Part shown: positions 1 to 11,411 of the stretch, one piece after another
Numbering within the stretch: position 1 is the stretch's first letter
Layout of the letters: the number at the start of each line of letters is the position of its first letter
Source: a virus
Taxonomy: Duplodnaviria > Heunggongvirae > Uroviricota > Caudoviricetes
DNA length: 11,411 bases
IMG/VR virus record: IMGVR_UViG_2713896907_000009
Location: 1 to 11,411 of that record
Reading direction: 5' to 3' (one strand)
Position numbers and translations under genes: made by a program
Notes under the pieces: generated by a model
Databases searched by the model: none
Told to the model about the DNA's origin: nothing
Seen by the model: only the letters and a program-made list of their open reading frames with translations

Positions 1-498
1 GATGTGAAAAGCGATACTGCGGATGTATTCAATTGCGTTTTCAATGGCCTCCGGCGTTATCGGCGCTGACATATTTTGATTTTGGTGTGCCAAGAGGCGG
101 CTGGCATCCTCAACACCTTTAACTGCATCTGCGCAGTAGTTATAGCGATTGCATTCCACTAACTTCTGCTTGAGATTTTCAATTGCTTGCGCGACATCAG
201 CCTGTATTACCGGAACAGGTGGAGCGGCGTACAAAGCAATCAAACTGCCAATTGTTCGCTCTTTCGCATCATCCAGACATGGATAGGCTGGGGTAGATAC
301 AATTGCATTATCTCTAAGGTCGTCAGCCATTACCCATGCCACAGGTTCTGCGCCATCAGCTTCTCGCCGCTTCTGTAGCTCTGCTGCCATCGCTCTCACG
401 ACTTCAACTGGTGCCCTTGCAGCAAACTCCATGTTGGTGATCAGCTCATTAAGATATTGCTCGCTGGGATACTGTTTCTTATTGGTAATGGTGGTCAT
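1..498 (-). CDS. Hypothetical phage protein, partial (ATG at 498-496; C-terminus runs past window start); paralog of the 943-1356 product
   Basis: Open minus-strand frame from ATG 498 to position 1 (my own translation begins MTTITNKKQYPSEQYLNEL...). Shares N-terminal MTTIT and the motif LYAAPPVPV with the 943-1356 product (EVYATPPVPV). Stop of upstream gene (TGA 502-500) sits 1 nt from this ATG. Confidence 0.5.
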   Translation of the reverse strand, partial: MTTITNKKQYPSEQYLNELITNMEFAARAPVEVVRAMAAELQKRREADGAEPVAWVMADDLRDNAIVSTPAYPCLDDAKERTIGSLIALYAAPPVPVIQADVAQAIENLKQKLVECNRYNYCADAVKGVEDASRLLAHQNQNMSAPITPEAIENAIEYIRSIAFHI

Positions 499-499
499 A

Positions 500-718
500 T
501 CAGCTTTCCTTGTACGGGTTAATTTTATTGTGCAGCTTCCTAAATGGACTCCATATCACATCGGTATATAACTCAATAACTGGTTCAACCATTTTTCCAA
601 TTACCCAGACCAGGATTAACGGGGATATCGGTATCAGCAACACGATAAACAGAATGAGAAACAAGAGTTCTATAGCTCTGCTTCTTCGCGGATATTCCTT
701 TCTGAACAATGTTGGCAC
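500..718 (-). CDS. Small single-pass membrane protein (72 aa), function unknown
   Basis: ORF-track frame 500-760; I place the start at in-frame GTG 718-716, which is preceded by AAGGAG at ideal spacing and sits 1 nt after the upstream stop (TGA 722-720). Product has a hydrophobic stretch LLFLILFIVLLIPISPLILVWVIG flanked by basic residues. The track's TTG start at 760 would overlap the upstream gene by 41 nt. Confidence 0.5.
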   Translation of the reverse strand: MPTLFRKEYPRRSRAIELLFLILFIVLLIPISPLILVWVIGKMVEPVIELYTDVIWSPFRKLHNKINPYKES

Positions 719-719
719 A

Positions 720-941
720 TCACTCTCCTTTGCTCGCTGCTTTCGCCTGCTCTTTAGCAAGTCGCTCCGCTTCTCTGAAATTCCAATCCACTCGATGTGC
801 TATATCAATTGCAGAACGCACTGTCCGTTCAATTAGCATGTCCAGATTATCAATTGTCATTGCCATATCTGGATTGCGAGATAAAATCTCCGCCCTCTGA
901 ATCTGCCAGTTGTTGCAGGTTTCAAGTAACGAGTTAGCCAT
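720..941 (-). CDS. Hypothetical protein (73 aa)
   Basis: ORF 720-941, ATG at 941 preceded by AAGGAAAG, start 1 nt after the stop of the 943-1356 gene. No motif recognised. Confidence 0.5.
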   Translation of the reverse strand: MANSLLETCNNWQIQRAEILSRNPDMAMTIDNLDMLIERTVRSAIDIAHRVDWNFREAERLAKEQAKAASKGE

Positions 942-942
942 A

Positions 943-1356
943 TCACTTTCCTTTTCCCTGAAGCATTGCGGCGCGGCAGGCGTTCCAGCCTCTCACCTCT
1001 GCAATAGCTGCAACAGCATCAACCGCGTACATGCTAAGAGGGTTAGGCATTGGTTTTTCTTCCGGTACTACTGGAACGGGTGGAGTGGCGTAGACCTCAA
1101 TAATTCCATTATCAATAGGCCATTCCCCATCCTTGATGTAGTCACTTGTGCCATCGACCTGCTGTTCTGCAATGTGGAAAGCACCTATTGGTTTTGCTTC
1201 CAGCGATGCCAGCGTAATTTCGGCCAGCTTGAGGTGAATAACCGCTGCATCAGAAGCGCCCGGGACTCTTTCCACCGCAACGCGAAGAACCTCAATATTC
1301 TTCTTAGCCTGCTCAATCAACTGCTCTTTGGTGAACTCTTTGGTAATAGTGGTCAT
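943..1356 (-). CDS. Hypothetical phage protein (137 aa); paralog of the partial 1-498 product
   Basis: ORF 943-1356 with ATG start; shares MTTIT N-terminus and YA(T/A)PPVPV motif with the 1-498 product. No family recognised. Confidence 0.55.
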   Translation of the reverse strand: MTTITKEFTKEQLIEQAKKNIEVLRVAVERVPGASDAAVIHLKLAEITLASLEAKPIGAFHIAEQQVDGTSDYIKDGEWPIDNGIIEVYATPPVPVVPEEKPMPNPLSMYAVDAVAAIAEVRGWNACRAAMLQGKGK

Positions 1357-1366
1357 TTGTTATGCC

Positions 1367-1564
1367 TCAATACACAAAATCTGTTTTAAATTCATGGTTA
1401 CATTCTGGACAGCATGTTTCGTAATCTTTTATTTCTTCACATGCCTGTTTTGCTCCAGAAAATTCCCAGAAATCAGCATCGCAAAGCAGATCGAAATTGT
1501 GGCCGCATTTGGGGCATTCGGTATCAAGTGACAGACTCCAGTAAGCAGGTGTGTTTTTGTCCAT
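1367..1564 (-). CDS. Small Zn-ribbon protein (65 aa), function unknown
   Basis: Internal ATG of ORF 1367-1645 at 1564-1562, preceded by AAAGGAGAG and 1 nt after the upstream stop. Product MDKNTPAYWSLSLDTECPKCGH...CCPECNHEF has two Cys pairs (CPxC ... CPEC) typical of a zinc ribbon. Confidence 0.5.
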   Translation of the reverse strand: MDKNTPAYWSLSLDTECPKCGHNFDLLCDADFWEFSGAKQACEEIKDYETCCPECNHEFKTDFVY

Positions 1565-1565
1565 C

Positions 1566-1727
1566 TCACTCTCCTTTGATGCGAATGCCAGCGGCGCGTG
1601 GCACATTAACTTCCACGATGCGCACAGTTGGTTTGTACATCTCAATTGCTGTCAGCCAGTCAGCTCCTGTCATGCGCTTTTCCGCATCGCCATTAGTCCA
1701 CTGAACCGGTACACCAATAGCCTTCAT
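1566..1727 (-). CDS. Possible small ORF (53 aa from internal ATG) or out-of-frame 3-prime continuation of the upstream Ea22-like gene; uncertain
   Basis: Frame 1566-1802 is open and ends in the same KGE-stop/SD junction motif seen at other real gene boundaries, which supports it as a coding frame. Its start is unclear: a GTG at 1802 would overlap the 1693-2214 gene by 110 nt; ATG 1727 has a weak SD. Confidence 0.25.
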   Translation of the reverse strand: MKAIGVPVQWTNGDAEKRMTGADWLTAIEMYKPTVRIVEVNVPRAAGIRIKGE

Positions 1728-2214
1728 CGCGATTTCTATTTCCCCCGGCAATGGCGCTTTTTCCGCAACCAGTAAAACCAGAAACAACGACAAGAACTTC
1801 ACCTTTGGCTGGTTTTATTTCCCGTGCTTCCAGTTCTGCAATACGCTTACTCCCATCCGAGATAACACCTTCGTAATACTCGCGTTGCTCGTTGAGTTTT
1901 GATTTTGCTTCCTCAAGCTCAACACGCAGCTTCCCTACCGTTAGCGCAATATCCTCGTTCTCCTGGTCGCGGCGTTTGATGTATTGCTGGTTTCTTTCCA
2001 GCTCATCCAGCAGCGCCCGAACTACATCAGCGGTTTTCTGGCACTGGTCAACAATGCTAACGTCACAACCAGTATCGAAACCGTCCTCAGTTTCAAAGCG
2101 GAGCTCTACAGAGTCGCCGTCGATATCAGATGGTTCGAACCCGGCAATGTTTTCCAGAATGCCGATTATGCTTTCTGCGCTATGACGTAATGCGCGTTTA
2201 TCGATGTTGCTCAT
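1693..2214 (-). CDS. Coiled-coil phage protein, ead/Ea22-like (173 aa)
   Basis: ORF 1693-2214; ATG 2214-2212 overlaps the stop of the 2211-2831 gene (ATGA). Central heptad-rich segment (LLDELERNQQYIKRRDQENEDIALTVGKLRVELEEAKSKLNEQ...RIAELEAR) resembles Ea22-like prophage proteins as I recall them. The C-terminus carries a Walker-A-like string VVVSGFTGCGKS only about 20 aa before the stop. Confidence 0.5.
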   Translation of the reverse strand: MSNIDKRALRHSAESIIGILENIAGFEPSDIDGDSVELRFETEDGFDTGCDVSIVDQCQKTADVVRALLDELERNQQYIKRRDQENEDIALTVGKLRVELEEAKSKLNEQREYYEGVISDGSKRIAELEAREIKPAKGEVLVVVSGFTGCGKSAIAGGNRNRDEGYWCTGSVD

Positions 2215-2831
2215 GACCGCACTCCTTTGCGAAGCTGGGAAGCAAAGTCAACTAACCACTCAGTCATTTCAACCTTCCCTACCAGGTCTGAACCAGGGTG
2301 CATACAGCAATCACTCTGCGCCGCTTTGAAATCCTTATACTCATATTCTTGGGCCACCAGATTTTTTGCAGCTTCTATAGCAGCATCCACGCCCTGCGCT
2401 CGTACTTCAGCCAGGAAAGCATCGGTGGCTGGGGTGTCTGATTGCAGAAACTTTGCGCGATAGTCATTCCACCCTCTTGCATACATGGGATTAACTTGCA
2501 CTCCATCTTTTACGCAATATGCCTGCCCTCCACGGTTGATAACCTTGATTTCGTCCATAGCGCCAGACTTCAGCCCAGCATTCTCCGCTGCCAGCGCCGA
2601 AAACTTCTCGTGTGCCAACTTAACAGCTGCATCAGCCTGCTTAATTGACTCAATCGCTTTCTGCTGGTCTTCGGCCAGCGCATTAGCACGCACCAGTTGC
2701 ACTTCCAGTTGCGTTGCCAAATCGCTGATCAGCTTTGCCACACTGCGCATATCAACGGCACCACATTCTGCTTTCAGTTCCGAAGCCATCTCATGCCCGG
2801 CGGCAACTAACCCTTTGATATTACTTTCCAT
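2211..2831 (-). CDS. Hypothetical phage protein (206 aa), Ala-rich, predicted helical N-terminal half
   Basis: ORF 2211-2831, ATG preceded by GAGGG; translationally coupled to the downstream gene. No family recognised. Confidence 0.55.
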   Translation of the reverse strand: MESNIKGLVAAGHEMASELKAECGAVDMRSVAKLISDLATQLEVQLVRANALAEDQQKAIESIKQADAAVKLAHEKFSALAAENAGLKSGAMDEIKVINRGGQAYCVKDGVQVNPMYARGWNDYRAKFLQSDTPATDAFLAEVRAQGVDAAIEAAKNLVAQEYEYKDFKAAQSDCCMHPGSDLVGKVEMTEWLVDFASQLRKGVRS

Positions 2832-2892
2832 CTTTACCCTCGCTTATCCACATAACTTATTGATTACATTGATAACTAAAAAGATCGTCGAT

Positions 2893-3237
2893 TCAGAACT
2901 CTTCGATGCTCCAGCCACCACCTGCTTTCTTTGGTTTAACCGTTACCCCGATGATTCGGAACGGATACTGATCTGCGGCGACTTTGGTTTTCACCCTGGC
3001 GTCGTCGGTCCAGAAACCTTTCACTTCGTGCAGTTCCATCTCGCCGGTGGCGAGCATCACAGCAAAATCGGGCGTATAGAACGTGTTGTCAGCTAACCGC
3101 AGCTTGATACCCTCAAATCGATACCAGACGATTTCTCCTGCACGTTTACGCAGCTCAAGGTGCTGGCAATACGCAGATTCTGTTTTGTTCATCTGGCCTG
3201 TTTTGAGTCGACCAAGAGCCTGTATCTGTTTTCTCAT
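2893..3237 (-). CDS. DUF1064-like phage protein (114 aa)
   Basis: ORF 2893-3237; pattern ...Y..LELRKRAGEI...YTPDF.V......ELHEVKG......ARVKTKVAADQYPF matches my recollection of the DUF1064 family found beside phage replication genes. SD GAGGT upstream of the ATG lies inside an operator-like palindrome. Confidence 0.6.
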   Translation of the reverse strand: MRKQIQALGRLKTGQMNKTESAYCQHLELRKRAGEIVWYRFEGIKLRLADNTFYTPDFAVMLATGEMELHEVKGFWTDDARVKTKVAADQYPFRIIGVTVKPKKAGGGWSIEEF

Positions 3238-3240
3238 GAT

Positions 3241-3317
3241 TTACCTCTGAGGTAATTAAAAACCACATAAGACATGAAATCAATAGAATTTAGAATATTT
3301 TATTACCCATCAGGTAA
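3241..3317 (-). promoter_or_regulatory. Leftward promoter flanked by two TTACC-N5-GGTAA palindromes (operator-like)
   Basis: Palindromes at 3241-3255 (TTACC TCTGA GGTAA) and 3303-3317 (TTACC CATCA GGTAA). On the minus strand: -35 TTGATT (plus 3283-3278), 17-bp spacer, -10 TTTAAT (plus 3260-3255). One palindrome is 18 nt upstream of the -35; the other abuts the -10 and includes the SD of the 2893-3237 gene. Confidence 0.45.
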
Positions 3318-3354
3318 TTATCGAGGCGTAAAAAAATGCGCTATCGCGCTGGTA

Positions 3355-4140
3355 TTACTTGATAAATCCTGCCGCCTTTCCCCGCCTGTATTCCTCCATC
3401 AGCCACTGCGCTGGTGTTATTCCCCCAAGGGTGGCGGCGTTAGGCATGCACCCGAAACTTCGCCCTGATGGATGGTAAACGTCTCTCCCTGTGTCCGGAG
3501 GTGTACTCATGGGCTCTGGCTTTGCCTGTATGCTGATCACCGGCTCGGGTATCTGCTGTCCGGAAGCCACCTTTTTCGCCCAATCATCGAGCAGCCTGCG
3601 CGCGTGTTTCTCAACCTCAATCTCGCTAAGCTGGCGCTGATACATTGCACGGCGGGTATCACATACGACCCAGTACATAACCGGATGCCGCCACGGGAAT
3701 CTTTCGGGACCACCAGGATATAAACTTTTTTCCTTGCTGTACCGGTGAAACTCCGCCATCACATCGTCAATGGTGACGCCAAGAACCATCTTGCTGTCTT
3801 TACACCACTTGATGAATTGCCCTGGCGACGGCCAGAACGGAGATTCACTGGCGCGGGCGTGGCGCATACCAGCAGAAACCTGTTCACGGGTTCGGATCCC
3901 CCCTTCGGCAAACGCAGCAATCCACTGCTGTTTTGCAGCAACTTCCTGCTCTGGCGTCTTCAGGTTGGTTACCACTGCCGCCGGAAACAGTTGTTTCAAC
4001 TGTTTGAAAAGGGCATCAACAAGCCTCTCTGCTGACATGTTCACCACGTTGTCATTGTTAGTGTACTGATGCTCATAACCTGACATGCGAGAAAGGGCTT
4101 CTCCGTCACGGTTTTGTATCGCGGTAAAAACGTTGTTCAC
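3355..4140 (-). CDS. Replication protein P-like (helicase loader, lambda P family)
   Basis: ORF 3355-4155; segments PFWPSPGQFIKWC, SLYPGGPERFPWRHPVMYWVV and QIPEPV match lambda P as I recall it (PFLPSPGQFVAWC, GLYPDAESYPWKSNAHYWLV, AIPEPV). Start placed at GTG 4140-4138 (GGGAGGA SD 6 nt upstream), overlapping the upstream stop as GTGA. Confidence 0.7.
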   Translation of the reverse strand: MNNVFTAIQNRDGEALSRMSGYEHQYTNNDNVVNMSAERLVDALFKQLKQLFPAAVVTNLKTPEQEVAAKQQWIAAFAEGGIRTREQVSAGMRHARASESPFWPSPGQFIKWCKDSKMVLGVTIDDVMAEFHRYSKEKSLYPGGPERFPWRHPVMYWVVCDTRRAMYQRQLSEIEVEKHARRLLDDWAKKVASGQQIPEPVISIQAKPEPMSTPPDTGRDVYHPSGRSFGCMPNAATLGGITPAQWLMEEYRRGKAAGFIK

Positions 4141-4976
4141 AAGAAATCCTCCCATGCTTCAGGGCTGTTCCAGTGCGGAACGTTGTTATCAGGTAATGTT
4201 GATTGCTTCTGTCTGCTAATCTGCAGCCGCCTTGCCAGCTTCTGCTCCCACTGTGCCTGATGGTATGCCTTACCCTCAGCCATCCAGTAAATTCTGAACT
4301 CTGCAAGTTCCTGTGCCGTTGGCAGACTGTCCAGGTAGATCCCCTGCAATGAGCTTTTCCGAAGAAAGTCATCTGATGGCTGCCATTGTTCATGCATGAC
4401 AAATTTGCCTAATTGCCCTGGCCCACCAGGAGGAACAAAGTTATTCATCACGGCGTTGTTTGCGCCGGGGTCATGAGGCACAGAATCCCCGGCTTTTGTC
4501 CTGCTCTCCCTCTCTTGGTTAAATGACTGGTTATATGACTGGTTCTGGATCCCGTTTTTGGGATCATTCAACATCCCGTTTTTGGGATCATTCAACATCC
4601 CGTTTTTGGGATCATTCAACATCCCGTTTTTGGGTATATTCCCGTTTTCGGGAACATTACCGTTTTCGGGTTCATTGCTCCATTCCCGGTTGCCTTTAAT
4701 GTTCCCGTTTTTGGTTATATTAAGAGAGAAAACCCGCACTCTTTTCGTCGCTCCCTTTCTCTCTCCGGTATCTGAAATAAGCCCCATTTTCATGAGCGAT
4801 ATAAGCCCGGCCTGTACGGTTTTTTTATTCAGGCAAGTGTCTTTAACGAGGCGTTCTATGCTGGGGTAGCAGAGGTTATATTCATCGGCTCTGTCAGCCA
4901 TCGAGAGCAGTATGAGCTTTAATGACGAGCTACCCGGATCTGTCTCCCAGGCCCAATCTGTTGCATGTCTGCTCAT
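4137..4976 (-). CDS. Replication initiator, O-like (N-terminal DNA-binding domain, Asn-rich repeat linker encoded by iterons, C-terminal domain)
   Basis: ORF 4137-4976, ATG 4976 with GGAG SD. Sits immediately upstream of and coupled to the P-like gene. Contains in-frame 8-aa repeats (PKNGMLND x3) encoded by 24-bp direct repeats, as lambda O contains ori. C-terminal region resembles DnaT/O-type replisome-organiser domains (from memory, unverified). Confidence 0.65.
   Translation of the reverse strand: MSRHATDWAWETDPGSSSLKLILLSMADRADEYNLCYPSIERLVKDTCLNKKTVQAGLISLMKMGLISDTGERKGATKRVRVFSLNITKNGNIKGNREWSNEPENGNVPENGNIPKNGMLNDPKNGMLNDPKNGMLNDPKNGIQNQSYNQSFNQERESRTKAGDSVPHDPGANNAVMNNFVPPGGPGQLGKFVMHEQWQPSDDFLRKSSLQGIYLDSLPTAQELAEFRIYWMAEGKAYHQAQWEQKLARRLQISRQKQSTLPDNNVPHWNSPEAWEDFL
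4547..4700. repeat. Iteron array: three perfect 24-bp direct repeats (4561-4632) flanked by degenerate copies; putative phage replication origin inside the O-like gene
   Basis: ggatcattcaacatcccgtttttg repeated exactly at 4561-4584, 4585-4608 and 4609-4632; partial or degenerate copies at 4547-4560 and 4633-4700. Each unit contains the inverted repeat GGGAT/ATCCC. Confidence 0.6.
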
Positions 4977-5026
4977 GATTAATCTCCGCTATCAGCTTGA
5001 ATGTTGTGGGGAGGAATTAATCATGA
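4973..5026. repeat. Inverted repeat (11-bp perfect arms, extendable to about 15 bp) bracketing the O-like start codon and SD
   Basis: tcatgattaat at 4973-4983 and its reverse complement attaatcatga at 5016-5026. The left arm contains the O-like ATG (4976-4974) and is adjacent to its GGAG SD. Confidence 0.5.
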
Positions 5027-5192
5027 TCTGCTTAATCTCTGCCCTGATGCGACGGTTTGATTCCATGGTGCACTCAACACAGTGTCCGTTGTAAACCCAG
5101 CGTTCACTGTCATGTCCGTGCTTACATGGTTTTCCGGTGTAGTAGCGTTTAAGTCCGCGCTTTGCGGCATCAATACGTGTAATGATTTCCAT
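4992..5192 (-). CDS. Small zinc-finger protein (66 aa), function unknown; occupies the position downstream of cro
   Basis: ORF 4992-5255; start assigned to internal ATG 5192 (MEIITRIDAAK...) because the N-terminal extension MIFFLCQHKITVIPILITGLT looks non-coding and runs into the intergenic terminator region. Product has C-x-H-x-H ... C-x2-C spacing (KPCKHGHDSERWVYNGHCVEC). Confidence 0.45.
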   Translation of the reverse strand: MEIITRIDAAKRGLKRYYTGKPCKHGHDSERWVYNGHCVECTMESNRRIRAEIKQIMINSSPQHSS

Positions 5193-5290
5193 GGTAAGCC
5201 CCGTTATTAGTATTGGGATTACGGTTATTTTGTGCTGACACAAAAAAAAGATCAACCAGATTTGGTTTTTTATTACCTTTGAGGTGCGAA

Positions 5291-5321
5291 TAGATATGAA
5301 AAGACCGCCGAGTGGCGGTCT
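5291..5321 (-). terminator. Putative intrinsic terminator downstream of the Cro-like gene (tR1-like position)
   Basis: Perfect 8-bp GC-rich stem agaccgcc / ggcggtct (5302-5309 and 5314-5321) with 4-nt loop; on the minus strand it is followed by TTTTCATATCT. The T-tract is short (4 T), so efficiency is uncertain. Confidence 0.4.
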
Positions 5322-5342
5322 ACAGAGGGTTGTGGCTGGATA

Positions 5343-5573
5343 TCATGAGTAGAAGAAGTATGCCAGTTCTGCTTTTGAGCGCAGCCATTGTCTTGTTTTA
5401 CAGGCTTTAAAAAGCCCATTCATCAATACCTTACCTGGCATTTTGCGCTTACCTGTTAAGTGAGTCTGGATATAGTGACTCGTCGTTCCGGCTTCCTGTG
5501 CGAAGGCTTCACGCTCATCTGGAGTAAGTGCAAGCCAGTGCTTTTTGAAATCGAAATGTCCGTTATCGCTCAT
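5343..5573 (-). CDS. Cro-like small HTH DNA-binding protein (76 aa)
   Basis: ORF 5343-5573, divergent from the repressor gene across an operator-containing region. Segment EAFAQEAGTTSHYIQTHLTGKRKMPGK resembles the HTH of Cro/YdaS-type proteins. SD is weak. Confidence 0.5.
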   Translation of the reverse strand: MSDNGHFDFKKHWLALTPDEREAFAQEAGTTSHYIQTHLTGKRKMPGKVLMNGLFKACKTRQWLRSKAELAYFFYS

Positions 5574-5608
5574 AGCTATTGCCTGATATTTATTTCAGAT
5601 AATAAATA

Positions 5609-5672
5609 TTCACCCATAAGGTAACAAAAATCAAGGATAGTTACCTATGGGGTGCATTTACCTGTTGGGTAA
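5609..5672. promoter_or_regulatory. Divergent promoter/operator region between the Cro-like and repressor genes with three operator-like sites
   Basis: Sites at 5609-5623 (TCACC CATAA GGTAA), 5641-5655 (TTACC TATGG GGTGC) and 5658-5672 (TTACC TGTTG GGTAA, perfect) in an AT-rich 154-bp intergenic region; -35-like TTGATT on the minus strand. I could not place the -10 elements confidently. Confidence 0.5.
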
Positions 5673-5727
5673 TATTGCTTTAAATTGAATCATCTACTGA
5701 TTCATATATGAGGCGATTTTCCAGAAA

Positions 5728-6312
5728 ATGAAAAGTATCCAGGACGTCCGCAGGCAAAATCTCAACGACTTGATCGACCGTGAATTCAATGGTGTTCAGA
5801 CGCGGATGGCAGAAAAACTTGGAACTCAGGCAAATCTGGTAAACCGCTGGGCTCTTGGCAAGAAGGTTATCGGCGACCAGGTTGCGCGAAAAATTGAAGC
5901 TGCCGCCAATAAACCCCGTAACTGGCTTGATATCGATCGCTCGCTTTCTCAGGAAGGTTTTCAGCCTGTCGGACCAAGCGACATTGGTCAGCTGGCGGCT
6001 CACAACCTGGAACGCTGGATGAGCGAAAGCCGCGACCTTTCAACGCAGGGAAAACTTCACCGCGCATCCGGCGTCGCCCAGGTGACAATCAGCCGCCTGT
6101 TAAACAATGAGGTCAGCGTTTCCATTTCCACCCTGGAGAATGTTGCATCAGCATTCGGGCGTCACGGATATGAACTACTGATTCACCCACACGACCCTGC
6201 GACTATCAACTATGACCGCTCGCGCTACGCTTTGTTACCCGAAACCGAGAAAGCAAAGATCGAAAGTTACATTGAATTTGTCATCAACCAGAACGAAAAA
6301 AACAAACAATAA
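5728..6312 (+). CDS. Phage repressor-like protein with two tandem XRE-type HTH domains and no S24 peptidase domain
   Basis: ORF 5728-6312. HTH 1 about aa 25-70 (VQTRMAEKLGTQANLVNRWALGKK...); HTH 2 about aa 105-150 (LHRASGVAQVTISRLLNNEVSVSISTLENVASAF). C-terminus has no Ser/Lys dyad or Ala-Gly cleavage context. Flanked on both sides by TTACC-N5-GGTAA sites. Confidence 0.65.
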   Translation: MKSIQDVRRQNLNDLIDREFNGVQTRMAEKLGTQANLVNRWALGKKVIGDQVARKIEAAANKPRNWLDIDRSLSQEGFQPVGPSDIGQLAAHNLERWMSESRDLSTQGKLHRASGVAQVTISRLLNNEVSVSISTLENVASAFGRHGYELLIHPHDPATINYDRSRYALLPETEKAKIESYIEFVINQNEKNKQ

Positions 6313-6332
6313 AATCATATTTTTCAGTAAGT

Positions 6333-6358
6333 AAGCCGCCTTCTGGCGGCTTTTTTAT
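6333..6358 (+). terminator. Rho-independent terminator downstream of the repressor gene
   Basis: Perfect 8-bp stem aagccgcc / ggcggctt (6333-6340 and 6345-6352), 4-nt loop ttct, followed by a T-tract (TTTTTTATT). Confidence 0.7.
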
Positions 6359-6368
6359 TGCCTATTTG

Positions 6369-6446
6369 ATTACCTATCGGGTAATTTTTTTAACTCATAT
6401 CTATTGACATCAAACCAAATACGCATAATCATTACCTAAACGGTAA
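6369..6446 (+). promoter_or_regulatory. Rightward early promoter (PL-like) flanked by two TTACC-N5-GGTAA operator-like palindromes
   Basis: Sites at 6369-6385 (ATTACC TATCG GGTAAT) and 6432-6446 (TTACC TAAAC GGTAA), plus a GGTAA half-site at 6456-6460 that overlaps the SD of the first gene. Consensus -35 TTGACA at 6404-6409; the best -10 candidate CATAAT (6424-6429) gives a short 14-bp spacer, so the exact -10 is uncertain. Confidence 0.5.
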
Positions 6447-6465
6447 CAAACCGAGGTAACAAGTT

Positions 6466-6618
6466 ATGCAGTGGAAAATCATCAACGGTTGGTACTGCGT
6501 TACTGCATGCGGATTCATGAGCTGGAAGTTCCGCACCTTACAGGAAGGTATTAAGTGGGCTTTCGTCAGCAAAGAAGCTCGCGATGTGGCCAACGATAAC
6601 GAGATATGGGAGGGCTGA
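6466..6618 (+). CDS. Small Trp-rich protein (50 aa), first gene of the rightward early operon; unknown function
   Basis: Not in the supplied ORF track (below its size cut-off). ATG 6466 preceded by GAGG at about 9 nt; my own translation is MQWKIINGWYCVTACGFMSWKFRTLQEGIKWAFVSKEARDVANDNEIWEG. Its stop is 2 nt before the next gene's ATG and its 3-prime end encodes that gene's SD (GGGAGGG). Confidence 0.4.
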   Translation: MQWKIINGWYCVTACGFMSWKFRTLQEGIKWAFVSKEARDVANDNEIWEG

Positions 6619-6620
6619 TA

Positions 6621-6920
6621 ATGAACGTTAATCAGCAGAAAAATCTTCAAAAAATCATGCTGGCATTCGACAAGGACTACCGCCTGTCAGAACAGCTATA
6701 TGACCGACAAGTTGAACTGATTGAGAGCATCCGACTTCATCAACTGTCCTCAACTTTCGACGTTGTAACAGGCAAAGGCGTTCGTCAGGAAGTGCTGGAG
6801 GCTGCTAAAGACAGCCCTGAGTTCGAAGAACTGATGGATGCCTACCGGCGCGAGGCAATGGCAATTATAGCGCGCTGGGATCTGGCGGATCAGCTTGATG
6901 GGCAGAGGGACGCGGCATGA
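6621..6920 (+). CDS. Hypothetical phage protein (99 aa) immediately upstream of exo/bet
   Basis: ORF-track frame 6606-6920; start placed at ATG 6621 (MNVNQQ...) with GGGAGGG SD at 6 nt. Stop overlaps the exonuclease ATG (ATGA). No family recognised. Confidence 0.6.
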   Translation: MNVNQQKNLQKIMLAFDKDYRLSEQLYDRQVELIESIRLHQLSSTFDVVTGKGVRQEVLEAAKDSPEFEELMDAYRREAMAIIARWDLADQLDGQRDAA

Positions 6921-7738
6921 AACCGGGAATTTATTTCGACATCAGCAACGAAGACTACCACGCAGGTGACGGCGTGAGTAAGTCGCAACTGGACATGGTT
7001 GCCAAGAATCCGGCGCTTCTTAAATGGGTTCAGGCAGCACCAGAAGACGAAGAGAAAAAGTCTGCACTGGATATGGGAACCGCATTGCACTGCCTGCTTC
7101 TGGAACCTGGAGAATTCGACAAACGCTTCATCGTTTCACCGAAATTCGATCGTCGGACAAAACAAGGTAAAGCTGACGAAGAAGCATTTCTTCGTGATGT
7201 GGCGGATATGGGTATTACGGTACTTGATGTCGAGCAGTGGCGAAAACTGGAGCTGATGCGTGATAGCGCAATGGCTCATCCGGCGGCACGCTGGATGTTG
7301 GAAGCACCTGGTTACTGCGAAGCATCAATGTACTGGAACGATGAAGAGACGGGTGAGTTGTGCCGAATTCGTCCAGACAAATGGCTGAACGAGCACAACG
7401 TGATCGTCGACGTGAAAAAGGTTGCAGATATGGACCGTTTTGCACGCCACATCGAGGAATTCCGCTACCACGTGCAGGACGCAATGTACCGCGAAGGCGC
7501 AATGAGGGTTACTGGTCAGCCGCATGGTTTTTTCTTTCTTGCCGTGAGCGAAAGCATTGATTGTGGTCGGTATCCGGTACGCGTGTTCGAGCTGGATGCG
7601 CCGGATGTCGATGCCGGGCACGCTCTGTTCCGCCGGGATCTGAATACCTATCACGAATGCCGCATCAACGATGAGTGGGGCGGAGTGGAAATTATTAAAC
7701 GCCCTGACTGGGCACGTAAACAGGATATGTACGTATGA
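6917..7738 (+). CDS. PD-(D/E)XK family exonuclease (phage recombination exonuclease, RecB-like nuclease fold)
   Basis: ORF 6917-7738. Motifs in order: IRPDKW (D), VIVDVKK (D-x-K), QDAMYREG (QxxxY), the arrangement of RecB/Cas4-type PD-(D/E)XK nucleases. Coupled (ATGA) to the downstream Bet-like gene. Confidence 0.7.
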   Translation: MKPGIYFDISNEDYHAGDGVSKSQLDMVAKNPALLKWVQAAPEDEEKKSALDMGTALHCLLLEPGEFDKRFIVSPKFDRRTKQGKADEEAFLRDVADMGITVLDVEQWRKLELMRDSAMAHPAARWMLEAPGYCEASMYWNDEETGELCRIRPDKWLNEHNVIVDVKKVADMDRFARHIEEFRYHVQDAMYREGAMRVTGQPHGFFFLAVSESIDCGRYPVRVFELDAPDVDAGHALFRRDLNTYHECRINDEWGGVEIIKRPDWARKQDMYV

Positions 7739-8616
7739 GCAATGATATCGCAATCACATCACAACCTGGCGCAACTGTAGGTACTGCTGCGGCAATCTTC
7801 AGCCCGGAGGGCATGAATCAACTGGTGCGTTTCGCGGAGTTGATGTCACAAAGCAAAGCGACTGTACCGAAACATCTTGAAGGCAAACCTGCCGATTGCC
7901 TGGCGGTGACCATGCAGGCGGCACAGTGGGGAATGAACCCGTTCGCCGTGGCGCAGAAAACGCATGTGGTAAACGGAACGTTAGGCTACGAAGCACAGTT
8001 GGTAAACGCGGTCGTATCCTCTTCCAGCCTGCTGGCGACACGCCTGAATTATCGCTGGAGCGGTGACTGGTCGAATGTTAACGGCAAAACAGATAAATCA
8101 CCGAATCTGACGGTAACTGTGTCAGCAGTTCTTAAAGGAGAAGCAGAACCACGTGAGCTTACCATCAGTATGGCGCAAGCCGGAGTGCGTAACTCTCCAT
8201 TGTGGGAACAGGATCCGCGCCAGCAGCTTGCCTATCTTTGCACGAAACGATGGGCTCGCCTGCACGCTCCTGATGTACTTCTCGGTGTTTACACCCCTGA
8301 AGAATTACAGGAAACGGCACCGCGCGTTGAGCGAGACATTACTCCGCAAACAACTACGGCTGCGGGAATGAATAGTCTGATCAACGCTAAAACAGTGAAA
8401 AAGCCTGATGAGCAAACGCGTAAAGCGGATAGCCGTGATCCAGAAGAAATGCTGATGGCCTTTACCAGCGCAGCAATGAATTACAGCACTGTCTCCGAAC
8501 TGGATAAGGCTTACAAATACATTGCACAAAAACTTTCAGATGATGACGAACTGCTGGCAAAAGCCACCGACGTTTACAGCGTTCGTCGGGAAGAATTAAA
8601 CGAAACATCTATGTAA
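7735..8616 (+). CDS. Single-strand annealing protein, Bet/RecT (Red-beta) family
   Basis: ORF 7735-8616. Segments GMNPFAVAQKTHVV, PLWEQDPRQQLAYLCTKRWARL and ERDITP parallel lambda Bet as I recall it (GLNPWTKEIYAF, PWQSHPKRMLRHKAMIQCARL, ERDITP). Sits directly downstream of a nuclease, as in exo/bet and recE/recT pairs. Confidence 0.75.
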   Translation: MSNDIAITSQPGATVGTAAAIFSPEGMNQLVRFAELMSQSKATVPKHLEGKPADCLAVTMQAAQWGMNPFAVAQKTHVVNGTLGYEAQLVNAVVSSSSLLATRLNYRWSGDWSNVNGKTDKSPNLTVTVSAVLKGEAEPRELTISMAQAGVRNSPLWEQDPRQQLAYLCTKRWARLHAPDVLLGVYTPEELQETAPRVERDITPQTTTAAGMNSLINAKTVKKPDEQTRKADSRDPEEMLMAFTSAAMNYSTVSELDKAYKYIAQKLSDDDELLAKATDVYSVRREELNETSM

Positions 8617-8665
8617 CCACCACCGCGGCGCCACGCGCGCCGCACTGCAACCAAGAGAGGTATTT

Positions 8666-8914
8666 ATGAAAGGTGCATTAGGTAAGAAGGAACTCCTGGC
8701 GGTGGTGCCACTGTCATGGAGCACTATCGACCGTATGGAGCGCGCAGGGGAATTTCCTAAACGCTGGTATATCACCGATAAACGCTGCGCATGGAACCGT
8801 GACGAAGTTGAGCGTTGGCTTGATGAACGTCAAGCAGCAAGCCCGGCAGAGTTCCAGGGTAAAAAACCTCCTGTTCAGCAACGTGTATATCGTCCCGTGA
8901 GCAACGCTGCATGA
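8666..8914 (+). CDS. AlpA/excisionase-like small HTH protein (82 aa)
   Basis: ORF 8666-8914, SD GAGAGG. Segment KKELLAVVPLSWSTIDRMERAGEFPKRWYI...WNRDEVERWL has the layout of AlpA/Xis-type winged-helix excisionases. Lies between the recombination genes and the integrase. Confidence 0.6.
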   Translation: MKGALGKKELLAVVPLSWSTIDRMERAGEFPKRWYITDKRCAWNRDEVERWLDERQAASPAEFQGKKPPVQQRVYRPVSNAA

Positions 8915-9023
8915 GTGCGCTGCTAAGGCACTGGAGCAAATGGTCAGGATGGTACTTATTCCTAGCCTCTGTTTCAGCATGGCTTTATCTGCTGGCATTA
9001 ATTTTCAGAGAGGGTTGGATTAA

Positions 9024-9323
9024 GTGAGAAAGTTAAGCCGACTTGAAAAATATCACATGAACAAGGTTTCAATGCGCAGCCCTTCAAAGGTTGTTGCCGT
9101 TACTCCTGCGGCGATAGAGATCGAAAAACGCGCGATTGAAAGAGAGAAAAAAGGGCAGTTCCGCATTGCCGCCCACCTTTGGCTTCAGTGTATGGATGTT
9201 GCTTCTGGTGATGTTGAGCGTGCAAGGATCGCGGTTCGCAGGAACCAATGTATCACAAAAGGTAACGGCCTTCGCCGTGGAGACTATAGCGGCATAGGAT
9301 GTTGTGGGGTGGTTTATGACTAA
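9024..9323 (+). CDS. Small regulator-like protein, PerC/ANR-like (tentative)
   Basis: ORF 9024-9323 with GTG start; alternative ATGs at 9059 and 9074. Segment AIEREKKGQFRIAAHLWLQC...ARIAVRRNQC resembles the conserved core of PerC/ANR-family small regulators as I recall it. Start codon not certain. Confidence 0.4.
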   Translation: MRKLSRLEKYHMNKVSMRSPSKVVAVTPAAIEIEKRAIEREKKGQFRIAAHLWLQCMDVASGDVERARIAVRRNQCITKGNGLRRGDYSGIGCCGVVYD

Positions 9324-9966
9324 GAAATACACACTAATCTATGCAGATCCACCCTGGGTATACCGGGACAAAGCCGCAGATGGTAATCGCGGTGCCAGTT
9401 TTAAATATCCGGTTATGAGTGTGCTGGATATCTGCCGCCTTCCTGTGTGGGATTTGGCCGATGAAAACTGTCTGTTGGCCATGTGGTGGGTGCCAACACA
9501 ACCACTCGAAGCACTAAAAGTTGTTGAAGCCTGGGGATTCCGTCTGATGACCATGAAGGGCTTCACGTGGATAAAATGTGGTAGTCGACAACCAGATAAA
9601 CTGGTTATGGGTATGGGTCACATGACTCGCGCCAATAGTGAAGATTGCCTGTTTGCAGTAAAGGGAAAACTACCTCCGCGCATTAATGCAGGGATCGTTC
9701 AGTCATTTACCGCACCGCGGCTTGAGCATTCAAGAAAACCAGATGTCGTTCGTGAAAAACTTGTGCAATTGTTAGGCGATGTTTCTCGCATTGAACTGTT
9801 CGCCCGCCAGACGTCTCATGGCTTCGATGTTTGGGGTAATCAGTGCGAAGACCCGGCAGTGCAACTACACCCTGGATACGCGTTGGATATTGGCGGATTA
9901 ACAAATGCATTCGGCAATGCTCCGCTGTCACCAACAGACAACCAGGGGCGGGAGCATGCAGCATGA
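9316..9966 (+). CDS. MT-A70 family N6-adenine DNA methyltransferase (orphan; no restriction partner in window)
   Basis: ORF-track frame 9304-9966; start placed at ATG 9316 (MTKKYTLIYADPPW...) with GGGGTGG SD. Contains the catalytic DPPW motif near the N-terminus, characteristic of MT-A70/Dam-like phage adenine methylases. Confidence 0.75.
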   Translation: MTKKYTLIYADPPWVYRDKAADGNRGASFKYPVMSVLDICRLPVWDLADENCLLAMWWVPTQPLEALKVVEAWGFRLMTMKGFTWIKCGSRQPDKLVMGMGHMTRANSEDCLFAVKGKLPPRINAGIVQSFTAPRLEHSRKPDVVREKLVQLLGDVSRIELFARQTSHGFDVWGNQCEDPAVQLHPGYALDIGGLTNAFGNAPLSPTDNQGREHAA

Positions 9967-10157
9967 ACAGGGCATCACCAGCAGATTTAAGGAAATACCT
10001 TGAAACTGCAAAAATGCTTGCACACAGCGGGATCAGGTTTGTTCCAATTCCCGCTGTCACTGATGCTGAATTTGCAACGCTGTCAGCAATATTCGCAGAC
10101 AAAATTGAATCACTGGCATCAGAAGCCGAGATGGAAGAAAATCAGCAGAATAATTAA
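9963..10157 (+). CDS. Small hypothetical protein (64 aa), translationally coupled to the methyltransferase
   Basis: Internal ATG of ORF 9843-10157 at 9963 overlaps the methyltransferase stop (ATGA); product MNRASPADLRKYLETAKMLAHSGIRF... has an acidic C-terminus. The longer ORF-track version would lie wholly inside the methyltransferase gene in another frame. Confidence 0.45.
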   Translation: MNRASPADLRKYLETAKMLAHSGIRFVPIPAVTDAEFATLSAIFADKIESLASEAEMEENQQNN

Positions 10158-10160
10158 ACG

Positions 10161-11411
10161 TTATTCCCCCGCCATCCACTTCTCAAACTTCGACGGGGAG
10201 AACGGAATCAGATCCGTATGCTCCCCGTTAATCCAGGAATCAATCATATCGGCCCACTGCTGCAACATGTAGGCGCGCTGTCTTGCGTATTCCGCTTTGT
10301 TATATACGGCGCGCACACCTTTCTGCTCATGTGCCAGAGCCTTTTCAATCCAGTCTGAAGGATAACCAGCCTCATGCAACAACGTACTTGCTGTACGGCG
10401 CATATCATGTACAGTGAAGTCCTGAATATGCTCACCATCTTCATTTATTATTTTCACCGTTCTGTCGATCAGAGAGTTCAGCGCGGCATTAGATAATGGC
10501 TTCCGGAAGTTGTAACGACCAGGAACCAGATATTCACTTCCACCAGCGCACATCTGCAACCCGACCAATATATCCTGTGCCTGTTTAGGCAGGTAAATAA
10601 CGTGCGCCCGGCTTCCCTTCATGCGGTCTGAAGGAATTGTCCATGTCCATTTTTTAAAATCTATTTCGTCCCACGTTGCATTAGTGAATTCGCCCTTACG
10701 AACCATAGTGATAAGCACCAGCTTTAAAGCCAGTTTCATAGTGCCCATAGCACCAATGGCATCCAGTGTGCGGAAGAACAGGCCAATTTCTTCTGGTGTC
10801 AGTGTTCGCTCTCGTGGTTTAAATATGGCGATAGACGAAGGTTTAATGTCAGCCGCAGGATTAAACAAACCATGACCACGGTCATTGGCGTGACGGTATA
10901 CGCTGCTGATGATCTCCCTGGCCTGTACTGCTGTTGCCCGACCACCGCGTTCGACAATCCGGTCACACAAATCACGAACCATCGATGTGGTAATTTCAGC
11001 CATCATTTTGTTGCCAAGAACCGGAAGTATGTCACGGTCGATCACCGCCAGCTTCATTGCGCGGGTACTGTCAGCCAGGATGACGTGTTTCATATAACTG
11101 TCGGTATGTACCGCAAACGTCTCGGCACCACGAATCTTTTTAATACCGTCACGTTTAGCCGCAGCCGGTGACTGGCCTGCTTTAAGCAGCTTCTTTGCAG
11201 CAATCAGTTCTTCCCGCGCTTCTGCCAGGCTGATACCGTCACGCCCATACTGCCCGATTACCAGTGTTTCGCGGCGACCGTTGATACGGTAGTCATAGCG
11301 AAACGAGACCGTACCTGACGTAAGCACAGCTACATACAGCCCGTCACGATCGGAAACTTTGTACAGTTTGTCCTGTGGCTTGAGGTTCTTTAATTTTGTA
11401 TCGGTAAGCAC
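10161..11411 (-). CDS. int: Tyrosine site-specific integrase (P4-type phage integrase family); N-terminus at or beyond the window edge
   Basis: 416-codon minus-strand frame reaching the last base of the window (apparent GTG at 11411, may be truncated). N-terminal LTDTKLKNLKP...DGLYV and C-terminal HDMRRTASTLL ... ALAH....VRAVYNKAEY (HxxR and catalytic Tyr region) match P4-like integrases. Confidence 0.85.
   Translation of the reverse strand: MLTDTKLKNLKPQDKLYKVSDRDGLYVAVLTSGTVSFRYDYRINGRRETLVIGQYGRDGISLAEAREELIAAKKLLKAGQSPAAAKRDGIKKIRGAETFAVHTDSYMKHVILADSTRAMKLAVIDRDILPVLGNKMMAEITTSMVRDLCDRIVERGGRATAVQAREIISSVYRHANDRGHGLFNPAADIKPSSIAIFKPRERTLTPEEIGLFFRTLDAIGAMGTMKLALKLVLITMVRKGEFTNATWDEIDFKKWTWTIPSDRMKGSRAHVIYLPKQAQDILVGLQMCAGGSEYLVPGRYNFRKPLSNAALNSLIDRTVKIINEDGEHIQDFTVHDMRRTASTLLHEAGYPSDWIEKALAHEQKGVRAVYNKAEYARQRAYMLQQWADMIDSWINGEHTDLIPFSPSKFEKWMAGE

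Follow-up and report, generated by a model that had tools for sequence, protein, structure and literature searches.

A conserved linker reused between unrelated small genes in an accessory gene array of enterobacterial temperate phages

Known systems and how the array compares with them

In phage HK620, Clark et al. (2001, J Mol Biol 311:657) reportedly described seven sequences that roughly mark the borders of functional modules. Kroger and Hobom (1982) are said to have recognized a chain of interlinked, translationally coupled genes in the ninR region of lambda. The genes of the nin chain mostly meet in ATGA-type overlaps that are specific to each gene pair. Morons, reportedly described by Juhala et al. 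(2000), carry their own promoter and terminator. The concept of boundary or linker sequences in phages is represented by the modular theory of Susskind and Botstein (1978) and by Clark et al. (2001) for HK620, both as they are cited in PMC3029335.

We analyzed an array of small genes at one end of a stretch of tailed-phage DNA of 11,411 nucleotides, referred to here as the window. Four junctions of the array carry the same short sequence, henceforth the linker. As with the lambdoid boundary sequences, it is short and conserved and lies at gene borders between non-homologous flanks, and homology breaks there; across phages, this sequence is kept at gene borders whose flanking genes are unrelated. 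Compared with the sequences of Clark et al., the unit here is a single small gene, the linker doubles as ribosome-binding site, stop and start, and it occurs up to four times per array. A literature search for the literal motif returned unrelated primer and ribosome-binding-site matches only. The literature on Ea22, mosaicism and short conserved sequences yielded nothing specific, and the epsilon34 genome paper no relevant passage.

Like the nin chain of lambda, the array consists of small accessory genes on one strand whose stops and starts overlap or nearly touch. It also has no internal promoters or terminators and, on the map, likewise follows replication gene P. It differs in that a single 16-mer, identical each time and with a one-base spacer, recurs between genes that are unrelated. 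Integron cassettes likewise form promoterless single-gene arrays on one strand, with a recurring short element and variable content and order. Unlike integrons, however, the junctions have no attC hairpin (their predicted folds are as in shuffled sequence), and the window encodes no IntI integrase, its only integrase being of the P4 type (10161-11411). Exchange here would be homologous rather than site-specific, and the recurring element lies partly inside coding sequence. Morons are, like these cassettes, accessory genes of unknown function between conserved temperate-phage genes, but the window cassettes have no promoter or terminator and would depend on read-through transcription and the linker's Shine-Dalgarno sequence (SD).

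The linker in the window and in related phages

The relevant features of the window are the following.

1-498, minus strand: cassette gene beginning MTTITNKK (phrog_6847), cut by the window edge
496-511, minus strand: junction J1, AAGGAAAGCTGATATG, from the DUF4014 gene (ending KES*) to the next MTTIT-type gene
500-718, minus strand: cassette gene for a DUF4014 small membrane protein, 72 amino acids (PF13198, E = 8.5e-25)
716-730, minus strand: junction J2, AAGGAGAGTGATGTG, from gene 720-941 (ending KGE*) to the DUF4014 gene, with a GTG start at 718
720-941, minus strand: cassette gene, 73 amino acids (phrog_10585), with the motif on both borders
939-953, minus strand: junction J3, AAGGAAAGTGATATG, from gene 943-1356 (ending KGK*) to gene 720-941
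943-1356, minus strand: cassette gene, 137 amino acids, beginning MTTITKE (phrog_5117)
1354-1372, minus strand: junction without the motif, TGAGGCATAACAAATG, then the shared head ATGACCACTATTACC
1367-1564, minus strand: cassette gene, 65 amino acids, cysteine-rich and zinc-finger-like
1562-1576, minus strand: junction J4, AAGGAGAGTGAGATG, with the SD in the tail of the Ea22-like gene (KGE), TGA, one base and the ATG of the zinc-finger-like gene
1566-2214, minus strand: Ead/Ea22-like gene (PF13935), whose tail holds J4
1577-1598, minus strand: extended linker tail, CGCGCCGCTGGCATTCGCATCA, coding for RAAGIRI, common to otherwise unrelated upstream genes
2211-2237, minus strand: second reused junction, CAGCTTCGCAAAGGAG, seven bases and an ATGA stop/start overlap (2211-2214)
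6917-7738, plus strand: PDDEXK nuclease
7735-8616, plus strand: RecT annealing protein; the nuclease and RecT pair spans 6917-8616 (Pfam PF12684/PF03837)
10161-11411: P4-type phage integrase, the only integrase in the window, on the far side of the element and about 9 kb from the junctions

Two of the window genes begin MTTIT and look like paralogues. The GTG at 718 is supported as a true start by the Pfam DUF4014 match, which spans residues 2-71 of 72, and relatives have ATG at the matching position. The Ea22-like gene is split into two open reading frames in the window by an apparent one-base insertion at 1742-1746 (G5 instead of G4); it is unbroken in locus L001 and other relatives.

The sequence AAGGARAGTGANRTG occurs on the minus (coding) strand at 716-730, 939-953 and 1562-1576 (three matches, none in 200 shuffles). 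A variant longer by one base, that of J1, was matched once at 496-511 and never in shuffles, and zero copies of the motif are expected in the window by chance. In each copy, a strong SD (AAGGAG or AAGGAA) lies within the last three codons of the upstream gene, 6 or 7 bases ahead of the start codon, and is followed by TGA, one base and ATG or GTG. The linker consensus is A-AAGGAGAG-TGA-T-ATG. Two marks of a coupled junction were thus found at J1 to J4: stop and start are in close proximity (TGA, one base and ATG or GTG at 4/4 junctions), and the SD lies within the coding sequence of the upstream gene and is suitably spaced.

The first-pass annotation had placed the four boundaries at 496-502, 716-722, 939-945 and 1562-1568. 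These positions are right and correspond to the start codon, spacer base and TGA on the minus strand, but the full motif reaches further (496-511, 716-730, 939-953 and 1562-1576). The consensus given there, AAGGA(G/A)AG(T/C)TGA, fits the copy at 496-511 and is one base too long for the other three. Its statement that the C-terminal codons of each upstream gene form the next SD was borne out (KGE*, KGK*, KGE* and KES*), and the shuffles, which give no copies, agree with its view that near-identical junctions are unlikely by chance. Judged by their sequences, we take the four junctions to be copies of one conserved intergenic linker.

We assessed the expression context of the array. Promoter- and terminator-like sites showed no excess over shuffles, and none lay on the coding strand between cassettes; a moron model, in which each gene has its own promoter and terminator, was ruled out by this lack of excess. 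Folds of 85 bases around each junction were no stabler than shuffled sequence (z-scores -1.5 to +1.3), and the SD was predicted to be unpaired. Classical coupling by unmasking, with an RNA structure that masks the SD, was ruled out on these grounds. With an SD free of predicted pairing, the downstream genes may also initiate translation on their own. Translational coupling at the junctions would fit their anatomy.

We compared the window with 233 related loci in a motif-centred census. This yielded 315 motif copies, of which 291 lie between two open reading frames (at least 40 open codons on each side). The copies join 36 families of upstream gene tails to 36 families of downstream gene heads in 95 combinations. 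The junctions are therefore conserved in relatives while the neighbouring genes change. The loci fetched by gene homology (190) were oriented by coding strand, hence strand is meaningful there; all 190 copies of this gene-seeded subset (34 combinations) lie on the operon coding strand, with none on the opposite strand. In homologues of gene 720-941, AAAGGARAGTGATATG is retained at both borders, next to at least four different upstream and at least four different downstream genes. J3 recurs in relatives as the same junction with other upstream genes, and the J1 variant goes with the DUF4014 tail, whose downstream partners belong to 10 different families. The maximum per locus is four copies, reached by 4 of 332 fetched loci, two of these from one near-identical contig. 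When all 12-mers were ranked by number of different contexts, blind to the motif, AAAGGAGAGTGA came among the first three, with 14 left and 10 right families.

The shared sequence extends into the upstream genes. The reading frame of ...KGE is constant in 32 of the 36 upstream families, and many unrelated genes have a further 15-41 bases of tail in common. At least 15 extra bases are shared in only a subset of upstream family pairs, 59 of 630 with one mismatch allowed. Sharing is nested in depth (KGE; IRIKGE; RAAGIRIKGE; AAAAGKGE; NHLRTKGE). Lambda ea22 ends in the same tail and SD as J4 (GGCATTCGCATCAAAGGAGAGTGA, ...AGIRIKGE*), but no start codon follows: lambda reads TGAGATCGG, so this junction leads to no further gene. 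Nor is the tail confined to Ea22-like proteins: about a dozen unrelated upstream families end ...GIRIKGE, with one further DADIRIKGE, and seven have RAAGIRIKGE.

A junction caller gave 200 distinct tight SD-bearing junctions, most of them ATGA overlaps (78), TGATG junctions (27) or one-base spacers (37). The motif is present in 31 of the 200, and AAAGGAGAGTGATATG is the most reused single 16-mer (16 combinations). This survey bears on pure functional convergence, in which each junction would independently have reached the best solution for restarting after a stop, with a strong SD, six-base spacing, TGA, one base and ATG, and recombination would have no part. Such convergence would accommodate the tightness of all array junctions, the occurrence in distant relatives of tight junctions with other sequences, and the near-perfect SD AAGGAG that is unpaired in predicted folds. 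However, the sequence is also constant where translation would not require it (the A ahead of AAGGAG, the AG behind it, TGA rather than TAA, and the T spacer), and the motif is common to 31 of the 37 one-base-spacer junctions. The constant ...KGE frame and the long common tails of unrelated genes also argue against it, as do the overlap of matches from the two sides precisely on the motif (see below) and the near confinement of the exact sequence to the enterobacterial phage pool. Distant homologues have other repeated junction sequences (e.g., GGAGGCTGAGTGATGG), which argues for a lineage-specific shared sequence rather than one universal optimum. We consider convergence unlikely as the whole explanation.

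The linker was found in lambda (3' end of ea22), HK620, HK022, HK633, Stx phages, P22-like Salmonella phages, phiV10 (as a variant) and P7. A 37-mer comprising J4 and its tail matches 375 GenBank phage records, and the identical 37-mer stands at the hkaG/hkaF junction of HK620. In P7 and HK620, GenBank annotation independently has genes end and begin at the motif, and the phiV10 variant lies where a stop/start pair is annotated. A scan of 185,579 species-representative genomes with a 19-mer, which serves as a negative control and says little on host range, gave 15 matches. Three of the 15 are true gene junctions; the other 12 are ordinary sites upstream of a gene in unrelated bacteria, with no upstream open reading frame. 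The 19-mer is nearly absent outside enterobacteria. Temperate phages of E. coli, Shigella and Salmonella draw small accessory genes (ea, ead/Ea22 and nin-position genes) from a common pool, and the linker is used throughout it.

Homology breaks at the linker edges

The first-pass annotation had read the junctions as possible translational-coupling cassettes or as short linkers for modular gene exchange, and had proposed aligning relatives to see whether genes are swapped at these junctions. Homology to relatives begins and ends at the motif edges. The 5' ends of matches lie at 1577 (J4), 954 (J3), 732/731 (J2) and 511 (J1), and the 3' ends at 1561-1565 (J4), 939 (J3), 716 (J2) and 496 (J1), such that a match from one side and a match from the other have 16-17 bases in common over the motif. 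The numbers of matches that cross J4, J2 and J1 are 0, 1 and 0; almost no relative keeps the same gene pair. In one locus (L009) these cassettes recur at 95-96% identity in another arrangement: gene 720-941 is present at 96.2% identity (window 954 to 716) at another position of its array, and gene 1367-1564 at 95.4% (window 1577 to 1337).

In the pooled sample, breakpoints are enriched about 9-fold at motifs, a value inflated by the choice of loci; loci seeded by genes 720-941 and 500-718 necessarily give matches that end near the borders of those genes. The least biased sample was seeded by DUF1064 and was thus not chosen by the motif or by neighbouring genes. In this sample the enrichment drops to 2-3-fold: 7 of 106 5' ends and 17 of 164 3' ends are ≤5 bases from a motif, against an expectation of 3.5%. 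In the proposed check, breakpoints coincide with motif edges and the junction sequences are kept in relatives, so neither result that the first-pass annotation had named as refuting was obtained. Most breakpoints of the DUF1064-seeded sample fall within Ea22-like genes, which also hold the commonest ones (2017, 2674, 1913, 1903 and 2222), and breakpoints inside genes are common overall.

Two other junctions of this gene chain differ in sequence. At the junction without the motif (1354-1372), matches end at 1337, about 20 bases inside the next gene, and ACCACTATTACC ranks among the sequences with the most different contexts. At the second reused junction (2211-2237), matches end at 2222; this junction is also present in HK620 at hkaH/hkaG, and a related 16-mer, AAGGAGGCAACCAGTG, joins 10 upstream and 4 downstream families.

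The breakpoints could also be read as the outcome of illegitimate recombination and selection, with joints formed anywhere and those at gene ends surviving. The tail would then be a leftover of a displaced gene that carries the start signal of the next one. Nested tail depths are expected if genes were inserted upstream of an old junction, now nearer to it and now farther away, and the many breakpoints within genes point the same way. Most mosaic borders are without conserved sequences (PMC3029335), and about 70% of mosaics have no flanking homology (PMC3945230). This process leaves unexplained, however, why the same cassettes are reordered with intact linkers on both sides and why 95 scarless combinations keep the same frame and spacing. 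Furthermore, existing tails are direct repeats that phage recombinases could use. We regard illegitimate recombination and selection as a rather improbable sole source of the pattern.

A site-specific or nuclease-driven cassette system, of the integron or homing endonuclease kind with the motif as recognition site, appears highly improbable. One downstream cassette family is HNH endonuclease-like (MALTKKQRAELRMKFGGRCAYCGCELGEKWHADH...), and E. coli matches show HNH endonuclease genes beside array genes, but the HNH gene is missing from most arrays. The junctions have no attC-type hairpin or inverted repeat and fold no more stably than shuffled sequence, the sole integrase is the distant P4-type enzyme, and the linker is also found in the P7 plasmid prophage and in phages whose integrases are unrelated. 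Chance resemblance or descent within one duplicated gene family can practically be dismissed: SD-like sequences are common before genes and the MTTIT pair looks paralogous, but shuffles predict zero copies and the flanking genes are unrelated (DUF4014 membrane, zinc-finger-like, Ea22-like and HNH-like proteins, among others).

A probable expression linker and boundary sequence

The comparison shows that the linker is kept between many pairs of unrelated genes and that homology breaks off at its edges. Its best explanation, which we hold to be reasonably probable, is a conserved expression linker that would also act as a boundary sequence for cassette exchange; from its anatomy and distribution, we infer both that the linker itself is a place of recombination and that translation across it is coupled. 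With a near-perfect SD, AAGGAG, in the last three codons of the upstream gene and TGA one base before the next start, a ribosome ending one gene would be released beside a strong, unpaired start site. Each promoterless cassette would thereby be translated whichever gene precedes it. Every cassette would have the same 16 bases, in the same frame, at each end, often within a shared tail of 31-41 bases, so that recombination between linker copies could insert, delete, replace or reorder whole genes scarlessly, with the stop and the next start kept.

Plausible enzymes would be phage annealing proteins, such as the RecT of the window with its nuclease, or host RecA acting on longer tails. RecT-type proteins act on short homologies (PMC3945230; PMC2327257), and RecT and the nuclease are candidates whose involvement we infer. 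The 16-base core is shorter than the published minimal lengths for efficient pairing, which are 23-27 bp for Red-beta and 31-34 bp for RecA (PMC3945230). Together with the 2-3-fold enrichment in the DUF1064-seeded sample and the small share of family pairs with longer common tails, this counts against the preferred reading. Random recombination with selection for intact genes would likewise be expected to place breakpoints at gene ends, and selection for strong translation could alone hold part of the sequence constant.

A broader reading, which we offer tentatively as a possibility, is an integron-like cassette exchange system that is defined by the linker, run by homologous recombination and spans phage families. 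Promoterless single-gene cassettes would each end in the in-frame linker, with its 16-base core and a tail that can reach about 40 bases. Annealing proteins of the RecT, Red-beta or Erf type would transfer them among lambdoid, P22-like, epsilon15-like and P1-like phages, and expression would be guaranteed by the linker at any place of insertion. The linker is present in P7 and other P1-like phages. This is notable given a survey in which recent exchanges were confined to the lambda-like group or to the P1-P2-Mu group, with none between the two (PMC3945230).

Whether phage mosaicism arises at conserved linkers or from random joints and selection has been debated since 1978. The idea of boundary sequences is already known, and the genes involved here have no known function; the junction is a clear new example rather than a new kind. 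It is also an unusually clean and abundant case. Because a defined 16-base sequence lies between dozens of unrelated gene pairs, the linker hypothesis becomes directly testable. In a region rich in unannotated small genes, the motif shows where genes truly begin and end. It also explains the shared C-termini ...KGE and ...AGIRIKGE of many unrelated accessory proteins: these residues are imposed by a DNA signal and are uninformative on shared protein function.

Linkers at four gene junctions

The first-pass annotation had reported four repeated junction motifs at consecutive gene boundaries, and we confirmed them on the minus strand, which is the coding strand of the genes in 1-5600. Each copy (J1-J4) joins a ribosome-binding site (SD), a TGA stop, one base and a start codon.

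Genes and junctions in the coding chain
5343-5573, minus strand: cro-like gene
4137-4976, minus strand: DnaT/HTH replication gene with iteron-like repeats
3355-4155, minus strand: lambda-P homologue
2893-3237, minus strand: DUF1064 gene
2211-2831, minus strand: first of two Ea22-type genes
2214 to 1566, minus strand: second Ea22-type (Ead/Ea22-like) gene
1367-1564, 943-1356, 720-941 and 500-718, minus strand: four small genes
1-498, minus strand: gene cut by the window edge
J4, 1562-1576, minus (coding) strand: AAGGAGAGTGAGATG
J3, 939-953, minus (coding) strand: AAGGAAAGTGATATG
J2, 716-730, minus (coding) strand: AAGGAGAGTGATGTG
J1, 496-511, minus (coding) strand: AAGGAAAGCTGATATG

The coordinates first assigned to the motifs covered the start, spacer and stop but left out the rest, and for three of the four copies the consensus had one base too many. 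The upstream genes end as described (KGE*, KGK*, KGE* and KES*), and four copies are indeed unlikely by chance, with 0 matches in dinucleotide-preserving shuffles. Two junctions of the same chain are of other kinds: at 1354-1372 the sequence is TGAGGCATAACAAATG, and at 2211-2214 the genes overlap by ATGA.

This gene order places the array at the position of the lambda nin region, as in phage phiV10. In the remainder, 6917-11411, lie genes for a PDDEXK nuclease, RecT, AlpA, an MT-A70 methyltransferase and a P4-type integrase, the last of them cut off by the edge of the window; the layout is that of a phiV10/epsilon15-like prophage. Tandem repeats at 4549-4676, inside the replication gene (24 bases × 3.6 copies at 100% identity and 18 bases × 3.1 copies), code for repeated NDPKNGML and look like origin iterons, by analogy with the lambda O gene. 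At 1742-1746 (minus strand) the window has five consecutive G; relatives have four, among them locus L001, at 99.9% identity over window 1-2599. This additional G breaks the 216-226-residue Ead/Ea22-like gene (2214 to 1566) into ORFs 1693-2214 and 1566-1802; a sequencing error or a recent pseudogene would explain it.

Reuse between unrelated genes and homology breakpoints

Homologues of gene 720-941 at 92-96% amino-acid identity keep AAAGGARAGTGATATG in front, and behind the gene most also have nearly the same junction, AAAGGAGA(G/C)TGATATG; a few are truncated or overlap differently there. Their neighbours vary, with at least four kinds upstream and at least four downstream. A motif-centred census of 233 loci and the window yielded 315 copies, 291 of them with ≥40 open codons on both sides, pairing 36 upstream tail families with 36 downstream head families in 95 different ways. 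The first 113 loci were chosen by gene homology only; all 190 of their copies were on the coding strand, in 34 combinations, and no opposite-strand copies were found in 80 loci seeded by the DUF1064 gene. When all 12-mers were ranked, blind to the motif, by their number of different left and right contexts, AAAGGAGAGTGA was in the top three. Among 200 distinct tight, SD-bearing junctions in gene-seeded loci, the motif accounts for 31, and for 31 of the 37 with a one-base spacer; the most reused 16-mer is AAAGGAGAGTGATATG.

The flanking genes are unrelated and include those for a DUF4014 membrane protein, cysteine-rich proteins, Ea22-like proteins and an HNH-like protein. The 16-base core is the sole DNA common to most families. 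A subset has longer common tails of 15-41 bases (e.g. CGCGCCGCTGGCATTCGCATC, encoding RAAGIRI), and some downstream genes have in common a short head, ATGACCACYATTACC, encoding MTTIT. This head opens two genes of the window (at 1342-1356 and 484-498, minus strand), and matches stop some 15-25 bases inside them (1337, 483 and 472). ACCACTATTACC is among the sequences with the most varied contexts in the 12-mer ranking, and the head may represent a linker's downstream half.

We compared window 1-3400 with the pooled fetched loci by blastn. The 5′ match ends fall at 1577, 954, 732/731 and 511 and the 3′ ends at 1561-1565, 939, 716 and 496, so matches from either side run through the motif and have it in common. 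Of 218 5′ ends, 65 lie no more than 5 bases from a motif, as do 56 of 227 3′ ends; such zones make up 3% of the sequence, and this pooled figure is inflated by the choice of loci. Matches crossing a junction with ≥40 bases on each side numbered 0 at J4, 6 at J3, 1 at J2 and 0 at J1. We repeated the test with the 80 DUF1064-seeded loci, a sample independent of the motif and the small genes; 7 of 106 5′ ends and 17 of 164 3′ ends were within 5 bases of a motif, versus 3.5% expected, and in the small-gene region nearly all match ends still lay at or adjoining motifs. The commonest breakpoints overall are inside Ea22-type genes (2017, 2674, 1913, 1903 and 2222), and the linker is therefore one among several classes of joint. 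A conserved stretch of about 115 bases inside the Ea22-like gene (1903-2017) is the commonest homology island to relatives; 35-48 matches begin at 2017 and 26-43 stop at 1903 or 1913. Ea22-type proteins are themselves mosaic, with variable N-terminal parts.

The clearest single case is locus L009. Its 720-941 cassette is 96.2% and its zinc-finger cassette 95.4% identical, and the order in L009 runs Ea22 tail, 720-941, zinc-finger; that of the window is Ea22 tail, zinc-finger, 943-1356, 720-941, DUF4014. The overlap between consecutive matches in L009 is precisely the motif, 16-17 bases. Random joints followed by selection, with the shared tail as a leftover of the displaced gene, fit in part: the nested depths of the common tails and the many intragenic breakpoints agree, but reordered cassettes with intact linkers are left unexplained. 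New genes may well first acquire the linker in this way.

The first-pass annotation had proposed coupling cassettes or linkers for modular exchange, to be doubted if junctions were not conserved in relatives or breakpoints did not coincide with the motif. On sequence comparison that interpretation withstands both checks: near-identical junctions are kept while neighbouring genes differ, and matches end at motif edges (with breakpoints inside Ea22-type genes also frequent).

Distribution among phages and other reused junctions

In GenBank, 375 phage records match the 37-mer (tail plus core), among them Stx phages, HK022, HK633, Salmonella P22-like phages, lambda and the P1-like P7, D6 and SJ46. 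The 3′ end of lambda ea22 (L235, J02459.1 29844-29874) has the same tail and SD-stop, ...GGCATTCGCATCAAAGGAGAGTGA, followed by GATCGG and no start codon, and looks like a linker without a downstream cassette. The motif also marks an annotated boundary in P7, where upf88.3 ends one base ahead of the upf89.0 start; the 37-mer recurs unchanged at hkaG/hkaF of HK620, and phiV10 has the variant AAGGAGACTGATATG where a stop/start pair is annotated. The cassette pool is thus in use at several operon positions: the early-left operon (lambda-type and P22-type), after gene P (this element and phiV10) and a P7 operon. The exact 37-base linker and Ead-like cassettes occur both in the P1-like plasmid prophages P7 (L236, AF503408.1 88982-89018), D6, SJ46 and CMS-2020a and in lambdoid phages; one survey reported no recent exchange between these groups (PMC3945230). 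Outside enterobacteria, a 19-mer of the linker is nearly absent: a scan of 185,579 species genomes gave 15 matches, 3 of them at real junctions.

At 63-84% identity, the more distant homologues of gene 720-941 have other junction sequences, repeated within a locus. Loci L023-L031 have GGAGGCTGAGTGATGG on both sides of the gene and ...GGGGGCCAAATGA at other junctions, which suggests that junction sequences are specific to each lineage. A second reused junction of the window, at 2211-2237 (minus strand), consists of CAGCTTCGCAAAGGAG, seven bases and the ATGA overlap. Many matches stop within it, at 2222; the related 16-mer AAGGAGGCAACCAGTG links 10 upstream with 4 downstream families, and HK620 hkaH/hkaG carries CAGCTTCGCAAAGGAG...

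These distributions weaken pure convergence on an optimal start signal, as the exact sequence is near-absent elsewhere and other lineages repeat different junctions. Moreover, positions dispensable for translation are fixed, the frame does not vary (32 of the 36 upstream families end in ...KGE), and the motif is almost the sole form of one-base-spacer junction. An integron-like or nuclease-driven mechanism would have neither a hairpin site nor a dedicated enzyme to draw on.

Proposed roles in expression and cassette exchange

Chains of coupled small genes have long been known from the lambda nin region. In the linker, the near-perfect SD (AAGGAG) is six bases ahead of the start codon and the stop codon one base ahead. 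The cassette array shows no prominent promoter or terminator signal. In predicted folds at the junctions the SD is unpaired and stability is no greater than for shuffled sequence. The SD, close stop and unpaired folds fit re-initiation, in which terminating ribosomes would restart at the adjoining strong, open site; independent initiation of the downstream genes is also possible. Coupling by unmasking of a hidden site does not fit the unpaired SD.

A direct repeat of the linker, always in the same frame, stands at either end of each cassette; through these repeats, linker-linker recombination could add, remove, replace or reorder whole genes and would preserve the stop and the start that follows. 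Genes for RecT and a PDDEXK nuclease are present in the element. Rad52-like phage recombinases work on short and diverged homologies; the minimum cited for pairing is 23-27 bp with Red-beta and 31-34 bp with RecA (PMC3945230), and at low frequency 5-13 bp are enough for RecET (PMC2327257). By these lengths the 16-base core is marginal and the 31-41-base tails are sufficient.

Our search of open-access papers turned up none on this particular linker; it could be one of the seven boundary sequences of Clark et al. 2001. Short, conserved boundary sequences as recombination foci are an established idea, which PMC3029335 credits to Clark et al. 2001 and Susskind and Botstein 1978. From the sequences compared, the linker appears to be a clear and unusually abundant further example of this idea, one that would act by the recombination we infer.

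What the first reader, a model, noticed from the sequence alone, without database searches (positions are those of the whole stretch)
3241..6446. 15-bp palindrome TTACC-N5-GGTAA recurs in four intergenic regions: candidate operator set
Exact or near-exact copies occur at 3241-3255, 3303-3317, 5658-5672, 6369-6385 and 6432-6446, with degenerate copies at 5272-5286 (TTACC TTTGA GGTGC), 5609-5623 and 5641-5655. All lie in intergenic regions: between the P-like and DUF1064 genes, next to the terminator after the Cro-like gene, between the Cro-like and repressor genes (three sites, like OR1-3), and downstream of the repressor (OL-like). I found no perfect copy inside a confirmed coding region; one degenerate copy (TTACC TGTTA AGTGA, 5449-5463) lies inside the Cro-like gene. 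The motif differs from the lambda, 434 and P22 operators as I remember them. The right half-site often coincides with the Shine-Dalgarno of the downstream gene (GAGGTAA before the DUF1064 gene and before the 50-aa ORF), so binding could block both transcription and ribosome access.
Basis: partly seen in the sequence, partly recalled or inferred. Interest (0 to 1): 0.6.

Follow-up and report, generated by a model that had tools for sequence, protein, structure and literature searches.

The report
Prophage repressor operators, already known type
The repeated palindrome TTACC-N5-GGTAA is real and is almost certainly the set of DNA sites where this phiV10/epsilon15-type prophage's repressor binds to keep the virus silent; the same motif is already annotated as the repressor site in phage epsilon15, so the finding is sound but ordinary.

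Summary
The window holds five exact TTACC-N5-GGTAA copies (0.01 expected), all intergenic, plus three to four degenerate copies at positions conserved in relatives. The window is the early/immunity region of a phiV10-like Uetakevirus (about 97% identical to phiV10).

The same motif is already annotated as "protein_bind: repressor, lysogeny" at seven places in the epsilon15 GenBank record. The adjacent gene 5728-6312 is a full-length homologue of the structurally solved SPC32H Rep (PDB 5D50). It is 100% identical to ZX5 ORF21, which silences lytic genes when overexpressed.

Across six reference genomes the sites are syntenic. Their half-sites never vary, although the spacers do and Rep identity falls to about 42%.

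Two pairs (3241/3303 and 6370/6432) lie exactly 62 bp apart and bracket promoter-like elements at a fixed register. Of 112 unique 62-bp pairs in relatives, 110 show this layout. Three sites lie over the predicted divergent cro-like/rep promoters.

Best reading: Rep tetramer operators that control each terminator-separated early transcription unit. The suggestions of blocked ribosome access and a tandem-HTH DNA binder are not supported.

Novelty: already known in kind and simply unannotated in the phiV10 lineage. Two possibly new details are the strict 62-bp promoter bracketing and a spacer composition that differs between Rep clades.

The parts
3241..3255 (.). Promoter-proximal operator of the third early unit (P3). 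TTACCTCTGAGGTAA abuts the predicted -10 and covers the predicted transcription start. On the minus strand its right half and spacer encode the Shine-Dalgarno sequence of the DUF1064 gene (ATG at 3237).
   Evidence: Exact match. The same position, GGTAA-ATC-ATG, is seen in five of six genomes; BUCT711 has 5 nt instead of 3.
3303..3317 (.). Promoter-distal operator of P3 (TTACCCATCAGGTAA), 62 bp from 3241 and just after the terminator of the P-like gene.
   Evidence: The orthologous epsilon15 site (record 35906-35922) is annotated protein_bind repressor.
3255..3283 (-). Predicted P3 promoter on the minus strand: -35 TTGATT (3283..3278), 17-nt spacer, -10 TTTAAT (3260..3255), whose last base is operator position 15/1.
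   Evidence: Read from the sequence. The same register is found in 110 of 112 unique 62-bp pairs. The consensus scan missed it because of its A-at-position-2 rule.
5273..5287 (.). Weak or degenerate site (TTACCTTTGAGGTGC) after the cro-like gene's terminator. It lies 17 nt upstream of a conserved promoter-like TTGATC-17-CAAAAT on the minus strand, ahead of the 66-aa gene and the replication genes.
   Evidence: A site at this position, always with an imperfect right half (GGTGC, GGTAC, GGTGT or GGTAT), occurs in all six genomes.
5610..5624 (.). OR site nearest the cro-like gene (TCACCCATAAGGTAA, 1 mismatch). It lies in the spacer of the predicted leftward PR (-35 TTGATT 5634..5629, or TTGTTA 5627..5622).
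   Evidence: The site is imperfect in every relative, and the TTGATT next to it is conserved in both Rep clades.
5641..5655 (.). Middle OR site (TTACCTATGGGGTGC, 2 mismatches), 31 bp from 5610 and 17 bp from 5658.
   Evidence: The copy at the same position is perfect in epsilon15, SPC32H and BUCT711.
5658..5672 (.). OR site nearest rep (TTACCTGTTGGGTAA, exact). It overlaps the -35 (TTTACC) and spacer of the conserved candidate rep promoter TTTACC-17-TTAAAT (5657-5685).
5728..6312 (+). Rep, the 194-aa lysogeny repressor: N-terminal HTH DNA-binding domain (recognition helix NLVNRW, residues 36-41), middle HTH_3-like dimerisation domain and C-terminal tetramerisation domain.
   Evidence: PDB 5D50, E 4e-42 over the full length. 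Pfam. Alignment. Domain roles from PMC9986798. 100% identical to ZX5 ORF21, which was tested functionally.
5343..5573 (-). Cro-like 76-aa gene, first gene of the leftward early operon. It is a possible second binder of the OR sites.
   Evidence: phrog_35 'transcriptional repressor', E 5.6e-13. No Pfam or PDB match.
6370..6384 (.). Distal OL operator (TTACCTATCGGGTAA), 19 nt upstream of the PL -35.
   Evidence: The epsilon15 orthologue (record 32616-32632) is annotated as repressor binding.
6404..6432 (+). Predicted PL: TTGACA, 17-nt spacer, AATCAT (10 of 12 matches). It would drive the 50-aa ORF, the recombination genes and the genes beyond them.
   Evidence: Fixed register confirmed in relatives.
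6432..6446 (.). Proximal OL operator (TTACCTAAACGGTAA). It starts at the last base of the -10 and covers the predicted transcription start.
   Evidence: The epsilon15 orthologue (record 32554-32570) is annotated as repressor binding.
5302..5321 (-). Intrinsic terminator after the cro-like gene.
   Evidence: Annotated in phiV10.
6333..6352 (+). Intrinsic terminator after rep.
3330..3349 (-). Weak intrinsic terminator (GCGC-GATA-GCGC followed by T7) after the P-like gene. It separates the replication genes from P3.
   Evidence: Read from the sequence. Annotated as a putative terminator in phiV10. It fell below the scan's 5-pair threshold.

Best explanation
The TTACC-N5-GGTAA palindromes (17-bp form ATTACC-N5-GGTAAT) are the operators of the prophage's lysogeny repressor Rep (5728-6312). 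Rep is a member of the epsilon15 gp38 / SPC32H Rep family. Each half-site would be read by one N-terminal HTH domain (invariant recognition helix NLVNRW).

Rep is a tetramer with two pairs of DNA-binding domains, so it can hold two operators at once. The early region is cut by terminators into separate units: cro-like gene; 66-aa gene plus DnaT-like and P-like replication genes; DUF1064 and downstream genes; and, rightward, the 50-aa ORF and recombination genes. Each unit therefore has its own Rep-controlled promoter, which is why the motif recurs in four intergenic regions.

At PL and at P3 one operator sits at the end of the -10 and over the transcription start, and a second sits exactly 62 bp (about 6 helical turns) upstream, beyond the -35. 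The whole promoter is thus bracketed and probably closed in a small loop or clamp. At OR, one imperfect site lies in the PR spacer. Two sites 17 bp apart cover the -35 and spacer of the candidate rep promoter, which would give negative autoregulation.

Induction is expected to work as in SPC32H, through a LexA-controlled antirepressor (Ant) encoded outside the window.

Shown here: the motif, its enrichment, its synteny, its geometry and the protein homology. Inferred: actual binding, the transcription starts, looping and autoregulation.
For: - Enrichment: 5 exact sites against 0.01 expected, all intergenic.
- Prior annotation: the epsilon15 record AY150271.2 annotates seven 'protein_bind repressor / lysogeny' features, and every one coincides with an exact TTACC-N5-GGTAA.
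- Protein homology: Rep matches SPC32H Rep 5D50 over residues 1-190 with E 4e-42. SPC32H Rep is reported to bind palindromic DNA sites as a tetramer (PMC9638917). It has an N-terminal DNA-binding domain, a middle dimerisation domain and a C-terminal looping-type tetramerisation domain (PMC9986798).
- Function: the 100% identical ZX5 ORF21, when overexpressed, abolished free phage and cut holin and endolysin mRNA by 99.97-99.99% (PMC9782041).
- Phylogenetic footprint: syntenic sites occur in six genomes with invariant half-sites and variable N5, although Rep identity falls to 42-44%. The recognition helix NLVNRW is invariant.
- Linkage to Rep: 88 of 119 IMG/VR loci carrying a site pair also encode a Rep homologue within the fetched stretch. 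In species-representative genomes, pairs next to a Rep homologue are at 62 bp in 11 of 14 cases, whereas pairs without Rep are spread flat over 59-65 bp.
- Promoter register: PL is TTGACA-17-AATCAT between 6370 and 6432. Of 112 unique 62-bp pairs, 110 carry the -35 at offset 19 and a -10 that ends on operator position 1.
- Induction module: the phiV10 lineage has an Ant homologue 88% identical to SPC32H Ant, with a LexA box upstream.
Against: - No binding experiment could be run, and the three primary papers were not held (Kropinski 2007, PMC2698709; Kim and Ryu 2013, PMC3807360; Kim 2016, PMC4983836). The experimental status of individual operators therefore rests on a GenBank annotation, on secondary citations and on my memory.
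- The epsilon15 record does not annotate the OR sites.
- The site overlapping the predicted PR is the weakest match, while the best OR site overlaps the candidate rep promoter. This is unlike lambda and makes the OR logic uncertain.
- Promoters and transcription starts are consensus predictions only. The scan found no more promoter-like sites than in shuffles (5 against 4.8).
- The many related loci share ancestry, so the counts of 62-bp pairs are not independent events.
- The cro-like protein might bind the same sites.
Confidence: 0.85

Rival explanations
1. The sites are primarily operators of another phage-encoded regulator, most plausibly the cro-like 76-aa protein (5343-5573), either alone or sharing them with Rep as lambda Cro shares CI's operators.
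For: The cro-like protein matches a PHROG annotated as transcriptional repressor (phrog_35, E 5.6e-13). It is transcribed divergently from rep across the three OR sites. Graded, conserved imperfections of the OR sites would suit differential occupancy by two proteins.
Against: The motif also occurs far from the switch, before terS, the portal operon, ant/tailspike and P3, where a lysogeny repressor makes more sense than Cro. The epsilon15 annotation assigns the sites to the repressor. Rep's recognition helix is invariant, in step with the invariant half-sites. Shared use is not excluded. As the exclusive binder, the cro-like protein is unlikely.
Confidence: 0.08
2. The palindromes act at the RNA level, as small hairpins in 5' leaders that hide the Shine-Dalgarno sequence. 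This is the translational reading of the first reader's 'ribosome access' idea.
For: The 3241-3255 palindrome contains the Shine-Dalgarno sequence of the DUF1064 gene, and each 15-mer can form a 4-5 bp hairpin of -3.0 to -3.5 kcal/mol.
Against: The hairpins are very weak, and in its native context the fold is no better than shuffles (z = -0.56). Distal operators lie upstream of the -35 and are not in the local transcript. Half-site sequences are invariant with no compensatory changes across genomes, which fits protein readout of DNA rather than RNA pairing. No Rfam family matches.
Confidence: 0.02
3. The motif is a by-product of AT-rich promoter architecture (the ends of -10 elements, UP-like tracts) or the site of a host factor, and is not a phage repressor operator.
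For: The proximal sites overlap the -10 end (ATTACC supplies the final AT of the -10). Intergenic DNA here is 65% AT. The epsilon15 record places IHF sites near several operators.
Against: Composition predicts 0.0007 exact sites in the non-coding DNA. The G/C core of each half-site (ACC/GGT) is invariant. Distal sites are not part of any promoter hexamer. Lambda has none. In bacterial genomes the 62-bp spacing appears only next to Rep homologues.
Confidence: 0.03

Closest known systems
Repressor (gp38) binding sites of Salmonella phage epsilon15, as annotated in GenBank AY150271.2. From memory they are also described in Kropinski et al. 2007, Virology 369:234, which I could not read.
   Same: The half-sites are identical (ATTACC-N5-GGTAAT). 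The positions are syntenic: downstream of rep (the OL pair at 62 bp) and between the replication genes and the next unit (the distal P3 site). The repressor family is the same (42% identity, full length).
   Different: The window's Rep belongs to the phiV10/Tyrion clade. Its operators tolerate G/C in the N5 spacer (AT 0.62-0.65, against 0.92 in the epsilon15 clade). It has two OL sites rather than three. The epsilon15 record leaves the OR sites and the proximal P3 site unannotated, and the phiV10 record annotates no operators at all.
Rep-Ant antirepression switch of Salmonella phage SPC32H (PDB 5D50, 5D4Z; Kim and Ryu 2013; Kim et al. 2016)
   Same: Rep is a full-length homologue (E 4e-42). 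The same operator motif occurs at the same places in the SPC32H genome. The Ant homologue in the phiV10 lineage is 88% identical and has a LexA box upstream. Binding of palindromic sites by a tetramer is reported.
   Different: Rep is only about 42% identical while Ant is 88% identical. Ant lies outside this window. Operator-level details of the SPC32H work could not be checked here.
Lambda CI/Cro with OR1-3 and OL1-3
   Same: Divergent rep and cro-like genes are separated by three palindromic sites of graded quality. A second operator cluster lies downstream of the repressor and controls a leftward-type recombination/integration operon.
   Different: The sequence is unrelated, and lambda has no copy. 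The sites are 15 bp, spaced 17 and 31 bp apart, not 17 bp spaced 23-24 bp apart. The outer clusters are 62-bp pairs that bracket a promoter. There are further operators at other promoters. Rep is a non-LexA-like tetramer inactivated by an antirepressor rather than by RecA-stimulated cleavage (secondary sources).
Dispersed-operator repressors such as phage P1 C1 (from general knowledge, not tested here)
   Same: One repressor has many operators spread over the phage genome. In complete Uetakevirus genomes, exact sites also precede terS, the portal operon and ant/tailspike.
   Different: P1 operators are asymmetric 17-mers read by a monomer. Here the sites are symmetric and the protein is an unrelated HTH tetramer.
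Promoter-bracketing repression loops (GalR, LacI O1-O3; from general knowledge)
   Same: Two in-phase operators flank a promoter, and the repressor has a dedicated tetramerisation domain. The SPC32H Rep C-terminal domain was classed with DNA-looping TetDloop domains.
   Different: The separation of 62 bp is much shorter. Looping has not been demonstrated for this family, and PMC9986798 states that the repression mechanism is not extensively characterised.

Membership tests
Uetakevirus (epsilon15-type) Rep operators | Sequence ATTACC-N5-GGTAAT, the inverted repeat annotated as the repressor site in epsilon15 | tested here: met
   The window has five exact 15-mers. All seven annotated epsilon15 sites carry the same 15-mer.
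Uetakevirus (epsilon15-type) Rep operators | Syntenic location relative to rep, the cro-like gene, the replication genes and the PL operon | tested here: met
   The P3, cro-g40, OR and OL regions of six genomes carry sites at the same places and spacings.
Uetakevirus (epsilon15-type) Rep operators | A cognate Rep homologue is encoded next to the sites | tested here: met
   Linkage was also seen in metagenomic and bacterial loci.
Uetakevirus (epsilon15-type) Rep operators | Specific binding of Rep to the sites | not testable with these tools
   No wet experiment was possible, and the primary papers were not held. Secondary sources say SPC32H Rep binds palindromic sites as a tetramer.
SPC32H-type Rep/Ant switch | Rep with an N-terminal DNA-binding domain, a middle dimerisation domain and a C-terminal tetramerisation/Ant-binding domain | tested here: met
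   Full-length alignment to 5D50 (residues 1-190, E 4e-42). Conserved columns are found in all three domains. Oligomeric state was not tested.
SPC32H-type Rep/Ant switch | A small Ant antirepressor under a LexA box | tested here: met
   Met in the phiV10 genome, not in the window itself. p24 is 88% identical to SPC32H Ant, and CTGTATAAATACACAG lies upstream. The window does not cover that region.
Lambda-type CI/Cro switch (LexA-like autocleaving repressor) | Repressor with an S24 peptidase / LexA-like C-terminal domain | tested here: not met
   Pfam finds only HTH-type domains. The best structural relative is the non-cleaving SPC32H Rep.
Lambda-type CI/Cro switch (LexA-like autocleaving repressor) | Three adjacent operators between divergent repressor and cro genes | tested here: met
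   Sites at 5610, 5641 and 5658 lie between the cro-like gene and rep. This is an analogy in layout only.

The most novel reading that the evidence does not exclude
Two features do not appear in the annotations or in the secondary literature I could read.

(1) Operator pairs at a strictly conserved 62 bp (about 6 helical turns) enclose a complete promoter. One site is centred near -62 and the other covers the transcription start. This suggests that a single Rep tetramer clamps the promoter in a micro-loop. The in-phase 31-bp pair at OR would be the half-size version.

(2) The two Rep clades share identical half-sites and an identical recognition helix but differ sharply in spacer composition (AT 0.92, with an obligatory A/T centre, in the epsilon15 clade; unconstrained in the phiV10 clade). 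Any immunity specificity within the genus would then be set by indirect readout of the spacer, possibly giving one-way cross-immunity.
Probability: 0.3. Interest if true: 0.45.

Novelty: already known. Interest (0 to 1): 0.2.

Why it matters
The value is mainly in annotation. The phiV10 record and its many close relatives in E. coli, including O157 typing phages and ZX5, carry no operator features, and the 2022 ZX5 study only speculated about where its repressor acts. This analysis gives a complete, comparative operator and promoter map for the phiV10 lineage. It also explains why the motif recurs: each terminator-delimited early unit has its own Rep-controlled promoter.

The fixed 62-bp promoter bracketing and the clade-specific spacer composition give simple, testable hypotheses for how the structurally unusual tetrameric Rep represses transcription. 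A recent structural paper says this mechanism is still poorly characterised.

Tried and rejected
- Primary papers: I tried to read Kropinski 2007 (PubMed 17825342 / PMC2698709), Kim and Ryu 2013 (PMC3807360) and Kim 2016 (PMC4983836). None is held.
- Literature searches for phiV10, epsilon15 or SPC32H with 'operator' found no paper that defines the operators. The ZX5 paper maps none.
- RNA-level explanation: rejected. The hairpins are weak, there is no covariation and there is no Rfam match.
- Chance or composition: rejected.
- The 5449-5463 copy inside the cro-like gene and the 1332, 6955 and 8462 two-mismatch hits are treated as chance (about 3.4 such hits expected).
- Cro-like protein: Pfam and the PDB sequence search gave nothing. 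Only a PHROG match was found.
- The genome-contig scan returned mostly unrelated taxa with spacings flat over 59-65 bp. These are chance pairs and were useful only as a negative control.
- I did not use the large protein-homology searches or structure prediction. The PDB sequence match already settled the family.

Full report
**1. Where the window comes from**

The region 3000-6700 is 97.4% identical over its full length to Escherichia phage phiV10 and to several sister phages and prophages of the genus Uetakevirus, the epsilon15-like podoviruses. The phiV10 record gives the gene order, and Pfam and PHROG scans agree with it.

- Minus strand: cro-like 76-aa gene (5343-5573), a 66-aa gene (4992-5192), a DnaT-like primosomal gene (4137-4976), a lambda-P-like gene (3355-4155) and a DUF1064 / resolvase-like gene (2893-3237).
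- Plus strand: the repressor (5728-6312), a 50-aa ORF (6466-6618), and then recombination, regulatory and methylase genes up to the integrase.
- The phiV10 record annotates terminators but no operators.

**2. Checking the observation**

TTACCNNNNNGGTAA occurs exactly five times, at 3241, 3303, 5658, 6370 and 6432. The expectation is 0.01, and none of 200 shuffles reached five.

With up to two mismatches there are twelve hits against 3.4 expected. Of the seven inexact hits:
- three are intergenic: 5273, 5610 and 5641;
- four lie in coding sequence: 1332, 5449, 6955 and 8462. This number is about what chance predicts.

In 2893-6920 only 14.6% of the DNA is non-coding. The composition of that non-coding DNA predicts 0.0007 exact sites. 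Lambda has no exact site in 48.5 kb.

**3. The motif is already on record as a repressor site**

The epsilon15 GenBank record AY150271.2 carries seven "protein_bind, repressor, lysogeny" features, at record positions 12-27, 2931-2947, 19895-19911, 32479-32494, 32554-32570, 32616-32632 and 35906-35922. Each one is an exact TTACC-N5-GGTAA, most with the flanking A and T.

Epsilon15 has further exact copies that the record leaves unannotated:
- two between rep and gp39;
- one directly before the RuvC-like gene;
- one before the lysis genes.

From memory, the 2007 epsilon15 genome paper proposed these operators. I could not read it.

**4. The protein**

The 194-aa product of 5728-6312 aligns over residues 1-190 with the repressor of Salmonella phage SPC32H (PDB 5D50) at E 4e-42.

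Secondary sources describe that protein as follows.
- It binds palindromic sites as a tetramer, and the dimer binds only weakly (PMC9638917).
- It has an N-terminal DNA-binding domain, a middle dimerisation domain and a C-terminal tetramerisation domain. The last was classed with DNA-looping "TetDloop" domains and also binds the antirepressor Ant (PMC9986798).
- PMC9986798 also notes that the structural mechanism of repression "has not been extensively characterized".

The Pfam HTH_3 hit at residues 106-147 is therefore the dimerisation module. "Tandem-HTH DNA binder" is misleading.

The window's Rep is 100% identical to ORF21 of phage vB_EcoP_ZX5. Overexpression of ORF21 abolished free phage and reduced holin and endolysin transcripts by 99.97-99.99%. 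That study did not map operators.

**5. Comparative footprint**

I oriented six genomes alike (window, phiV10, epsilon15, SPC32H, Enterobacter phage Tyrion and Klebsiella phage BUCT711) and marked the sites. Every region has sites at the same places.

- Between the replication genes and the next gene: a pair 62 bp apart. The proximal copy ends 3 nt before the start codon (GGTAA-ATC-ATG) in five of the six genomes and 5 nt before it in BUCT711.
- After the cro-like gene's terminator: one site whose right half is imperfect in all six (GGTGC, GGTAC, GGTGT or GGTAT).
- Between the cro-like gene and rep: three sites spaced 30-31 bp and 17 bp apart. The one nearest cro is always imperfect.
- Downstream of rep: a pair 62-63 bp apart, with a third site in the epsilon15, SPC32H and Klebsiella phages.

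The half-sites do not change, while the N5 spacers and the flanks do. Rep identity to the window falls to 78%, 44% and 43%. The helix NLVNRW (residues 36-41), in the position of an HTH recognition helix, is invariant. This matches the invariant half-site.

So 5610 and 5641 are real members, 5273 is probably a conserved weak site, and 5449 is probably chance.

**6. Geometry**

*PL.* The consensus scan finds TTGACA-17-AATCAT at 6404-6432, lying between the operators at 6370 and 6432. The last base of the -10 is the first base of the proximal operator.

*P3.* Read on the minus strand, the 3303/3241 pair has the same layout: operator, 19 nt, TTGATT (3283..3278), 17 nt, TTTAAT (3260..3255), operator.

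*Spacing in viral contigs.* A scan of IMG/VR for two sites 59-65 bp apart returned 119 loci, mostly on contigs of about 40 kb. Spacings were 62 bp in 137 cases, 63 bp in 22, and 61 and 64 bp once each. 88 of the 119 loci encode a Rep homologue (40-100% identity) in the fetched stretch.

*Promoter register.* Of 112 unique 62-bp pairs, 110 have a -35-like hexamer (consensus CTATTGAnn) at offset 19 and a -10-like hexamer ending on operator position 1. Matches of at least 5 of 6 to TTGACA occur at offset 19 in 69 pairs, and at most twice at any other offset.

*Control in bacterial genomes.* In species-representative bacterial genomes the same pattern hits many unrelated taxa, with spacings flat over 59-65 bp. 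These are chance pairs. The pairs beside a Rep homologue are at 62 bp in 11 of 14 cases.

These loci share ancestry, so the counts are not independent events. The constraint on spacing is nevertheless clear.

*OR.* The element TTGATT, read on the cro strand, is conserved in both Rep clades. It places the cro-proximal operator inside the PR spacer. A conserved TTTACC-17-TTAAAT, read towards rep, places the best operator (5658) over the -35 and spacer of the candidate rep promoter.

**7. Mechanism proposed**

Shown here: the sites, their statistics, their conservation, their register relative to promoter-like hexamers, and the protein family.

Inferred:
- Rep tetramers occupy the sites.
- At PL and P3 one tetramer bridges the in-phase distal and proximal operators, about six helical turns apart. 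This encloses the promoter and covers the transcription start.
- At OR, Rep represses PR through the spacer site, which is in phase (31 bp) with the middle site. Rep limits its own synthesis through the 17-bp pair.

Terminators follow the cro-like gene (5302-5321), the P-like gene (about 3330-3349) and rep (6333-6352). Each early unit therefore appears to need its own promoter. That explains why operators recur in four intergenic regions.

Induction presumably follows the SPC32H scheme. The phiV10 genome encodes an Ant homologue 88% identical to SPC32H Ant, with a LexA box (CTGTATAAATACACAG) upstream. Both lie outside the window.

**8. Rivals**

- *The cro-like protein.* Exclusive use of the sites by this protein is unlikely, given the sites at late and structural promoters and the epsilon15 annotation. 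Shared use at OR remains open.
- *An RNA hairpin or Shine-Dalgarno occlusion role.* This is rejected. The hairpins are only -3.0 to -3.5 kcal/mol. The leader fold is no better than shuffles (z = -0.56). The distal sites are not transcribed from the local promoter. The half-sites show no compensatory change, and Rfam finds nothing.
- *Composition or host-factor explanations.* These fail on the statistics and on the linkage to Rep.

It does not hold for the 50-aa ORF, whose GAGGTAA (6454-6460) is a separate lone half-site-like Shine-Dalgarno sequence.

**9. Novelty**

The assignment of this motif to the repressor is public for the type phage, the repressor family has solved structures, and the window's copies are plain orthologues. 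I therefore rate the finding as already known. The practical gain is an operator and promoter map for the unannotated phiV10 lineage.

Two observations may be new.
- The strict 62-bp promoter bracketing.
- A clade difference in the spacer. Sites linked to Reps at least 55% identical to the window's have an N5 AT content of 0.62-0.65, the same as their flanks. Sites linked to epsilon15-clade Reps have 0.92, with A or T at the centre in 88 of 88 unique sites. This hints at indirect readout as a specificity determinant.

Both observations need experiments.

Noticed in passing
window 4549-4634 and 4622-4676 (also 4516-4544): Perfect 24-bp direct repeats (ATCCCGTTTTTGGGATCATTCAAC, 3.6 copies) are followed by 18-bp repeats (3.1 copies) inside the DnaT-like/HTH_36 replication gene. 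They look like origin iterons embedded in the initiator gene, as in lambda O. The terminator scan mis-called them as three terminators.
   Followed up: partly
L003 (SPC32H) 12, 3175, 20013, 24782, 26960; L004 (phiV10) 87, 3252, 20497, 20877, 24692, 26870; L007 (epsilon15) 12, 2932, 19896; L005, L006: In complete Uetakevirus genomes the same motif also precedes terS, the small gene before portal, the ant/tailspike divergent region, the lysis cassette (1 mismatch, conserved) and int (always GGTAT, conserved). Rep may therefore directly control nearly every transcription unit, in the manner of a dispersed-operator regulon such as P1 C1, rather than only PL and PR.
   Followed up: partly
IMG/VR loci L008-L126, grouped by Rep identity: The spacer composition of exact sites differs by Rep clade. 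In the phiV10/Tyrion clade the N5 AT content is 0.62-0.65, like the flanks. In the epsilon15/SPC32H/Klebsiella clade it is 0.92, with the central base A or T in 88 of 88 sites. Half-sites and recognition helix are identical in both clades.
   Followed up: partly
L004 20543-20800 (phiV10 p24) compared with L003 19676-19936 (SPC32H ant): The antirepressor Ant is 88% identical between phiV10 and SPC32H, although their Reps are only about 42% identical. Both ant genes have a LexA box upstream. Ant is reported to bind the Rep C-terminal domain, so this mismatch in divergence is curious.
   Followed up: partly
window 5190-5300 (minus strand): The conserved block GATCAACC-N-TAT-N-TGG contains a promoter-like TTGATC-17-CAAAAT 17 nt downstream of the weak operator 5273-5287. 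It may be a separate Rep-sensitive promoter for the 66-aa gene and the replication genes, located after the cro-like terminator.
   Followed up: partly
L004 41-715 (phiV10 terS annotation): The exact operator at phiV10 87-101 lies inside the annotated terS CDS. In epsilon15, SPC32H and Tyrion the orthologous site lies 20-35 nt upstream of terS. The phiV10 terS start is probably annotated too far upstream.
   Followed up: no
window 6917-7738 and 7735-8616: The window has two overlapping ORFs (273 and 293 aa) where the phiV10 record annotates a single fused 'recET' gene. This is either a real difference or a frameshift in one of the records.
   Followed up: no
window 6454-6460: A lone half-site-like GAGGTAA serves as the Shine-Dalgarno sequence of the 50-aa ORF. 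In the epsilon15, SPC32H and Klebsiella phages a full third operator sits just upstream of that gene's Shine-Dalgarno sequence instead.
   Followed up: partly

What the first reader, a model, noticed from the sequence alone, without database searches (positions are those of the whole stretch)
3241..6446. Two distant promoters share identical operator geometry
Leftward promoter upstream of the DUF1064 gene: operator 3303-3317, 18 nt, -35 TTGATT (3283-3278), then 22 nt to the second operator (3255-3241), which abuts the -10 TTTAAT. Rightward promoter after the repressor gene: operator 6369-6385, 18 nt, -35 TTGACA (6404-6409), 22 nt, operator 6432-6446. The same 18-nt and 22-nt spacings on opposite strands about 3 kb apart argue for a shared regulatory module with both sites bound cooperatively. 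It also implies that the accessory operon downstream of the replication genes (3237 down to 1) has its own repressor-controlled promoter rather than relying only on read-through.
Basis: seen in the sequence. Interest (0 to 1): 0.55.

Follow-up and report, generated by a model that had tools for sequence, protein, structure and literature searches.

The report
Paired repressor operators at two prophage promoters
Two promoter regions 3 kb apart in an epsilon15/phiV10-like E. coli prophage each carry two binding sites for the phage repressor exactly 62 bp apart around the -35 box; the layout is real and conserved across the phage genus, but it belongs to a repressor system whose sites and structure are already partly described.

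Summary
Four perfect TTACC-N5-GGTAA palindromes lie at 3241-3255, 3303-3317, 6370-6384 and 6432-6446. In both pairs the centres are 62 bp apart. A TTGAnn hexamer sits 19 nt after the distal core and 22 nt before the proximal core.

The window is the early/immunity region of a phiV10/epsilon15-like (Uetakevirus) prophage. Its 194-aa repressor is a full-length homologue of SPC32H Rep (PDB 5D50), a tetrameric repressor inactivated by an antirepressor.

The two modules recur in all 12 GenBank relatives examined and in about 200 distinct IMG/VR sequences. 62-63 bp accounts for 104 of 125 distinct site pairs in the range scanned.

The rightward module is a good sigma-70 promoter (TTGACA-17-AATCAT), the PL equivalent. 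The leftward module follows a weak hairpin plus T-run after the P-like gene. Its proximal operator contains the DUF1064 ribosome-binding site. Its -10 (TTTAAT) lacks the key A, so promoter activity is plausible but unproven.

The epsilon15 GenBank record already annotates repressor-binding sites at both places. This is a new member of a known kind, and one Rep tetramer bridging sites near -62 and +1 is the likely mechanism.

The parts
3303..3317 (-). Distal operator of the leftward module (TTACCTGATGGGTAA on the minus strand), centred about 62 bp upstream of the inferred start
   Evidence: Perfect motif match. Perfect in all 12 relatives. The homologous site is annotated 'protein_bind repressor' in epsilon15.
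3295..3302 (-). A/T tract TAAAATAT directly downstream of the distal operator; possible UP element
   Evidence: Conserved in the consensus of 63 distinct leftward-type modules. The UP-element role is inference.
3278..3283 (-). -35-like hexamer TTGATT, 19 nt after the distal core and 22 nt before the proximal core
   Evidence: TTGAnn is at this offset in all 12 GenBank relatives. Among 107 distinct modules selected for TTGA at this offset, 74 read TTGATT.
3255..3260 (-). Candidate -10 hexamer TTTAAT (17-bp spacer); 5 of 6 consensus matches but no A at position 2
   Evidence: Not called by the consensus scan. Salmonella and Klebsiella relatives have TAAATT at an 18-bp spacer.
3241..3255 (-). Proximal operator of the leftward module (TTACCTCAGAGGTAA); contains the Shine-Dalgarno AGAGG (3248-3244) of the DUF1064 gene, whose ATG is at 3237
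   Evidence: Perfect in all 12 relatives. Not annotated in the epsilon15 record.
3330..3349 (-). Short hairpin GCGC-GATA-GCGC followed by T7, just after the P-like gene stop codon; a weak intrinsic terminator
   Evidence: Stem and T-run are invariant in 12 relatives while the loop varies. Annotated as a putative terminator in phiV10. Folding gives only -8.4 kcal/mol, z = -1.55.
2893..3237 (-). DUF1064 gene, first gene of the accessory (Ead/Ea22-type) operon
   Evidence: Pfam PF06356, E = 2.9e-7; phiV10 annotation.
3355..4155 (-). Lambda P-like replication gene upstream of the leftward module
   Evidence: Pfam PF06992, E = 1e-56.
5610..5672 (.). Divergent-promoter operator triple: 5610-5624 (1 mismatch), 5641-5655 (2 mismatches) and 5658-5672 (perfect), spaced 31 + 17 bp. 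It lies between the cro-like gene and the repressor gene. A PR-like TTGTTA-17-TATTAT overlaps the first site.
   Evidence: The 30/31 + 17 spacing is conserved in 11 of the 12 sequences examined; L213 and L214 keep the outer two sites, whose listing stops at one mismatch.
5728..6312 (+). Repressor gene (194 aa, HTH domains, no peptidase domain); homologue of SPC32H Rep
   Evidence: PDB 5D50, E = 4e-42 over residues 1-190. Pfam finds HTH_3 only.
6333..6352 (+). Strong intrinsic terminator after the repressor gene
   Evidence: Folding gives -21 kcal/mol, z = -5.26.
6370..6384 (+). Distal operator of the rightward (PL-like) module
   Evidence: The homologous site is annotated in epsilon15.
6404..6432 (+). 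PL-like sigma-70 promoter TTGACA-17-AATCAT
   Evidence: 10 of 12 consensus matches. 89 of 95 distinct modules carry TTGACA or TTGACT, and 93 of 95 have a -10 with A2 and T6 at a 17-bp spacer.
6432..6446 (+). Proximal operator of the rightward module, covering the last -10 base and the inferred start site
   Evidence: The homologous site is annotated in epsilon15.

Best explanation
The four palindromes are operators of the prophage's Rep repressor. This is the tetrameric, antirepressor-inactivated type first described for Salmonella phage SPC32H.

Each of two early promoters is built on one template:
- a distal operator centred near -62;
- an A/T tract;
- a -35 hexamer;
- a proximal operator centred on the transcription start, overlapping the last base of the -10.

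The two promoters are the PL equivalent (6404-6432, plus strand) and a secondary promoter between the P-like replication gene and the DUF1064/Ead accessory operon (3283-3255, minus strand).

In the lysogen, one Rep tetramer most likely contacts both operators on the same DNA face. 62 bp is about 5.9 helical turns. This would clamp or loop the -35 and UP region and occlude the -10 and start site, shutting both promoters. When the SOS-controlled antirepressor splits the tetramer, both promoters open together with the main early promoter.

The leftward promoter probably supplements transcripts that read through the weak terminator after the P-like gene.

Shown here: the sites, their statistics, the geometry, its conservation, and the repressor homology. 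Inferred: Rep binding at these sites, tetramer bridging, start sites, and activity of the leftward promoter.
For: - Motif enrichment: 6 matches against 0.14 expected. In the epsilon15 genome, 11 perfect sites against 0.08 expected.
- Both pairs are 62 bp apart, with -35 offsets of 19 and 22 nt.
- All 12 GenBank relatives from E. coli, Salmonella, Enterobacter and Klebsiella keep 62 bp on the leftward side and 62 or 63 bp on the PL side.
- In an IMG/VR scan unbiased for 45-75 bp, 93 distinct pairs are at 62 bp, 11 at 63 bp and 21 at all other spacings.
- The leftward module is kept when the flanking genes differ. The downstream gene is DUF1064 or a RuvC-like gene. The upstream gene is P-like, DnaT-like or another replication gene. 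The epsilon15 blast hit covers only window 3235-3349.
- Spacer sequences of the two modules are barely similar (P = 0.03-0.37). The geometry is therefore maintained by constraint, not by recent duplication.
- The repressor is a full-length homologue of SPC32H Rep (5D50, E = 4e-42). The tetramer-interface aromatics Phe187 and Phe190 named in PMC9986798 align to Tyr and Phe.
- Rep is described as binding DNA as a tetramer whose DNA-binding dimer pairs come from different dimers, with one tetramer sufficient for repression (PMC9638917). Its middle dimerization-domain (MDD) pairs, from which the DNA-binding domains extend, lie about 100 Å apart on a p53-like tetramerization domain, a fold that paper links to DNA looping in pLS20 Rco and p53 (PMC9986798).
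- The epsilon15 record annotates repressor sites at the homologous PL pair and at the distal leftward site.
- The PL module scores 10 of 12 as a sigma-70 promoter.
Against: - No binding, footprint or transcription-start data could be obtained. The primary papers (Kropinski 2007; Kim and Ryu 2013; Kim et al. 2016) are not in the held library.
- The leftward -10 in this window lacks the -11 A. It fails the consensus scan, as do 68 of 107 distinct modules.
- A start about 7 nt after that -10 would leave only an 11-nt leader beginning at the Shine-Dalgarno sequence.
- All homologues found, down to 54% repressor identity, use the same half-site. No covariation between repressor specificity and operator sequence could be tested.
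- The many sequences sharing 62 bp are homologous, not independent.
- A Serratia relative uses 18 bp and 75 bp instead, so 62 bp is not obligatory for the family.
Confidence: 0.62

Rival explanations
1. The leftward pair (3241-3317) is bound by Rep, but there is no promoter there. The pair acts as a roadblock or safety lock. It stops leaky read-through transcripts from the main early promoter that pass the weak terminator, keeping the accessory operon silent in lysogens. The TTGATT hexamer is incidental or a relic.
For: - The -10 lacks the -11 A in this window and in most E. coli-type modules.
- The upstream hairpin is weak, so read-through is expected.
- The proximal operator lies directly on the ribosome-binding site and 4 nt from the ATG, leaving almost no leader for a transcript started here.
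Against: - TTGAnn sits at a fixed 19/22-nt offset in 12 of 12 relatives and in the 107 IMG/VR modules selected for it. That is the same offset as in the strong PL promoter.
- An A/T tract lies where an UP element would be.
- Salmonella and Klebsiella versions have a usable TAAATT -10 at an 18-bp spacer.
- A roadblock alone does not need two sites flanking a -35 at this exact geometry.
Confidence: 0.2
2. The operator pairs work mainly as anchors for long-range loops between the three operator regions (about 3.3 kb, 5.6 kb and 6.4 kb in the window). This would resemble lambda OL-OR looping, with higher-order Rep oligomers. The local 62-bp spacing would be secondary.
For: - Three operator clusters lie 0.75 and 2.3 kb apart.
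- Crystal packing of SPC32H Rep shows tetramer-tetramer contacts compatible with octamers (PMC9986798).
Against: - The strict 62/63-bp conservation within each pair is what short-range bridging predicts. It is not required for kilobase loops.
- The distances between clusters vary among relatives because the genes between them differ.
- The literature available describes one tetramer as sufficient for repression (PMC9638917).
Confidence: 0.1
3. The identical geometry is only inherited. One module is a duplicate of the other, and the spacing carries no functional meaning beyond two independent repressor sites.
For: Both modules share CTA-TTGA and an A/T tract. Spacer identity in the window is slightly above chance (19 of 41, P = 0.03).
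Against: - Spacer similarity is marginal to absent in other lineages (P = 0.07 and 0.37).
- The length is nevertheless kept to within 1 bp in about 200 distinct sequences whose spacers have diverged by substitution. That argues for selection on length.
Confidence: 0.08

Closest known systems
Repressor-binding sites annotated in Salmonella phage epsilon15 (GenBank AY150271.2 / NC_004775.2; Kropinski et al. 2007)
   Same: Same half-sites (TTACC-N5-GGTAA) at the homologous positions. Three sites follow the repressor gene, two of them 62 bp apart, and one lies between the replication gene and the next gene. The gene order is the same.
   Different: - The record annotates only the distal leftward site, not the proximal one on the ribosome-binding site. 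It annotates no promoters and does not note the shared geometry.
- epsilon15 has a third PL site 76 bp downstream that this window lacks.
- The downstream gene is RuvC-like rather than DUF1064.
SPC32H Rep-Ant lytic switch (PDB 5D50, 5D4Z; Kim and Ryu 2013; Kim et al. 2016)
   Same: The window's repressor aligns over its full length (E = 4e-42). SPC32H carries the same two 62-bp operator pairs and the same operator triple. Rep has no autocleavage domain.
   Different: About 50% protein identity. The antirepressor gene and its LexA box lie outside this window and were not examined for this prophage. Whether the published work mapped these particular operator pairs could not be checked, because the papers are not held.
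Lambda OL/PL and OR/PR operators
   Same: Same overall map: repressor gene transcribed toward PL, a divergent promoter region with three operators, and an early operon carrying cro-like, initiator and P-like genes.
   Different: - Lambda operators are adjacent (about 24 bp apart) and overlap the -35 and -10. They are bound by RecA-cleavable CI dimers that pair up.
- Here two operators 62 bp apart flank the -35, and the repressor is a tetramer with no peptidase domain.
- Lambda has no repressor-controlled promoter after gene P; it uses N antitermination.
Short-loop tetrameric repressors: pLS20 Rco (operators 75 bp apart), LacI O1-O3 (92 bp), GalR
   Same: A tetramer with two DNA-binding heads and two operators a near-integral number of helical turns apart around a promoter. 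Rep's C-terminal tetramerization domain has the same fold as that of Rco and p53 (PMC9986798).
   Different: Looping by Rep has not been shown. At 62 bp the loop would be shorter than in these examples (LacI and GalR figures are from general knowledge). The Rco operators are arrays of direct repeats, not single palindromes.

Membership tests
Uetakevirus (epsilon15/SPC32H-type) Rep operators | 15/17-bp palindrome (A)TTACC-N5-GGTAA(T) | tested here: met
   Four perfect sites in the finding, plus two more (one perfect, one with a single mismatch) at the divergent promoter region. 6 matches against 0.14 expected.
Uetakevirus (epsilon15/SPC32H-type) Rep operators | Positional homology to sites annotated as repressor-binding in epsilon15 | tested here: met
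   The blastn hit of window 3235-3349 falls on the epsilon15 intergenic region carrying the annotated site. The PL pair also corresponds.
Uetakevirus (epsilon15/SPC32H-type) Rep operators | Cognate Rep-family repressor encoded next to the operators | tested here: met
   Window 5728-6312 against PDB 5D50: E = 4e-42, residues 1-190.
Uetakevirus (epsilon15/SPC32H-type) Rep operators | Physical binding of Rep to the sites | not testable with these tools
   Needs EMSA, footprinting or ChIP. The primary papers are not held.
Sigma-70 promoter (rightward, PL-like) | -35 and -10 hexamers with a 16-18 bp spacer, A at position 2 and T at position 6 of the -10 | tested here: met
   TTGACA-17-AATCAT, 10 of 12 matches. 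Conserved in 93 of 95 distinct modules.
Sigma-70 promoter (leftward, upstream of DUF1064) | -35 and -10 hexamers with a 16-18 bp spacer, A at position 2 and T at position 6 of the -10 | tested here: inconclusive
   TTGATT is present and conserved. The -10 is TTTAAT (17-bp spacer) or TTAATT (18-bp spacer), both lacking A2, and the scan does not call it. 37 of 107 distinct relatives have TAAATT with A2 and T6.
Sigma-70 promoter (both) | Mapped transcription start site | not testable with these tools
   No transcriptome or 5' RACE data are available in the tools.
Lambda CI-type immunity (RecA-cleavable repressor) | C-terminal S24 peptidase/autocleavage domain | tested here: not met
   Pfam finds only HTH families in the 194-aa protein. 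The closest structure is the antirepressor-controlled Rep.
DNA-looping tetrameric repressor | Tetramerization interface present | tested here: inconclusive
   The C-terminal region aligns to SPC32H Rep. Phe187 and Phe190 (PMC9986798) align to Tyr and Phe. The oligomeric state of this protein was not modelled or measured.
DNA-looping tetrameric repressor | Two operators in helical phase around the promoter | tested here: met
   62 bp is about 5.9 turns at 10.5 bp per turn. 62-63 bp accounts for 104 of 125 distinct pairs in the 45-75 bp range.
DNA-looping tetrameric repressor | Loop formation or spacing-dependent cooperativity demonstrated | not testable with these tools
   Needs spacing mutants, TPM/AFM, or DNase hypersensitivity patterns.

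The most novel reading that the evidence does not exclude
The genus-wide, length-invariant 62-bp operator pair flanking the -35 may be the DNA counterpart of the 'trans' Rep tetramer. One tetramer per promoter would bridge sites near -62 and +1, forming one of the shortest repression loops known. The antirepressor would open it by splitting the tetramer.

epsilon15-like phages would then run their early genes as a chain of 'terminator plus Rep-gated promoter' units instead of a lambda-style antitermination cascade. A third, degenerate unit lies at 5227-5287.
Probability: 0.4. Interest if true: 0.5.

Novelty: new member of a known kind. Interest (0 to 1): 0.3.

Why it matters
The result gives a precise, testable DNA template for how the SPC32H-type tetrameric repressor shuts promoters. 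The template is two operators 62 bp apart, with -35 offsets of 19 and 22 nt. A recent structural paper says the repression mechanism 'has not been extensively characterized' (PMC9986798).

It also suggests that phiV10/epsilon15-like prophages control their accessory genes directly through the immunity repressor rather than only by read-through. These prophages are very common in E. coli: 80 of the 80 IMG/VR loci kept carry an identical repressor.

For annotation, the proximal operator on the DUF1064 or RuvC-like gene's ribosome-binding site is missing from the epsilon15 reference record. No operators are annotated in phiV10.

None of this overturns current understanding.

Tried and rejected
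1. Primary literature. Kropinski 2007 (PMC2698709 and DOI), Kim and Ryu 2013 (PMC3807360) and Kim et al. 2016 (PMC4983836 and DOI) are not held. A full-text search for the half-site strings found nothing relevant. The ZX5 paper mentions operators only generically.

2. Covariation test with heteroimmune relatives. Rep homologues down to 54% identity (Serratia, Raoultella, E. coli) all keep the TTACC half-site, so no specificity switch was available. The search for related loci with the repressor returned only 100%-identical copies.

3. Alternative leftward promoter from the scan: TCGATA-16-TAAAAT at 3324-3297, with the distal operator as spacer. Rejected because its -35 position is not conserved among relatives, whereas TAAAATAT is. 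That tract is better read as an A/T tract or UP element of the downstream promoter.

4. Do the other epsilon15 Rep sites (terminase, portal, tailspike/gp19, holin, int) share the -35 geometry? They do not. They are single sites in other contexts, so the template is specific to the two early promoters.

5. Recent duplication of one module as the sole cause of the shared geometry. Spacer similarity is marginal.

6. The hairpin after the P-like gene as a strong terminator. It has only a 4-bp stem (z = -1.55), so it is treated as weak or partial.

Full report
**What is in the sequence**

The window contains six matches to TTACC-N5-GGTAA with at most one mismatch, against 0.14 expected from dinucleotide shuffles.
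- The other two (5610-5624 and 5658-5672), plus a degenerate third (5641-5655), lie between the cro-like gene and the repressor gene.

A TTGAnn hexamer lies 19 nt after the distal 15-bp core and 22 nt before the proximal core. The hexamers are TTGATT at 3283-3278 (minus strand) and TTGACA at 6404-6409 (plus strand).

The claimed equality of geometry is correct.

**What the window is**

The window is 96-98% identical to phiV10, phiv142-3, TL-2011b and other E. coli members of the genus Uetakevirus (epsilon15-like podophages).

| Strand | Coordinates | Gene or feature | Evidence |
|---|---|---|---|
| minus | 5343-5573 | cro-like gene | |
| minus | 5302-5321 | strong terminator | |
| minus | 4992-5192 | small gene | |
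| minus | 4137-4976 | HTH_36/DnaT-type initiator, with iterons inside | |
| minus | 3355-4155 | lambda P-like gene | |
| minus | 2893-3237 | DUF1064 gene | |
| minus | downstream of 2893 | Ead/Ea22-type accessory genes | |
| plus | 5728-6312 | repressor (194 aa) | |
| plus | 6333-6352 | strong terminator | |
| plus | from 6466 | operon leading to RecE/RecT-type genes | |

The rightward module is therefore the PL equivalent of a lambda-like map.

The repressor is a full-length homologue of SPC32H Rep (PDB 5D50, E = 4e-42). It has HTH domains but no peptidase domain.

Papers that could be read describe SPC32H Rep as follows.
- It binds DNA as a tetramer, and its DNA-binding dimer pairs come from different dimers.
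- It is dismantled by a tetrameric antirepressor, and one tetramer is sufficient for repression (PMC9638917).
- Its middle dimerization-domain pairs, from which the DNA-binding domains extend, lie about 100 Å apart on a p53-like tetramerization domain. That paper links the fold to DNA looping in pLS20 Rco and p53.
- Its repression mechanism 'has not been extensively characterized' (PMC9986798).

**Conservation**

Twelve sequences were compared: the window and eleven GenBank phages (phiV10, phiv142-3, epsilon15, SPC32H, BUCT554, Tyrion, Kp4865-1, ST512-KPC3phi13.3, BUCT711, PAT1 and ST11-OXA245phi3.2).
- The leftward pair is exactly 62 bp apart in all twelve.
- The PL pair is 62 bp apart, or 63 bp in the four Klebsiella phages.
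- The divergent-promoter triple is spaced 30/31 + 17 bp in eleven of the twelve; phiv142-3 lacks the perfect....

The leftward module has a constant build:
1. a GCGC-N4-GCGC hairpin plus T7 after the upstream gene;
2. the distal operator;
3. TAAAATAT;
4. CTA-TTGAnn;
5. a conserved TGTGG/TATGG;
6. an A/T-rich stretch;
7. the proximal operator, which contains the Shine-Dalgarno sequence;
8. the ATG, 3-5 nt later.

It persists when the flanking genes are replaced. The downstream gene is RuvC-like instead of DUF1064 in epsilon15, Tyrion and PAT1, and the upstream replication genes also differ. The epsilon15 blast hit covers only window 3235-3349.

IMG/VR was scanned for two perfect sites separated by a 30-60 nt gap. 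Among distinct pair sequences, 93 are at 62 bp, 11 at 63 bp and 21 at all other distances in that range.

After adding 80 loci found through the repressor, there are 107 distinct leftward-type and 95 distinct PL-type modules.

Spacer sequences of the two module types are only marginally similar (P = 0.03, 0.07 and 0.37 in three lineages). Length is therefore conserved while sequence is not.

More distant repressor homologues were also checked.
- An E. coli prophage (59% identity) and a Raoultella prophage (54%) keep the same half-site and the 62/62 layout.
- A Serratia prophage (54%) keeps the half-site but uses 18 bp and 75 bp.

No relative with a different operator specificity was found, so repressor-operator covariation could not be tested.

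**Are they promoters?**

The PL module is TTGACA-17-AATCAT, 10 of 12 consensus matches. 93 of 95 distinct versions have a -10 with A at position 2 and T at position 6 at a 17-bp spacer. With that register, the proximal operator is centred on about +1 and the distal one on about -62.

The leftward module has TTGATT. Its best -10 is TTTAAT (17-bp spacer; 5 of 6 matches, no A at position 2) or TTAATT (18-bp spacer).
- The scan does not call it.
- Thirty-seven of 107 distinct relatives, mainly Salmonella and Klebsiella types, have TAAATT at 18 bp, which carries both key bases.
- A start there would give a leader of about 11 nt that begins at the Shine-Dalgarno sequence.
- The hairpin upstream has only a 4-bp stem (-8.4 kcal/mol, z = -1.55). 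Read-through from the main early promoter is therefore likely as well.

I rate Rep binding at all four sites as very likely (about 0.9). I rate a functional, Rep-gated leftward promoter as likely but unproven (about 0.6).

**What is already known**

The epsilon15 GenBank record (AY150271.2) carries 'protein_bind: repressor / lysogeny' features at these places:
- three sites after the repressor gene, two of them 62 bp apart;
- the distal leftward site;
- sites upstream of the terminase, portal and tailspike genes.

It does not annotate the proximal leftward site, the divergent-promoter triple, any promoter, or the shared geometry. phiV10 annotates the terminators but no operators.

The other epsilon15 sites are single and lack the -35 geometry. 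The template is specific to the two early promoters.

I could not read the three primary papers. I therefore cannot exclude that the operator pairs were mapped there.

**Mechanism proposed**

One Rep tetramer contacts both operators of a module on one DNA face. 62 bp is about 5.9 helical turns. This encloses the A/T tract and the -35, and covers the -10 and start site. Antirepressor-driven splitting of the tetramer then frees both promoters.

Established here are the sites, their geometry, its conservation and the repressor homology. Bridging, start sites and promoter strength are inference.

Rivals, with my estimates:
- a roadblock without a leftward promoter (0.2);
- kilobase looping between the operator clusters (0.1);
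- inherited geometry with no function (0.08).

**Verdict**

It is a new member of a known kind: Rep operators of epsilon15-like phages. Its modest added value is the explicit two-operator template shared by two promoters. Interest 0.3.

Noticed in passing
window 4516-4676: Tandem repeats inside the HTH_36/DnaT-type initiator gene: a 24-bp unit in 3.6 copies at 100% identity (4549-4634), an 18-bp unit in 3.1 copies (4622-4676), and a 12-bp unit in 2.4 copies (4516-4544). They look like iterons of a replication origin placed inside the initiator gene, as in lambda O.
   Followed up: no
window 5227-5287 (minus strand): Just after the cro-like gene's terminator lies a degenerate operator, GCACCTCAAAGGTAA (5273-5287). 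It is followed by TTGATC (5255-5250), 17 nt, then CAAAAT (5232-5227), ahead of the small gene starting at 5192. A site at this position is present in 11 of the 12 phages aligned, and 10 of them keep the TTGATC...CAAAAT arrangement downstream of it (BUCT554 differs). This may be a third 'terminator plus Rep-gated promoter' unit.
   Followed up: partly
window 3263-3267 (minus strand TGTGG): A TGTGG/TATGG motif in the -35/-10 spacer of the leftward module is conserved across the genus. It is not in register for an extended -10 element. Its function is unknown.
   Followed up: no
window 5610-5672: The divergent-promoter operator triple has a conserved 30/31 + 17 bp spacing in 11 of the 12 phages compared. 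The PR-like TTGTTA-17-TATTAT overlaps the first site. The two closest sites are nearly abutting, a different geometry from the 62-bp pairs.
   Followed up: partly
window 3244-3248 and 6453-6459: The operator half-site GGTAA doubles as part of a strong ribosome-binding context, GAGGTAA. It lies inside the proximal leftward operator and also occurs as a lone half-site before the first PL gene.
   Followed up: no
L012 (epsilon15) 19850-19911: A perfect LexA-box-like palindrome, TACTGTATAAACATACAGTA, lies next to a Rep site (19896-19910) between gp19 (minus strand) and the tailspike gene. gp19 may be the antirepressor gene known from SPC32H, apparently under both LexA and Rep control.
   Followed up: no
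L012 (epsilon15) 24704-24718 and 35969-35983: Two perfect Rep-type sites are not annotated in the epsilon15 record. One lies between the serotype-conversion genes and the gp23/holin cluster. The other is the proximal leftward operator on the RuvC-like gene's ribosome-binding site.
   Followed up: partly
L212 (Serratia prophage) 3721-3753 and 6923-7012: A relative with 54% repressor identity keeps the half-site but not the 62-bp template. It has two adjacent sites (18 bp apart) in the region corresponding to the leftward module and a 75-bp pair (about 7 helical turns) after the repressor gene.
   Followed up: no
L001 10330-10344 and L002 11786-11800 (phiV10, phiv142-3; beyond the window's right end): A one-mismatch site, ATACCTTTAAGGTAA, lies upstream of the integrase gene in close relatives, and also in L214. 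This suggests Rep also touches int expression. The corresponding DNA is outside the window.
   Followed up: no

Follow-up and report, generated by a model that had tools for sequence, protein, structure and literature searches.

A probable lambda-style replication origin inside the HTH_36/DnaT-like initiator gene of a phiV10-like prophage

The direct repeats within the minus-strand gene at 4137–4976 probably serve as the iterons of a lambda-style origin; the gene is the putative replication initiator of a phiV10-like, Uetakevirus-type prophage of E. coli, and the origin would lie within it. This reading comes from comparing the sequence of the window, i.e. the whole 11.4-kb stretch of DNA that was analysed (11,411 nucleotides), with related phages and prophages. 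The kind of origin is familiar, and the origin family appears to be undescribed and widespread. A literature search covering phiV10, the epsilon15 origin, the repeat motif and DnaT/HTH_36 phage replication returned no description of these repeats, their binding, unwinding or autonomous replication. The features of the window are as follows.

4137–4976, minus strand: putative replication initiator gene, 279 aa, with an N-terminal winged helix, a repeat-encoded linker and a C-terminal DnaT-like domain (ORF, Pfam, phiV10 match)
4716–4976, minus strand: N-terminal winged-helix DNA-binding domain, aa 1–87, the presumed iteron reader (AlphaFold2 model, Foldseek, alignment)
4547–4720, minus strand: iteron array with seven cores (T)CCC-RAAAAC-GGG(A) (repeat finding and core count against shuffles)
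4549–4634, minus strand: perfect 24-bp repeats whose copy number varies; the coding strand carries 3.6 copies of CCCAAAAACGGGATGTTGAATGAT (Tandem Repeats Finder)
4516–4550, minus strand: junction ATCCAG, then direct 12-mers AACCAGTCATAT and AACCAGTCATTT and AACCA; candidate DUE-like element on the promoter-distal side of the iterons (Tandem Repeats Finder, composition, relatives)
4158–4415, minus strand: C-terminal DnaT-like (ssDNA-binding three-helix) domain, aa 188–273 (phmmer against PDB, Pfam DnaT)
3355–4140, minus strand: lambda-P-family helicase-loader gene; its GTG start codon and the stop codon of the initiator gene share bases (GTGA) (Pfam, lambda P comparison)
5599–5627, minus strand: promoter-like site TTGTTA-17-TATTAT upstream of the early operon, which is transcribed leftward across the initiator gene (consensus scan, context only)

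To locate the repeat cores, the window was scanned for CCCRAAAACGGK with at most one mismatch. Seven occurrences were found, every one on the minus strand between 4551 and 4715, compared with a chance expectation of 0.22 from dinucleotide shuffles; none of 200 shuffles reached seven. The scan detected no core copies outside the array, such as operator-like sites, anywhere in the 11.4 kb. The cores occupy 4551–4562, 4575–4586, 4599–4610, 4623–4634, 4641–4652, 4659–4670 and 4704–4715, with start-to-start spacings of 24, 24, 24, 18, 18 and 45 nucleotides. Tandem Repeats Finder reported the perfect units at 4549–4634 (period 24, 3.6 copies, 100% matches, score 172) and a second, overlapping array with an 18-bp period at 4622–4676 (3.1 copies, 83%), and a separate repeat search returned one 24-nt family with seven copies between 4546 and 4722. 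The initial annotation had described perfect 24-bp direct repeats with degenerate flanking copies, a short inverted repeat GGGAT...ATCCC in each unit and in-frame repeats encoding PKNGMLND. All three descriptions are borne out: there are 3.6 perfect units among the seven cores, sequence reading places ATCCC-AAAAAC-GGGAT in every strong unit, and the units are in frame with the ORF, giving the peptide ...TKNG..PENG..PENG..PKNGMLND x3..PKNG. That annotation was silent on the strand, which for the gene is the minus strand, and its extent of 4547–4700 starts too high, as the 12-bp direct repeats at 4516–4544 also belong to the feature.

All seven cores share one reading frame (frame 0), and the first begins 1 nt past the coding region of the N-domain. 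The array thus has the marks of an iteron origin, namely at least three direct repeats of 17–24 bp in one orientation with the initiator gene in cis. In addition, at least four direct repeats lie within the initiator ORF just 3′ of the region coding for the DNA-binding domain, and each unit is an imperfect dyad around an A-tract. We propose that the perfect 24-bp units arose recently by in-frame duplication. Each of them contains GATC. A pattern scan also recorded three terminator-like hairpins on the plus strand within the array, formed by adjacent iteron arms followed by a T-run; such matches are an automatic result of a dyad next to a T-run. Programmed -1 frameshifting on CCC AAA AAC was considered and rejected, as this run, read in the frame of the gene, does not form an X XXY YYZ heptamer. 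The frameshifted database entries YDC107_2, P0005 and P0009 resemble sequencing errors in A-runs.

The gene is 96% identical at the DNA level to phiV10 gp43, which is annotated as ‘replication initiation protein’. Pfam assigned HTH_36 (PF13730) to aa 18–67 (E 1.9e-10; 40.8 bits, above the gathering cut-off of 25) and DnaT to aa 192–260 (E 1.2e-15). The AlphaFold2 model of the N-domain is a winged helix with four helices and a beta-hairpin wing (pLDDT 85), and the wing motif DTGE.KG.T is invariant in the alignment of relatives. Foldseek with this model matched winged-helix proteins only; the matches were generic, with no specific initiator relative among them. For the C-domain, phmmer against PDB retrieved the E. 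coli DnaT chains 9zbt, 6aep and 4ou6 (E 7e-21 to 4e-20). The ‘O-like gene’ of the initial annotation is apt in position and architecture only: Pfam places lambda O and P22 gp18 in Phage_rep_O (PF04492; E 6e-36 and 7e-38), whereas its sole matches in the window protein are to HTH_36 and DnaT. BLASTP found no similarity to lambda O, and hhalign of the window initiator profile with lambda O and P22 gp18 gave a probability of only 51%. Because the protein falls outside the Phage_rep_O family, ‘O-like’ is an analogy.

Beside the array, at 4516–4544, lie the direct 12-mers (AACCAGTCATWT), which the initial annotation did not mention. Tandem Repeats Finder gave them a period of 12, 2.4 copies and a score of 51, and phiV10 carries one extra copy relative to the window. 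Elsewhere in the window this pattern has only chance-level matches with two mismatches. The 40 nt past the last core have a GC content of 0.38 compared with 0.48 for the whole gene, and the lowest stability of any 30-mer within the gene falls in this 12-mer zone in phiV10, GF-2, Bcep176 and EPP-1, but not in the window gene. The composition profile shows no lambda-grade AT-rich tract near the array: GC is 0.33–0.38 over 24–40 nt versus about 0.2–0.25 in lambda. Across the family, a direct 9-mer repeat with a spacing of 9–14 nt occurs in this zone in 21 of 36 clusters, as against 5 of 109 control segments. The element is family-wide and independent of the reading frame; it is a plausible unwinding zone.

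Immediately downstream of the initiator lies the P-type gene, which matches Pfam Phage_lambda_P (E 1e-56), is 32% identical to lambda P (E 4e-36) and equals phiV10p44 in length. The promoter-like site at 5599–5627 falls in an AT-rich divergent region between a repressor-like gene (5728–6312, plus strand) and an ORF at 5343–5573 (minus strand); it is weak evidence, since such sites are no more numerous than in shuffles. AT-rich intergenic regions are found at about 5190–5280 and 5550–5640 (GC 0.27–0.37). In favour of an origin, an 8,461-bp circular E. coli record has nothing besides an immunity region, a P-like gene and a homologous initiator in which the same cores occur; this 8.46-kb circle may be an assembly product.

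To compare repeat number across related prophages, as the initial annotation had suggested, we used the best 80 loci by N-domain alignment, which are all ~100% identical and therefore informative on copy number only. The number of perfect units varies from one to five, and gene length in the 78 relatives with complete ORFs ranges from 792 to 852 bp. The repeats are present in all 78 of these, the functional phage phiV10 among them, so that the absence from functional relatives that the annotation had taken as a sign of simple coding duplication was not seen. The gene occurs in 424 of 5426 complete E. coli genomes (~8%).

Protein searches yielded few diverse sequences: the matches listed for the full-length protein were all 88–99% identical and nearly all from E. 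coli, and the 88-aa N-domain retrieved only short proteins, 35 in all, some of which are truncated or carry frameshifts. Diverse relatives were therefore drawn from tblastn on phage records and a DNA-pattern scan. In E. coli, Edwardsiella, Vibrio, Acinetobacter and Burkholderia phages, the 12-bp core directly follows the same N-domain. It is kept in initiators that are only 35–55% identical to the window protein, where it lies in frames 0, 1 and 2 and encodes peptides as different as PKNG, TQKRE, SQKRD, DPKTE and VPKSG. In ten diverged homologues, cores with at most two mismatches gave 35 matches on the coding strand and 2 on the opposite strand, compared with a codon-shuffle null of 0.03–0.18 per gene; these matches use all three frames and, save one, all lie at nt 260–460. 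N-domain and array were found together across 38 N-domain clusters, 27 of which use at least two reading frames, and only 75 of 128 core spacings are divisible by 3. The core profile over these clusters is T-CCC-RAAAAC-GGG-A; here the dyad continues into the flanks, which played no part in the selection (T at -1, 0.54; A at +12, 0.67).

We also scanned IMG/VR by DNA only, calling a locus wherever two cores lay 13–30 nt apart. Since these loci were selected by motif, only their position and association with the N-domain count as independent evidence. The scan resulted in 119 loci, and the same N-domain is encoded at 110 of them; out of 617 coding-strand cores, 582 fall within 360 nt directly past it; 48 cores are on the opposite strand. 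Arrays of the same unit were also found in non-coding DNA of Acinetobacter-like viral contigs, one of which has in addition an initiator with an in-gene array. The array tracks the N-domain over differing C-domains (DnaT, lambda-O-C, Phg_2220_C and unknown). SPN1S, where a DnaT C-domain is joined to a different N-domain, lacks the array; SPN1S/epsilon15-type initiators, with only the DnaT C-domain in common and no comparable array, therefore serve as a negative control and not as relatives.

These comparisons bear on whether the repeats are a purely coding tandem duplication, i.e. a flexible Asn/Gly/Pro-rich interdomain linker that changes size by slippage and has no function as DNA. Such a linker would account for the seven window units being in frame, for periods of 24 and 18 that are divisible by 3, for the copy number varying between strains and for the 75 of 128 spacings (59%) divisible by 3 across the family. 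As the window cores are all in one frame, the frame argument rests on the relatives, in which the identical 12-mer encodes unrelated peptides in three frames. There the middle residues change radically (KN, KI, EN, IY, KF), whereas both the CCC/GGG dyad and its A/T spacer are retained, and the strand bias is strict (617 versus 48). The presence of the core in all three frames and of some arrays in non-coding DNA points to selection on DNA and not on peptide, which largely refutes a purely coding origin; we regard it as the least probable of the explanations considered.

Two further alternatives accept a function in DNA. It is very unlikely that the array is bound by a protein other than the initiator (a host factor, the phage repressor or a packaging protein) or acts through an antisense hairpin or terminator. 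The three plus-strand hairpins fit the latter and the GATC of each perfect unit could attract Dam or SeqA, but with 6 pairs, of which 3 are G-C, these hairpins are weak, and any dyad with an A-tract would yield them; in Vibrio H20 and Acinetobacter AP22 the units lack GATC. Moreover, the array occurs together with one N-domain family across Vibrio, Acinetobacter and Burkholderia hosts with differing neighbour genes. Somewhat less remote, though still improbable, is that the initiator binds the sites for autoregulation, titration or copy control (handcuffing), with unwinding elsewhere, e.g. in the intergenic regions at about 5190–5280 or 5550–5640. The missing lambda-grade AT-rich tract next to the array and the separate non-coding arrays of some relatives, which indicate that arrays can work away from the gene, are in line with this. 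On the other hand, these intergenic regions are ordinary promoter/operator spacers with zero core copies, conserved frame-independent direct repeats and a local stability minimum adjoin the last iteron family-wide, and the Edwardsiella phage GF-2 exchanges array plus N-domain exactly for ori-lambda.

We therefore prefer the origin within the initiator gene, for which the following mechanism is proposed. Seven direct dyad-symmetric sites, TCCC-RAAAAC-GGGA, lie immediately 3′ of the region coding for the winged helix of the initiator. Dimers of the N-domain would bind each site, as co-variation and dyad symmetry suggest, and phased A-tracts may help to wrap the DNA into an O-some-like complex. 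Torsional stress would then open the adjacent, less stable direct 12-mers (AACCAGTCATWT). By homology, the DnaT-like C-domain may hold single-stranded DNA and/or contact the helicase loader, whereupon the neighbouring lambda-P-type protein would deliver host DnaB. As in lambda, firing may be helped when early-operon transcription crosses the gene. The iteron number drifts between strains while the array is retained.

A broader proposal is possible but doubtful. One 12-bp core, (T)CCCRAAAACGGG(A), would be near-unchanged across a large HTH_36 phage-initiator family (Enterobacterales, Vibrio, Acinetobacter, Burkholderia and metagenomic phages) and always be followed by GAACC-type 10–13-mer direct repeats as a new sequence-specific unwinding or loading element; co-resident prophages would recognise each other’s sites, the free-standing Acinetobacter-like arrays would serve as decoys, in copy control or as second origins, and the module may share ancestry with lambda O and ori-lambda. 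As lambda-family iterons diverge quickly between phages, such conservation of the core would predict cross-recognition (replicon interference or incompatibility), and makes one ask whether replicons of prophages in the same cell engage in cross-talk. If the origin is real, phiV10-type phages (O157 reporter phages) and many Vibrio, Acinetobacter, Edwardsiella and Burkholderia phages would gain a concrete origin. Phage records annotate none for this gene, and in E. coli genomes it goes by ‘DnaT-like ssDNA-binding protein’ or ‘primosomal protein’. The core array with GAACC repeats would offer a simple DNA signature for annotating such origins. Coding and cis-acting functions would be cleanly separable, since Pro and Gly each have synonymous codons to recode with.

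The names in the databases are explained by the C-terminal 85 residues, which are homologous to the ssDNA-binding C-domain of E. coli DnaT (E ~1e-20). Only aa 188–273 align, to DnaT residues 85–170; the N-terminal two thirds are unrelated, and the gene belongs to a phage replication module, next to a P homologue. The protein is not a DnaT orthologue, and its database name hides a probable initiator role. Iteron plasmids (RK2 TrfA, pPS10 RepA, F RepE) likewise pair a winged-helix initiator with a direct-repeat array, located beside a DUE with short direct repeats, and in RepA_N plasmids such as pSK41 the iterons are inside repA. The RepA_N initiator N-domain (4pql, 4pt7) was among the Foldseek matches of the N-domain; these are generic winged-helix matches with E of at least 2e-3 and hence indicate no specific kinship to plasmid Reps. 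In contrast to the plasmids, the window module is of phage type, driven by the early operon and supplied with a P-type loader.

In P22 the origin is annotated within the initiator gene 18, where iterons are followed by an AT-rich zone that holds two direct 13-mers (CAAAAGACAATAT and ACAAAAGACAATA), the closest parallel to the window 12-mers. A CCCCC...GGGGG element past the repeats is shared with the relatives EPP-1 and L136 of the window gene. However, gp18 belongs to Phage_rep_O, its iterons are of the unrelated TCGGTAAAAC type, and its partner is the DnaB-type helicase gp12 instead of a P-type loader.

The lambda-type iteron origin suggested in the initial annotation is supported by comparison with lambda and the Stx phages 933W and P27. 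There too, the origin lies mid initiator gene, directly past the DNA-binding domain, and consists of direct sites of ~18–24 bp periodicity with a TCCC...A-tract...GGGA dyad in the same orientation to the gene; a less stable tract, for which the 12-mers are the candidate in the window, is promoter-distal and the P-family loader gene follows immediately. The array accordingly occupies the position of ori-lambda. The repeats differ from lambda iterons, as that annotation had stated: the lambda iteron ATCCCTCAAAACGAGGGA has the dyad CCC-N9-GGG, the window unit ATCCC-AAAAAC-GGGAT has CCC-N6-GGG. Lambda has four sites versus seven in one frame in the window, and iteron number varies naturally in working lambdoid origins, with four in lambda and six in Stx phages (PMC7466680). 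Lambda also has a 40-bp AT-rich tract where the window has two to three direct 12-mers of moderate AT content, and a Phage_rep_O N-domain with the lambda O C-domain instead of HTH_36 with a DnaT-like domain. The two systems meet in GF-2, whose initiator consists of the N-domain, the array and a lambda-O C-terminus (62% identity, E 2e-67), with the junction just right of the end of lambda’s AT-rich tract; the module thereby takes exactly the place of the lambda O N-domain, the iterons and this tract. If the repeats are an origin, this would be a natural case of initiator/origin module swapping with lambda O. At the level of sequence, GF-2 shows the N-domain and array in place of the lambda O N-domain and ori-lambda, and hence that the modules are interchangeable.

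The repeats of the window lie on the minus strand within the gene of a putative replication initiator. The following features were located in this region:

3355-4140, the next gene after the initiator, lambda P family (Pfam E 1e-56), its GTG start overlapping the initiator stop
4137-4976, minus strand, initiator ORF with the Pfam domains HTH_36 (aa 18-67) and DnaT (aa 192-260)
4516-4544, minus strand, array with a 12-bp period, just below the repeats of the initial annotation (Tandem Repeats Finder)
4549-4634, minus strand, 24-bp unit in 3.6 copies, 100% identity, score 172 (Tandem Repeats Finder)
4622-4676, minus strand, array with an 18-bp period, overlapping the 24-bp array (Tandem Repeats Finder)

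A repeat search returned one family of seven copies within 4546-4722, which together with the 24-bp array confirms the repeats that the initial annotation had placed at 4547-4700. Each strong unit forms the dyad ATCCC-AAAAAC-GGGAT, matching the inverted repeat proposed for every unit. The 12-bp core of this dyad (CCCRAAAACGGK, up to one mismatch) has seven matches in the 11.4-kb window, all at 4551-4715 and all on the minus strand, compared with 0.22 expected; none of 200 shuffles reached seven. The repeats are in frame with the initiator ORF, and its translation, TKNG...PENG..PENG..(PKNGMLND)x3..PKNG followed by NQSYNQSFNQ, bears out the in-frame PKNGMLND encoding described before.

Several other features lie in or beside the array. 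Four of the 36 GATC sites of the window crowd into 66 nt (4548-4613), with one in each perfect 24-bp unit (TGATCC); over the whole window the average is 0.32 per 100 nt. This crowding could allow Dam methylation or SeqA sequestration. Since the units of Vibrio H20 and Acinetobacter AP22 lack GATC, it is not a feature of the family. A pattern scan also called three terminator-like hairpins antisense to the gene (4559-4626, plus strand); they are built from adjacent iteron arms followed by a T-run and are probably a by-product of these. Two similar purine-rich stretches flank the array (4500-4515 and 4745-4768). Read on the minus strand, the upstream one is GGAGAGAGAAAGGGAGCGACGAAAAG and the downstream one AAGAGAGGGAGAGCAGGACAAAAG; the encoded peptides are ERKGATK and ERESRTK.

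The product of the lambda-P-family gene is 32% identical to lambda P (E 4e-36), and small ORFs and a divergent repressor-like gene lie upstream of the initiator. Phage phiV10 (Uetakevirus) matches this region at 96% identity, and its counterpart of the initiator, gp43, is labelled 'replication initiation protein'; the phiV10 record annotates terminators and no origin or iterons. The initiator gene is found in 424 of 5426 complete E. coli genomes, named 'DnaT-like ssDNA-binding domain-containing protein' or 'primosomal protein'. Its last 85 residues match the ssDNA-binding C-domain of E. coli DnaT (E about 1e-20) and, judged by this similarity, are true homologues of it. For the N-terminal part, no solved-structure relative was found by sequence. 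An AlphaFold2 model of aa 1-94 (pLDDT 85) predicts a winged helix, and Foldseek with this model retrieved generic winged-helix proteins only. In this HTH_36 domain (hereafter N-domain), the wing carries the motif DTGE(R/K)(K/R)G.T with almost no variation.

Whether the array is maintained as a DNA element or as a peptide repeat is the decisive question, and it is settled by distant relatives. Using tblastn with the N-domain, we detected homologues at 35-55% identity in phages: Edwardsiella GF-2 and EPP-1, Vibrio H20, Acinetobacter AP22 and others, Burkholderia Bcep176, an EBPR podovirus and the E. coli PPompW prophage. All of them carry an array in the same place, immediately 3' of the N-domain. 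The 12-mer CCCAAAAACGGG (up to two mismatches) occurs in these homologues 35 times on the coding strand and twice on the opposite strand, all matches except one lying at nt 260-460 of the gene, while codon shuffling predicts 0.03-0.18 per gene. The matches occupy all three reading frames: CCC AAA AAC GGG is read as PKNG, A CCC AAA AAC GGG A as TQKRE, TQKRD, SQKRD or PQKRD, and the third frame gives DPKTE or VPKSG. Even in relatives that keep the frame, the middle residues swing radically (KN, KI, EN, IY, KF), and the CCC...GGG dyad with its A/T spacer survives such residue changes, as in ACCCAAATTTGGGT and GTCCCAAATTTGGGAC. Selection on the DNA of the array is thus close to certain. Likewise, the four iterons of lambda are spaced at 20, 24 and 23 bp and so fall into different frames.

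A scan of IMG/VR by DNA pattern alone (two cores 13-30 nt apart) yielded at least 119 loci. These loci contain the motif by construction; that it accompanies the N-domain, and where and on which strand it lies, are independent observations. Among the matches listed, 110 of 119 loci encode an ORF matching the N-domain HMM, and 582 of the 617 gene-oriented cores in 1.09 Mb lie inside the 360 nt immediately 3' of the N-domain; 48 cores are on the opposite strand. In the same set, cores occur in two or more frames in 27 of 38 N-domain clusters, only 75 of 128 distances between cores are divisible by three, and the flanks, which had no part in locus selection, lengthen the dyad (T before CCC, 0.54; A after GGG, 0.67). 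Nine of the listed loci lack an N-domain match. Two are cut by the locus end, and two are identical high-GC contigs with the array in an ORF without recognisable N-domain. In these metagenomic viral contigs (L108, 5391-5440; L159, 9462-9510), cores of the type GGCCC(A/G)AAAACGGGC lie in the ORF GPQNGPKNGLENGPQSGPENG, with no recognisable HTH_36 domain upstream; the ORF may be a more divergent initiator or represent a different context. The other five are Acinetobacter-like contigs with 2-5 units of ATCCCAAAAACGGGTACATTCAAA and inverted copies in non-coding DNA between divergent genes (L129, about 5561-5656, reverse strand; L181; L188; L194; L202). A tenth contig, L171, combines both arrangements: besides such a non-coding array (7874-7990), it has an initiator gene at 7 kb distance that contains an array of its own, and a dnaB-type helicase gene comes next. 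The non-coding arrays may serve as a second origin, in copy control or as decoys.

Close relatives differ in repeat number. The perfect 24-bp unit, compared over phage records of about 95% identity, has three copies in the window, two each in phiV10 and EC.W1-9 and a single one in BP9, and phiV10 has one 12-mer more than the window. In the best 80 near-identical IMG/VR loci, 78 of which have a complete ORF, the linker DNA came in 39 distinct versions, which hold 1-5 perfect 24-bp units, 1-4 18-bp units and 2-3 12-mers and differ in length by multiples of 3. The array is missing in none of the complete ORFs, and the smallest version still holds five cores. The comparison across relatives proposed by the initial annotation therefore shows a varying number and an array that is always kept, and functional relatives without repeats, which would have pointed to a simple coding duplication, were not encountered. 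Chromosomal E. coli genes are 792 to 852 bp long, mostly 816. Iteron number also varies among working lambdoid origins, from four in lambda to six in Stx phages (PMC7466680).

In some records, the gene is disrupted where an A-run of the repeats has gained or lost a single base, as in L004 (CP025713.1 YDC107_2, 334-1119) and the records behind proteins P0005, P0009, P0025 and P0031. Such records list shortened 'primosomal domain' proteins and, antisense to the gene, a spurious 'membrane protein'; the repeats appear prone to sequencing or annotation error. The BP9 record (PP488543.1, L002, 131937-138295), a 138-kb Vequintavirus, has a phiV10-like early region at its end (repressor, initiator, P, DUF1064, ea22), which suggests that the assembly is chimeric or contaminated with prophage DNA.

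The array accompanies the N-domain regardless of the C-domain, which is DnaT in the window and PPompW, the lambda-O C-domain in GF-2, Phg_2220_C in EPP-1 and without domain assignment in H20, AP22, Bcep176 and EBPR1. The downstream gene encodes either a P-type loader or a DnaB-type helicase. Because the array tracks the N-domain over these varying C-domains and downstream genes, and because the wing motif is near-invariant, our best inference is that the N-domain would bind the array, probably as one dimer per dyad. Salmonella phage SPN1S (L010, 1030-1845) has an epsilon15/SPN1S-type initiator whose N-domain is a different one and whose only common part is the DnaT-like C-domain; this locus has no comparable array and no P gene downstream.

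Direct repeats follow the iterons. Past the last iteron, the window reads ATCCAG AACCAGTCATAT AACCAGTCATTT AACCA (4550-4516, minus strand). Corresponding repeats in relatives are:

H20: CAGAACCAGTCATTA GAACCAGTCATA GAACCAAGT, the frame shifting between copies
Bcep176: GAACAGTAG, four copies about 10 bp apart
Other relatives: GAACCTATCAA, three copies; AGAACAGGGAAAT, four copies; and similar

A direct 9-mer repeat with 9-14 nt spacing, at most 55 nt past the last iteron, was found in 21 of 36 clusters, compared with 5 of 109 control segments of the same genes and 53 of 1800 shuffles. The GC content of this zone is below that of the gene (window 0.38 vs 0.48; Bcep176 0.42 vs 0.61; EPP-1 0.35 vs 0.55), and the 30-mer with the lowest stability in the gene falls into it in phiV10, GF-2, Bcep176 and EPP-1. 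The zone may serve in unwinding or helicase loading, and we regard the 12-mers of the window with moderate confidence as the candidate unwinding zone. The AT-rich tract of lambda is much more AT-rich; in P22, the AT-rich zone of the annotated origin also holds two direct 13-mers. Just past the direct repeats, EPP-1 (L093, about nt 1670-1700), L136 and L156 carry an ACCCCCC..CCCCC..GGGGG element, absent from the window, which resembles the right-end palindrome CCCCCTTACCCCCTAAAGGGGG of the annotated P22 origin (L216, 1965-1990). About 25 nt past the 12-mers, the window has a 7-nt inverted repeat, GCCGGGG-N16-CCCCGGC (4464-4493), in the same relative place as the palindrome right of the lambda AT-rich tract; its arms being short, it could be due to chance.

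The strongest indirect support for an origin role comes from GF-2, whose initiator (L006, 1501-2343), followed by a P gene, is a natural chimera. From residue 137 to 280, it aligns with lambda O 156-299 at 62% identity (E 2e-67). Ahead of this part, residues 1-136 cover the HTH_36 domain, a set of three 24-bp ATCCCAAAATTGGGAT units and consecutive GAAY repeats. Residue 156 of lambda O maps near nt 39151, to the immediate right of the AT-rich tract and of the iterons annotated at 39034-39118; two recombination junctions annotated in the lambda record adjoin this point. Because the junction falls there, the lambda O N-domain with ori-lambda has been swapped in nature for the HTH_36 domain with its array as one unit, the behaviour expected from origin-specificity modules. 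Circles from plasmid collections lend weaker support. An 8,461-bp circular E. coli 'plasmid' (NZ_CP148379.1, L218) resembles lambda-dv: apart from a dicA/dicC-type (Qin/PPompW-type) immunity region, ydaT, hokD, rem and a few cargo genes, it consists only of a PPompW-type initiator, which has the same cores, and a P-like gene, and the whole record has no other replication gene. A 41,027-bp circular 'plasmid' (NZ_CP079771.1, L219) is a complete phiV10-like phage genome. Each of the two could be an assembly product. Taken together, the frame-independent core, the N-domain association and the GF-2 chimera favour the iteron-origin interpretation of the initial annotation, and the array is quite likely the origin of replication.

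Phage initiator genes that contain an iteron origin are textbook systems; the module of the window is built like that of lambda and by analogy would work like it. The designation of the gene as 'O-like' holds for its position and build, but not for the protein family: the initiator is not a member of Phage_rep_O in Pfam, and BLASTP found no similarity to lambda O. In a profile-profile comparison with lambda O and P22 gp18, the helix-turn-helix and wing were aligned (51% probability; E 1.6e-4, calculated for a single comparison), a link that is suggestive only. Lambda iterons have a similar dyad, TCCC-A-tract-GGGA, oriented the same way, with a CCC-to-GGG gap of 9 bp instead of 6 bp. Because of this spacing, the origin specificity is predicted to be distinct from that of lambda, as initially guessed. 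Relative to the searched literature and record annotations, the tie of the iteron to the HTH_36 initiator family is new, as are the unusually good conservation of the core across hosts, the direct-repeat element accompanying the core array and the existence of free-standing core arrays.

Follow-up and report, generated by a model that had tools for sequence, protein, structure and literature searches.

The window analysed here is an 11,411-nt stretch of DNA whose segment from position 4100 to 5400 is 95–97% identical to Escherichia phage phiV10 and its relatives. To judge from this similarity, the window is a phiV10/epsilon15-like prophage (Uetakevirus, epsilon15-like podoviruses) of E. coli, and the 351-bp gene junction considered below is present, at an identity of at least 95%, in 424 of 5426 complete E. 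coli genomes (about 8%). A phiV10-like early/replication segment that is 95–96% identical to the window is also found in the GenBank records PP488543.1 (phage BP9, 138 kb, Vequintavirus) and PP350014.1 (phage PH444, 115 kb). Both records represent large lytic-type phages, and in that of BP9 the segment is located near the end of the record; these two segments look like the result of chimeric assembly or prophage contamination.

Gene order and the inverted repeat

The leftward early operon was read with the help of the phiV10 annotation and of Pfam and PHROG scans; the repeat, the gene layout, the predicted fold with its energy, and the taxonomic distribution were all computed in the present work. 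In the direction of transcription, the following features are of relevance.

5343–5573, minus strand: Cro-like regulator gene (phiV10 annotation, Pfam/PHROG)
5302–5321, minus strand: intrinsic terminator (terminator scan; annotated in phiV10 as well)
4992–5192, minus strand: Zn-finger gene, 66 aa, homologue of phiV10 gp42 and epsilon15 gp40 (PHROG 1081)
5016–5026, minus strand: upstream (5') arm of the repeat, UCAUGAUUAAU, in Zn-finger codons 56–59 (last two bases of I56, then M57, I58 and N59)
5015–5014, minus strand: 2-nt bulge UC, as seen in the predicted folds
5010–5013, minus strand: anti-SD CUCC, within Zn-finger codons S60–S61, predicted to pair with the initiator SD past the bulge
4989–4994, minus strand: end of the Zn-finger gene with tandem in-frame stop codons (TGA TAG), which lie in the hairpin loop, 15 nt ahead of the initiator AUG
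4984–4987, minus strand: Shine-Dalgarno (SD) sequence GGAG of the initiator gene, 7 nt before the AUG, paired in the predicted extended stem
4973–4983, minus strand: downstream (3') arm of the repeat, AUUAAUCAUGA, comprising the SD-AUG spacer, the initiator AUG (4976–4974) and the first base of codon 2
4137–4976, minus strand: replication initiator gene, 279 aa, with an N-terminal HTH_36 and a C-terminal DnaT domain (PHROG 1032)
3355–4155, minus strand: lambda-P-like gene, overlapping the 3' end of the initiator gene

The terminator is a strong one, with an 8-bp stem that contains six G-C pairs and is followed by a T-run, and it separates the Cro-like gene from the Zn-finger and replication genes. 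Since it lies upstream of the Zn-finger gene, the Zn-finger/initiator pair is placed behind a transcriptional gate, and expression of the replication genes probably needs read-through or antitermination. The Zn-finger protein matches no Pfam family, and the PHROG search assigns it to phrog_1081, a group of unknown function; its gene and that of the initiator are in the same reading frame. The labels "Zn-finger" and "O-like", which a preliminary description had given to these two genes from the DNA letters alone, are reasonable in the light of the phiV10 annotation and of the domain scans.

The perfect 11-bp inverted repeat that had drawn attention to this junction is present as described. Its arms, TCATGATTAAT at 4973–4983 and ATTAATCATGA at 5016–5026, are complementary in 11 out of 11 positions and lie 32 nt apart, and they do bracket the end of the Zn-finger gene and the beginning of the initiator gene, the TGA stop codon (4994–4992, followed in frame by TAG) being located in the loop and the ATG in the left arm. 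Read as mRNA, the 3' side of the stem begins with the SD sequence GGAG, continues with AUUAAUC and ends with the AUG and the base next to it. From dinucleotide-shuffled versions of the window, the expected number of perfect inverted repeats with arms of 11 nt or more and loops of at most 60 nt is 0.17, versus two that were observed, the second being a pair of oppositely oriented origin iterons; the 11-bp repeat is thus uncommon, not extraordinary, and it was singled out post hoc. Both arms are composed of two palindromic hexamers, TCATGA and ATTAAT, so that each arm resembles the other in both orientations and such a repeat arises more easily around ATG codons.

The iterons just mentioned form an array within the initiator gene (4525–4722) that consists of about seven copies of the 24-nt unit ATCCCGTTTTTGGGATCATTCAAC, some of them at an 18-nt spacing. 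Each unit holds the internal palindrome CCCGTTTTTGGG, and two inverted units make up the second perfect 11-nt inverted repeat of the window (4649–4659 and 4697–4707). The array encodes PKNGMLND peptide repeats, which form the linker between the HTH_36 and DnaT domains, and it resembles a lambda-style origin lying within the initiator gene. The junction itself also carries a direct repeat: in the sense of the mRNA, GCAGAGATTAAGCA in the AEIK codons of the Zn-finger gene and GCGGAGATTAATCA at the initiator ribosome-binding site (5029–5042 and 4976–4989, respectively) are 86% identical at a distance of 53 nt, a microhomology that may have been left by, or may be usable for, module exchange.

Predicted structure of the leftward transcript

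According to the preliminary description, the upstream arm can pair in the leftward mRNA with the segment that holds the SD sequence and the start codon of the initiator gene, and folding of the minus-strand transcript was named there as the way to check this. Such a hairpin, in which the upstream arm is paired with the initiator SD, the spacer and the AUG, is predicted in every fold that we calculated, in the MFE as well as in the centroid structures of transcripts of 91, 130 and 301 nt. The further claim that the stem extends to about 15 bp across a 2-nt bulge is likewise borne out by the predictions, as CUCC (5013–5010) pairs with the SD sequence GGAG (4987–4984) in the MFE and centroid structures of the 91-nt and 301-nt transcripts. 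The initiator SD and start codon are consequently embedded in a stable predicted secondary structure whose complementary strand lies in the upstream open reading frame, in codons 56–59 (the arm) and 60–61 (the anti-SD) of 66, an arrangement that is looked for in a translational coupling element.

For the isolated hairpin, an energy of -14.6 kcal/mol is predicted. The calculated probability of being unpaired is 0.00 for the initiator AUG and amounts to a mean of 0.16 over the SD region. Opening of the region from -15 to +5 would cost 13.4 kcal/mol, versus 6.95 +/- 2.1 kcal/mol when the 70 nt upstream are dinucleotide-shuffled; the ribosome-binding site is thus predicted to be about 6 kcal/mol harder to open, and the real value is equalled by 1% of the shuffles. 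Among the 15 gene starts in the window, that of the initiator has the highest opening cost, if only narrowly, as four others range between 11.1 and 12.8 kcal/mol. The fold of the whole segment on the mRNA strand is unremarkable (z = -1.5). A function as an RNA thermometer was rejected: between 25 and 45 °C the predicted stem does not melt, the pairing probability of the AUG staying at 1.00 throughout and the opening cost going from 15.9 to 11.9 kcal/mol.

Variation of the junction among related phages

About 380 loci of the phiV10 clade, all of them at least 95% identical, were collected from IMG/VR, GenBank phages and metagenomes. This set shows no change in either arm, with the exception of L395, in which a C to U change in the arm keeps a G.U pair, and of the recombinant L006/L272 (see below). 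Given the high identity of the clade members, this invariance is statistically uninformative; about three variable sites would be expected in the arms and one was observed, a difference that is not significant. Uncompensated variants of the CUCC:GGAG extension (TCCACC, TCCCCC and GTAG) occur in a few loci. The last of these, a change of the initiator SD from GGAG to GTAG at the equivalent of window position 4986, is found in L043, L244 and L327 (IMG/VR), which may represent a decaying or attenuated prophage lineage. A scan of metagenomes mostly returned further phiV10-clade loci and added three informative variants (L395, L390, L398).

More divergent relatives with the same layout fall into four clades: clade B (L178-like), the L179/L183 variants, Superficieibacter electus (L169; clade C) and L194 (clade D). 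All four have a homologous Zn-finger tail, the 15-nt gap and an initiator beginning with MSRHAT, just as in the window, and none of them contains the 11-bp repeat, which in its full form is, among the sequences compared, confined to the phiV10 clade. The preliminary description had made its proposal depend on conservation of the repeat in homologous prophages; this expectation holds in part, as the 11-bp repeat is gone in the four diverged clades and a core of 6–8 bp has been kept. In clade B this core consists of the 8-bp pairing GCUCAUGG:CCAUGAGC between the region of the Met57 codon and that of the initiator start, while L169 and L194 have a weaker core pairing with wobbles; what the diverged relatives have in common is a UCAUG:CAUGA core that joins the Met codon to the start codon. 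RNAalifold recovers the 6-bp core alone, and this pairing of Met codon and start codon is retained in all of the 16 distinct junctions. However, Met57 is conserved also in phages with unrelated downstream modules, and the core pairing is therefore largely an automatic product of two CATG motifs.

Covariation was seen for one base pair, which is A-U in the phiV10 clade, G.U in S. electus and G-C in clades B and D (8, 1 and 7 of the 16 junctions, respectively). This represents a single evolutionary event, and the overall covariation is not clearly above that of shuffle and slide controls. The occlusion of the ribosome-binding site was also compared with that of shuffled sequences: the real value is reached by 1% of the shuffles for the window, 3% for clade B, 15% for L179, 46% for S. 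electus and 65% for L194, so that the predicted occlusion exceeds the random level in the window and in clade B and does not do so in L179 or in clades C and D. Between the phiV10 clade and clade B, the substitutions are concentrated in the two arm regions, where they affect 10 of 21 and 8 of 15 positions, and the 15-nt loop between these regions is identical. This clustering is suggestive of a co-evolution of the arms; mosaic exchange is equally compatible with the aligned sequences. Neither a tblastn search of phage records nor a scan of GTDB genomes yielded a closer relative of the initiator in a different upstream context.

The sibling uetakeviruses epsilon15, Tyrion, BUCT554 and BUCT711, together with ST512-KPC3phi13.3, carry the same Zn-finger gene at the same position of the operon as the phiV10 clade, and the outcome is presumably the same, with translation of the downstream gene being tied to that of the Zn-finger gene. 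Their downstream genes differ, encoding another type of initiator, a methyltransferase or a metallophosphoesterase, and in contrast to the phiV10 clade these phages have neither an intercistronic gap nor the 11-bp repeat. Instead, the Zn-finger stop codon overlaps the next start codon, as TGATG in Tyrion, BUCT554 and ST512-KPC3phi13.3, and as ATGA in BUCT711 (metallophosphoesterase) and epsilon15 (methyltransferase); in TL-2011b there is a longer overlap. As such overlaps occur whatever the downstream gene, translational coupling behind the Zn-finger gene would seem to be the norm, and it is the phiV10 clade and clades B–D that stand apart from the siblings by their 15-nt gap and separate SD sequence. 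In TL-2011b (L166, 1655–1690), the unannotated Zn-finger homologue has a TTG start and shares about 20 nt with the beginning of the initiator gene; directly upstream of the initiator SD lies a small hairpin (CTTGTGCAC...GTGCAAG), a different local structure at the same junction.

Nucleotide homology to Tyrion and to the Klebsiella phages stops at window positions 5022–5049, inside or beside the upstream arm, and the last ten or so Zn-finger codons therefore belong to the downstream module. A recurrent mosaic joint is found at the Met57 codon (window 5016–5030; L003, L168, L006), and two alleles of the Zn-finger core, one Tyrion-like and one BUCT554-like, are joined to several tails and downstream modules. 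In the natural recombinant L006/L272, the joint coincides exactly with the arm; owing to a 1-nt insertion at the joint, the Zn-finger protein is truncated by a TAA within the arm (...EIKRIID*), and a stem of 8 bp is left.

Possible functions of the repeat

We suggest that the repeat is an "RNA unfolding" element for the translational coupling of the initiator gene, a reading in which we place about half of our confidence and which starts from the predicted fold; RNA unfolding is probably combined here with termination-reinitiation. The site of action would be the leftward early mRNA of the phiV10-like prophage. As long as no ribosome is translating the 3' end of the Zn-finger gene, codons 56–61 would pair with the SD, spacer and AUG of the initiator gene, and the resulting stem of 11 bp plus 4 bp (about -14.6 kcal/mol) would keep free 30S subunits off this gene. 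A ribosome moving over the last ten Zn-finger codons would unwind the upstream arm and terminate within the loop, at a UGA that precedes the AUG by 15 nt. The SD and AUG would then be unpaired and open to reinitiation by this ribosome or its 30S subunit, or to initiation by a newly arriving one. Synthesis of the initiator would in this way be both tied to, and capped by, translation of the Zn-finger gene, which itself would depend on read-through of the upstream terminator, and the hairpin's own contribution would be to suppress independent initiation on the initiator gene. Formation of the hairpin in vivo, its blocking of independent initiation, the size of this effect and selection for it are inferred, the support for selection being weak. 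The suggestion in the preliminary description that initiator translation is coupled to that of the upstream gene is plausible, as it fits the geometry of the junction, with the stop codon in the loop at 15 nt from the AUG, and the ATGA and TGATG overlaps of the sibling phages; at this stop-to-start distance, however, termination-reinitiation could couple the two genes without any hairpin.

According to the main competing explanation, the repeat is real and yet was not selected: it would have arisen incidentally at a mosaic joint between the conserved core of the Zn-finger gene and a tail that is specific to the module and carries the initiator ribosome-binding site; any coupling would then proceed by termination-reinitiation over the 15-nt gap, and the hairpin would add a modest, unselected drag. 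We regard this as possible, if somewhat doubtful. The self-complementary hexamers TCATGA (around each ATG) and ATTAAT make such a repeat likelier to begin with, the homology to Tyrion and the Klebsiella phages ends at the upstream arm, and the joint of the L006/L272 recombinant falls exactly on it; the absence of the repeat from clades B, C and D, the random level of occlusion in clades C and D, the similar occlusion of other gene starts in the window and the uncompensated changes in the extension all point in the same direction. Nevertheless, the expected number of perfect repeats of 11 bp or more is 0.17 per window and this one falls exactly on the SD and AUG, the substitutions relative to clade B cluster in the arms (10/21 and 8/15) around an identical 15-nt loop, and a stem of -14.6 kcal/mol over a ribosome-binding site should affect initiation whether it was selected or not. 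As to how the repeat originated, template switching at a quasi-palindrome could yield the 11 perfect bases, but it fails to account for the 2-nt bulge and for the substitutions beyond the arm (TCCTCCCCA versus GCCAGCCTG).

Functions at the level of the DNA or of the opposite strand fit the data far less well. The arms, 43 bp apart from centre to centre, might serve as sites for a phage or host protein (an operator, autoregulation by the initiator, a part of the origin) or extrude as a cruciform, and a symmetric repeat beside replication genes whose initiator has an HTH domain does invite this idea. Yet a search of the window at up to two mismatches turned up no third copy of the motif, save for a match at a different start codon that is at the level of chance; the arms are related neither to the iterons in the initiator gene (CCCGTTTTTGGG units) nor to the annotated epsilon15 repressor operators (TTACCATTTTGGTAAT), and the repeat has not been kept by relatives that have this initiator. 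With a motif that does not recur in the manner of iterons or operators, we consider a DNA-level role very unlikely. Even less credit is due to a function of the plus strand, be it an OOP-like antisense RNA over the 3' end of the Zn-finger gene, as the preliminary description had envisaged, or a real 23-codon gene (5023–5094). The mirror SD-ATG GGAGGAATTAATCATG (5010–5025) and the 23-codon frame behind it are certainly present, the SD-ATG is canonical, and the plus-strand RNA folds somewhat better than that of the minus strand (-24.5 kcal/mol, z = -2.7). A consensus-based scan of 4700–5750, in which weak promoters may be missed, nonetheless revealed no promoter- or terminator-like site on this strand, an Rfam search at E <= 1 gave no match near the repeat, and there are no plus-strand genes upstream. 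Moreover, the SD sequence is missing in clades B–D and is altered from GGAGG to GGTGG in some phiV10-clade variants; its confinement to the phiV10 clade agrees with the earlier suspicion that the mirror-image start is incidental. The encoded peptide, MICLISALMRRFDSMVHSTQCPL, is antisense to a conserved coding region, which makes its own apparent conservation uninformative. The likeness to the lambda OOP RNA of the cII-O junction is one of map position only, at the junction of the initiator gene and the gene preceding it: unlike in lambda, no opposite-strand promoter or terminator was found in the region scanned, the upstream gene encodes a Zn-finger protein rather than cII, and there is no match in sequence or family.

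Two further candidates were discarded. A fusion of the two proteins by stop-codon readthrough was rejected in view of the tandem TGA TAG of the phiV10 clade and the TAA of S. electus. The loop might also be regarded as an invertible segment, as a flip of its 32 nt would join the Zn-finger and initiator frames; the approximately 380 related loci all have the same orientation.

Hairpins that mask a ribosome-binding site are a recognised mechanism of translational coupling, and cases of coupling by RNA unfolding include genes VII/IX of phage f1, the coat-lysis and coat-replicase pairs of MS2, and rpmI-rplT of E. coli (PMC12548453). The junction described here resembles these systems in that the downstream SD and AUG are, by prediction, paired with the preceding cistron, to be opened by the ribosomes translating it, so that the downstream gene would be silent alone. 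It differs from them in being a short local hairpin (11 + 4 bp with a loop of 22–32 nt) that is known from sequence and prediction, in the position of the stop codon, which lies within the loop and only 15 nt before the AUG so that the share of scanning or reinitiation in the coupling may equal that of unfolding, and in the restriction of the full stem to one near-clonal phage clade. The hairpin would best be viewed as one clade's version of an established form of translational control and not as a new mechanism.

A broader and in our view improbable proposal is that the last ten or so Zn-finger codons and the intercistronic region constitute a portable "coupling adaptor" that moves together with the respective replication module and of which the phiV10 clade has evolved a hairpin form. 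This proposal builds on the joints at the Met57 codon in Tyrion-, BUCT711-, epsilon15- and phiV10-type phages and in the L006 recombinant, and, with regard to the hairpin form, on the paired bursts of substitutions in both arms around an unchanged loop. Each module would thereby bring along the device that makes its translation dependent on the conserved Zn-finger gene upstream, and if this were true, the junction would show translational insulation being selected for in nature at the boundaries of phage modules.

If the repeat functions as an RNA-unfolding coupling element, the amount of initiator in phiV10-like prophages would be set by the translation of a small Zn-finger gene, and a translational layer would be added to the lysis-lysogeny and replication decision in this group of phages. 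Such a layer would also be of relevance to the engineering of phiV10 reporter phages and to the re-annotation of the operon.

Follow-up and report, generated by a model that had tools for sequence, protein, structure and literature searches.

A putative conserved terminator that follows the Cro-like gene in a phiV10/epsilon15-type phage, with a candidate operator and a probable promoter downstream

Analysis of the window, meaning here the whole stretch of 11,411 nucleotides that was analysed (IMG/VR record IMGVR_UViG_2713896907_000009), identified a hairpin just after the Cro-like gene as a putative, conserved transcription terminator. An imperfect site next to it belongs, by its sequence, to the over-represented repressor-operator family of the window and is a candidate Rep site. 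Beyond this site lies a stretch, here called P_X, that is probably a sigma-70-type promoter for the small, O-like and P-like genes. The most economical explanation of this layout, and the one that we lean towards with some reserve, is a series of terminator-insulated, repressor-controlled units and not a single operon that depends on antitermination to be opened. With this explanation, the apparent puzzle of a tR1-like terminator without an antiterminator would become an ordinary and testable architecture, namely a monocistronic cro and a separate replication promoter.

The window covers the immunity and replication region of a podovirus of the phiV10/epsilon15 type, genus Uetakevirus. It is about 98.5% identical to phiV10, and the segment 4900-5750 shows 98.5-98.9% identity to phiV10, PAS61 and the O157 typing phages 9 and 10. 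The minus strand carries the early-right genes, and the plus strand the repressor gene (Table 1). The Cro-like protein is 100% identical to phiV10 gp41. The Zn-ribbon-like protein was considered as a cII analogue and rejected; its domain is widespread in unrelated phages, lytic ones included. The same domain is sometimes labelled endonuclease VII, a label that is uninformative on the function of the small gene.

Table 1. Features of the region in order of position in the window; regulatory assignments are predictions.
Feature	Position	Strand	Remarks
Third operator-flanked promoter region	3241-3317	minus	After the P-like gene; two perfect operators 62 bp apart
Perfect operators after the P-like gene (two)	3241-3255, 3303-3317		Motif matches, 62 bp apart
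P-like gene	3355-4155	minus	Lambda-P-family loader
O-like initiator gene	4137-4976	minus	HTH_36 and DnaT domains
Zn-ribbon-like ORF, 66 aa	4992-5192	minus	ATG at 5192; phiV10 gp42/epsilon15 gp40 family; first gene downstream of the hairpin
Operator half-site TAACC	5223-5227	minus	TTACC in most relatives; first T is the last T of the -10
P_X -10 hexamer CAAAAT	5227-5232	minus	AAAAT invariant in 13/13 lineages
P_X spacer, T-rich, 17 nt	5233-5249	minus	Contains the mosaic junction with TL-2011b-type phages
P_X -35 hexamer TTGATC	5250-5255	minus	Contains a GATC site; GGTTGAT invariant in 13/13 lineages
A-tract (minus strand TAAAAAA) and palindrome AACCA-N4-TGGTT over the -35	5254-5272		wwCCrwwTnyGGTT in all lineages
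Imperfect operator by the hairpin	5273-5287		Plus strand TTACCTTTGAGGTGC; minus strand GCACC-N5-GGTAA
Terminator tail UUUCAUAUCUAUUC	5288-5301	minus	Last stem U and tail give UUUU, then interrupted U residues
Terminator hairpin	5302-5321	minus	8-bp stem AGACCGCC/GGCGGTCT, loop ACTC; folding, covariation, phiV10 annotation
Linker from cro stop to hairpin, 21 nt	5322-5342	minus	C-rich, G-poor (sequence)
Cro-like gene, 76 aa, HTH	5343-5573	minus	TGA stop 5345-5343; phrog_35 (transcriptional repressor), E = 5.6e-13
Weak operator-like site inside cro	5449-5463		Motif match
pR, upstream of the Cro-like gene	~5627-5599	minus	pR-like hexamers TTGTTA-17-TATTAT
OR operators (three)	5610-5624, 5641-5655, 5658-5672		Motif matches
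Two-HTH repressor gene	5728-6312	plus	Full-length homologue of SPC32H Rep, PDB 5D50, E = 4e-42
pL module	6333-6446	plus	Terminator, operator 6370-6384, 19 nt, TTGACA, 17 nt, AATCAT over operator 6432-6446
Repressor-gene terminator	6333-6352	plus	Second perfect GC-rich hairpin in the window
OL/pL operators (two)	6370-6384, 6432-6446		Motif matches

Read on the minus strand from 5321 to 5302, the hairpin is AGACCGCC-ACTC-GGCGGTCT, followed by TTTCATATCT. Its perfect 8-bp stem consists of six G-C and two A-T pairs and closes a loop of 4 nt, and the gap between the Cro-like TGA stop and the hairpin start is 21 nt. The predicted RNA has a ΔG of -15 kcal/mol (z = -4.5), and none of 200 shuffles folded as well. 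The U-rich tract UUUUCAUAUCU stands directly 3' of the stem on the minus strand. On the plus strand no T-run was found beyond the stem, where ACAGAGGG stands instead; the hairpin is terminator-like in the cro direction only. A d'Aubenton-Carafa-type terminator score (d), computed with ViennaRNA energies, gave +16.8. The first-pass annotation had described a perfect 8-bp GC stem with a short T-run after it on the minus strand, in the position of lambda tR1. Sequence and folding bear out this description, with the coordinates of the stem exact and the T-run present as a UUUU-containing tail, and the element does sit between the Cro-like gene and the replication genes. The terminator prediction that had been proposed as a check thus returned a terminator-like result on folding energy, z-score and d-score alike.

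Perfect hairpins of at least 8 bp with at least six G-C pairs are rare in the window. Only two occur in the 11.4 kb, at 5302-5321 and 6333-6352, and 500 dinucleotide shuffles gave a mean of 0.17 such hairpins, with one or more in 12% of the shuffles. The two share the core CCGCC-N4-GGCGG, the second being the repressor-gene terminator. The GenBank record of phiV10 (DQ126339.2) labels the same element 'putative rho-independent terminator' at 33078-33100, between PhiV10p41 and PhiV10p42; the hairpin as a terminator is therefore not new. The U-tract is short (UUUU, then C), and the efficiency of termination is therefore uncertain and probably below 100%. On the opposite strand, a match at 5319-5346 (TCTACA-16-TATCAT) was considered as a pRE-like antisense promoter and set aside, its hexamers, judged by eye, not being kept in Tyrion or epsilon15.

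The region downstream of cro was gathered from 98 loci, 80 of them IMG/VR contigs with an identical Cro. The other loci came from GenBank phages (Cro 58-84% identical) and from prophages of Citrobacter, Kluyvera, Buttiauxella, Pseudocitrobacter, Scandinavium, Erwinia and Klebsiella. Every lineage collected has a G+C-rich hairpin 20-35 nt past the cro stop. Among these relatives the loops are free in sequence and in length (3-7 nt), the forms seen being ACTC, ATCC, ACCC, ACCT, TTCT, TCAT, GCCT, TCCCC, TCATT, ACCCCCA and AACCACA. The six inner stem pairs are kept in 18 distinct variants; changes at the inner pairs include A-U to G-U to G-C at one position and G-C to A-U in Scandinavium, and several lineages show a C-G to U-G change in the stem. 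MAFFT alone misregisters the 5' arms when loop lengths differ, and for this reason covariation was counted on a hand-registered alignment with N-padded loops, a procedure that leans towards structure. Of the cells in this alignment 89.6% pair, and both sides differ in four of the eight pairs that were scored. The observed covariation score was not reached in any of 500 shuffles, and slid registers collapsed. The compensatory changes, together with the free loop, indicate that the hairpin is under selection as an RNA structure rather than as a DNA recognition sequence.

Comparison of the sequences that follow the stem revealed a split between lineages. The tail is identical in the E. coli, Enterobacter and Erwinia lineages (d = +16.8), and Pseudocitrobacter has the same tail offset by one C, with a score just under zero (d = -7.6). 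Elsewhere the scores are positive, with +32 in Buttiauxella and +5 in Scandinavium. In the epsilon15/SPN1S/Citrobacter lineage the hairpin is kept and the U-tract is replaced by the C-rich tail UCCUUCCUGC; the Klebsiella lineage likewise keeps the hairpin with the C-rich tail UCCCGCCUCU, and Kluyvera keeps it without a U-tract. Scores in these U-less lineages range from -11 to -42, and a terminator scan of epsilon15 called none after cro. Retention of the hairpin without a U-tract means that canonical intrinsic termination cannot be its whole conserved function. In the 78 nt past the cro stop of the window the C/G ratio on the transcribed strand is 2.0, which falls in the top ~1% of 78-nt windows. 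The ratio is 2.4-3.1 in the U-less lineages and 0.75 in Buttiauxella, which has the best intrinsic terminator. From this inverse pattern of U-tract and C-richness, it is possible that Rho contributes or substitutes; we take this as a lead from a small and phylogenetically non-independent sample. The split between a hairpin with a U-tract and a hairpin in C-rich RNA may help in studying how modes of termination interchange.

A search with the motif TTACCT-N4-GGTRM found 14 strand matches (nine sites) in the window against 0.31 expected. The matches include the operators at OR, at OL/pL and after the P-like gene (Table 1). The weak match inside cro is absent from other lineages and probably due to chance. 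TTACC/GGTAA half-sites are used by all relatives, epsilon15, SPN1S and SPC32H-type phages among them, and operator pairs lie exactly 62 bp apart at pL and past the replication genes in most relatives. The site next to the hairpin had been placed at 5272-5286 in the first-pass annotation and called degenerate. The site is real and its actual position is one base to the right; it is imperfect with respect to TTACC-N5-GGTAA and yet less degenerate than described, for one half is perfect (GGTAA) and the variant half (GCACC) matches a bona fide OR site, the half-site GGTGC being common to it and to the middle OR site at 5641-5655. Most relatives have an imperfect site xxACC-N5-GGTAA at the equivalent place after cro, and the GGTAA half does not vary. 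Four lineages (BUCT554, Erwinia, Buttiauxella and Scandinavium) keep GGTAA and its position but have a distal half that can hardly be recognised. In the epsilon15 record repressor-binding sites are annotated at OL and after the replication gene, and none after cro.

The distance from this operator to the -35-like hexamer of P_X is exactly 17 nt in all 23 representatives, and in the window the operator is centred at about -60 relative to the candidate promoter. The minus strand reads GGTAA-TAAAAAACCAAATCTGG-TTGATC-TTTTTTTTGTGTCAGCA-CAAAAT-AACC, in which 17 nt separate an operator half-site from the -35-like hexamer, a spacer of 17 nt separates this hexamer from the -10-like one, and an operator-like half-site comes last. 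The Cro proteins of the 13 aligned lineages are only 57-84% identical, and from the cro stop to the following start codon these lineages share only three invariant blocks, GGTAA, GGTTGAT and AAAAT, single stem columns of the hairpin aside. The sole -35 variant seen, TTGATA, is nearer to the consensus, and the -10 hexamer did not vary among the inspected loci of the E. coli type. In the 23 representatives the spacer has a length of 15-17 nt and is variable in sequence; tract-length variants (T7-T9) among E. coli loci imply a spacer of up to 18 nt. In TL-2011b, ZX5 and HEMP4-type phages megablast homology ends at 5250, the edge of the -35, and the spacer and the downstream genes differ; CAAAAT recurs in these phages at the correct distance beyond the junction. 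The pattern TTGATM-N15-17-VAAAAT occurs once in the window. At the position of the downstream half-site BUCT554 has a near-complete operator, TTACCGTAATAGTAA. The register of -10 and TTACC is identical to that of pL, both in the window and in epsilon15.

Invariant hexamers, a variable spacer, a mosaic junction within the spacer and the pL-like register are the reasons for reading 5255-5227 as a promoter of the sigma-70 type. The hexamers match the sigma-70 consensus at 8 of 12 positions, with the A at -11 and the T at -7 present, and a promoter scan with a threshold of 9/12 did not call P_X. The predicted start of transcription from P_X lies near 5220, which leaves about 28 nt to the ATG at 5192. 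The downstream operator of P_X is a half-site only and is mismatched in the window (TAACC), and the distance between the two operators is 58-60 bp, against 62 bp at pL and after the P-like gene; owing to this distance, tight repression of P_X by a tetramer is uncertain. Another candidate, TCTATT-16-TAAAAA with the operator in its spacer, was considered by analogy with pR and with 3324-3297; judged by eye it has a poor, unconserved -35 and lacks the T at -7, and it is unlikely. The 11-mer TCATATCTATT, shared with the region upstream of pL, carries no weight alone, because tens of exact 11-mer repeats are estimated by chance in 11.4 kb.

The first-pass annotation had read part of the same segment as a weak AT-rich hairpin flanked by A8 and T6 tracts. 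The sequence has both tracts (A8 at 5242-5249, T6 at 5266-5271) and, at 5254-5267, the palindrome AACCAGATTTGGTT. As an RNA the palindrome is at chance level (ΔG -4 kcal/mol, z = -0.8, with 42 of 200 shuffles folding as well), and on this z-score the RNA hairpin was rejected and the segment re-read as a putative -35, spacer and A-tract.

The opposite arm of the switch has a comparable layout. Its pL reads TTGACA-17-AATCAT/TACCTAAACGGTAA, with the last T of the -10 being the first T of TTACC, and the geometry of the pL module is also found in epsilon15. As judged from the sequence, the two arms look symmetrical, each having a regulator gene, a near-identical terminator and an operator-flanked promoter. 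The third region, which contains promoter-like hexamers, comes after the P-like gene and after a weak hairpin that has a T7 run. The 62-bp operator pair after the replication genes is present in all or most relatives, and one site after the P-like gene is annotated as repressor-binding in the epsilon15 record. The paper on ZX5 names predicted PL and PR promoters only and does not mention a terminator. PMC9638917 describes SPC32H Rep as a DNA-binding tetramer.

These elements can be assembled into a tentative mechanism. pR would transcribe a monocistronic cro message that ends largely at the intrinsic terminator formed by 5321-5302 and its UUUU tail. About 50 bp past the hairpin P_X, as a sigma-70-type promoter, would start transcription anew near the predicted site and read into the Zn-ribbon gene, the O-like gene and the P-like gene. 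In a lysogen the SPC32H-type tetrameric repressor could keep P_X off, because the layout is like that of pL, with an upstream operator at about -60 and a half-site over -10/+1; occupancy of the imperfect site by the repressor is thus predicted from this layout. The terminator would shield P_X and the replication genes against read-through from pR and would set the dosage of Cro independently. The cro side would in this way mirror the opposite arm, in which the repressor gene is followed by a near-identical terminator and the operator-flanked pL.

The hairpin of lambda tR1 is bracketed by C-rich RNA (rutA-boxB-rutB), and termination at tR1 depends on Rho and is overcome by N, which acts at nutR. 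Searches for comparable elements in the window gave negative results. No boxA-like sequence was found near pR, pL or the hairpin, with fewer matches than expected by chance, and no boxB- or nut-like element was found upstream of the hairpin. With 21 nt from the cro stop to the hairpin and a pR leader of about 20 nt, a nut site would not fit. The whole window, scanned with Rfam (E ≤ 1), gave only three chance-level matches, none of them at 5190-5345; the match to RyhB is simply the repressor-gene terminator. The two small early-left ORFs (6466-6618, 6606-6920) match PHROGs whose function is unknown, and neither a Pfam match nor an Arg-rich N-terminus was found in them. No two-stem-loop RNA of the HK022 put type was found after pR, where there is a single hairpin with its own U-tail, a short pR leader and no Rfam match. 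The statement of the first-pass annotation that no N-like antiterminator is recognisable thus agrees with Pfam, PHROGs and the inspection of the early-left ORFs for Arg-rich motifs. No support was obtained for the antitermination control of entry into the O-like and P-like genes that it implies, in view of the missing nut, boxA, N and Rfam matches and of the conserved promoter candidate downstream, which would make antitermination unnecessary and offer a simpler route to expression of the replication genes.

Several other explanations of the hairpin and its surroundings were weighed. The perfect DNA palindrome adjoins operators, and the GC-rich inverted repeat might on this ground be a double-stranded DNA site bound by a protein and not an RNA element. 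This is hardly credible, considering that the spacing of the arms is variable (3-7 nt), that compensatory and G-U-type changes keep the RNA pairing and not a DNA recognition sequence, and that the hairpin resembles the repressor-gene terminator. The hairpin could instead act in RNA with a conserved role in protection or processing of the cro-mRNA 3' end, or as a pause or roadblock, and not in termination as such. Persistence of stem covariation without a U-tract and the C-rich flanks are consistent with such a role, which we regard as quite unlikely given that the window and most lineages have a proximal U-run and pass the terminator score. Where the U-tract is missing, Rho or nucleases might make 3' ends that are then trimmed back to the hairpin; a 3'-end role and termination are not mutually exclusive.

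A true analogue of tR1, perhaps Rho-assisted and overcome by a dedicated factor or RNA element for antitermination that has escaped recognition, would account for a map position identical to that of lambda tR1 and for the 78 nt of C-rich, G-poor sequence on both sides of the hairpin, which recall lambda rutA-boxB-rutB. The higher C-richness of the U-less lineages, as opposed to the lineage with the strongest intrinsic terminator, points the same way, and the two early-left ORFs could be considered as sources of a factor. We nevertheless judge this explanation very unlikely in the face of the negative searches for boxA/boxB-like elements, for an Arg-rich N-like protein and for Pfam or Rfam matches, the lack of room upstream, and a conserved downstream promoter that would remove the need for antitermination. 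It is also conceivable that the hairpin is a leaky attenuator only. The replication genes would then be expressed mainly by constitutive read-through from pR with a fixed ratio of Cro to replication proteins, and TTGATC/CAAAAT would be, for example, a protein-binding or architectural site. A short and interrupted U-tract that probably terminates fewer than all transcripts, the sub-threshold match of P_X to the consensus, and a conserved palindrome and GATC site over the -35 that could serve another role all speak for a leaky attenuator. However, invariant hexamers at promoter spacing around a free spacer with a mosaic junction are a classic promoter signature, the geometry of P_X copies that of pL, and a leaky attenuator offers no evident use for an operator beyond the terminator; on balance we find this explanation rather unlikely.

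The serial arrangement of terminator-insulated units can be carried further, to a Uetakevirus early programme that runs wholly without processive antitermination in the units pR-cro, P_X-replication and the third module, each begun anew at an operator-flanked promoter, with the imperfect -60 site as a timing device instead of a plain site of repression and with a Rho-dependent stop in the U-less lineages. We consider this extension unlikely as a whole. The timing device could work, for example, through modulation by Cro or Rep at a class-I-like position, and the U-less hairpin of epsilon15 and Klebsiella in C-rich RNA would be a Rho-dependent stop like lambda tR1. Irrespective of this extension, the analysis defines a conserved operator-promoter-operator module and adds two putative elements, an operator and a promoter, for phiV10/epsilon15-type prophages of E. 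coli, Salmonella, Klebsiella and Enterobacter. The downstream operator and promoter appear to be unannotated in the phiV10 and epsilon15 records and are ordinary in kind. To a specialist in phage regulation the findings will be unsurprising; they describe ordinary biology.

The phiV10 terminator is the same element, with stem and tail identical and with the loop ATCC in phiV10 against ACTC in the window; the phiV10 record annotates the hairpin only and leaves the operator and the promoter-like element downstream without annotation. The full-length repressor homologue and the TTACC/GGTAA half-sites are shared with the SPC32H Rep-operator system (PDB 5D50, 5D4Z). Lambda tR1/nutR, between cro and cII, has the same map position, and in both phages the hairpin is flanked by C-rich, G-poor RNA. 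Unlike lambda tR1, the window has a canonical-looking intrinsic terminator and a conserved candidate promoter downstream, and it has neither boxA/boxB nor an N homologue. The cro side of the window resembles lambda t_imm/pL and the phage's own 6333-6446, where a regulator gene and a terminator are again followed by an operator-flanked early promoter in the same direction. Compared with the pL module of the same phage, the cro-side module has degenerate operators, a gap of 17 nt instead of 19 nt and operators 58-60 bp instead of 62 bp apart, and it shares with pL the hairpin core, the upstream operator and the overlap of -10 and operator.

Comparison of the window with the regions after cro in relatives (loci L003, L004, L007-L009, L091, L092, L094, L095 and L098) revealed an inverse relation between the quality of the U-tract that follows the hairpin and the richness in C over G of the 78 nt after cro. 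The C/G ratio of these 78 nt was found to be 2.4-3.1 in the lineages that lack a U-tract and 0.75 in the one whose intrinsic terminator is best. The comparison hints that intrinsic and Rho-dependent termination may interchange. Two IMG/VR contigs run into homopolymer junk and end precisely where the hairpin lies, as if assembly or sequencing had broken off at the GC stem. Another contig, of 408 bp and 0.75x coverage and labelled Corallococcus exercitus, carries a cro that is 100% identical and is probably contamination (loci concerned by these remarks on contig quality: L035, L077 and L090).

Analysis of the region past the P-like gene identified a hairpin, a T-run and a pair of repressor operators. 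The operators are spaced 62 bp apart, equal to the spacing of the pL pair, and this 62-bp pair is kept in all relatives. Promoter-like hexamers (TCGATA-16-TAAAAT and also TTGATT-17-TTTAAT) are flanked or overlapped by the operators; the Shine-Dalgarno sequence of the DUF1064 gene lies under the second of them.

Features downstream of the P-like gene, in window coordinates
Feature	Position	Strand	Location
Weak 4-bp hairpin, then T7 run	within 3241-3355	minus	downstream of P-like gene
Two perfect operators	3303-3317 and 3241-3255	minus-strand region 3241-3355	past the hairpin and T7 run

Among other sites of operator-like sequence, TTACCTGTTAAGTGA at 5449-5463 lies within the cro coding sequence, occurs in the E. 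coli lineage only and is probably due to chance. At P_X, the proposed minus-strand promoter ahead of the small, O-like and P-like genes, phiV10-type phages meet TL-2011b-type phages at a mosaic junction (window 5250; loci L006 and L084) that coincides exactly with the -35 hexamer and spacer; the -35 hexamer is on the immunity module and the -10 hexamer on the replication module. A palindrome, AACCA-N4-TGGTT (5254-5267), overlaps the -35 hexamer, is kept as wwCCrwwTnyGGTT in all lineages and could be a site for a second protein, e.g. Cro. The pL spacer (6412-6423) holds AAACCAAATACG, which resembles this palindrome. The conserved -35 hexamer TTGATC also contains a GATC (Dam) site at 5250-5253. 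An MT-A70-family adenine methylase is encoded by the phage (9304-9966); GATC is neither over- nor under-represented across the window (36 sites against 43 expected).

A weak Rfam match to RyhB at 6300-6358 (24.5 bits, well under the gathering score) was rejected as a RyhB-like sRNA, the match consisting only of the repressor-gene terminator hairpin and its U-tail. The terminator-like sites flagged by the terminator scan at 4523-4720 are false; this part of the O-like gene holds arrayed direct repeats of 24 bp (three copies of TGGGATCATTCAACATCCCGTTTT) and related CCCGTTTTCGGG units, presumably origin iterons. The gene that occupies the cII position (4992-5192) encodes a 66-aa protein with a Zn-ribbon-like motif, YYTGKPCxxGH...CxxC. 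The domain of this protein, which some annotations call endonuclease VII or HNH, was found in about 130 phage records, including those of lytic Vibrio, Xanthomonas and Pseudomonas phages. The exonuclease (6917-7738) and the RecT-like protein (7735-8616) are encoded by two separate ORFs in the window, whereas the phiV10 record (L001 7518-9278) is annotated with one RecET fusion CDS.

Follow-up and report, generated by a model that had tools for sequence, protein, structure and literature searches.

A repressor with two helix-turn-helix-like units in a phiV10-like Escherichia coli prophage is very probably governed by an SPC32H-type antirepressor under LexA control

The gene at positions 5,728–6,312 of the window (the whole stretch of 11,411 nucleotides analyzed here) encodes a prophage repressor, Rep, that very probably works in the manner of its counterpart in Salmonella phage SPC32H: a Rep tetramer would occupy paired operators until, in the SOS response, cleavage of LexA allows an antirepressor (Ant) to dock on the C-terminal domain (CAD) of Rep and release it from DNA. 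The second of the two helix-turn-helix (HTH) units in Rep (residues 85–152) appears, by sequence and from the account of SPC32H Rep in citing papers, to correspond to the middle dimerization domain (MDD) of that protein. A tandem-HTH repressor without an S24 domain is already known, from p40 of phiV10, ORF21 of vB_EcoP_ZX5 (hereafter ZX5) and the SPC32H homologue, and the antirepressor of this prophage is, judging from its relatives, located outside the window.

The window corresponds to the early and immunity arm of a prophage resembling phiV10, an epsilon15-like podovirus of the genus Uetakevirus. Over positions 5,300–6,700, identity is 98.4% with phiV10 and 97–98% with about 15 further records of E. 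coli phages, and the rep region is carried by 561 of 5,426 complete E. coli genomes, in which guaA adjoins the prophage; the right end of the window is the integrase end. A preliminary description of this DNA had placed a repressor candidate divergent from a Cro-like gene, and both genes are as described: the rep open reading frame has exactly the coordinates given, running from an ATG at 5,728 to a TAA at 6,310–6,312, and its divergent neighbor matches PHROG 35. The main features of the locus are as follows:
5,728–6,312 (+ strand): rep, the putative 194-residue lysogeny repressor, corresponding to phiV10 p40 (100% identity; PDB 5D50_A match)
5,343–5,573 (− strand): divergent cro-like gene, 76 residues, phiV10 p41 (PHROG 35 'transcriptional repressor', E = 5.6e-13)
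6,333–6,352 (+ strand): intrinsic terminator 3′ of rep, annotated in phiV10 too
6,404–6,432 (+ strand): promoter-like site TTGACA-17-AATCAT (10 of 12 matches) of the early operon (gp39, gp38, RecE, RecT and further genes)

An antisense open reading frame of 107 codons at 5,680–6,003 (− strand), nested in the conserved rep gene, was without supporting evidence and was discarded.

Using tblastn, we found Rep to be 100% identical to phiV10 p40, to ZX5 ORF21 and to proteins encoded in 11 further phage records. The presence of 'two helix-turn-helix motifs' had already been noted for p40 in the GenBank record of phiV10, and the function of the identical ZX5 protein has been demonstrated by others: overexpression of ORF21 left no free phage and reduced the transcripts of endolysin by 99.99% and of holin by 99.97% (PMC9782041). 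Among structures in the PDB, residues 1–190 of Rep match 5D50_A, named 'Repressor' (phmmer, E = 4e-42), and residues 89–190 match 5D4Z in a sequence search; both structures come from Salmonella phage SPC32H. Aligned with the rep product of that phage (tblastn), Rep is 41.8% identical over 98% of its length, with 53% identity in the N-terminal domain, 32% in the middle domain and 43% in the C-terminal domain. In the record of epsilon15, the repressor cites 5d50_A and repressor-binding sites are annotated downstream of the repressor. By homology to phiV10 p40, ZX5 ORF21 and SPC32H Rep, the protein is thus probably what had been proposed at the outset, namely a prophage repressor that is non-cleavable and depends on an antirepressor for its inactivation.

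The domain architecture of Rep was derived from profile searches and from an AlphaFold2 model (52 homologues, mean pLDDT of 80.6), and comprises four parts:
5,728–5,943 (+ strand): N-terminal HTH DNA-binding domain, residues 1–72 (predicted helices 4–19, 24–31, 35–43 and 50–59)
5,944–5,979 (+ strand): flexible linker, residues 73–84 (pLDDT <50 at residues 74–82; variable in length and poorly conserved)
5,980–6,183 (+ strand): second XRE/HTH_3-like five-helix unit, residues 85–152 (HTH_3 25.7 bits; 5D4Z match)
6,184–6,309 (+ strand): probable C-terminal tetramerization and antirepressor-binding domain (CAD, 'TetDloop'), residues 153–194 (alignment with 5D50 and 5D4Z to residue 190; role assigned as in SPC32H Rep)

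Two stretches of Rep match the Pfam HTH_3 profile. When the units were also scanned separately, the second (residues 106–147) scored 25.7 bits, exceeding the HTH_3 cut-off of 23 bits, and the first (residues 24–67) scored 15.9 bits (E = 0.013), below the cut-off, with a sub-threshold YdaS/Cro-like match. We consider the first unit a genuine HTH because PHROG repressor families span residues 1–76 (E = 2.8e-11 and 4.1e-10), the AlphaFold2 model has a four-helix N-terminal domain (residues 4–59) and the homology to 5D50 extends over the full length of the protein. In the same model, this domain is followed by a five-helix XRE-like domain (residues 85–151; helices 85–100, 107–114, 118–125, 133–142 and 147–151) and a C-terminal helical segment (residues 164–193), such that residues 85–152 combine a five-helix fold with an HTH_3 score above the gathering threshold. 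The best PDB matches of the model in a Foldseek search were again 5D50 and 5D4Z ("Rep-Ant complex from Salmonella-temperate phage"), and XRE-family proteins and SinR were also among the fold matches. The second unit aligns structurally with 5D4Z (residues 92–198 of SPC32H Rep) with a TMt of 0.65–0.70, and residues 86–160 match NHTF (3vk0) by sequence. The earlier observation of two HTH units in one chain is therefore upheld by the two HTH_3 stretches, the PHROG families, the AlphaFold2 model and the homology to 5D50.

Work on SPC32H gives these parts their likely roles. As described in one citing paper, SPC32H Rep consists of an N-terminal DNA-binding domain, the MDD and the C-terminal CAD, and the CAD is a p53-like "TetDloop" that tetramerizes Rep and binds the antirepressor (PMC9986798). 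According to another, DNA is bound by the Rep tetramer and only weakly by the dimer, the pair of N-terminal domains reading a given palindrome is proposed to be drawn from two separate dimers, and an Ant tetramer engages two Rep dimers and disrupts the tetrameric repressor (PMC9638917).

The 15-bp palindrome to which the preliminary description referred proved to be real. Five perfect copies of TTACC-N5-GGTAA occur in the window versus 0.01 expected, and none of 200 shuffled sequences reached five. Together with two degenerate sites, these give seven operators, listed here without strand:
3,241–3,255: perfect, directly 5′ of a DUF1064 gene (2,893–3,237, − strand)
3,303–3,317: perfect, inside a − strand promoter-like site (−35 at 3,324–3,319, −10 at 3,302–3,297), 62 bp from the 3,241 site
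5,610–5,624: TCACC-N5-GGTAA (one mismatch), within the promoter-like site of the cro-like gene (−35 at 5,627–5,622, −10 at 5,604–5,599, − strand)
5,641–5,655: imperfect, TTACC-N5-GGTGC, with position and degeneracy as in phage Tyrion and a Serratia relative
5,658–5,672: perfect palindrome TTACCTGTTGGGTAA, just 5′ of rep
6,370–6,384: perfect, 5′ of the −35 element in the early promoter that points rightward
6,432–6,446: perfect, over the −10 and start of the early promoter, 62 bp from the 6,370 site

Three of the operators (5,610, 5,641 and 5,658) thus occupy the intergenic region shared by rep and its cro-like neighbor. The 3,241/3,303 pair is kept in both phiV10 (35,070/35,132) and SPC32H (35,972/36,034), and the TTACC half-site, the three-site layout and the 62-bp pairs are common to SPC32H, epsilon15, Tyrion, Klebsiella phage BUCT711 and the Serratia relative. 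A spacing of 62 bp, or about six helical turns, would suit a tetramer that bridges two operators. Covariation between recognition helix and half-site, examined across Tyrion, BUCT711, epsilon15, SPC32H and the Serratia and metagenomic relatives, did not discriminate between the two HTH units as readers of the operator: TTACC is invariant throughout, and both Rep helices keep some invariant residues.

No antirepressor is recognizable in the window, in line with the preliminary description: there is no perfect CTGT-N8-ACAG LexA box, sites with one mismatch are at the level of chance (six versus 4.0 expected), and tblastn searches of the window for an Ant or Bro homologue returned only noise (E > 3). 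The suggestion that a LexA-box-controlled antirepressor might be found elsewhere was borne out in phiV10 and in rep-carrying E. coli prophages. The SPC32H ant gene has 86 codons and is divergent from the tailspike gene. At the same position, phiV10 encodes p24, which is 'hypothetical' in the record and 88% identical to SPC32H Ant. The rep region of the E. coli YF-1 prophage shares 98.9% identity with the window, and Ant of this prophage is 86% identical to SPC32H Ant and matches PDB 5D50_E, 'Anti-repressor protein' (E = 1.6e-45). All three genomes have a CTGT-N8-ACAG LexA box just 5′ of the ant ribosome-binding site (TACTGTGTATTTATACAGT in phiV10, TACTGTATATTTGTACAGT in YF-1 and TACTGTATGTTTATACAGT in SPC32H). 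Across the 5,426 complete E. coli genomes, the ant region was found in 531, near the number with rep. The small Ant protein had no family match in Pfam. A review credits LexA-controlled, Ant-mediated induction to Kim and Ryu in 2013 (PMC7380047), and a DNA-damaging microcin induces prophages of the phiV10 species of Uetakevirus 21- to 47-fold (bioRxiv 10.64898/2026.05.26.727859).

Taken at the strength given above, the SPC32H-type mechanism would operate in this prophage as follows. The N-terminal HTH of Rep would read the TTACC half-site, the middle XRE-fold domain would dimerize the protein, and the short C-terminal domain would join two dimers into a tetramer while also serving as the docking site for the antirepressor. 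Bound to TTACC-N5-GGTAA operators, often in 62-bp pairs, the tetramer would hold the lytic genes off through the divergent rep and cro promoters, the early operon promoter 3′ of rep and a third promoter at 3,241/3,303. Upon DNA damage, Rep would stay uncut, while self-cleavage of LexA would derepress ant (p24 in phiV10), which is expected about 12 kb away, beside the tailspike gene and outside the window. Ant would then bind Rep, break the DNA-binding tetramer and free the operators. For this prophage, we infer non-cleavage of Rep, tetramer formation, Ant binding and Ant-driven induction by analogy with a homologue of 42% identity (32% in the middle domain). In that homologue, Kim and Ryu reportedly observed in 2013 that Rep is uncleaved in the SOS response and that Ant expression becomes constitutive once the LexA box carries a point mutation; they are also said to have found the small Ant structurally distinct from Tum-type antirepressors.

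Two other roles for the second HTH unit can be weighed against dimerization. In the preliminary description, a single Rep chain was thought able in principle to contact both half-sites of one 15-bp palindrome with its two HTH units, which we regard as highly improbable. The two HTH-like units do share a chain, the linker between them is predicted to be flexible and one helical turn separates the half-sites. However, an exact palindrome requires two identical reading heads, and at five perfect sites the half-sites (TTACC/GGTAA) are exact inverted copies, whereas the Rep units are unrelated: aligned to each other by BLASTP, they gave no alignment even at E ≤ 1,000, and their third helices are unlike (QANLVNRWALG versus AQVTISRLLNN). 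The same absence of detectable similarity led us to reject a recent internal duplication as the source of the two units. The middle domain is also slightly acidic, with a net charge of −1 versus +5 for the N-terminal domain, and, as citing papers describe the SPC32H homologue, its second unit dimerizes, with each palindrome contacted by N-terminal domains that are paired inside a tetramer. In the N-terminal domain, helix 3 contains the sequence NLVNRW, whose N36, R40 and W41 do not vary in the family alignment; the charge, the dissimilarity of the units and these invariant residues are consistent with the second unit being the MDD. It is also quite unlikely that the middle domain, besides dimerizing, makes a second functional contact with DNA, whether in the flanks or the spacer of an operator or at a site of its own. 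This domain clears the HTH_3 threshold at 25.7 bits, and Q118, T120 and R123 of its third helix show little or no variation among family members, but these residues could equally serve a dimer interface, the charge difference between the domains points away from DNA, no second conserved motif was seen beside the operators, and the domain is named for dimerization in the SPC32H literature (PMC9986798).

With regard to induction, we give almost no credence to Rep being a cryptic RecA-dependent autocleavable repressor in the style of lambda CI or LexA. The response of phiV10-species prophages to DNA damage would fit such a protein and nothing else favors it; LexA-controlled Ant accounts for the SOS response. 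As the preliminary description had stated, Rep lacks an S24/LexA-like peptidase domain: the Peptidase_S24 profile did not match Rep even at E ≤ 1, the roughly 42 residues beyond the second unit are too few for an S24 domain, and the predicted structure is all-helical, lacking the beta-rich S24 fold. The best fold matches were SPC32H Rep and XRE-family proteins without S24; no S24 domain was found among the Foldseek matches, where 2kpj, the only entry with LexA in its name, proved to be an HTH protein of 94 residues. A different question is whether Ant is the inducer, or the only one, in phiV10-type phages. The ZX5 study names ORF4, of the Bro-N family, as the antirepressor, and its overexpression lowered lysogens about 1,000-fold and repressor transcripts by 75% (PMC9782041). 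In phiV10, p23 has a Bro-N domain, is annotated as a 'putative anti-immunity protein' and follows ant closely in the same orientation; a perfect Rep operator (20,497–20,511) lies in between. Yet ZX5 ORF4 and phiV10 p23 are just 39% identical and hence represent a variable gene, whereas Ant and its LexA box are conserved between SPC32H and phiV10-type phages, at 86–88% identity for Ant. Moreover, SPC32H is induced by Ant despite having no annotated Bro gene beside ant, and the binding of Bro to Rep is so far putative. We therefore find it doubtful, while according it some weight, that a Bro-N protein is the inducer instead of, or together with, Ant.

Compared with known systems, Rep and its putative partner are closest to SPC32H Rep/Ant. 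In addition to full-length homology, the two share a three-part repressor (as citing papers describe SPC32H Rep), the gene order of cro-like gene, divergent rep, terminator and early operon, and TTACC-N5-GGTAA operators at spacings of 17/31 bp and 62 bp; in SPC32H and the phiV10-type relatives alike, ant neighbors the tailspike gene and is preceded by a LexA box (86–88% identity for Ant). The differences concern the host, which is E. coli here, the operator spacers, which contain G/C here versus all A/T in SPC32H, and the number of operators 3′ of rep, with two here versus three in SPC32H. Phages phiV10 and ZX5 show no difference at the protein level, as p40 and ORF21 are identical to Rep, and gp38 of epsilon15 is of the SPC32H type, with 42% identity to Rep.

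Repressors of Gifsy prophages had been put forward as the established precedent, but SPC32H Rep/Ant is closer: its homology to Rep is direct, and its structure has been solved. Gifsy-1/2/3 and the CI/Tum pair of coliphage 186 share with Rep the proposed logic of a non-cleavable repressor and an SOS-controlled antirepressor (PMC7380047). The 37 phage records matched by Rep (tblastn, E ≤ 1e-5) include no Gifsy record, in a collection whose Gifsy content is unconfirmed. What sets the SPC32H type apart from Gifsy and 186 is, as described in the citing literature, a tetrameric Rep with a p53-like tetramerization motif. Like Rep, lambda CI, P22 C2 and LexA have an N-terminal HTH DNA-binding domain, and the lambda CI type further resembles this locus in having divergent rep and cro promoters with three operators, further operators clustered at the other early promoter and higher-order oligomers that bridge operators, as proposed here. 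In contrast, lambda CI, P22 C2 and LexA carry an S24 autopeptidase, whereas Rep is predicted to have neither S24 nor a RecA-stimulated cleavage module and, unlike the lambda CI type, would oligomerize through an XRE-fold domain and a short tetramerization motif. Rco of the Bacillus plasmid pLS20, with its antirepressor Rap (compare SinR/SinI), resembles Rep in combining an N-terminal XRE HTH and a C-terminal TetDloop with a protein antagonist, but lacks the middle XRE-like dimerization domain (PMC9986798). Rco is, moreover, part of an unrelated mobile element, and its signal, peptide quorum sensing, is unrelated too.

These comparisons also allow a wider but unlikely reading, in which the genus forms one immunity and induction group spanning phages of Salmonella, E. 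coli, Klebsiella, Enterobacter and Serratia, and Q118, T120 and R123 have a second role in the recognition of DNA or of a partner. The proposal of one group is based on the invariant operator half-site and the 86–88% identity of Ant, which persist although the Reps are only about 42% identical. If true, a single Ant would cross-induce divergent prophages that reside in the same cell.

The case carries a warning for annotation: the HTH that is significant in Pfam would be a dimerization module and the real DNA-reading head scores below threshold, so counting HTH matches misleads as to which part of a repressor contacts the operator. Correct annotation is the main value of the result. This type of prophage is present in 561 of 5,426 complete E. 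coli genomes, or roughly a tenth, and a LexA-controlled antirepressor, not cleavage of the repressor, would couple its induction to the SOS response.

With up to one mismatch to TTACC-N5-GGTAA allowed, the whole phiV10 genome contains 14 operator-like sites for Rep, the 194-aa repressor of the window, versus 0.78 expected, and the whole genome of Salmonella phage SPC32H contains 18 versus 0.65 expected. These include the following positions:

phiV10 (L003): 87, 105, 3252, 20497, 20877, 24692, 26870
SPC32H (L002): 12, 3175, 20013, 24782, 26960

Across these phage genomes, the scattered sites are found upstream of the terminase genes, the portal operon and int, and also beside ant, which encodes the small LexA-controlled antirepressor Ant, and in the oac/holin intergenic region. 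Judging from these positions, most transcription units, ant itself included, may be under direct Rep control.

Within the window, sequence matching identified a third operator pair for Rep, both members perfect:

3241-3255: TTACC-N5-GGTAA operator
3303-3317: TTACC-N5-GGTAA operator

Their spacing of 62 bp is that of the 6370/6432 pair, and they flank a - strand promoter-like site located in the interval from the P-like replication gene to the DUF1064 gene. Conservation of the pair extends to phiV10 (35070/35132) and SPC32H (35972/36034). The arrangement suggests a transcription unit with its own repression past the replication-gene terminator. Elsewhere in the window, three exact 24-bp tandem repeats (4559-4626) were called by a scan as + strand terminator-like hairpins; in fact they encode PKNGMLND three times on the - strand, within the DnaT-like primosomal protein (ORF 4137-4976, -). 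The recombination genes are two separate ORFs with a 4-base overlap, whereas the phiV10 record has one fused 'recET' gene (p37):

6917-7738: RecE-like PD-(D/E)XK nuclease
7735-8616: RecT

No Shine-Dalgarno sequence is well placed for the start codon of rep (window 5700-5730); the closest GAGG lies 14 nt before it, and none is present in SPC32H. In this respect the gene resembles those of other phage repressors, with their weakly translated or leaderless maintenance transcripts. Public assemblies also contain frameshifted or truncated relatives of the 5728-6312 product (proteins P0077 and P0083-P0086), one of which, an N-terminal fragment of 106 aa, matches residues 1-106 exactly (21 member sequences, on contigs of ≤37 kb). 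The rep region of phage phiv142-3 matches as two pieces whose span exceeds that of the query by ~1 kb, suggestive of an insertion. Such variants may represent prophages in decay or rep genes broken by insertion.

The ant loci and their phiV10 neighbourhood are as follows:

SPC32H (L002) 19676-19936: ant
phiV10 (L003) 20543-20800: ant (p24)
L005, a further phiV10-type sequence, 5880-6137: ant
phiV10 20497-20511: perfect Rep operator between ant and p23
phiV10 19646-20230: p23, Bro-N 'anti-immunity' gene, same strand as ant

In phiV10, ant is followed by a terminator and the perfect operator, with p23 directly downstream; p24 is still annotated as 'hypothetical protein'. The antirepressor described for E. 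coli phage vB_EcoP_ZX5 is its Bro-N protein (39% identical to p23), and that paper makes no mention of a small SPC32H-type Ant (PMC9782041).

Between SPC32H and phiV10-type phages, Ant is 86-88% identical and Rep only 42% (N-terminal domain 53%, middle domain 32%, C-terminal domain 43%), and the operator half-site is invariant in relatives from Salmonella, E. coli, Klebsiella, Enterobacter and Serratia. Conservation of Ant and the half-site alongside such divergent repressors raises the question of whether the whole genus could form one immunity and cross-induction group.

Follow-up and report, generated by a model that had tools for sequence, protein, structure and literature searches.

The window, by which we mean the whole 11,411-nucleotide stretch of viral DNA that was analysed, carries the head of a repressor-controlled early-left operon of a temperate phage of the phiV10/epsilon15 type (Uetakevirus), residing in Escherichia coli as a prophage. 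This region is contained in 559 of 5,426 complete E. coli genomes. The genes and expression signals described below lie on the + strand. As context, the prophage repressor gene (5728 to 6312) precedes the two genes under study; its product has 194 aa and two helix-turn-helix domains (Pfam HTH_3/HTH_26), and its counterpart is PhiV10p40. The repressor of phage ZX5, ORF21, is reported to be identical in sequence to phiV10 ORF40, and its overexpression stops lytic growth (PMC9782041). The repressor transcript is closed by an intrinsic terminator at 6333 to 6352, consisting of an 8-bp stem, 6 of its pairs being GC, and a subsequent run of T; it is annotated as such in phiV10.

A preliminary description of this DNA had placed a PL-like promoter before the first gene. 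We found a sigma-70 promoter with the elements TTGACA-17-AATCAT at 6404 to 6432 (10 of 12 consensus matches), and it is the sole promoter-like site on the + strand from the terminator to the integrase gene. Two operator-like palindromes flank this early-left promoter: TTACCTATCGGGTAA (6370 to 6384) lies upstream of the -35 element, and TTACCTAAACGGTAA (6432 to 6446) abuts the -10 element and overlaps the likely transcription start region. Both are copies of TTACC-N5-GGTAA, which occurs six times in the window compared with 0.14 expected. In the GenBank record of epsilon15, the same motif, there as ATTACC-N5-GGTAAT, is marked as repressor-binding sites upstream of gp37, the homologue of the first gene, and the order operator, -35, -10, operator is common to the window and epsilon15. 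No boxA was found near the promoter (6400 to 6470), with matches elsewhere at chance level, and no intrinsic terminator-like site was found on the + strand across the operon (6400 to 10300).

The first gene behind the promoter, ORF A (6466 to 6618; ATG at 6466, stop codon at 6616 to 6618), encodes a 50-aa tryptophan-rich protein. Direct reading of the sequence reveals a Shine-Dalgarno element, GAGGT (6453 to 6457), 8 nt ahead of the ATG. ORF A matches phrog_898 over its full length (E 1.9e-38), corresponds to PhiV10p39 and epsilon15 gp37, and occurs as the exact same sequence on at least 1000 public contigs. Over codons 1 to 26, its synonymous divergence from the closer homologues was 0.5 to 0.9, compared with a non-synonymous divergence of 0.02 to 0.09; against the two most diverged homologues, the non-synonymous value reached up to 0.21 to 0.28. 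ORF A is under strong purifying selection in these codons. The 50-aa Trp-rich peptide reported earlier as the first gene after the promoter is thus a conserved and selected gene.

The second gene, ORF B (6621 to 6920; ATG at 6621, stop codon at 6918 to 6920), encodes a 99-aa acidic protein that is predicted to be all-helical. It matches phrog_856 over its full length (E 1.5e-55) and corresponds to PhiV10p38 and epsilon15 gp36; its exact sequence is likewise present on at least 1000 public contigs. The Shine-Dalgarno element of ORF B, also read directly from the sequence, is GGAGG at 6609 to 6613, within the end of ORF A and 7 nt ahead of ATG 6621. An automatic list of open reading frames had started the gene at ATG 6606. 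We rejected this start, which sits at the Shine-Dalgarno element itself; the start at 6621, reading MNV/MNI, is used by all ORF B homologues and in all public annotations. The PHROG matches, the public contigs (at least 1000 for each gene), the occurrence in the 559 E. coli genomes, and the selection on ORF A together indicate that ORF A and ORF B are real genes and not chance reading frames. Both are labeled hypothetical in every database (PHROG 898 and PHROG 856).

ORF B is followed by a gene for a RecE-type PD-(D/E)XK exonuclease of 273 aa (6917 to 7738; Pfam DUF3799, 1.7e-21; phrog_412 "exonuclease VIII," 5e-126; NCBIfam ExoVIII C-terminal region), the ATG of which overlaps the ORF B stop codon by 4 nt (ATGA). 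ORF B is translationally coupled to this nuclease gene. Next comes a gene for the single-strand annealing protein RecT, 293 aa (7735 to 8616; Pfam RecT, 2.7e-31; phrog_561, 1.9e-144), the start of which overlaps the recE stop. The preliminary description had located the 99-aa protein immediately upstream of exo/bet; the position holds, but the downstream pair is a RecE-type nuclease with RecT and not strictly the exo/bet pair of lambda.

We compared the neighborhoods of the two genes across phage loci. ORF A was found in all eight loci with a Uetakevirus-type double-HTH repressor and is missing from locus L007, whose repressor differs. ORF A is inherited with the immunity region and not with the recombination module. 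At loci with an inserted mog gene or 57-aa gene, ORF A keeps its place by the promoter and no longer adjoins ORF B. ORF B homologues, for their part, lie directly 5' of a phage exonuclease gene in every locus examined except that of phage Tyrion, in which a 45-aa ORF separates the two; the ATGA overlap is usual. In the window and in loci L004, L006, L007, and L010, the neighboring nuclease is of the RecE/DUF3799 type, and in the Klebsiella loci L008 and L009 and in epsilon15 (gp35) it is of the YqaJ/lambda-Exo type.

In the lambdoid locus L007, KilR is encoded upstream of the ORF B homologue, as kil precedes gam in lambda. In L004, L006, L162, and L165, a homologue of phi80 Mog/Agt (45% identity, E 3e-53) lies directly upstream of the ORF B homologue; the window contains no Mog. 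Our statements on GamL and Mog are based on the phi80 GenBank annotation and on PMC12315714: Mog/Agt is annotated as "modifier of Gam / antitoxin for Gam" and lies directly upstream of gamL-rec-exo in phi80. Among GamL loci, Mog is upstream in 30 of 73, and the commonest alternative is a KilR-like protein of about 68 aa. ORF B occupies the slot held by gam in lambda and by gamL in phi80, after Kil/KilR or Mog and with a 4-nt overlap with the exonuclease gene.

Lambda Gam (Red-gamma) protects phage DNA against the host RecBCD nuclease. It has about 98 residues and is all-alpha: a long helix at the N terminus precedes a helical dimerization domain. In vitro, Gam inhibits all RecBCD activities, namely DNA binding, helicase, and nuclease. 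The preliminary description had stated that the 99-aa protein does not resemble Gam and had proposed a non-homologous analogue. ORF B itself had no match in Pfam (E ≤ 0.1), NCBIfam, or the PDB, and a PADLOC search yielded nothing of use. When the ORF B family profile was compared to all PDB sequences, however, the best single-stretch match was lambda GamS (5mbv_A and 2uuz_A; E 0.08 to 0.11; query 27 to 87 on chain 29 to 91). For P0087, a family member 44% identical to ORF B, the Pfam family Gam (PF06064) ranked first among 24,736 families (E 0.0042), with residues 31 to 94 aligned to profile positions 33 to 96 of 98; its 17.7 bits, the best of the ORF B family, are below the Pfam gathering score of 25 bits.

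Profile-profile comparison by hhalign gave a probability of 87.8% for the ORF B family against the Gam family (P 3.3e-6, score 36.5) and 91.9% against a merged Gam and GamL profile. Other alignment choices yielded 80 to 89%, and P ranged from 7e-7 to 1.4e-5 over all choices. The register was constant, pairing ORF B residues of about 31 to 87 with GamS residues of about 33 to 90, with a common G-x-[RS] turn and a common [DE]-x-x-E-F-[EQ]-E motif; identity over the aligned part is about 21%. Compared with the real score of 36.5, reversed profiles scored 16 to 18, column shuffles averaged 11 to 12 (standard deviation 2.5, maximum 18), and block shuffles did not exceed 24.9. Sixteen further small proteins from the early-left regions of lambda, P22, and Rac (Abc2, Abc1, Arf, Kil, KilR, CIII, RacC, RecE, Ral, N, and others) all scored 14 or less. 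Abc2, Abc1, Arf, RacC, and the N-terminal region of Rac RecE were each considered as relatives of ORF B and set aside for lack of similarity.

We then searched 3,288 distinct ORFs of phage loci in both directions. The best non-Gam match of the Gam HMM belonged to the ORF B family (23.0 bits, E 1.4e-5), above phi80 GamL at only 15 to 18 bits. The best match of the ORF B HMM outside its own family was lambda Gam (13.4 bits; next, 9.0). Within this set, the ORF B and Gam families are reciprocal best HMM matches. When 1.84 billion representatives were searched exhaustively by HMM, only 31 were returned for the ORF B family, with no bridge to Gam; a profile scan of genome contigs for a diverged ORF B clade found nothing, and a scan of viral contigs with the ORF B family found near-identical copies only. 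The hhalign probabilities of 80 to 92% are suggestive, not conclusive. The similarity to GamS over residues 31 to 87 or so is nevertheless collinear and statistically supported, which speaks against a non-homologous analogue. ORF B is probably a remote homologue of Gam and would represent a new Gam subfamily. Canonical Gam, GamL, or Abc2 is not encoded elsewhere in the window or in positions 1 to 38099 of phiV10.

The general properties of the two proteins are also comparable. ORF B has 99 aa and GamS 98 aa. ORF B has a net charge of -6 and a pI of 4.7 (family, -4 to -9 and 4.6 to 5.2), compared with -10 and about 4.9 for Gam. Helices are predicted in ORF B at residues 3 to 46, 56 to 63, and 66 to 98, although the fold model is poor. 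Acidic residues of Gam contact arginines and lysines of RecBCD (PMC9836394, Table 1). Three of these contacts have conserved acidic partners in the ORF B family: D74 pairs with E32 (13 of 13 sequences), E111 with E67 (12 E, 1 D), and E114 with E70 (11 E, 1 D, 1 I). The other three of the six contacts in the aligned part (D73, E118, and E125) have no conserved counterpart, D107 falls in an alignment gap, and five N-terminal contacts lie beyond the aligned part. The N-terminal third of ORF B, before about residue 30, fails to align locally with Gam, although a helix is predicted there; F16 and Y20 fall on Gam W15 and Y19 in a forced global alignment only. In Gam, the corresponding helix H1 plugs the single-stranded DNA channel of RecB, and Gam was shown to make cells hypersensitive to ciprofloxacin (PMC5218532). 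ORF B is similar to lambda Gam in its length, acidity, predicted helices, collinear C-terminal two-thirds, and three conserved contact positions, and in its location in the early-left operon just before the recombination genes, with a Kil-type gene upstream in some relatives. It differs in its less negative net charge and in lacking an alignable H1. Moreover, Gam is partnered with Bet/Exo, whereas the ORF B family goes with RecE/RecT or Exo/RecT in Uetakevirus podoviruses.

Other anti-RecBCD proteins provided further comparisons. GamL of phi80 (93 aa, "gam-like host nuclease inhibitor") occupies the same slot, in the order mog-gamL-annealase-exonuclease, and represents a Gam-like but diverged "sequence type" (about 95 aa), in this respect similar to ORF B (PMC12315714). 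The ORF B family was not similar to phi80 GamL by hhalign (0.5%, with GamL alone or with a 53-sequence alignment), and tblastn of ORF B against phages missed phi80. The likeness of GamL to Gam is in the N-terminal helix (92%, residues 1 to 33), whereas that of ORF B is in the C-terminal part. These sequence comparisons suggest that Gam-like inhibitors may evolve as two exchangeable halves, with ORF B akin to the C-terminal part and GamL to the N-terminal helix. Plu2934 (Plu-gamma) of Photorhabdus reached just 71.7% by HHpred against Gam helix H1, yet reportedly boosted recombineering as Gam does (PMC4381043). Like ORF B, it was an unannotated small gene with a weak Gam profile match in a phage recombination operon, of which it is the first gene; its likeness is to H1 (27 residues) and not to the C-terminal part. 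By analogy, Plu2934 offers a precedent for Gam function at such weak similarity. P22 Abc2 (97 aa) is similar to ORF B in size and in its early-left location beside a phage annealase, and it binds RecC and reprograms RecBCD (PMC9836394). ORF B did not match Abc2 by hhalign (0.7%), and a tblastn search for Abc2 in the window and phiV10 found nothing. Furthermore, Abc2-type phages have no exonuclease of their own (PMC9836394), unlike the operon studied here. A 2025 survey of lambdoid phages recognizes only Gam, GamL, Abc2, and MuGam.

The ORF B gene is real, is coupled to a nuclease gene, is statistically similar to Gam, and has a neighborhood in common with Gam. With moderate confidence, we favor the reading in which, at the head of this early-left operon, ORF B is a strongly diverged RecBCD inhibitor of the lambda Gam lineage and ORF A is a genuine, selected early protein that is not of the N type. 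The nuclease inhibitor that had been guessed for the 99-aa protein would then be, judging from the Gam slot and the likeness to GamS, most likely an inhibitor of RecBCD. According to our model, the phage would produce ORF B alongside its RecE-like exonuclease and RecT. This short, acidic, helical protein would dimerize and fill the site at which host RecBCD binds DNA ends, inhibiting the enzyme. Phage DNA in linear or rolling-circle form, along with recombination intermediates, would consequently survive and be processed by the phage RecE and RecT. Against this reading stand the Pfam score below threshold, the N-terminal third that does not align, the contact residues that are not kept, the lack of likeness to phi80 GamL, and the Chi pattern of phiV10 described next.

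Two other readings of ORF B keep a Gam ancestry or fold. One, which we consider unlikely, holds that ORF B is Gam-derived or of the Gam fold but modulates RecBCD, or a different end-processing nuclease such as SbcCD, in a manner compatible with Chi-stimulated recombination, or acts only transiently. All eight Chi sites of phiV10 lie on a single strand, and among lambdoid phages a high number of co-oriented Chi sites tends to go with lack of an anti-RecBCD gene (PMC12315714). In addition, the part of ORF B that does not align is the RecB-channel helix of Gam, only half of the aligned acidic contact residues are kept, and the "modifier" Mog accompanies some ORF B relatives and is absent from most. 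However, four or more Chi sites occur in 24 of 202 lambdoid phages that have an anti-RecBCD gene (PMC12315714), so the two can coexist; seven of the eight phiV10 sites fall within structural genes of the + strand, where codon usage may partly account for them; and nothing points to any specific alternative target. A similarly improbable variant would make ORF B a third branch of the Gam superfamily, in which the Gam body is kept and the channel-plugging helix is replaced, perhaps Chi-compatible and tunable by Mog, and ORF A a novel type of early effector, 50 residues long and linked to the immunity switch of Uetakevirus. With its N-terminal helix replaced, ORF B could differ from Gam in how it deals with RecBCD or with another nuclease that processes DNA ends.

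A further possibility, which we find doubtful, is that ORF B serves RecE/RecT as an accessory subunit or cofactor, in a role like that of P22 Arf or Abc1, instead of acting on a host nuclease, and is like Gam only in its helical and acidic character. Its near-invariant adjacency and translational coupling to the exonuclease gene would fit this role, and the absolute scores against Gam are weak. But the ORF B family is paired with two unrelated exonuclease folds, the DUF3799/RecE type and the YqaJ/lambda-Exo type, which argues against a specific protein partner. Nor did ORF B show similarity to Arf, Abc1, or the N-terminal region of RecE; the composition-preserving shuffle and reversal controls exclude a purely compositional match to Gam; and the association with Mog and KilR parallels that of gam and gamL.

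For ORF A, searches of Pfam, NCBIfam, the PDB, and PADLOC gave no match, the sole PDB match being a designed beta-propeller without a significant stretch, and the structure model was unusable (pLDDT 54). The preliminary description had put the peptide in the position of lambda N while remarking that it has no arginine-rich motif. The latter is correct: its 2 Arg and 4 Lys are scattered, and 6 basic residues stand against 6 acidic ones (pI 6.1). The position, in contrast, carries no functional weight. Like N, ORF A is a small protein of the early leftward operon and the first gene behind the early-left promoter, but the operon has no nut site, with no boxA near the promoter, and since no terminator-like site is present on the + strand from 6400 to 10300, there is nothing on which an N-type antiterminator could act. 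Its hhalign probability against lambda N was 0.5%. A functional analogue of N, that is, a transcription antiterminator, is scarcely credible here, and we conclude that ORF A is not an N-type protein.

With low confidence, our best guess is that ORF A is a short early peptide with a regulatory or host-takeover role, in the functional class of lambda CIII or Kil. More specifically, it might be a small, early-expressed inhibitor of a host protein, for example of cell division in the manner of Kil/KilR or of FtsH in the manner of CIII; we offer this tentatively, as rather less than probable. ORF A is similar to CIII (54 aa) and Kil (47 aa) in size and in its place in the early leftward operon, where both precede gam; the slot upstream of Gam-like genes holds Kil or KilR-like genes in L007 and in many GamL loci; and ORF A is strongly selected and co-inherited with the immunity region. 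On the other hand, it has no sequence similarity to either protein: hhalign against Kil, KilR, and CIII gave at most 0.5%, a pairwise shuffle test against CIII gave a P of 0.2 to 0.3, and Pfam Lambda_CIII and Lambda_Kil did not match. Its adherence to the promoter and not to ORF B at loci with an insertion also counts against this function. A resemblance to CIII seen by eye (MQ-[WY]-x-I-x-GW and R-x-L-x-[DE]-G) was dropped on the basis of the same shuffle and hhalign values. Lambda Kil, N, and Ral, P22 Kil, C3, Arf, and Abc1, and Rac KilR, YdaE, and RacC were considered as relatives, and none was similar. An essential Cys-x3-Cys metal site is unlikely, as C11 is replaced by Leu in the diverged L004 and L006 homologues. 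The earlier suggestion of a nuclease inhibitor or host-takeover factor gained nothing from these comparisons, none of which tied the peptide to a known protein of either kind.

If ORF B does inhibit RecBCD, an unannotated anti-RecBCD gene would be present in about one in ten sequenced E. coli genomes, and the same would hold for many prophages of Salmonella, Klebsiella, Citrobacter, and Enterobacter. It would also supply recombineering with a natural, co-evolved "gamma" for compact RecE/RecT pairs; the RecET operon of Rac is said to be without a gamma (PMC4381043). ORF B may, in addition, trigger host systems that guard RecBCD; Gam and T7 gp5.9 both elicit a response from the retron Ec48 (PMC9836394). 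ORF A, at the very start of the early operon, is a cleanly defined and strongly conserved orphan peptide.

The 11.4-kb window comes from E. coli and represents the early region of an integrated temperate podovirus, of the phiV10/epsilon15 type (genus Uetakevirus). The stretch from 6300 to 6950 aligned over its full length with phiV10, O157 typing phages 9 and 10, ZX5, TL-2011b and others (95.7 to 97.8% identity) and was 98% identical in an E. coli IAI39 prophage beside guaA; 559 of 5,426 complete E. coli genomes carried it. On the plus strand, a double-HTH repressor gene (5728-6312) is followed by a terminator, a promoter, ORF A and ORF B. A RecE-like PD-(D/E)XK nuclease gene (6917-7738) lies directly after ORF B, and recT (7735-8616) comes after the nuclease gene. 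Genes for an AlpA-type regulator, a PerC-type activator, an MT-A70 methylase and DUF1382 lie 3' of recT in this order and on the same strand, with a P4-type integrase gene on the minus strand beyond DUF1382. In the window (6917-8616), as in IAI39, the recE-like gene (273 aa) and recT (293 aa) are two genes, the stop codon of the first overlapping the start codon of the second. The phiV10 reference record (L001, 6618-8378) gives a single 586-aa RecE-RecT fusion, PhiV10p37; either the two genes are truly fused or frameshifted in phiV10, or the records differ in annotation only.

Both small genes that the preliminary description had placed before the recombination genes were present, ORF A (50 aa) at 6466-6618 and ORF B (99 aa) at 6621-6920, both on the plus strand. 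The PL-like promoter was also found, as a sigma-70-type sequence (TTGACA-17-AATCAT, 6404-6432) with the palindrome TTACC-N5-GGTAA on both sides (6370-6384 and 6432-6446). The window holds six copies of this palindrome, in three pairs, compared to 0.14 expected by chance. In the epsilon15 GenBank record, three ATTACC-N5-GGTAAT sites at the corresponding position, ahead of gp37, are marked as repressor-binding. The ZX5 repressor ORF21 is reported to be identical in sequence to the repressor of phiV10, to which the window's repressor corresponds; overexpression of ORF21 stops ZX5 lytic growth (PMC9782041). Together, the promoter, the flanking operators and the repressor data indicate an early-left operon under repressor control, with ORF A and ORF B as its first two cistrons. 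They matched phrog_898 (E = 1.9e-38) and phrog_856 (E = 1.5e-55), respectively, over their full lengths and correspond to PhiV10p39/p38 and epsilon15 gp37/gp36, called "hypothetical protein" in every source. A mechanical ORF list had ORF B start at ATG 6606, a codon inside the GGAGG ribosome-binding site (6609-6613); we rejected this start. All ORF B homologues begin at the codon equivalent to 6621.

The ORF B sequence alone gave no match in Pfam, NCBIfam or PDB, and all relatives returned by a word-indexed search were at least 74% identical. When 1.84 billion cluster representatives were searched exhaustively with an HMM, 31 belonged to the ORF B family, a few of them 31 to 55% identical. Therefore, the family is small and limited to phages of Enterobacteriaceae. 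A signal for Gam, the lambda RecBCD inhibitor, emerged with the diverged members added to the profiles. In all PDB, GamS (5mbv_A, 2uuz_A) ranked first among the sequences that matched the family profile in one significant stretch (E = 0.08 to 0.11; query 27-87, chain 29-91); the rows above it were designed repeat proteins without a significant stretch. For the family member P0087, Pfam Gam was the top match among 24,736 families (E = 0.0042); the score, 17.7 bits, was short of the 25-bit cut-off, and residues 31-94 aligned with positions 33-96 of the 98 in the profile.

Using hhalign, we compared 13 ORF B members with 19 Gam members and obtained a probability of 87.8% (P = 3.3e-6, score 36.5). 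The probability was 91.9% against a merged Gam and GamL profile and 80 to 89% with two other alignment choices, and the register was identical throughout. Reversed profiles scored 16 to 18, and 120 column shuffles averaged 11 to 12 (standard deviation 2.5, maximum 18). Sixty shuffles in blocks of 7, which keep the local helical periodicity, reached at most 24.9, and 16 other small early-left proteins of lambda, P22 and Rac scored no more than 14. Among 3,288 distinct ORFs of all fetched loci, the best non-Gam match of the Gam HMM was an ORF B member (23.0 bits, E = 1.4e-5), ranking above phi80 GamL (15 to 18 bits). Conversely, the best outside match of the ORF B HMM was lambda Gam (13.4 bits; next, 9.0). 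Both families share a core in which a helix with [DE]-x-x-E-F-[EQ]-E comes after a G-x-[RS] turn. At 80 to 92% probability, in one register and above the shuffles, the similarity goes against the preliminary view of ORF B as a protein unlike Gam and perhaps a non-homologous analogue.

The two proteins are also alike in length (99 residues, compared to 98 in lambda Gam) and acidity (net charge -4 to -9 and pI 4.6 to 5.2 in the ORF B family; -10 and about 4.9 in Gam). Asp and Glu residues of Gam pair with Arg and Lys of RecB and RecC (Table 1 of PMC9836394). The contacts D74, E111 and E114 align with E32, E67 and E70 of ORF B; among 13 sequences, position 32 is always Glu, position 67 is Glu in 12 and Asp in 1, and position 70 is Glu in 11, Asp in 1 and Ile in 1. 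A 2025 survey of 325 lambdoid phages distinguished four anti-RecBCD types, Gam, GamL, Abc2 and MuGam, and predicted a common fold for Gam and GamL despite very different sequences (PMC12315714). In our comparisons, phi80 GamL (L014, 7555-7836) matched lambda Gam in the N-terminal helix only (residues 1-33, hhalign 92%), whereas ORF B matched it in the C-terminal two thirds only; ORF B and GamL did not match each other (0.5%). The simplest reading of these sequences would make Gam, GamL and ORF B three diverged branches of one lineage, ORF B being the branch so far unrecognised. The split match suggests that Gam-like inhibitors evolved in two parts, possibly as mosaics. Similarity this low has gone with function before: Photorhabdus Plu2934 had an HHpred probability of 71.7% to Gam helix H1 only, yet boosts recombineering in a Gam-like manner (PMC4381043). 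The RecE/RecT operon of Rac apparently has no Gam equivalent (PMC4381043).

We weighed the gene neighbourhood of ORF B as heavily as the sequence signal. In the loci examined, a phage exonuclease gene lies directly 3' of the ORF B homologue, normally with an ATGA stop/start overlap; in phage Tyrion (L176) a 45-aa ORF separates the two. The nuclease is of the RecE/DUF3799 type in the window, L004, L006, L007, L010 and BUCT554, and of the YqaJ/lambda-Exo type in Klebsiella loci L008 and L009 and in epsilon15 (gp35). This pairing with two unrelated folds makes it likelier that ORF B serves the recombination process than that it is a subunit of one enzyme. Directly upstream of the homologue in L007, a lambdoid prophage with an S24-type repressor, lies KilR; in lambda, kil directly precedes gam. 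L004 (3980-4993) and L006 (264-1244) have a gene for 326 to 337 aa between ORF A and ORF B, and two E. coli contigs (L162 and L165, 2459-3493 in both) have one for 344 aa, with an ORF B 98% identical to that of the window. The L004 product is 45% identical (E = 3e-53) to phi80 Agt/Mog, recorded as "modifier of Gam / anti-toxin for Gam" and encoded directly upstream of gamL-rec-exo. Mog was upstream in 30 of 73 GamL loci, the commonest alternative being a KilR-like protein of about 68 aa. The optional Mog and KilR neighbours, along with the exonuclease adjacency, put ORF B in exactly the gam/gamL slot. Canonical Gam, GamL and Abc2 were not found elsewhere in the window or in phiV10 (1-38099). 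The Mog homologue is present or missing between ORF A and ORF B in phages that are otherwise near-identical (2 of 80 viral contigs carry one); at 326 to 344 aa, it has a long charged centre rich in Ala, Glu, Lys and Arg and no Pfam or PADLOC match.

Several results weigh against a Gam-like ORF B. The similarity is below the Pfam threshold, and the mechanistically important Gam helix H1 does not align with ORF B; a forced global alignment places F16/Y20 of ORF B over W15/Y19 of Gam, which is suggestive only. Half of the aligned contact residues (D73, E118 and E125) lack an acidic counterpart, and five N-terminal contacts lie outside the alignment. In structure prediction, proposed earlier as a check, AlphaFold2 gave ORF B three helices (3-46, 56-63 and 66-98) at low confidence (pLDDT 65, pTM 0.32), so that the model is weak; three fold searches did not retrieve Gam, and the ORF A model was unusable. 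In 38 kb, phiV10 (NC_007804) has eight Chi sites (GCTGGTGG) on one strand (6746, 10214, 12016, 15190, 15605, 17437, 18811 and 27791, the last at 10540-10547 of the window, minus strand) and none on the other, compared to about 0.6 per strand expected for a random 8-mer by our own calculation. This bias sits uneasily with a Gam-like ORF B. Lambdoid phages with so many Chi sites mostly lack an anti-RecBCD gene; nevertheless, at least four sites occur in 24 of the 202 that encode one (PMC12315714). Taken together, the threshold, H1, the contacts, the model and Chi leave room for a variant mechanism and a small chance of another role. From sequence and gene neighbourhood combined, ORF B is probably the operon's Gam, as a remote homologue; its family is probably a new subfamily, so far unannotated, within a known kind of phage counter-defence protein. 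Upon infection or induction, the repressor would leave its operators and the early-left operon would be transcribed; ORF B would be translated just before the coupled RecE-like nuclease and RecT, and may protect phage DNA ends, leaving them to RecE/RecT. The finding helps annotation and might help recombineering, but would not surprise a specialist.

ORF A is a conserved orphan peptide. Between homologues, codons 1-26 had a synonymous divergence of 0.5 to 0.9 and a non-synonymous divergence of 0.02 to 0.09 in the main group (0.21 to 0.28 in comparisons with the two most diverged homologues); the ORF A protein is under selection. Its length is 49 to 54 residues across the family, with a variable C-terminal tail and a near-invariant N-terminal half (MQWK-I-I-N-G-W-Y-C-V-T-A-C-G-L-M-S-W-K-F-R-T-L). 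The most diverged homologues, in L004 and L006, keep M1-Q2-W3-K4, G8, Y10, V12-T13, C15-G16-L17-M18-S19-W20-K21-F22, L25 and W31-A32-F33. W9 and C11 are lost in them, so the Cys-x3-Cys pair is unlikely to be essential. ORF A was present in all eight loci with the Uetakevirus-type double-HTH repressor and its promoter, and remains beside the promoter in loci with an insertion, be it Mog or, in L010, a 57-aa ORF. L007, with a different immunity region, lacks ORF A and keeps ORF B. ORF A thus follows the repressor type and promoter, as part of an immunity/promoter module and not of the recombination module.

The preliminary reading of the pair by N and Gam position held for ORF B, in the Gam slot, and failed for ORF A. 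As had been remarked, the peptide has no arginine-rich motif (pI about 6), and an N-type antiterminator is further opposed by the lack of a boxA near the promoter and of plus-strand terminators in the operon. ORF A resembled no family or solved structure searched and none of the tested small early proteins of lambda, P22 and Rac; a likeness to CIII, seen by eye, failed a shuffle test. On size, position and selection, it might conceivably be a small early regulator or host-takeover peptide of the functional class of CIII or Kil, a doubtful assignment. In Tyrion, an 85% identical ORF A homologue (2847-2996, plus strand) is without annotation, and the record has a 70-aa CDS (2751-2963, minus strand) over the same DNA, probably a mis-call.

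Besides the pair at the early-left promoter, the operators form one in the divergent repressor/cro region (5610-5624 and 5658-5672) and a third at 3241-3255 and 3303-3317. The third pair lies on either side of a promoter-like minus-strand sequence, TTGATT-17-TTTAAT, and suggests a third repressor-controlled promoter. This sequence has the terminator that follows the replication P gene on one side and the DUF1064 gene (2893-3237, minus strand) on the other. A small minus-strand ORF at the lambda cII position (4992-5255), the equivalent of PhiV10p42 and epsilon15 gp40, has no family match; its pattern C-x-H-G-H ... C-x-x-C suggests a small zinc-binding domain. The DnaT-like replication initiation protein (4137-4976, minus strand) contains three tandem repeats of PKNGMLND (about 4540-4640), with related NG-rich units (NGNVPENGNIPKNG) ahead of them.

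Follow-up and report, generated by a model that had tools for sequence, protein, structure and literature searches.

Integrase-proximal genes of a phiV10/epsilon15-type Escherichia coli prophage, including an orphan MT-A70 methyltransferase and a PerC-family regulator, as a probable end of the early-left operon

In Stx phages, the MT-A70 methyltransferase M.EcoPA8orf6770P was almost inactive on DNA when purified alone, dam- DNA included, and when bound 1:1 to PNB-2, a wHTH protein encoded upstream, its preferred substrates were 16S rRNA and 30S subunits (PMC10810198). The M.EcoPA8orf6770P-PNB-2 complex increased both spontaneous induction and virulence, an effect which depended on DPPW, and the STEC-type C-terminal ~27 residues of the enzyme were proposed as needed for PNB-2 binding (PMC10810198). 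According to a citation in PMC10810198 and a table entry in PMC6602927, the related M.EcoGV methylates GATC in vivo when overproduced. Orf63, a protein of the exo-xis region, is a non-essential dimer in lambda and Phi24B with no partner reported, and its deletion delayed and weakened the induction of both phages (PMC5575149, PMC10869804). Pch, the EHEC homologue of PerC, is an anti-H-NS factor which displaces H-NS at LEE1 (PMC4764244). Within the PerC family, PerC and Pch are the only proteins known to activate H-NS-silenced promoters (LEE1). The gene block described below is also known already, since it has been annotated for years in the phages phiV10 and epsilon15.

Here, we analyzed positions 8666-10157 of an 11,411-nt stretch of phage DNA (the whole stretch is referred to as the window), and we consider it fairly probable that this block closes the early-left (pL) operon, on the integrase side, in an E. 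coli prophage of the phiV10/epsilon15 type (Uetakevirus). The window is a prophage early region, in which a repressor, a PDDEXK exonuclease, RecT, lambda-P-like and DnaT-domain replication proteins, a DUF1064 protein and an Ea22-like protein are encoded. By sequence comparison, 8617-10160 was 98% identical to phage phiV10 and its relatives at the nucleotide level, with the gene order of phiV10, and among 5426 complete E. coli genomes the block was found in 537 (~10%), at 95-99% identity. Its ORFs all lie on one strand and fill the interval from recT (7735-8616) to the gene of a P4-type tyrosine integrase on the minus strand (10161-11411; Pfam Arm-DNA-bind_3, Phage_int_M and Phage_integrase), which is convergent with the operon.

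The block consists of five plus-strand genes, which overlap at all four junctions in the raw sequence. An AlpA-family protein of 82 aa (8666-8914), predicted as excisionase or recombination directionality factor, is joined by an ATGA (8911-8914) to a single-pass membrane peptide of 38 aa (8911-9027), and this by a GTGA (9024-9027) to a PerC-family small regulator of 99 aa with a GTG start (9024-9323). An 8-nt overlap (9316-9323) leads to an orphan MT-A70 (beta-class, DPPW) N6-adenine methyltransferase of 216 aa (9316-9966), and a second ATGA (9963-9966) to an acidic protein of 64 aa of the lambda Orf63 family (DUF1382; 9963-10157), the stop codon of which is 3 nt apart from that of the integrase gene. 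The dN/dS values against epsilon15 and Tyrion were 0.03-0.15 for alpA, the peptide gene, perC and the methyltransferase gene, therefore these four are real, constrained coding genes. The initial annotation had listed four ORFs, all of which were real and matched the Pfam families AlpA, PerC, MT-A70 and DUF1382, but it had missed the membrane peptide. It had also put perC and the methyltransferase gene in one unit and coupled the latter to the 64-aa ORF, in agreement with their common orientation and the overlaps given above. No known RNA was found by Rfam in the whole window, and a repeat search over 8500-10300 gave only short repeats at chance level.

The AlpA, peptide, PerC and MT-A70 genes were kept in this order in epsilon15 (Salmonella), Tyrion (Enterobacter) and PAS61 (E. 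coli), some of them with small inserts (gp30 in epsilon15; DUF1317 and a wHTH protein in Tyrion). For the last slot, 80 IMG/VR loci were surveyed with a methyltransferase 97-99% identical to that of the window; an Orf63-like gene was found in ~49 of them, a NinI-type Ser/Thr phosphatase gene in ~25 and a third cassette (an 82-aa ORF plus a 216-aa ORF) in 4. The whole block had been described before as an accessory island. Since four genes are conserved across Uetakeviruses of E. coli, Salmonella and Enterobacter and the last slot is swapped, this term fits the final slot only.

A pL-like early-left promoter with operators was located at 6370-6446 on the plus strand by promoter/terminator scan and reading of the sequence, which places the block ~2.2-3.7 kb downstream. 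The promoter comprises a -35 TTGACA (6404-6409), a 17-nt spacer and a -10 AATCAT (6427-6432); two TTACC-N5-GGTAA palindromes (6370-6384 and 6432-6446), with the consensus that the annotated repressor-binding sites of epsilon15 also show, flank and overlap it, and the terminator of the repressor gene (6333-6352) lies upstream. A plus-strand scan from this promoter to 10157 found neither a sigma-70-like promoter nor an intrinsic terminator. With the promoter and operators upstream and no internal promoter or terminator found, the five genes are best read, from these consensus motifs, as the distal end of a repressor-controlled early-left operon, and the block should be silent in an uninduced lysogen. 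Between recT and alpA there is a GC-rich hairpin with no T-run (8625-8643, plus strand), at the place where a 'transcriptional pausing' stem-loop is annotated in epsilon15; RNA folding of 8610-8670 gave -17.3 kcal/mol (z = -1.75), weakly better than shuffled sequences. Judged by its sequence context, the block reads as an early lytic or induction module, the counterpart of the lambda exo-xis region, and not as a lysogenic-conversion island. A weak or stationary-phase promoter may be present inside the block, like the internal promoter reported upstream of gp6-gp5 in phiPA8 (PMC10810198).

The first product had been called excisionase-like, and it matched Pfam AlpA (PF05930; E 3e-5, 24.2 bits, cutoff 21), PHROG 66 'excisionase and transcriptional regulator' (E 2e-16) and PDB 8c3t (E 2e-11). 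It is a homologue of epsilon15 gp33 (dN/dS 0.03-0.06), and the linkage of AlpA proteins to a tyrosine integrase was found here too, with the P4-type integrase 1.25 kb downstream of alpA. Family and position thus mark 8666-8914 as a predicted excisionase, which would turn the convergent integrase towards excision. The membrane peptide, annotated in both phiV10 (p35) and epsilon15 (gp32), matched PHROG 17484 over 38 of 38 positions (E 3e-27), with dN/dS of 0.10-0.15.

The 64-aa protein at the other end, which had been taken as unknown, is a homologue of lambda Orf63. It matched Pfam DUF1382 (PF07131) over the full length (E 9e-28, 96.7 bits, cutoff 27), lambda Orf63 with 48% identity over 62 aa (E 1e-19) and the Orf63 NMR structure (PDB 8dsb, E 6e-12). 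By analogy with lambda and Phi24B, where Orf63 speeds and strengthens induction, it would be a small dimeric factor with the same effect. Neither lambda nor Phi24B, which has two DUF1382 copies, pairs this family with a methyltransferase. Regarding the published 'PNB-2 + methyltransferase' construct p-M.EcoPA8F2, its reverse primer was an exact match to the 3' end of the DUF1382 ORF in one related Stx phage (L004), and its forward primer matched another (L003). Since the primers span the DUF1382 ORF in related Stx phages, the construct probably encoded an Orf63-like protein too.

The methyltransferase matched Pfam MT-A70 (PF05063) over profile positions 1-172 of 172 (E 5e-22, 79.1 bits, cutoff 23.9). 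Its DPPW motif, noted before, lies near the N-terminus (D11-P12-P13-W14) and was invariant in an alignment of 7 homologues; the dN/dS was 0.09, and homologue alignments favoured ATG 9316 as the start over the first possible one, GTG 9304. The orphan status assigned to it was upheld, as Pfam and PHROG searches found no nuclease-like ORF in the window, the neighbouring ORFs all falling into other families, and no cognate restriction endonuclease is annotated in the 39-kb phiV10 genome. Residues 1-187 were 83% identical to the Stx-phage enzyme in P13803, at the same locus L003, in which both the terminator sequence and the forward-primer site for PNB-2 of Gong et al. 2023 (PMC10810198) are found. 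The core identity and these matches therefore place the window enzyme close to M.EcoPA8orf6770P and also to M.EcoGV, described as 'highly similar' to M.EcoPA8orf6770P. Beyond residue 187, the C-terminal tail (~29 aa) was unrelated to that of the Stx-phage enzyme, and no tblastn match to PNB-2 was found in the window. The PerC-like upstream neighbour was rejected as a PNB-2 equivalent since similarity between the two was not found, and Tyrion gp30, the wHTH protein upstream of the Tyrion methyltransferase, showed marginal similarity to PNB-2 (E 0.05). Phage T1 Dam was likewise rejected as a family member fixing GATC specificity, for it belongs to PF05869 and has no similarity. The best PDB sequence matches were chains named 'MT-a70 family protein' (7f4r, E 3e-13), which we take to be Tetrahymena MTA1 DNA 6mA enzymes, followed by METTL3 (4e-6).

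Since PNB-2 is absent, our guess is that the methyltransferase acts mainly on DNA, and we lean with low confidence to this substrate. The enzyme would mainly modify rapidly replicating phage DNA (Dam-like, at GATC or with relaxed specificity), with rRNA as the main alternative target. Because purified M.EcoPA8orf6770P was almost inactive on DNA, a DNA substrate is not secure. Judged by its closest characterised relative, the enzyme may control prophage induction, possibly via 16S rRNA (PMC10810198).

We regard it as unlikely that the window enzyme is a 16S rRNA m6A writer like the phiPA8 holoenzyme, raising spontaneous induction via altered translation with no partner or with a small one encoded by a neighbour (PerC-like or Orf63-like). 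Its core is 83% identical to an enzyme which prefers 16S rRNA and 30S subunits with PNB-2 and needs DPPW for the induction and virulence phenotype, but PNB-2 is absent, the PerC-like protein has no similarity to it, and where the Stx-phage enzyme has its proposed PNB-2-binding tail, the window enzyme has an unrelated one. Both neighbours are translationally coupled to the methyltransferase, but other genes separate perC from it in epsilon15 and Tyrion. The p-M.EcoPA8F2 primers, as mapped on related Stx phages, span the DUF1382 ORF and so allow an Orf63-like contribution, but in ~30 of the 80 loci the same methyltransferase (97-99%) has a NinI-type phosphatase or another cassette instead of Orf63-like, and lambda and Phi24B have DUF1382 with no methyltransferase. 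Moreover, the published phiPA8 work never named the modified rRNA base.

It also seems improbable that the orphan methyltransferase serves anti-restriction, by pre-methylating phage DNA so that it escapes from host restriction. Such a role is consistent with the orphan status, the predicted early expression, the listing of similar enzymes as GATC methylases, the wide distribution of the family (517 phage records, unrelated phages included) and the strong PADLOC match to the type II methyltransferase model MTase_II (E 7e-78). In PADLOC, generic type II methyltransferase models alone hit the block, and its other four proteins had no match. If the target is GATC, it is already methylated by a dam+ host, therefore the phage would gain only where replication is faster than Dam or the host is dam-deficient; the near inactivity of the purified homologue on DNA also argues against this role. 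A literature search for follow-ups or methylomes of MT-A70 phage enzymes found nothing further.

The product of 9024-9323 had been named PerC/ANR-like, of which the PerC part stood. It matched Pfam PerC (PF06069) over profile positions 5-50 of 90 (31.7 bits, cutoff 22.6) and PHROG 868 (E 2e-61), and its match to the ANR family NF033650 (22.8 bits) was below the NCBIfam cutoff of 32. Pairwise comparison with EPEC PerC gave 40% identity over 60 aa (E 2e-10) and hhalign a probability of 95%; at the sequence level the protein is a genuine PerC homologue, and homology searches that could have undone the assignment upheld it. Database tblastn confined the subfamily to Uetakevirus-like phages and prophages of Enterobacterales; the view that there is no link to real PerC, taken from tblastn matching Uetakevirus-type genes alone, was overturned by the direct pairwise and hhalign comparisons. 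In the alignment, epsilon15 gp31 and Tyrion gp32 have a conserved N-terminus in common with it, in favour of the GTG start at 9024. In the AF2 model (pLDDT 75), three helices form a TPR-like core, followed by a short C-terminal hairpin, and an HTH is absent, which fits action through protein contacts. By analogy with Pch, a helical regulator of the PerC family would relieve H-NS silencing via such contacts and not via an HTH, and relief of H-NS silencing is probably what this protein does.

True PerC homology, together with the prophage-encoded Pch proteins which regulate host genes, could suggest that lysogens produce the PerC-like protein and that it reprogrammes virulence or surface genes of the host, in the way of PerC and Pch at LEE, but we consider such lysogenic conversion very unlikely. 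The perC gene is embedded by overlapping stops and starts in a repressor-controlled operon, and no promoter of its own was found by the scan. Related proteins are conserved in phages of Salmonella, Enterobacter and Klebsiella, hosts without LEE, and the known conversion gene of the phage (oac) lies elsewhere. Phage ZX5, the block of which is 97.9% identical to that of the window, altered neither adhesion nor virulence on lysogeny (PMC9782041). The initial annotation had singled out the block as the likeliest place for lysogenic conversion or anti-defence; this expectation is not supported, in view of the pL-like operon position, the null phenotype of ZX5 lysogens and the purely generic PADLOC match.

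Most improbable is that a coupled neighbour, the Orf63-like dimer or the PerC-like helical protein, steers the Uetakevirus MT-A70 enzyme to its RNA or DNA target in place of PNB-2, so that the long-enigmatic lambda Orf63 family, or else the PerC proteins of phages, would have the biochemical function of a methyltransferase specificity subunit; the published phiPA8 'holoenzyme' primers, which also span a DUF1382 ORF when mapped on related Stx phages, are a hint of it, but the partners are freely swapped or absent in close relatives, and this evidence argues against an obligate pairing of the methyltransferase with either neighbour.

With the block placed at the end of the early-left operon, only release of the repressor from the TTACC-N5-GGTAA operators would allow the five overlapping genes to be transcribed after the recombination genes, and their products would act in infection or induction, in excision, tuning of early expression and nucleic-acid methylation, and not in the quiescent lysogen. 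The locus is of modest value as a natural comparison for the Stx-phage MT-A70 enzymes, for it combines their catalytic core with an adjoining Orf63 homologue, lacks PNB-2 and belongs to a non-Stx phage that is tractable. Such a comparison could help to settle whether DNA, rRNA or both are the target of phage MT-A70 enzymes, and to show the roles of Orf63-family and phage PerC-family proteins in induction.

Among known systems, phiV10 p36-p32 (NC_007804) has the same five genes in the same order with a convergent P4-type integrase. Its annotation starts the PerC gene at an internal ATG (= 9051), whereas conservation favours GTG 9024, and gives exo and recT as a single fused ORF, which are two overlapping ORFs in the window. 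In epsilon15 (gp33-gp28), the AlpA/excisionase, 38-aa peptide, PerC-like and MT-A70 genes stand in the same order with 76-78% protein identity and a convergent integrase adjoining; epsilon15 differs in an extra 35-aa gp30, a shorter methyltransferase (192 aa) without the tail, and an unrelated membrane protein, gp28, as the last gene in place of Orf63-like. The Stx-phage enzymes M.EcoPA8orf6770P-PNB-2 and M.EcoGV share the DPPW core with the window enzyme at 83% identity, and in the window as in the Stx phage the methyltransferase gene is overlapped at its 3' end by a DUF1382 gene. In contrast to the M.EcoPA8orf6770P-PNB-2 system, which belongs to Sepvirinae, the window enzyme is found in Uetakevirus, lacks PNB-2, ends in the unrelated ~29-aa tail and has a PerC-like gene upstream instead.

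The PerC-like protein shares a ~60-residue core at 40% identity with EPEC PerC and EHEC Pch, and it is alike in small size and mobile-element origin. It differs from them in an extra 33-residue N-terminus and a conserved GVVYD C-terminus; its gene lies inside a lytic operon, most hosts have no LEE, and its activity is a predicted one. With the AlpA (CP4-57) type excisionases that accompany P4-type integrases, the window protein has the Pfam and PHROG excisionase families and the adjacency of an integrase in common, whereas here the integrase is convergent, four genes away from alpA, and excision activity is predicted. The lambda exo-xis region (orf60a, orf63, orf61, ea22, ea8.5) likewise lies at the promoter-distal end of the pL operon, flanked by the recombination genes and xis/int, and its genes are non-essential modulators of induction. 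Two of them have homologues in this phage group, orf63 as the DUF1382 gene in the window and orf60a as the DUF1317 gene in the relative Tyrion. Lambda has no MT-A70, PerC or AlpA-type Xis, its int is co-directional whereas the window integrase is convergent, and the Ea22-like gene, which in lambda belongs to the exo-xis region, lies on the rightward arm in the window.

The slot between the methyltransferase gene and the convergent integrase gene (positions 9967-10160 of the window) was compared with loci L006, L008 and L088, which carry variants of the last position before the integrase. Its contents varied, being an Orf63-like gene, a NinI-type Ser/Thr phosphatase gene, or an 82-aa ORF together with a 216-aa ORF, and the methyltransferase ahead of all three variants was 97-99% identical. 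The slot is an exchange hotspot.

At the other side of the methyltransferase, the stretch of 110 nt that seems empty between the genes for the excisionase and PerC was found to be occupied by a gene for a 38-aa membrane peptide (8911-9027, + strand), which is also kept in epsilon15 and Tyrion with a dN/dS of 0.10-0.15. Among the database proteins related to the window PerC, P0090 consists of the 38-aa peptide joined to PerC, and P0117 of the N-terminal half of PerC joined to a DUF1382 domain; both look like deletion fusions, and the latter type of join would imply that the methyltransferase was lost. The PerC and MT-A70 genes were also present, with 95% protein identity, on two 41-kb E. coli "plasmids" (NZ_CP079771.1 and NZ_CP079768.1), and these records probably represent genomes of phiV10-like phages that were assembled as circular episomes.

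The published phiPA8 primers for PNB-2, the winged-HTH (wHTH) partner encoded upstream of the MT-A70 methyltransferase, plus the methyltransferase itself (PMC10810198) were mapped onto the related Stx-phage loci L003 (3073-3090) and L004 (4281-4299 and 4700-4721). The amplified segment begins at the TTG start of PNB-2, which lies 25 codons 5' of ORF08 as annotated, and runs as far as the DUF1382 stop codon, and the reverse primer site of construct F1 lies at the end of the DUF1627 gene. Therefore, the phiPA8 constructs probably contained more ORFs than the paper discusses.

In Tyrion (L086), a 75-aa winged-HTH protein, gp30 (2284-2511), with Pfam HTH_24/MarR_2 matches is encoded upstream of the methyltransferase; this placement recalls the Stx-phage PNB-2, although the sequence similarity is marginal. 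Downstream of the methyltransferase gene lies the gene for the 68-aa gp28 (3145-3351), which is HTH-like by eye only and gave no Pfam match. Outside the window, phiV10 (L091 38492-38773) also encodes an ASCH-domain protein. Since binding of modified nucleic acids has been proposed for the ASCH fold, this protein could be a reader of the methyltransferase product.

Further upstream in the window, perfect tandem repeats of 24 nt × 3.6 and, after them, repeats of 18 nt × 3.1 (4549-4676) lie within the DnaT-domain replication-initiator gene, coding for a repeated NGMLNDPK motif, and are probably origin iterons. A pL-like promoter and two TTACC-N5-GGTAA operator palindromes were located at 6370-6446, and the palindromes agree with the epsilon15 repressor-site consensus. 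The exonuclease (6917-7738) and RecT (7735-8616) are encoded by two overlapping ORFs as in epsilon15 and PAS61, whereas one RecE-RecT fusion ORF is annotated in phiV10 (L001 4240-6000); this "fusion" may be a frameshift or sequencing difference. Between recT and alpA, a 7-bp GC hairpin without T-run (8625-8643), only weakly better than shuffled sequences (z = -1.75), occupies the same position as the annotated "pausing" stem-loop of epsilon15.

The early-left operon and the integrase gene end in convergent stops spaced by only 3 nt (10155-10163), and no terminator was found there. Transcripts running through from pL would be antisense to int, and such read-through may control the integrase, a putative arrangement loosely resembling the sib retroregulation of lambda.
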